NCBI GenBank assembly: GCA_029838215.1
Contig: JALGVI010000067.1
Span: 1-16,200, forward strand
DNA length: 16,200 nucleotides
Reading direction: 5' to 3'
Origin: Candidatus Helarchaeota archaeon
GTDB lineage: Archaea; Asgardarchaeota; Lokiarchaeia; Helarchaeales; RDOG01
Under the pieces are notes generated by a model. That model made no database searches. It was given only the letters and a program-made list of their open reading frames with translations, and was not told the origin of the DNA. A program made the translations under genes and the position numbers. Below are positions 1 through 16,200 of this stretch, piece by piece; within the stretch, counting starts at the first letter, position 1, and every line of letters starts with the position of its first letter.

Positions 1-416
1 TAGAAAAAACAGGCAACCCAATAATATACTTGATAATATATTCCAGAAGCCAACAAAAAGAGCAAGACAGCAAGCCCTGCCAAGTATTCATTTTTTAATG
101 CTTTTAGTCCTACAGCGTAAACTAACAATCCGTTGAAAATGCCGAAAACGATCGTGACGAGATGATATGGAACGGGATTCCATCCCCAAACTAAATACAT
201 GAAATACATTAGTTGAAGCGTTACTGGACGATAAAATTGCCAATCATCACTAAATATGAAAAAATTCAGGTTTTTCGAGCCAGTCATAAACCAAATCAGG
301 AACTCGCCTGCATCCCTAAAAAGATCGATGGGAAGCTGCCAAATTACAATTAGAATATTGACCAAAACCACGATCGTGATGATGAGAAGAGTTGATTTGC
401 TTATTTTTAGTGCCAT
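1..416 (-). CDS. Multi-pass membrane protein, putative GT-C fold glycosyltransferase; partial (runs off the left edge); tandem paralog of 506..1921
   Basis: Manual translation from ATG at 416: MALKISKSTLLIITIVVLVNILIVIWQLPIDLFRDAGEFLIWFMTGSKNLNFFIFSDDWQFYRPVTLQLMYFMYLVWGWNPVPYHLVTIVFGIFNGLLVYAVGLKALKNEYLAGLAVLLFLLASGIYYQVYYWVACFF. Open to base 1 and collinear with the neighbouring protein (shared WQFYRP, WNPVPYHL, LASG.YYQ). Not in the supplied ORF track. Confidence 0.85.
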   Translation of the reverse strand, partial: MALKISKSTLLIITIVVLVNILIVIWQLPIDLFRDAGEFLIWFMTGSKNLNFFIFSDDWQFYRPVTLQLMYFMYLVWGWNPVPYHLVTIVFGIFNGLLVYAVGLKALKNEYLAGLAVLLFLLASGIYYQVYYWVACFF

Positions 417-505
417 ACTGATTCACTCTTGATGAAGAGAAGTTTGATTTTCTTATTTAAATTTCATTTATTTTGGTTTCTTTTATCTTGTTATTAAATA
501 ATGAA

Positions 506-1921
506 TTAAAATATCAGATGATAGGGAATTCCACTGACGTTAGTGAGAGCGAATGTAATGGGATTGCAAAGAAAAATGATATTACTTGAATTACTGGATA
601 AATCGTTATATTCGTCGATTGAGATAAATCCCACGTTTCGCCACGATACTGGAGGGTTCACGTGAACGTAAATATTTGAGATGTTATAATCCAAGCCGGT
701 CTTGACTTCTAACGCTTTATTTATATCACCTTCACTAATTGTCATGTATAATGTTCGCAATGGAGGTGCGTTTAAAATATATATCGTATGGGAGGATGGA
801 TCATCGACTTGTTGAATTACTTGATTTGAAATGTTTCCGACGAGAAGACCCAAACAGCCCAGAAGAAATCCATTTATGACTAAAATCATGATTGATATTG
901 TTGAGAAAATGGAAACACCAGATGCAACCCGGATTTTTAATTTTGAGAATTTCTTCGTGAACACGTCCTTCTTGAAAAAGGTGAGGATGTCAGGATATTT
1001 TGGCTTGATTAAAAGACCGACGAATAAGAAACAATAAGCAATGATGGGCAAGTAAATGGTTCGGGGATGCCATTTTAATATGAAGGCAAAGATGGAAAAA
1101 AAGGCAAGCGTGATGAAAAATTTATTCAAAGAGGATTGCTTTCGAGAATAATAATATACGACTAAAAAGCAGGGCAGGTATGCAATGGAGATACCAATGG
1201 AAATAGGTAGATGATACCAATCATATTGAGGTTGCTGAGAAGTATAGTAGTGGGACCATAGAAAAATCACAATCATTGGAACGAATGCCAAATATTTCCA
1301 CATTTTTTTCTTAAAAAAATCCTTGAGATTGCCATCGATCAGCTCGAATAGCGGAAAAGCCACGACGGAAAAGATGGCGGCTTCATTTGAGAGCAGGGAT
1401 AGAGTTGAAAAAATGGCCATTAGAGCAAACCAATACCACCGCTTTGTTTCAGAAAAATGAAATTTAATGAACGAATATATTGCAAGAAGGAGGAAGAAAG
1501 CATAAAACCAATAAAAAATGCAGGGAACCCAAAATAGAATTTGATAATAAAAACCAGAAGCCAACATCAGTATAATGGCAGCAATGCTTGCAACAAAGCG
1601 ATTCTTGAAGGCTTCAAGGGAGATAACATATACTAACAGACAATTCGCGACGCAAAGAACCATTCCGAGCAGGTGATATGGCACGGGGTTCCATGCCCAA
1701 ACCAAATAAATGAAGTACATGATTTGCAAGGGAATTGGACGGTAAAATTGCCACTCAAGACTGTAAATGAAATAGTTCCAATTGCCTTCAGCAAACCATA
1801 GCATTATGGCGTTAGCATCTTTATAGAATTCAATCCCGACATGCCAAATTTGAATGGATAAATGAACTATGACTATTAATACTATCATGAATAGGTCATT
1901 TTTCGTGATCTTGTAAGGCAT
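506..1921 (-). CDS. Multi-pass membrane protein, putative GT-C fold (PMT/ArnT/TMTC-like) glycosyltransferase, 471 aa
   Basis: About 10 or more hydrophobic segments; acidic residue after TM1 (FYKDA); FYRP...YH motif; hydrophilic C-terminal tail with N-x-S sequons. The CDS is secure; the function is inferred. Confidence 0.7.
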   Translation of the reverse strand: MPYKITKNDLFMIVLIVIVHLSIQIWHVGIEFYKDANAIMLWFAEGNWNYFIYSLEWQFYRPIPLQIMYFIYLVWAWNPVPYHLLGMVLCVANCLLVYVISLEAFKNRFVASIAAIILMLASGFYYQILFWVPCIFYWFYAFFLLLAIYSFIKFHFSETKRWYWFALMAIFSTLSLLSNEAAIFSVVAFPLFELIDGNLKDFFKKKMWKYLAFVPMIVIFLWSHYYTSQQPQYDWYHLPISIGISIAYLPCFLVVYYYSRKQSSLNKFFITLAFFSIFAFILKWHPRTIYLPIIAYCFLFVGLLIKPKYPDILTFFKKDVFTKKFSKLKIRVASGVSIFSTISIMILVINGFLLGCLGLLVGNISNQVIQQVDDPSSHTIYILNAPPLRTLYMTISEGDINKALEVKTGLDYNISNIYVHVNPPVSWRNVGFISIDEYNDLSSNSSNIIFLCNPITFALTNVSGIPYHLIF

Positions 1922-2133
1922 TTCGAGTCACTTGAAAAAATGGAGCTTGAAAATTTTACAATAATTGAGTTTCTTTTTATTATTTTAATTCTTTCCAATT
2001 CCGGGTTTTACAGGAAAGTGCGCGACAAAATTCTTTGCTTTTTTCGTGACATGCATGTTCGTGTCTAAAAAAGATTATTTGGTCTTCGTGTTTTTTATTT
2101 AAATGAGGTTATCGCAAATTTTGGTGTTCATCC

Positions 2134-4338
2134 ATGATGTATGATGGAGTGAAAATCGACCTTACAGAGGATGAAGTTCATCGTATCGAAAAAGATTTGA
2201 AGCGAAAACCCAACATGACTGAAATTGGCATGATAGATATCATGTGGTCGGAACATTGTTCGTACAAGAGTTCACGTCCAGAATTGAAACGCCTCCATAC
2301 TAAAGGTTCTCGAGTGCTCGTTGGTCCAGGTCAAGATGCTGGAGTATTAGACATCGGAGATGGATTAGCCCTTGTTTTTAAAATTGAAAGTCATAATCAT
2401 CCATCCGCCATAGAACCATATAACGGTGCGGCAACGGGAATTGGAGGAATAATCCGAGATATTTTATGCATGGGTGCCCGTCCAATAGCCTTGATTGATC
2501 CACTGCGATTTGGTTCTTTGAAAAGTGGACATTCTCGCTGGTTATTCAAATATGTCGTGAAGGGAATTGCAGATTACGGTAATTGCATAGGGGTTCCAAC
2601 CGTGGCAGGCGAGGTGGAATTTGATCCAAGTTTTGAATCTAACTGCTTGGTAAATGTTGGTTGCGTTGGCATTGCAACTCATGCAGATATTGAGCAAGCA
2701 CCTTCAGTTGCAACCGATCCCGGCGATTATTTGATACTAATGGGTGGAAGTACAGGTCGGGATGGATTGGGCGGAGTGACCTTTGCTTCAAGGGTGCTCA
2801 CGGAAGAATCAGAAGAGGATCGACCAGCCGTTCAGGTGGGAGATCCGTTTACAAAAAAATTGATAATTGATGCAACATTGGATGCTCTGAAGACGGGTTA
2901 CATAAAAGGATTGAAGGACTTGGGAGGAGGTGGCTTCACTTGTGTTTGCACGGAACTTGCTGGTTCAGGTGGCACGGGCGTTGAGATTAATCTGGATGAG
3001 ATGCCCTTACGAGAAAAGGGAATGATTCCTTATGAAATAATGCTTTCAGAATCCCAAGAACGAATGATGTTCGTTGTTTCTCCTGAACACGTCGAATCGA
3101 TCACGGATATTTTCGAGGATTACGAACTTCCTTATGCTATTGTTGGAAAAACAACAAGCACTCAAAGAATCATCGTGAATTACAAGGGCGAAAAAGTCGT
3201 TGATCTTCCCATTAAAATCTTTGAAGACCCACCAGTTTATAAGAGACCTGCGAAAAAACCGAAATACTTGGATGAGCTACCGCAAGAATTGCCCCAAAAT
3301 ATAACGAAAAATTTTGATGGAATCATCTACAAGTTATTAGCAAGTCCAAATATTGCAGACATGCAATGGGTGATCGAGCAATACGATCATGAAGTAGGCG
3401 TGCGGACGGTTATAAAACCGGGTGAAACGGGTTCAGCAGCATTGCGAATCTTGAATGGGTCAAAAGGAATCGGAATCACCTGTTCGGCAAACGCCAAGCA
3501 CAGTTATTTAAATCCATATCAAGGGGCAATGGGAGCCTTTGCAGAGGCGTGTCGAAATTTAGTGATCATAGGAGCCGAACCGATTGGGATGGTCGATTGT
3601 CTCAATTTTGGCAATCCCGAGAATCCCGAAATCTTCTGGCAATTTAAGGAAACAATCAATGGGCTTGCAGATTTTGGCAAGTTCATGGATATTCCCTGCA
3701 TTGGTGGAAATGTAAGTTTTTATAATGAAGATAATGTAACGGGAATTGCAATAAAACCCGTTCCTGAACTTCTATTATGCGGATTAATTGAAAATATTTC
3801 TCGAAAAATCATTTCTGGCTTTAAGTCTCCTGGAAATGTCATCCTTATCGTTGGAAAAACCCTAGCAGAATTAGGGGGATCGGAATATTACTCATTCTTT
3901 CATGGATTTGAAGGTGGTTCGGTCCCGAAAGTTGACCTTGAAAATGAAAAAAGAGCAATGAACGCGATTCTAGAACTCGTGCGAAAACAATTAATTTCTG
4001 CGGTTGATGACTGTTCACGAGGAGGATTAGCCATCACGCTGGCAAAAATGAGCATCAAGGGTTTTTTGGGAGCAAGCATCGATCTTTCGCAGATAAAAAA
4101 TTCATTACAATGGGATGAGTTATTGTTTTCAGAATCCCACGGGCGTTACATTTTGACATGCACGCCCCAAAATCTCGCAAGAGTTAAAAAAATCCTTGAA
4201 GAAGCAGGCATTTTTCACGCTCAAATAGGAGAAGTTACAGTGGATAAAATTTTGGATTTTGGTTCTTTCCATTGTGATGTTCAAAAAATGGAGGAAATAT
4301 GGAGAGGAACCATCCCAAATTACATGACAGGTGCATGA
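2134..4338 (+). CDS. purL: Phosphoribosylformylglycinamidine synthase subunit PurL (small-type PurL)
   Basis: Signature motifs WSEHCSYKSS, KIESHNHPSAIEPYNGAATGIGGIIRDI, GRDGLGGVTFAS, MLSESQERM, DCLNFGNPE, GGNVSFYNE, LFSES. 734 aa with no glutaminase domain. GGTG SD at 2123-2126. Confidence 0.98.
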   Translation: MMYDGVKIDLTEDEVHRIEKDLKRKPNMTEIGMIDIMWSEHCSYKSSRPELKRLHTKGSRVLVGPGQDAGVLDIGDGLALVFKIESHNHPSAIEPYNGAATGIGGIIRDILCMGARPIALIDPLRFGSLKSGHSRWLFKYVVKGIADYGNCIGVPTVAGEVEFDPSFESNCLVNVGCVGIATHADIEQAPSVATDPGDYLILMGGSTGRDGLGGVTFASRVLTEESEEDRPAVQVGDPFTKKLIIDATLDALKTGYIKGLKDLGGGGFTCVCTELAGSGGTGVEINLDEMPLREKGMIPYEIMLSESQERMMFVVSPEHVESITDIFEDYELPYAIVGKTTSTQRIIVNYKGEKVVDLPIKIFEDPPVYKRPAKKPKYLDELPQELPQNITKNFDGIIYKLLASPNIADMQWVIEQYDHEVGVRTVIKPGETGSAALRILNGSKGIGITCSANAKHSYLNPYQGAMGAFAEACRNLVIIGAEPIGMVDCLNFGNPENPEIFWQFKETINGLADFGKFMDIPCIGGNVSFYNEDNVTGIAIKPVPELLLCGLIENISRKIISGFKSPGNVILIVGKTLAELGGSEYYSFFHGFEGGSVPKVDLENEKRAMNAILELVRKQLISAVDDCSRGGLAITLAKMSIKGFLGASIDLSQIKNSLQWDELLFSESHGRYILTCTPQNLARVKKILEEAGIFHAQIGEVTVDKILDFGSFHCDVQKMEEIWRGTIPNYMTGA

Positions 4339-5821
4339 TTTGAAAAAATATTCTTTAAATCAAAATCCATTTGGAAAAGGAATACGAGAAGCCTGCGGTA
4401 TCGTTGGAATATTCTCCAAAGATTCGAGCATTCAAGTATCTCAATTGACATATGACGCTCTCCTATCATTACAACATCGAGGACAAGAAAGTGCAGGTAT
4501 TTATGCATATGCGGATTCAATGCACCGCATAAACGGTTATAAAAATATGGGATTGGTCACGCACGTTTTTTCGAGAAAGATCTTGCAGGGAATTTTTGGA
4601 CACGTGTCCGTTGGTCACGTGCGTTATTCAACAACTGCAACTTCTTCTTTAGATAATGCTCAGCCATTTTTGTATGATTATGAATCAGGCGAGAGTAAAT
4701 TCGCCTTGGCATTCAATGGCACGCTCACGAATTTTTTGTCATTGCGAAGACAATTGAAAAAACAGGGTCATGAATTCACGACATCAACAGATACAGAAGT
4801 AATTGCCCACGTAATATTAGAACAATTAAAAGAGCAAGGCGATGATTATCCAGAGGCGTTACGAAATTGTCTGGATTTACTTGATGGTTCTTACTCATTG
4901 GCAATAATGAATAGAAGGAATGAAATTTACGCTATTCGGGACCCATTAGGCTTTAAACCTTATACAATTGGTCAATTAAATGATCCTGAAATATTTATTG
5001 CTGCTTCTGAAAGTGTTGCCATTGATGCACTTGAGGGCATTATTATTAGGGATATAAGACCTGGAGAGATCTTGCGAATATATGAAGACGGCTTGACATC
5101 AGAATATGTCAGAACAAAACCTAGAAAAGCATTTTGCATGTTTGAATACGTGTATTTCTCACGACCCGATTCGATCATTGGAAAAAAGTCGGTATATAAT
5201 GTCAGGGTAGAGTTAGGGCGTGCCCTAGCACGACATAATAATGTTAAAGCCGATGCGGTAGTTGCCGTTCCGGATTCAGGGCGAGCCGCGGCAATAGGCT
5301 TTGCAGAAGAATCAGGAATTCCGTTTCGTGAAGGATTGATCAGGAATCGCTACGTGCATCGAACGTTCATAATGCCTTCACAGACACGACGTGAGGATTC
5401 AGTAAGAAAAAAAATGAACCCGATAAAAAGCGTTGTCATGGATAAAGACATCGTGTTGATTGATGATTCGATAGTAAGAGGGACTACATTACGTCGTATC
5501 GTGCGATTGCTTAAATCCTACGGAGCTCGCAAGATCCACGTGCGTATATCTTGTCCACCAATTGTATCGGGGTGTTTCATGGGCATTGATTTTCCAACGA
5601 GAAAAGAGCTCATTGCAGGACGAATGAAAAGTAACGTGAACGAAATATGCAAGTTCATTCAAGCAGACAGCCTTGTTTATCAAACAATTGATGATCTCGT
5701 GAAATGTTGTGGCAAGGCAAAAAATGAATTATGTCTCGCTTGTCTAAATAGAGAATACCCGATAAAAACACCTGTTGATCATGAAAAATTCGAGCAGGAA
5801 TTTGGCATTCAACGCGAATGA
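4331..5821 (+). CDS. purF: Amidophosphoribosyltransferase, [4Fe-4S] propeptide type
   Basis: Propeptide followed by CGIVG (N-terminal nucleophile Cys); LQHRGQESAG, GHVRYST, FCMFEYVYFSRPDS; PRPP loop IDDSIVRGTT; Fe-S cysteines in CFMGIDF and LCLAC. GTG start overlaps the purL end by 8 nt. Confidence 0.98.
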   Translation: MHDLKKYSLNQNPFGKGIREACGIVGIFSKDSSIQVSQLTYDALLSLQHRGQESAGIYAYADSMHRINGYKNMGLVTHVFSRKILQGIFGHVSVGHVRYSTTATSSLDNAQPFLYDYESGESKFALAFNGTLTNFLSLRRQLKKQGHEFTTSTDTEVIAHVILEQLKEQGDDYPEALRNCLDLLDGSYSLAIMNRRNEIYAIRDPLGFKPYTIGQLNDPEIFIAASESVAIDALEGIIIRDIRPGEILRIYEDGLTSEYVRTKPRKAFCMFEYVYFSRPDSIIGKKSVYNVRVELGRALARHNNVKADAVVAVPDSGRAAAIGFAEESGIPFREGLIRNRYVHRTFIMPSQTRREDSVRKKMNPIKSVVMDKDIVLIDDSIVRGTTLRRIVRLLKSYGARKIHVRISCPPIVSGCFMGIDFPTRKELIAGRMKSNVNEICKFIQADSLVYQTIDDLVKCCGKAKNELCLACLNREYPIKTPVDHEKFEQEFGIQRE

Positions 5822-5822
5822 C

Positions 5823-6704
5823 TCATTCTTGCATGATACTTATCAATTTCTTTAAAATCTGCTTTTTCCGATGGTGTTGAAGAAGACCCACCTTTTTTGG
5901 AGAACATCCCAGAGCAAGAGCAATGGCCTGCGTGAAAAAGAACGATGGCACGAGCTCAAAATCCAAAACCGCAGGATAAATTCCATAAGTATTCTGACAA
6001 TTCGGACATGCTGTCAAAATGAAGTCAATATCAAGTTTTTCCAGTTCTAAATAACGCTTTTTTGCCAATTCTTTTCCAACGCTTTCATTGAATGCAAGCA
6101 TCGTTCCTCCACAACAGCGGTTGGTGTATTGATGTTCAATGACATGCATTCCGCAAGGCTCCAAGAGATCCCTTAAGGTCTTTGCAGGGTCAAAGTTCAT
6201 CCGAGATATTCCCACGGGACGAAATACCATGCAAGGCACGTGCAGGCTCACTCTCGCAGGAAACGGAGTGGAAATATTTTTTTTCAATGAGTTAAATTGT
6301 TTTGTTTCGTGAAGAAATGCAATGATGTGAGAAATCTTGACGGTCCCATTATATTGTAACTCGTCTTTTTGCAAGTATTCATTAATTTTATTGCGGAAAT
6401 TTCGTTCCAACATTGCGACCTGAGCCTTTTTTAGGCTATAGGTGCAGCTTCCACATAGCGTGATGATTTCGGTTACACCTTCACGTTCAGCAATTGCTAA
6501 ATTTCGTGCTGATAATAAATAGAAGAGTAATTCATCATTCGACTCTTCGATCTGAGACCCACAACAAGCAAAGTCATCAATAAAGCGATATTCAACGCCT
6601 AGACTATCCAGAATTAAAGCCGTTGATTTTTCGTATTCAGGAAATCGGTAATAAACAAAGCATCCGGGATAAATAGCTAGTACCAAATCAATCTCCTTCT
6701 TCAT
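5823..6704 (-). CDS. hdrB: Heterodisulfide reductase subunit B-like protein (two CCG domains)
   Basis: YPGC, ACCGS, TLCGSC, HVPC, RCCGG and TACPNC give the ten-Cys pattern of two CCG domains. Follows an HdrC-like gene. The start could instead be TTG at 6686, downstream of AAGGAG. Confidence 0.85.
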   Translation of the reverse strand: MKKEIDLVLAIYPGCFVYYRFPEYEKSTALILDSLGVEYRFIDDFACCGSQIEESNDELLFYLLSARNLAIAEREGVTEIITLCGSCTYSLKKAQVAMLERNFRNKINEYLQKDELQYNGTVKISHIIAFLHETKQFNSLKKNISTPFPARVSLHVPCMVFRPVGISRMNFDPAKTLRDLLEPCGMHVIEHQYTNRCCGGTMLAFNESVGKELAKKRYLELEKLDIDFILTACPNCQNTYGIYPAVLDFELVPSFFFTQAIALALGCSPKKVGLLQHHRKKQILKKLISIMQE

Positions 6705-7077
6705 TCAAGTGGGACAAGATCTTTTTTATACTAGTGCGGATCTTAGATAAGTTGATTTCAGGTAAATCCATTCGTTTCAATCGTTCCTGATTCAAATCAT
6801 CAATGGGAAAAGCAAATCCTTGCTCAAGGATGTTTTCATGATATTTTTGAATGCGTTTAGGGAGATTTATTAGTGGCTTTAAACGTCGCTTCTCAAATAG
6901 GGCATCTCGAACGCTGAGATTATATGGACACACGGATTCGCATAAAAAACAGGAACAACATTTCCAGATTTCGGGTTCATCTTCAAAAAAAACATCAAAA
7001 ATCTTGAAAGAATCATCAATCTCCATGATTGGACAGTGCTCTACACAAATCTCACAACGCTGACATTCTTCTGACAC
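6688..7077 (-). CDS. hdrC: Heterodisulfide reductase subunit C-like 2x[4Fe-4S] protein
   Basis: CQRCEICVEHCP and CCSCFLCESVCP ferredoxin motifs; HdrC-like C-terminus (GFAFPI...R..MDLP); abuts or overlaps the hdrB-like gene; GTG start. Confidence 0.8.
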   Translation of the reverse strand: MSEECQRCEICVEHCPIMEIDDSFKIFDVFFEDEPEIWKCCSCFLCESVCPYNLSVRDALFEKRRLKPLINLPKRIQKYHENILEQGFAFPIDDLNQERLKRMDLPEINLSKIRTSIKKILSHLNEEGD

Positions 7078-7101
7078 GTTACAACCCTTCTTTTTCTTAC
7101 A

Positions 7102-8184
7102 TTAAAGCAACTTTTCCAATTCAATGTAAAGATCCTTGACTTCTAAAGGCATTGTCTTCTTATTGACCACTTCACGAAAATGATGGATGCAAAAAGGACA
7201 AGCAGTAAACACGACATTAGCAATAGAATTGATTTCGTCTAAACGCCATGCCGCAATTTCTAATGCGAGAGACGGGTTAATGATCCTCATCCCTCCATCA
7301 GCACCACAACACATCGTTTCACCTTTAGAATAAGTTGGTTCCACGATATTATATTGCATCTTTTTCAATATTTTTCGCGGAGTTTCAATCAAACCGAATG
7401 GACGAACAACATGACATGAATCATGATATGTCACGTCTGAGCCAGAAAGTGCGTGTTCCTTTAAGGATTTATCTTTCAGATGTTCCCAAATGACTTCAGA
7501 CACGTGGACAACTTTATCTTTTATAGGATACTTTTGTTTTAAGAAATAATAACATCCCGTGCAGGCAGTGATGATTTTATCATATTTTTCAAATTTCAAG
7601 TTATTTTTTTCAATGATTTTTTTAGCTGTCTCGTGATCTCCTGTATTAAAAACGAAAAAACCGCAACAGAACTCATCTTCTGCAATCGTGAAGTCAACAT
7701 TTAACTTTTTCAAGAGTTTCACGAGGCTTGAACCCACGCTCGAAAAATAATATGAAATCATGCAACCGACATGAAAAAGTGTTTTAGAAGACTTGGGGAG
7801 GCGTTCTTCGAGCCAAGCCGTGCGCGAAGATTTGATTCCAAATGGATTTCCGTGATCTAAAATATTCTTTATCAGACTTTCCTGTCGGGGATATTGAATG
7901 CCCCACTTTTCAACACAAGTCCCTCTTGCTTTATCAATTATGTCAATGATCGGAACACCTTCAGGACAAACCTCTTGGCACGCTTCACATTTGGTGCATA
8001 AGAAAACTTCTTCCCAGTTTGACGGTTTTTCATCGCTTTCAAAAATCCTTTTTGCAGCTTTTAATTTGTCAAGAGGAGAATAATTCTTTAATGCTTGAAA
8101 AATAGAGCATGTTTTTTCGCAAGCACGACATTCAGTACAAGAATTGAAGCTTTTTTCGAATAGAATTTCTTTTTTAAGCGTCAT
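7102..8184 (-). CDS. (Fe-S)-binding oxidoreductase, HdrD/GlpC-like (4Fe-4S dicluster plus two CCG domains)
   Basis: N-terminal CTECRACEKTC and CTKCEACQEVCP; CCG domain motifs HVGC, FCCG, TACTGC, YHDSCH, MCCGADGG, TACPFC. Confidence 0.85.
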   Translation of the reverse strand: MTLKKEILFEKSFNSCTECRACEKTCSIFQALKNYSPLDKLKAAKRIFESDEKPSNWEEVFLCTKCEACQEVCPEGVPIIDIIDKARGTCVEKWGIQYPRQESLIKNILDHGNPFGIKSSRTAWLEERLPKSSKTLFHVGCMISYYFSSVGSSLVKLLKKLNVDFTIAEDEFCCGFFVFNTGDHETAKKIIEKNNLKFEKYDKIITACTGCYYFLKQKYPIKDKVVHVSEVIWEHLKDKSLKEHALSGSDVTYHDSCHVVRPFGLIETPRKILKKMQYNIVEPTYSKGETMCCGADGGMRIINPSLALEIAAWRLDEINSIANVVFTACPFCIHHFREVVNKKTMPLEVKDLYIELEKLL

Positions 8185-8219
8185 GATTATACCACGGCAA
8201 GTTTTAATGAATTATTCAG

Positions 8220-8681
8220 TCATGGATTAACATTAACATTAATCGTGATTCCTTCACGGACAGATGGAGTAATGACACACGTTTTTTCAAAAATCTTGCT
8301 ACATTGTTTTATTCTTTTCTGGATTTTTTCATTATCCGACTTCGGAATTAATTCGACATTTATTTCCTTGACTCTCCAAAGCCCATTTTCATTTTTAATC
8401 TTTATGATCTCCGTATTGGCAGTAAACTCATCAAGTTCAAGATTTTTTTTATTCATACAATAAACGAAACTTGCGGATAAACATCCTGCAACAGCAGCCA
8501 TTAATAATCTTGCCGGATCTGGACCAACCATGTCATTTGGATCATTATTTTGCTCATCAATTAATAAAGATTTAAATTTTTTCAAGTCAAAATTGCACTT
8601 AAATATCATGTTCTCTTCCATTTCGATTCTTGCATCGTGTTTCATTTCGGTTTCGGTTTCATAGGCGTCCAAATTCGACAA
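8220..8681 (-). CDS. OsmC/Ohr-family protein (copy 1)
   Basis: GPDPARLLMAAVAGCLSASF and C-terminal KTCVITPSV carry the two OsmC-type cysteines. GGAGG at 8686-8682 abuts the listed TTG, so the real start is more likely TTG at 8672. Confidence 0.85.
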   Translation of the reverse strand: MSNLDAYETETEMKHDARIEMEENMIFKCNFDLKKFKSLLIDEQNNDPNDMVGPDPARLLMAAVAGCLSASFVYCMNKKNLELDEFTANTEIIKIKNENGLWRVKEINVELIPKSDNEKIQKRIKQCSKIFEKTCVITPSVREGITINVNVNP

Positions 8682-8793
8682 CCTCCGTTAATAGAAAGGA
8701 AAAATTTCTACATGCCAATAATCCGATTCTCTTAAGTAAATCCTATTAATGAAGATAATGCTTAAAGATCGTCAGATATGACATTGCAATAAC

Positions 8794-8803
8794 AGGAGCT
8801 GAT
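8794..8803 (+). promoter_or_regulatory. Shine-Dalgarno-like element for the second OsmC gene
   Basis: AGGAGCTGAT is one mismatch from the archaeal consensus AGGAGGTGAT and lies 4 nt before an in-frame ATT at 8808. Confidence 0.55.
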
Positions 8804-8807
8804 AAAG

Positions 8808-9305
8808 ATTTCAAAAAAAATCATTGATAAATTAATAGAAGCAATCAAGCAAAATCCAAAGGTTGGAAAGGTAACAAATCGAGTTAGAGTTATTTGGGAG
8901 GGTAATTTCAAGGCAAAGGCAAAAGTAGGTAATCATAAACTCATTTTTGATGAAGGTCAAATGATCGGAGGAACTGATGCGGGACCGAGTCCAGCAGGCA
9001 CGTTTCTAGCCGCCATTGGTGGGTGCGAGATTGCGACCTGCACGTTTTGGGCCAGCCAGTTAGACGTGAAAATTGAAAGCCTTGACATCACGGTTAAAGG
9101 AAAGTTGGACGTGAATGGAATGCTTGGGACGACCGATGCAAAGCCAGGATTCGAAAAAATCACGATAAAAATAAAGATAAAGAGCCCGGATCCTCCTGAA
9201 AAAATTAACGAGCTCATAGAAAAAATGGAAAAGCACTGTCCCGTGTTGAACTCGATAATCACGCCTCCGAAATTGGAAGTTTCGCACCAGCAGGTAAATT
9301 CTTGA
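8808..9305 (+). CDS. OsmC/Ohr-family protein (copy 2), about 165 aa, probable non-canonical start
   Basis: The track ORF (8961..9305) starts mid-domain at MIGGTDAGPSP. The same frame is open from 8793 and encodes SKKIIDKLIEAIKQNPKVGKVTNRVRVIWEGNFKAKAKVGNHKLIFDEGQ, the expected OsmC N-terminal strands. Cys motifs AAIGGC and KHCPV. The start position is inferred. Confidence 0.8.
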   Translation: MSKKIIDKLIEAIKQNPKVGKVTNRVRVIWEGNFKAKAKVGNHKLIFDEGQMIGGTDAGPSPAGTFLAAIGGCEIATCTFWASQLDVKIESLDITVKGKLDVNGMLGTTDAKPGFEKITIKIKIKSPDPPEKINELIEKMEKHCPVLNSIITPPKLEVSHQQVNS

Positions 9306-9320
9306 TTTTTTTTTTTCTTC
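9306..9320 (+). terminator. Oligo-T archaeal-type intrinsic terminator candidate
   Basis: A run of 11 T (9306-9316) plus CTTC starts immediately after the OsmC copy 2 stop, in the gap between convergent genes. Confidence 0.55.
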
Positions 9321-9330
9321 TCATTCCTAT

Positions 9331-10671
9331 TTAGAGCAGGATTTGTTGTCTACTTGCAGGTATCAGAGCATTGTCAAATTTCACCTTGAACAATCTTGGA
9401 TGCTCTGTATGTATGGGAATGACTTTCTTTGGATTTATTTCCTTGATTAACTTAAAGATCTCGTCCTTGCTACAATGTCCAGAAGCGTGTGCTTGGTGAA
9501 ACTCCAGATTAAAGCGTTCGCACCAGTTATGCTTGATTTCGTCTTCGATGTCATCTTCTTCGAACGGTTCGCTCATGGAATGAATGAAACTGCTGCCTTC
9601 CGCGGGCATTATGTCAATCAATTCGGCAAATTGGGAGAAGTCCAGCACTAATATGATATTCTTTTGGTTTTCGCGAATGTATTGGGCATCGATTGCGTGC
9701 TCGAGTAATTCTTTTTCCCAAACATATCGTCTTTTTAACACGCGACAATAGATGCCGATACTTTCATCACGGATGGGATCAGGAACTTCGATCCCTGGAT
9801 CTGGAAGAAGTGCATTTAATAAATGGGCGATGCGCGAAGACACGATGAACCTCCGATTCGTCTTCTTTGCAATTTTATAAAAAGTCTTCATTCTATCAAC
9901 ATCACGTCCATAAAATGTCGTGACCACGAGGTTTTTTGTTCTAGATACAATATCTACACACGTCTGATATACCTGCTTTTCCGTGAGGTTTTGACGCCTT
10001 TCTTTCGGAGCGACTCTCGTTCCTTCACAAATCAGCACGGATGGTCTTGCTTCTTTAACGGCATTTATGAAATCTTCAGTCAGGTGAGACATCGGACCGT
10101 GCCGCCTTAGGTCGCCGGTGTAAGCAATAGCGCCTTCGCTGGAATGAATGAGAAACCCATATGCAGCCGGTGTCGAATGATCCACGTGGATCGGTTCAAT
10201 TTCTAAATCATCGATCTTGATGCGATCGCCCGTTCGAAAAGTCCTGAATTCATGTTCACCAACCGAAAACCTACTCGTGAGTTGCCAGGATTCCAACATT
10301 CTCAAGGTTGTTTGACCAAAGTAAACGGGTATCTTTTCATCAACAAAGCGTAAATGCCGATTGTGATCAGAGTGGATATGGGAGATGAAAATGCCCTGAT
10401 ATTCGGGCTCGGTATATGGCAAGTCAACGTGTTCGAGCATTTTTTCAGAATATAACCCCATTAATGGTTCAATGAGATTCAAGACAAAATAATCCTTCAG
10501 ACCAAAGCGAGATTCCCTAGGCCAAAGCCAGCGAGAGAAATACTTCTCACCGAAATTGAATGGTTCTCCAAAATCAAGGAAGATCTTGGCATCTCTGTCA
10601 CGTAATAAAATCTTATTCCCGCCAATACAGCCGATGCCACCATAAAATGTTAAAGCAGTTTTCGACACCAA
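9331..10671 (-). CDS. Metallo-beta-lactamase / beta-CASP hydrolase, RNase J-related (probable ribonuclease)
   Basis: GGIGCIGGNKILL, LDFG, HIHSDH (HxHxDH), VDHS, YTGDLRRHG, ICEGT, HASGH, VIPIHTEH. GGAG SD 9 nt before the TTG start. Confidence 0.85.
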   Translation of the reverse strand: MVSKTALTFYGGIGCIGGNKILLRDRDAKIFLDFGEPFNFGEKYFSRWLWPRESRFGLKDYFVLNLIEPLMGLYSEKMLEHVDLPYTEPEYQGIFISHIHSDHNRHLRFVDEKIPVYFGQTTLRMLESWQLTSRFSVGEHEFRTFRTGDRIKIDDLEIEPIHVDHSTPAAYGFLIHSSEGAIAYTGDLRRHGPMSHLTEDFINAVKEARPSVLICEGTRVAPKERRQNLTEKQVYQTCVDIVSRTKNLVVTTFYGRDVDRMKTFYKIAKKTNRRFIVSSRIAHLLNALLPDPGIEVPDPIRDESIGIYCRVLKRRYVWEKELLEHAIDAQYIRENQKNIILVLDFSQFAELIDIMPAEGSSFIHSMSEPFEEDDIEDEIKHNWCERFNLEFHQAHASGHCSKDEIFKLIKEINPKKVIPIHTEHPRLFKVKFDNALIPASRQQILL

Positions 10672-10718
10672 AATTGTATTCTCCGTGTTTTTCTGCTCGC
10701 AATCACGTGAATTTTATT

Positions 10719-12080
10719 TTACCGGTATTTTATGAAGATTCGATGGGTTTTTTTCACCCAAGCATTAAACTCATCTTCATCATATTCAGAAGGATAATTC
10801 AAATACAAGGATTTAACGGTTTTTGAACGAGATAATGCCTGATTGATCTGAAGGAGGAGATCCAAACGTTTTATGCCGCGAATGAGTCTCGTGAGAAGAC
10901 TGATGAAACCGATCTTTACCGGTTCTCCCCGCAACACGCTTGCAAGATCGGTCTCAACCATGATGCGATTGCCAAAAATAAAATCAATATCATCCTCCGT
11001 CAGTCCGAGCAGGAATCTACGAAGCAAGTCAGTACTGGCATACTCGCCACCGATTTTATCAATCCACGTTTTTGCATATCGCCATAGTTCTTTTTTTGTC
11101 AGCGCTTTTTTCTTTCGGAATATGTCATTCACGACATCCGCGGCAATTTCGGCACCTAGCATTCCACTAGCGACACCAGAGCCCGTTATTGGCTCAGCTT
11201 GGCAAGCCGAATCTCCAATAAGCAAGAAACCATCTTCACAAAATTTGTCCACGCATCGTCTTGTTGGAATCGGTGCCCCGCCTTCAGCTCTGGTTGGAGT
11301 GAAATCAACACGGTTCCCGTATCTTTCAGCGAGTTCGTCTTCAAGCTCAGTTATTAATTGACTTGGAGTAAAAGTAGAGGAATTGGCAATAACTCCGGCA
11401 AATAATTCCACGTAATCGTCCGATAAGCTGGAGATCCACTGGATTCCACCGTGTCGTCCGAAATAAATCTTATATTCTCTCTGGCTTTCAAGCATGAAAT
11501 TCTTAATATATTTCTTCTTTGTCACGAAAGTGTCTTCGGGAGGAGTTTGTTCCAAAAAACCAAAATCTTTGGCTAATTTTTTCCTCAAAATTGCGGAAAA
11601 ACCCGTGCAATCGACCAATAATCGGGAAGAAACCTTGAATTCCTTGTCATCCTTCCTAAACTCGATGCCTTCGATTTTTCCAGATTTTACGATTGGATTC
11701 GTTACAACGGCTTCAAAGATGATGGTGATATTTTTAGCTTTCTCCACTGCAGAAACGAGATTTTTGGCAAGATCCTTGCGATCCACATCACGAGTTCCGC
11801 TCGCAAGAGAAGCACGCATTTCATGCTTACCATTAGGACTATAAAAAACGACAGGATGGGCACCTCCAATACTGTTGATGTACTTCAAAAGGGGAGAACC
11901 ATCAAGTAGCTTGATTTGCACGGCATCCACCCAGTCATGTCCCATTTCAGTTCGTCTGTTTTTCTCAAGGACTAGAACGGAAAGTTTTGAATCAAGAGAA
12001 ATGGCAAATGCGCATCCTGCCGCTCCTGCACCACAAATCACGACATCCCATGATGTATTTAGATCAAAATCATCCGACAT
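10719..12080 (-). CDS. FAD-dependent oxidoreductase, geranylgeranyl reductase family
   Basis: Rossmann motif VVICGAGAAG...VLEK; DCTG; IPTRR; GFLLIGDSACQAEPITGSGV. Length is typical of archaeal GGR-family proteins. Confidence 0.8.
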   Translation of the reverse strand: MSDDFDLNTSWDVVICGAGAAGCAFAISLDSKLSVLVLEKNRRTEMGHDWVDAVQIKLLDGSPLLKYINSIGGAHPVVFYSPNGKHEMRASLASGTRDVDRKDLAKNLVSAVEKAKNITIIFEAVVTNPIVKSGKIEGIEFRKDDKEFKVSSRLLVDCTGFSAILRKKLAKDFGFLEQTPPEDTFVTKKKYIKNFMLESQREYKIYFGRHGGIQWISSLSDDYVELFAGVIANSSTFTPSQLITELEDELAERYGNRVDFTPTRAEGGAPIPTRRCVDKFCEDGFLLIGDSACQAEPITGSGVASGMLGAEIAADVVNDIFRKKKALTKKELWRYAKTWIDKIGGEYASTDLLRRFLLGLTEDDIDFIFGNRIMVETDLASVLRGEPVKIGFISLLTRLIRGIKRLDLLLQINQALSRSKTVKSLYLNYPSEYDEDEFNAWVKKTHRIFIKYR

Positions 12081-12294
12081 GTAAGCTCACAAAAAATTCT
12101 TGTACGACTTCATCTTCGTATATTTAAAATGCTTTTCATAAAAAAACATTCCACAGATTGAGATAGCTTTTATTCATAATTATTACACGATAAAAATATT
12201 GAGGGGAAAAATGAAAATTAAAAAGTTGACTTTAAAAATACAAGATAACGCTAATAGATGAAGATAATTCTGATGATTAACCTGATCGCTCAAA

Positions 12295-13203
12295 ATGAAG
12301 ATGGAGATATTAATGGACACAGTTCGGGATTTAATTTCAGGATCAAGAAACGTGTTCCTTAGAGTGAAAGTACTTGAGAAAATTCATGAGAGAGAAGTGA
12401 TAACGAGAAAAGATGGAATGAAACACCGTGTTTCAGATTTTCTTGTTGGAGATCACTCAGGCAAGATCAAATTGGTTTTATGGGACAACGAGATCGATAA
12501 GGTTAAAGTAAATAGCGAAATTGAAATCAAAAACGGCTACGTTGATAAGTATTTTGGCGAATTGCAATTAAATTTGGGACTTTACGGGTCTTTAAACACC
12601 ATTGAACCCATTCAGGTCAAAGATGTAATCAGTTCCCTGCAACTAAAGAAAAAAAAGTATTATAGTCGATCACGTAGAAAATGGAAAAAATCTTATTGGA
12701 GTTCTAAATCACGGGGTCAGTCTCATTGGATTACTCCACTCGTAATCGTGAGTCTTGTGATGATCATTCTCTTCGGTTTTCTTTTTATGAACGTTGGGAC
12801 TAATTTAGTTCCTTGGGACCAAAATCCTGGAGAACTTGGAAGCACGTGGGAAAAAGATGCCAGTGGGATGGTCACCTATATTGTCGATGGCGACACGCTT
12901 GACGTGAGTGGACTGGGACGAATCAGACTAGCGGACATTGACACGCCAGAATCATACGAACCGGGTTATACCGAAGCCAAGAATTATTTGTCTTCACTCG
13001 TGAACGGACAAAATGTATTTGTGGACATCGATGATATCTATAAAACGGACAAATACGGAAGGTACGTTGCCGTGATTTACTTGAAACATAATGCCACACA
13101 TTATAAAAATATCAACAAGGCAATGTTGGACTCTGGACATGCCGATATTACCGATTACTACAACGAGTTCAGTCCATACTCATGGAGCTTGTACGTGATT
13201 TGA
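12295..13203 (+). CDS. Fusion protein: archaeal SSB/RPA-type OB fold, basic linker, single TM helix, thermonuclease (SNase) domain
   Basis: OB fold: VRDLISGSRNVFLRVKV...LVGDHSGKIKLVLWD...IKNGYV...ELQLN. TM: ITPLVIVSLVMIILFGFLFMNV. SNase motifs IVDGDTL, IRLADIDTPES, DKYGRYVA. Likely start is ATG 12313, after GGAG at 12303-12306. Confidence 0.88.
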   Translation: MKMEILMDTVRDLISGSRNVFLRVKVLEKIHEREVITRKDGMKHRVSDFLVGDHSGKIKLVLWDNEIDKVKVNSEIEIKNGYVDKYFGELQLNLGLYGSLNTIEPIQVKDVISSLQLKKKKYYSRSRRKWKKSYWSSKSRGQSHWITPLVIVSLVMIILFGFLFMNVGTNLVPWDQNPGELGSTWEKDASGMVTYIVDGDTLDVSGLGRIRLADIDTPESYEPGYTEAKNYLSSLVNGQNVFVDIDDIYKTDKYGRYVAVIYLKHNATHYKNINKAMLDSGHADITDYYNEFSPYSWSLYVI

Positions 13204-13267
13204 TGAAAAGAATGTAGTGTCTCATCCACCAGAACTAAATCGTGATTTACTATTCTTCTAAAATAGT

Positions 13268-13744
13268 CTAACAGGACTCTTTTGGCTTGAGCTTTTTAGC
13301 AGGGTCCGGATATTTCTTGCAGATTTCTTCATGATAACAAGGGTCATTCCAAGTCCTTTTGATTTCTTCGATCAAGGTTTCGTAAGGTATTTCGATGAAT
13401 TTAGGTTCGATTTTGAATTTAGGAGGATATAGATAATCGTCGACTTTTTCACCATCAAAAGTCAAGACCCGCACGGGGTTATGCCCTATCACGATTTGCA
13501 GGACGATTTCGTGTGGGATTTTGGGCAAGATATATTTCCGGACGATGATTTCCAAGCACTTAATAGACAGATATAATGCACGTGCATCCCTGAAGTGAAC
13601 CTCATTCTTGATCTCTTCGTTTAAGATACGGTTAAATTCGGGAATGCATTCCTTGATGATGTCATCTAAAATGTTTCCGTCCATAAAGCCCCATTTATGC
13701 AGGAGGTCCTCGGTAAGAAATAGCACGGATCTTCCGTGCATCAT
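13268..13744 (-). CDS. Hypothetical soluble protein, 158 aa
   Basis: Strong SD (GGTGGTGA) just upstream, co-directional with and 25 nt from the next gene, protein-like composition. No family recognised. Confidence 0.7.
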   Translation of the reverse strand: MMHGRSVLFLTEDLLHKWGFMDGNILDDIIKECIPEFNRILNEEIKNEVHFRDARALYLSIKCLEIIVRKYILPKIPHEIVLQIVIGHNPVRVLTFDGEKVDDYLYPPKFKIEPKFIEIPYETLIEEIKRTWNDPCYHEEICKKYPDPAKKLKPKESC

Positions 13745-13769
13745 TAATCACCACCAATCATTGATCATT

Positions 13770-14246
13770 TCAATATTTAAACAGAAATTTCATGATTTCA
13801 CGTTTCTTCCTTAGCCACCAGATATACCCGCACACGCAAGCCGACACGTCAATTATTAAGAATATCACGATGAGAAACGTGAAGAAGATCGTCAAGAGGA
13901 TGCTTATTGCAATTAAAATTCCGAGTGAAAAAAACAAGGAATACTTGATGTTTTTCATTTCTTCCTTGATCATTGATTTTCGTTCTTCATCCTCGCTCAG
14001 TCGGGATTCAAAAATGGAAAAATCACGTATTTGCACGCGGTCCCATTTTTGACGTTCGTTTTGTCGTTCAATCTCCCATTTTGCGAGTTCGGTTTTAGAA
14101 ATGCCTTTTCTATAAAGCGGATCATCTAAATGTCGCCAGCATATTCTTTTTTGATTGGAAAGCCGATACATTTCGCCGATCCGAATAATGCGACCGCATA
14201 ATGAACAGGAATGTTCTTCGATTGCCTTCCTTTCGGTCGTAGACAT
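13770..14246 (-). CDS. Hypothetical membrane protein with N-terminal C-x2-C-x18-C-x2-H putative zinc finger and C-terminal TM hairpin
   Basis: CSLC...CWRH; charged helical middle; long hydrophobic stretch YSLFF...GYIWW followed by LRKKR. Confidence 0.7.
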   Translation of the reverse strand: MSTTERKAIEEHSCSLCGRIIRIGEMYRLSNQKRICWRHLDDPLYRKGISKTELAKWEIERQNERQKWDRVQIRDFSIFESRLSEDEERKSMIKEEMKNIKYSLFFSLGILIAISILLTIFFTFLIVIFLIIDVSACVCGYIWWLRKKREIMKFLFKY

Positions 14247-14309
14247 GTCATGATCCGCTCTATTTTTTCGTATTTAGGGACATGAAAACGAAAATTTTTA
14301 ACAACCCCT

Positions 14310-14359
14310 CATTTAATTAAATGGAAATATAATTATAAAAACACCAACTTATCTTGGTG
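14310..14359. promoter_or_regulatory. Divergent promoter region with palindromes
   Basis: CATTTAATTAAATG (14310-14323), TATAATTATA (14328-14337, TATA-like on both strands) and CACCAA-N6-TTGGTG (14342-14359), lying between divergent starts at 14246 and 14410. Confidence 0.4.
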
Positions 14360-14409
14360 GAAAATTCAGACGGCAGTTAACTACATTTTAGAATGATTTA
14401 AGGAGTCGA

Positions 14410-15591
14410 TTGGAGTTGGAAGATCCTGAAAACACGGAAATAATTGACCACATGAACATTGCTTTAAAGAAGTTAAGAATGTGGGTCGAAAAGCGGGAAT
14501 TTACCACGAAATCGGAGAGATTTGAAGGAAGGTCACCGATTGGAGCAGTTACTGCCCCTATCCGCGGCGTGAATCACGTATTTGTTGCGATTTCACGAGA
14601 CAATGAAGATTACATACCTGAGTTGGAGCAAACGCTCCTGATTTTCGAAGAAAAAGGAAACGAGATTCTTTCAGGGATAGTAGAGGATTATCGGGTATCG
14701 AAATCCGATTTAGAAGCAGGAAAGGCACTTTTAAAAGTTCGGCTTTTAAAATCTCACGGAGTATCACTTCGGGACATAAGGCGAATAAAGGGCATTCCCA
14801 CGCCAGGATCGCCCGTGTTTCAGGCACTCACGGAGGAAATATTAGCGGTTTATGGTCTGCCGTCACCTTCAGAGGGCATTTCTCTCGGTGTCATTTGTGA
14901 GCATGAGGACATGATGCGGATACAAGATATGCCGGTCAAGTACATCTTGAAGGATTCGTTTTTAGGGAAGCACATTGCCATAGGAGGATTGACGGGGCAG
15001 GGGAAGACCATACTATTGAAAAACCTCATTCTGGAGTTGGCAGACAAGCAAACAAACCTTGTAGTCATCGACACGCAAGGAGATCTTTGTCAAATCATGA
15101 AACCGATGTTCGAGGATTTCATTGACGTGGATGCAAAAATAATACTGAATGAACTTGGTCTTCGTCTTGAGGGGCTTGAAGACATCCTCATGATTCGAGA
15201 CATGGAATTCTACAAGCCATTCTTTGTTGATCTCGAGGGATTCTTGAATGTTTTTCCGTGGCGCGATTTTGGCATCGAGTCTAGGAATATAAAGACAGGA
15301 GAAGAGCTTGCTCTTTACTTGCCCGAACTAACAAACAAGGCACAAGACATCCTCGAGGCACTATTCAAGTTATACATGGAAAAAAAAGATGTATTTGATT
15401 TCAACGATTTCTATCAATGGGTCGAAACGACGAAGCAAGAGGAAAAAAATCAGTGCTATTGGACTTCAGCCGATGGAACTCTTGAAATAAGAGCAAGCGG
15501 ACCGAGTGCTCAAAATTTATTGCGTGAGTTGGCAAATTTTCTCGCCCGCAGGATTTTTGATGAGGTTCCGCAACCGGACATCCTCGAATAA
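14410..15591 (+). CDS. HerA-type ATPase, N-terminal fragment (HAS-barrel-like region plus Walker A)
   Basis: AGGAG SD before the TTG start; barrel-like segment ending IPTPGSPVF; KHIAIGGLTGQGKT Walker A; VVIDTQGD. Confidence 0.7.
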   Translation: MELEDPENTEIIDHMNIALKKLRMWVEKREFTTKSERFEGRSPIGAVTAPIRGVNHVFVAISRDNEDYIPELEQTLLIFEEKGNEILSGIVEDYRVSKSDLEAGKALLKVRLLKSHGVSLRDIRRIKGIPTPGSPVFQALTEEILAVYGLPSPSEGISLGVICEHEDMMRIQDMPVKYILKDSFLGKHIAIGGLTGQGKTILLKNLILELADKQTNLVVIDTQGDLCQIMKPMFEDFIDVDAKIILNELGLRLEGLEDILMIRDMEFYKPFFVDLEGFLNVFPWRDFGIESRNIKTGEELALYLPELTNKAQDILEALFKLYMEKKDVFDFNDFYQWVETTKQEEKNQCYWTSADGTLEIRASGPSAQNLLRELANFLARRIFDEVPQPDILE

Positions 15592-16139
15592 AAGGTTACG
15601 AAGAACTCCGCACGCTTTTATTATTCGAACTGATTTCAAGGATTATTGGCTTCAAGACACAAGCTGCAAACAAGGGAAGAATAGATGACTTCCTAAAAAG
15701 GCAGAGCGTCGTGTTAATTGATGAGGCACACGAATTAATCCCGAATCCTCACGGAACTACTGGACGTGAAAATTCATTTTCCAAGCATGTTGATGAGGAA
15801 TTTAGGATCGTTGCCACGGAAGGACGGAAATACATGGTATCCATCATCTCAGCATCCCAAAGCCTCCGCAAGCTTAATCCAAACGTGGTGGAGCAGTCAA
15901 ACACGTTGATTCTCTTTCGTGGCTCTAAGGCAGATATTGACACGCTTAGCGTGCCTGCGAATATAAAAAAGGATTTATTGGGATTAAAAGTAGGGCACGC
16001 CATCGTGTATTGTCCCGGTAACTTGCCAACGAAAAACTCCAGCGAAATTCACATATATCCGCCAAGATTTCTGCACGTAAACCCACTAAAAGCGACAATG
16101 CTTTTCCTTGAAGGTAAAATCAAGAAATATAAATTTTAA
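15564..16139 (+). CDS. HerA-type ATPase, C-terminal fragment (Walker B, Arg finger); includes track ORF 15711..16139
   Basis: IKGYEELRTLLLFELISRIIGFK...VVLIDEAHELIP...VATEGRKY...SASQS...VVEQSNTLILFR...LKVGHAIV. No canonical start upstream of Walker B. Confidence 0.65.
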   Translation, partial: GSATGHPRIKGYEELRTLLLFELISRIIGFKTQAANKGRIDDFLKRQSVVLIDEAHELIPNPHGTTGRENSFSKHVDEEFRIVATEGRKYMVSIISASQSLRKLNPNVVEQSNTLILFRGSKADIDTLSVPANIKKDLLGLKVGHAIVYCPGNLPTKNSSEIHIYPPRFLHVNPLKATMLFLEGKIKKYKF

Positions 16140-16200
16140 TCGAAGTGTTCTTCGACGTACAAGTCACGATCTTCAATTGATTTGGGTATCTTTTGCGTTT
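16136..16200 (-). CDS. Possible 3' end of a convergent gene entering from the right edge
   Basis: A minus frame reads TQKIPKSIEDRDLYVEEHFD-stop, with its TAA (16138-16136) overlapping the ATPase TAA. Too short to identify. Confidence 0.3.
   Translation of the reverse strand, partial: TQKIPKSIEDRDLYVEEHFD

Follow-up and report, generated by a model that had tools for sequence, protein, structure and literature searches.

Surface-bound nucleases with Ca2+-dependent SNase domains include Nuc2 of S. aureus and YokF, YncB and YhcR of B. subtilis; the membrane anchor of Nuc2 is N-terminal, and in YhcR the SNase domain is accompanied by OB-fold domains. None of these nucleases is known to have a folded cytoplasmic nucleic-acid-binding module. 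An OB fold and a nuclease that acts on extracellular DNA also occur together in a single bacterial membrane protein, ComEC. Digestion of extracellular nucleic acid by surface SNases has been described for Haloferax (Hvo_1477) and for Bacillus, and without Hvo_1477, Haloferax volcanii is impaired in using extracellular DNA for growth (PMC3929857, whose Table 2 lists YokF, YhcR, YncB and Nuc). Mechanisms by which archaea take up or use environmental DNA are known from only a few lineages; the Asgard archaea, the prokaryotes most closely related to eukaryotes, are not among them.

We analyzed a stretch of 16,200 nucleotides (the window) from a Candidatus Helarchaeota archaeon, whose genome assembly comprises 3.6 Mb in 170 contigs and is 94% complete, with an estimated contamination of about 6.2%. 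The genome encodes an actin, which scores 441 bits on the Pfam actin model and, taken with the named homologs, indicates an Asgard archaeon. The forward strand of the window carries a gene whose product is, from domain profiles and a structural model, a well-supported candidate for a membrane-anchored protein with an intact SNase domain on one side of the membrane and an SSB-type module on the other. Its features are listed below; conservation refers to an alignment (A1) of this protein, hereafter the query, with 17 relatives.

12295..13203, + strand: whole open reading frame, 302 amino acids plus stop, comprising OB fold, basic linker, transmembrane (TM) helix and SNase domain (open frame and domain profiles).
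12301..12609, + strand: SSB-type OB fold, residues 3-105 (Pfam PF21473, PDB, NCBIfam, AF2 and Foldseek matches).
12646..12738, + strand: basic, aromatic linker, residues 118-148 (11 K/R and no D/E in residues 119-148).
12649..12656, + strand: A8 homopolymer within the linker, a possible frameshift site through which the frame stays open (same sequence in three assemblies).
12739..12795, + strand: single TM helix, residues 149-167, predicted signal-anchor with the N-terminus inside (Kyte-Doolittle hydropathy and flank charge).
12850..13200, + strand: SNase (staphylococcal nuclease) domain, residues 186-302, predicted to lie outside the cell (Pfam, PDB and Foldseek; 57-74% identity to Asgard membrane SNases).
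12886..12897, + strand: DGDT motif, residues 198-201 (D198, G199, D200 and T201 all invariant columns in A1).
12925..12951, + strand: R211 ... D216-T-P-E219 (R211 and P218 invariant in A1, E219 nearly invariant).
13048..13062, + strand: DKYGR motif, residues 252-256 (D252, Y254 and R256 invariant in A1).
13090..13098, + strand: N-A-T sequon, residues 266-268, the protein's sole sequon, located in a loop of the SNase domain (read from the sequence).

An earlier note on this DNA had claimed one uninterrupted reading frame, and the frame indeed runs over 302 codons without an internal stop; the positions given there for the linker, the TM helix and the sequon match the sequence, and the A8 run and the motifs that it names are present as well. 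The note had also argued that these are not two genes joined by accident. In agreement with this, direct reading of the sequence revealed no in-frame ATG, GTG or TTG between the A8 run and the TM helix, and the same reading frame is present in three assemblies. Protein P0002, which starts at Met7 and is identical to the product of this frame, is encoded on contigs of about 44.7 kb from two other JGI metagenomes, and the flanking genes on both contigs (L030 and L031) are the same as in the window. Over 6.3 kb, the window differs from these two contigs at 4 and 19 positions, none of which lies inside the fusion gene.

A chimeric contig, or an error in the length of the A8 run, might have joined two genes artificially. 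The location of the homopolymer within the linker would be in keeping with such an artefact, as would the division of the genome into 170 contigs with 6.2% estimated contamination, and a 40-bp deletion does distinguish the window from the other assemblies in the next gene but two after the fusion gene. However, three assemblies, each from a different sample and two of them from other metagenomes, agree in sequence across the gene, making a chimera or a miscount of the A8 run unlikely; the TM-SNase part has no start codon of its own before the TM helix; and the same genes flank it on the 44.7-kb contigs. We therefore consider an artefact highly improbable, and the data support the OB-TM-SNase frame as one real gene.

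The N-terminal domain had been read as an archaeal SSB/RPA-like OB fold, and domain-profile, structure and model comparisons agreed with this assignment. Pfam PF21473 (Ssb-like_OB) matched residues 22-100 with 31.6 bits against a gathering cut-off of 24 (E 1.9e-7). In the match to Saccharolobus SSB (1O7I/2MNA; E 3e-9), W63, Y82 and Y86 align to W56, W75 and F79 of Sso SSB, which we take to be the residues that stack on ssDNA. The best NCBIfam model was the SSB model PRK06461, which covered residues 10-136, that is, the OB fold and most of the tail, at E 9.5e-23; as a whole-protein equivalog, it scored 81 bits, below its cut-off of 188. Because the Pfam domain cut-off was passed and the PRK06461 equivalog cut-off was missed, the profile scores define the OB part of the fusion as a member of the Ssb-like_OB domain family and not as an ortholog of the named SSB.

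An AF2 model of the query was built on alignment A3; a mixed all-domain alignment (A2) was discarded after MAFFT had split its OB rows between the OB and SNase regions. In the model, the OB module has pLDDT values of 90-95 over residues 11-100. Foldseek ranked 1o7i, human SSB1 (5d8f and 4oww) and Pyrococcus RPA at the top for this module, with target TM-scores of 0.76-0.79 for single-domain SSB chains (0.77 to 1o7i and 0.78 to 5d8f).

The linker that follows the OB fold begins with KKKKYYSRSRRKWKKSYW (residues 118-135, 12646-12699) and is similar to the RG/Y-rich tails found at the C-terminus of free SSB paralogs with a single OB. The source genome has eight OB paralogs, two of which, like their counterparts in genomes of the same order, consist of a single OB with an RG/S/Y-rich basic tail at the end. 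Residues 17-142 of the query are collinear with one free SSB paralog of its own genome that has a similar basic tail; on this basis, the N-terminal ~145 residues look like a whole SSB gene, tail included.

The C-terminal part was likewise recognized correctly as an SNase domain with DGDT, R...D.PE and DKYGR motifs. Pfam PF00565 (SNase; COG1525) matched residues 209-293 with 51.3 bits against a gathering cut-off of 21 (E 1.8e-13), PDB thermonucleases matched the SNase part at E ~1e-6, and the SNase core of the AF2 model (pLDDT 84-88) was matched by Foldseek to staphylococcal nuclease at E ~1e-5 with target TM-scores of 0.58-0.65. D200 of the DGDT motif is the equivalent of the Ca2+ ligand D21 of S. 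aureus nuclease. R211, D216, T217 and E219 correspond to R35, D40, T41 and E43 of SNase, and R256 to its R87. The Ca2+-ligand and catalytic positions are all present, and all but D216 and T217 are invariant or nearly invariant in A1.

Topology was assigned by hydropathy and the positive-inside rule. The TM helix spans approximately residues 146-168 and has a mean Kyte-Doolittle value of 2.79 in its best 19-residue window (149-167). The 30 residues before it contain 11 K/R and no D/E, and the 30 residues after it contain 1 K/R and 6 D/E. With one hydrophobic helix, no signal peptide and a positive N-terminal flank, the query has the features of a bitopic N-in/C-out (type II, signal-anchor) protein. 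The OB fold is not preceded by an N-terminal signal sequence. In the AF2 model, the linker and helix (residues 117-184) have pLDDT values below 50. An N-x-[ST] sequon occurs in the same SNase loop in 100 of the 145 homologs in which this loop could be located. From the positive-inside rule, the lack of a signal sequence before the folded OB and the restriction of the sequon to the SNase part, the OB most probably lies on the cytoplasmic side and the SNase domain outside the cell. The charge bias of the flanks thus supports the sidedness that the earlier note had predicted by the positive-inside rule.

We then compared the query with its relatives. The OB-TM-SNase order was found in no protein but the query itself among the 150 best HMMER matches from 1.8 billion representative proteins, and a word-based search found no longer forms of this order. 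The SNase part is 52-74% identical to an Asgard membrane nuclease family, and at least 26 other Asgard proteins have the same two domains in the opposite order, with the SNase first and the OB last. In these proteins, a short K-rich N-terminus or signal is followed by TM1, the SNase domain, a PPPDPPPP-type stalk, TM2, a K-rich stretch and the OB. Charges are positive before TM1 and after TM2 and negative on the SNase side, and the SNase is consequently predicted to be extracellular and the OB cytoplasmic, matching the sidedness of the query. The earlier note had raised the possibility that homologs are always separate genes; this is not the case, as these relatives are fused, with their domains reversed and the two sides predicted as in the query. 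In either fusion order, the OB domain retains the conserved W and aromatic positions. P0127 also has the opposite order, but with a different kind of OB.

We collected 222 members of the subfamily, including 127 with a TM-SNase-TM and 63 with a TM-SNase arrangement, and about 50 of the 222 have a predicted cytoplasmic part of at least 45 residues. These parts vary in kind. Six relatives have an N-terminal CxxC Zn-ribbon before the helix, and on the predicted cytoplasmic side P0100 has an Rpp29-like barrel, P0031 and P0038 have an NTase-like domain alone, and P0233 has an NTase-like domain followed by a TFIIB core with two repeats (E 1e-24). P0216 has a TPR tail; nucleic-acid binding is not a property of every cytoplasmic tail, TPR being one exception.

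In the SNase tree, the query falls together with P0003 and P0095, two N-anchored SNases that lack an OB (SH-aLRT 87-90), and it shares 74% identity with P0003; the group belongs to a broad clade of which the opposite-order fusions are also members. The OB of the query shares 36-44% identity with free paralogs from its own taxonomic order. In the OB tree, 21 opposite-order OBs form one clade (100/100) with the query apart from them; a single clade of the query and the opposite-order OBs was not rejected by the AU test (p 0.44). Separate origins of the two fusion types are likely, though the OB tree does not prove them. The OB half of the gene has a GC3 of 0.365 and the SNase half one of 0.487, a jump within the top 3% for ORFs of similar length in the genome, which would fit an acquired SNase half. 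The most likely origin of the fusion is the attachment of a resident SSB gene (OB and tail) to the 5' end of an N-anchored SNase gene, which was probably acquired from another genome. The SNase part of the query has no match in six genomes of the same order. No SSB gene, as a possible fusion precursor, was seen upstream of the nearest TM-SNase genes at L112 and L113. A match to the SNase subfamily (E <= 1e-20) was present in 5 of the 301 sampled genomes of the phylum, a distribution that suits a patchy accessory gene. Because its domain order was found in this organism alone among the 150 best matches, the fusion could be young and not yet tested by selection.

To examine the neighborhood, we compared the proteins of six loci by all-against-all BLASTP, in which only the fusion gene was common to the window and the opposite-order loci. 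At L004, an opposite-order fusion locus, a nucleoside hydrolase gene lies 33 nt downstream; the source genome itself encodes two nucleoside hydrolases. It also has a DprA-family gene, on contig C124. A search for the ComEC competence domain (PF03772) gave no match in the genome, which is 94% complete. Defence-type genes lie within ~8 kb of several homologs: HsdR at L002, AbiTii at L004, an Eco57I-like methyltransferase/nuclease at L006 and a TIR protein at L008.

In the window and at L006, a HerA/FtsK-superfamily DUF87 ATPase gene is located 1-2 kb away, behind two opposite-strand genes, giving the layout fusion gene (+), two genes (-), DUF87 ATPase (+); only 4 DUF87 genes in the source genome score above the cut-off. 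We treat this layout as a lead and not as a conserved unit, since the two ATPases have little in common outside the P-loop region and the small genes show no relationship to each other. The HerA/FtsK-like ATPase near the gene at L007 likewise has little in common with that of the window beyond the P-loop region. The ATPase in the window matched the PADLOC mad8/HerA models at E 5e-22, and the SNase part of the query matched the PADLOC candidate 'SNc+LTD' at E 1e-6. A Ced/Ted-type import system, which would require a CedB- or CedD-type ATPase and CedA membrane proteins beside the gene, was also considered and rejected: the ATPase scored 44.7 bits on CedD (cut-off 600) and 16 bits on CedB (cut-off 700), which amounts, on these profiles, to similarity at the superfamily level alone.

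How might such a protein work? The hydrophobic helix would act as a signal-anchor, and the SNase ectodomain on the cell surface would digest extracellular DNA or RNA, as Hvo_1477, YokF/YncB and Nuc2 do; digestion of extracellular nucleic acid by the ectodomain can reasonably be inferred from this analogy. Just under the membrane, the SSB module would bind single-stranded nucleic acid. The weakest step is the coupling of the two activities. The module may catch single-stranded fragments imported via a putative separate channel, given that one TM helix cannot form a channel itself, or its role may be to localize the nuclease to where nucleic-acid traffic takes place. Whether the cytoplasmic module serves in imported-strand capture, nuclease positioning, signalling or defence is a matter of speculation. 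The coupling of extracellular cleavage to cytoplasmic ssDNA capture, which the earlier note had put forward, is not supported by these data: a single TM helix provides no channel, no ComEC was found and the neighborhoods are not conserved. In both domain orders, a nucleic-acid-binding domain recurs on the inner side, and for this reason the OB/SNase pairing looks selected. A surface nuclease joined to a cytoplasmic single-strand binder, with some functional coupling between the two, is the reading that we prefer, at roughly even chances of being correct.

The fusion might instead be neutral. A deletion may have brought an SSB paralog into frame with the start of an N-anchored SNase gene that had been acquired horizontally, leaving the OB as a passenger on an ordinary surface nuclease. 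This would account for a domain order seen in this organism alone among the 150 best representative matches, for an SNase not found in the six same-order genomes, for the GC3 discontinuity at the junction and for the absence of an OB from the nearest SNases, P0003 and P0095; in a genome with eight OB paralogs, moreover, one may be dispensable. Yet the same pairing with the same predicted sidedness in at least 26 opposite-order proteins is hard to explain without selection, the OB of the query keeps the conserved residues of its family and a high-confidence fold, and the gene is identical in three population samples. We consider a neutral fusion possible but rather unlikely.

A coupled nuclease and single-strand binder has also to be weighed against two readings that give the cytoplasmic module another task. 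The SNase ectodomain might report or consume extracellular nucleic acid, with the cytoplasmic module as an output that is held or released, like ToxR-type one-component regulators or regulated-proteolysis factors. The cytoplasmic domains of the subfamily are indeed variable, as in sensor proteins (the TFIIB core after the NTase-like domain in P0233, the Zn-ribbons and the TPR tail). An SSB-type OB, however, lacks sequence specificity and would serve poorly as a transcriptional output; all of the catalytic residues are retained, which suits an enzyme over a sensor; and no protease or partner gene is conserved nearby at the loci compared. A tethered regulator is thus a distinctly improbable explanation. 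Alternatively, the gene might belong to a defence island and form a barrier, its surface nuclease destroying foreign DNA and its cytoplasmic OB handling what gets through. Its patchy distribution and the PADLOC matches of the neighboring ATPase (mad8/HerA) and of the SNase part ('SNc+LTD') are compatible with such a role, as are the restriction- and abortive-infection-type genes within ~8 kb of several homologs, a co-occurrence that may be fortuitous. On the other hand, DNA that is delivered straight to the cytoplasm bypasses a nuclease on the outside of the cell, and the loci compared have no fixed partner gene in common. We regard defence as a long shot.

A broader proposal is that these proteins make up an undescribed Asgard transmembrane class, in which a surface nuclease is combined with a cytoplasmic SSB/RPA-type OB (in either order), Zn-ribbon, Rpp29-like or TFIIB part and acts as the receptor and processing part of a machinery importing or sensing extracellular nucleic acid, possibly together with nearby HerA/FtsK-like ATPases; this is a tentative suggestion that we would not expect to hold in full. 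Either domain order reaches the same sidedness, and the varied cytoplasmic tails on Asgard surface SNases suggest communication across the membrane rather than simple anchoring. A family with the nuclease outside and a single-strand binder inside would offer a concrete, testable handle on the use of DNA by Asgard archaea. The architecture had been called unrecognized in any described system. This holds for the literature searched, in which no protein with an SNase and an SSB/RPA-type OB on opposite sides of a membrane is described; it does not hold for public databases, which already contain opposite-order fusions under automatic names ('putative single-stranded DNA-binding protein' for P0026 of Lokiarchaeum GC14_75, and thermonuclease or hypothetical protein for P0008, P0009 and P0013). 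Membrane-anchored SNases and soluble simple SSBs are already known, and the new element is the combination of an SNase with an SSB-type OB across the membrane.

The closest counterparts of the query are these opposite-order Asgard fusions (P0026, P0008, P0009 and P0013). They belong to the same SNase subfamily, with 52-60% identity in A1, and they too have an OB joined across a TM segment through a strongly basic linker, the SNase again being predicted outside and the OB inside; they differ in their reversed order, their two TM segments and their Pro-rich stalk. The OB of P0026 is 26% identical to that of the query and matches replication factor A models best, whereas the OB of the query matches SSB models best. 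In single-domain SSBs such as those of Saccharolobus solfataricus (1O7I, 2MNA) and human SSB1/NABP2 (5D8F, 4OWW), a single OB is followed by a flexible tail, as in the query, which retains their aromatic ssDNA-stacking positions; these proteins are soluble, whereas the tail of the query runs into a TM helix and an ectodomain. Hvo_1477 of Haloferax volcanii is, as proposed for the query, an archaeal SNase-family nuclease at the cell surface, but it is held by a lipobox anchor, has no cytoplasmic domain and carries an accessory lamin-tail domain (LTD) on the outside. In Nuc2 and YokF/YncB/YhcR, unlike the query, all domains lie outside the membrane. ComEC shares with the query the presence of an OB fold and a nuclease in one membrane protein, but it is a polytopic channel in which both accessory domains face outward, and its nuclease is a metallo-beta-lactamase, a different fold from that of the SNase domain.

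Within the fusion gene (window 12295-13203, plus strand), GC3 rises from 0.365 in the part encoding the OB fold and linker to 0.487 in the part encoding the TM helix and SNase domain. The half-ORF mean in its own genome is 0.38, and a jump of this size falls in the top 3% among ORFs of comparable size there. The same genome, G000, carries an expanded set of eight SSB-like OB paralogs, several of which are tandem double-OB proteins of ~230-240 aa and two of which are single-OB proteins with an RG/S/Y-rich basic tail:

SSB-like OB paralogs in G000 (contig:coordinates)
C4:13598-14287
C23:25998-26711
C92:29245-29958
C152:3692-5098
C13:35093-35758
C62:26157-26648
C33:1567-2301
C48:263-511

Single-OB proteins with such a tail were found in every genome of the same order examined (loci L021-L028).

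Downstream of the fusion gene lie two small genes and an ATPase gene:

13268-13744, minus strand, 158-aa gene of no known family
13770-14246, minus strand, 158-aa gene of no known family
14410-15591 plus 15711-16139, plus strand, DUF87/HerA-FtsK-like ATPase gene, in two ORFs by comparison with L030 and L031

In the product of the second small gene, a CxxC motif lies in the N-terminal part and a long hydrophobic segment in the C-terminal part. Compared with L030 and L031, assemblies from two other metagenomes encoding the identical fusion protein, the window lacks 40 bp at 15581/15582, a deletion that breaks the 587-aa ATPase gene into two ORFs and reflects either strain variation or a fault in the assembly. 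The PADLOC mad8/HerA models match the intact ATPase (E = 5e-22), and its match to NCBIfam CedD lies far under the cut-off. At L006, the locus of an opposite-order fusion in another Asgard archaeon, the layout is the same (fusion gene on the plus strand, two genes on the minus strand, DUF87 ATPase on the plus strand), with unrelated proteins.

A ComEC domain was not found in G000, although this genome, with an estimated contamination of 6%, contains a DprA/Smf-family gene (C124:3027-3581, minus strand; E = 5e-58) on a contig presumed to be the organism's own. At L004, a marine sediment contig of an LCGC14-type Lokiarchaeon, one gene adjoins an opposite-order SNase-OB gene, starting 33 nt past its stop codon:

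L004:9104-10024, same strand as the SNase-OB gene, inosine-uridine nucleoside hydrolase gene

This adjacency hints at nucleoside salvage.

Other relatives in the Asgard membrane SNase subfamily carry different predicted cytoplasmic domains. In a separate class of metagenomic and Promethearchaeota proteins (P0096, P0106, P0061, P0053, P0037, and P0041), a Zn-ribbon-like domain of ~50 aa with the pattern CxxC...C stands at the N-terminus and is followed by a basic stretch, then a TM helix, then SNase; the layout is that of the window's fusion protein, but the predicted cytoplasmic domain differs and matches no Pfam family. In P0233 (715 aa) and the Hodarchaeota-named P0031 and P0038, a signal/TM segment, SNase, a Pro stalk, and a TM helix precede a ~300-aa domain bearing a nucleotidyltransferase-like GS...D.D motif. 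In P0233, this domain is followed by two TFIIB repeats (E = 1e-24), which would be a predicted transcription-factor-B core membrane-tethered behind a surface nuclease.
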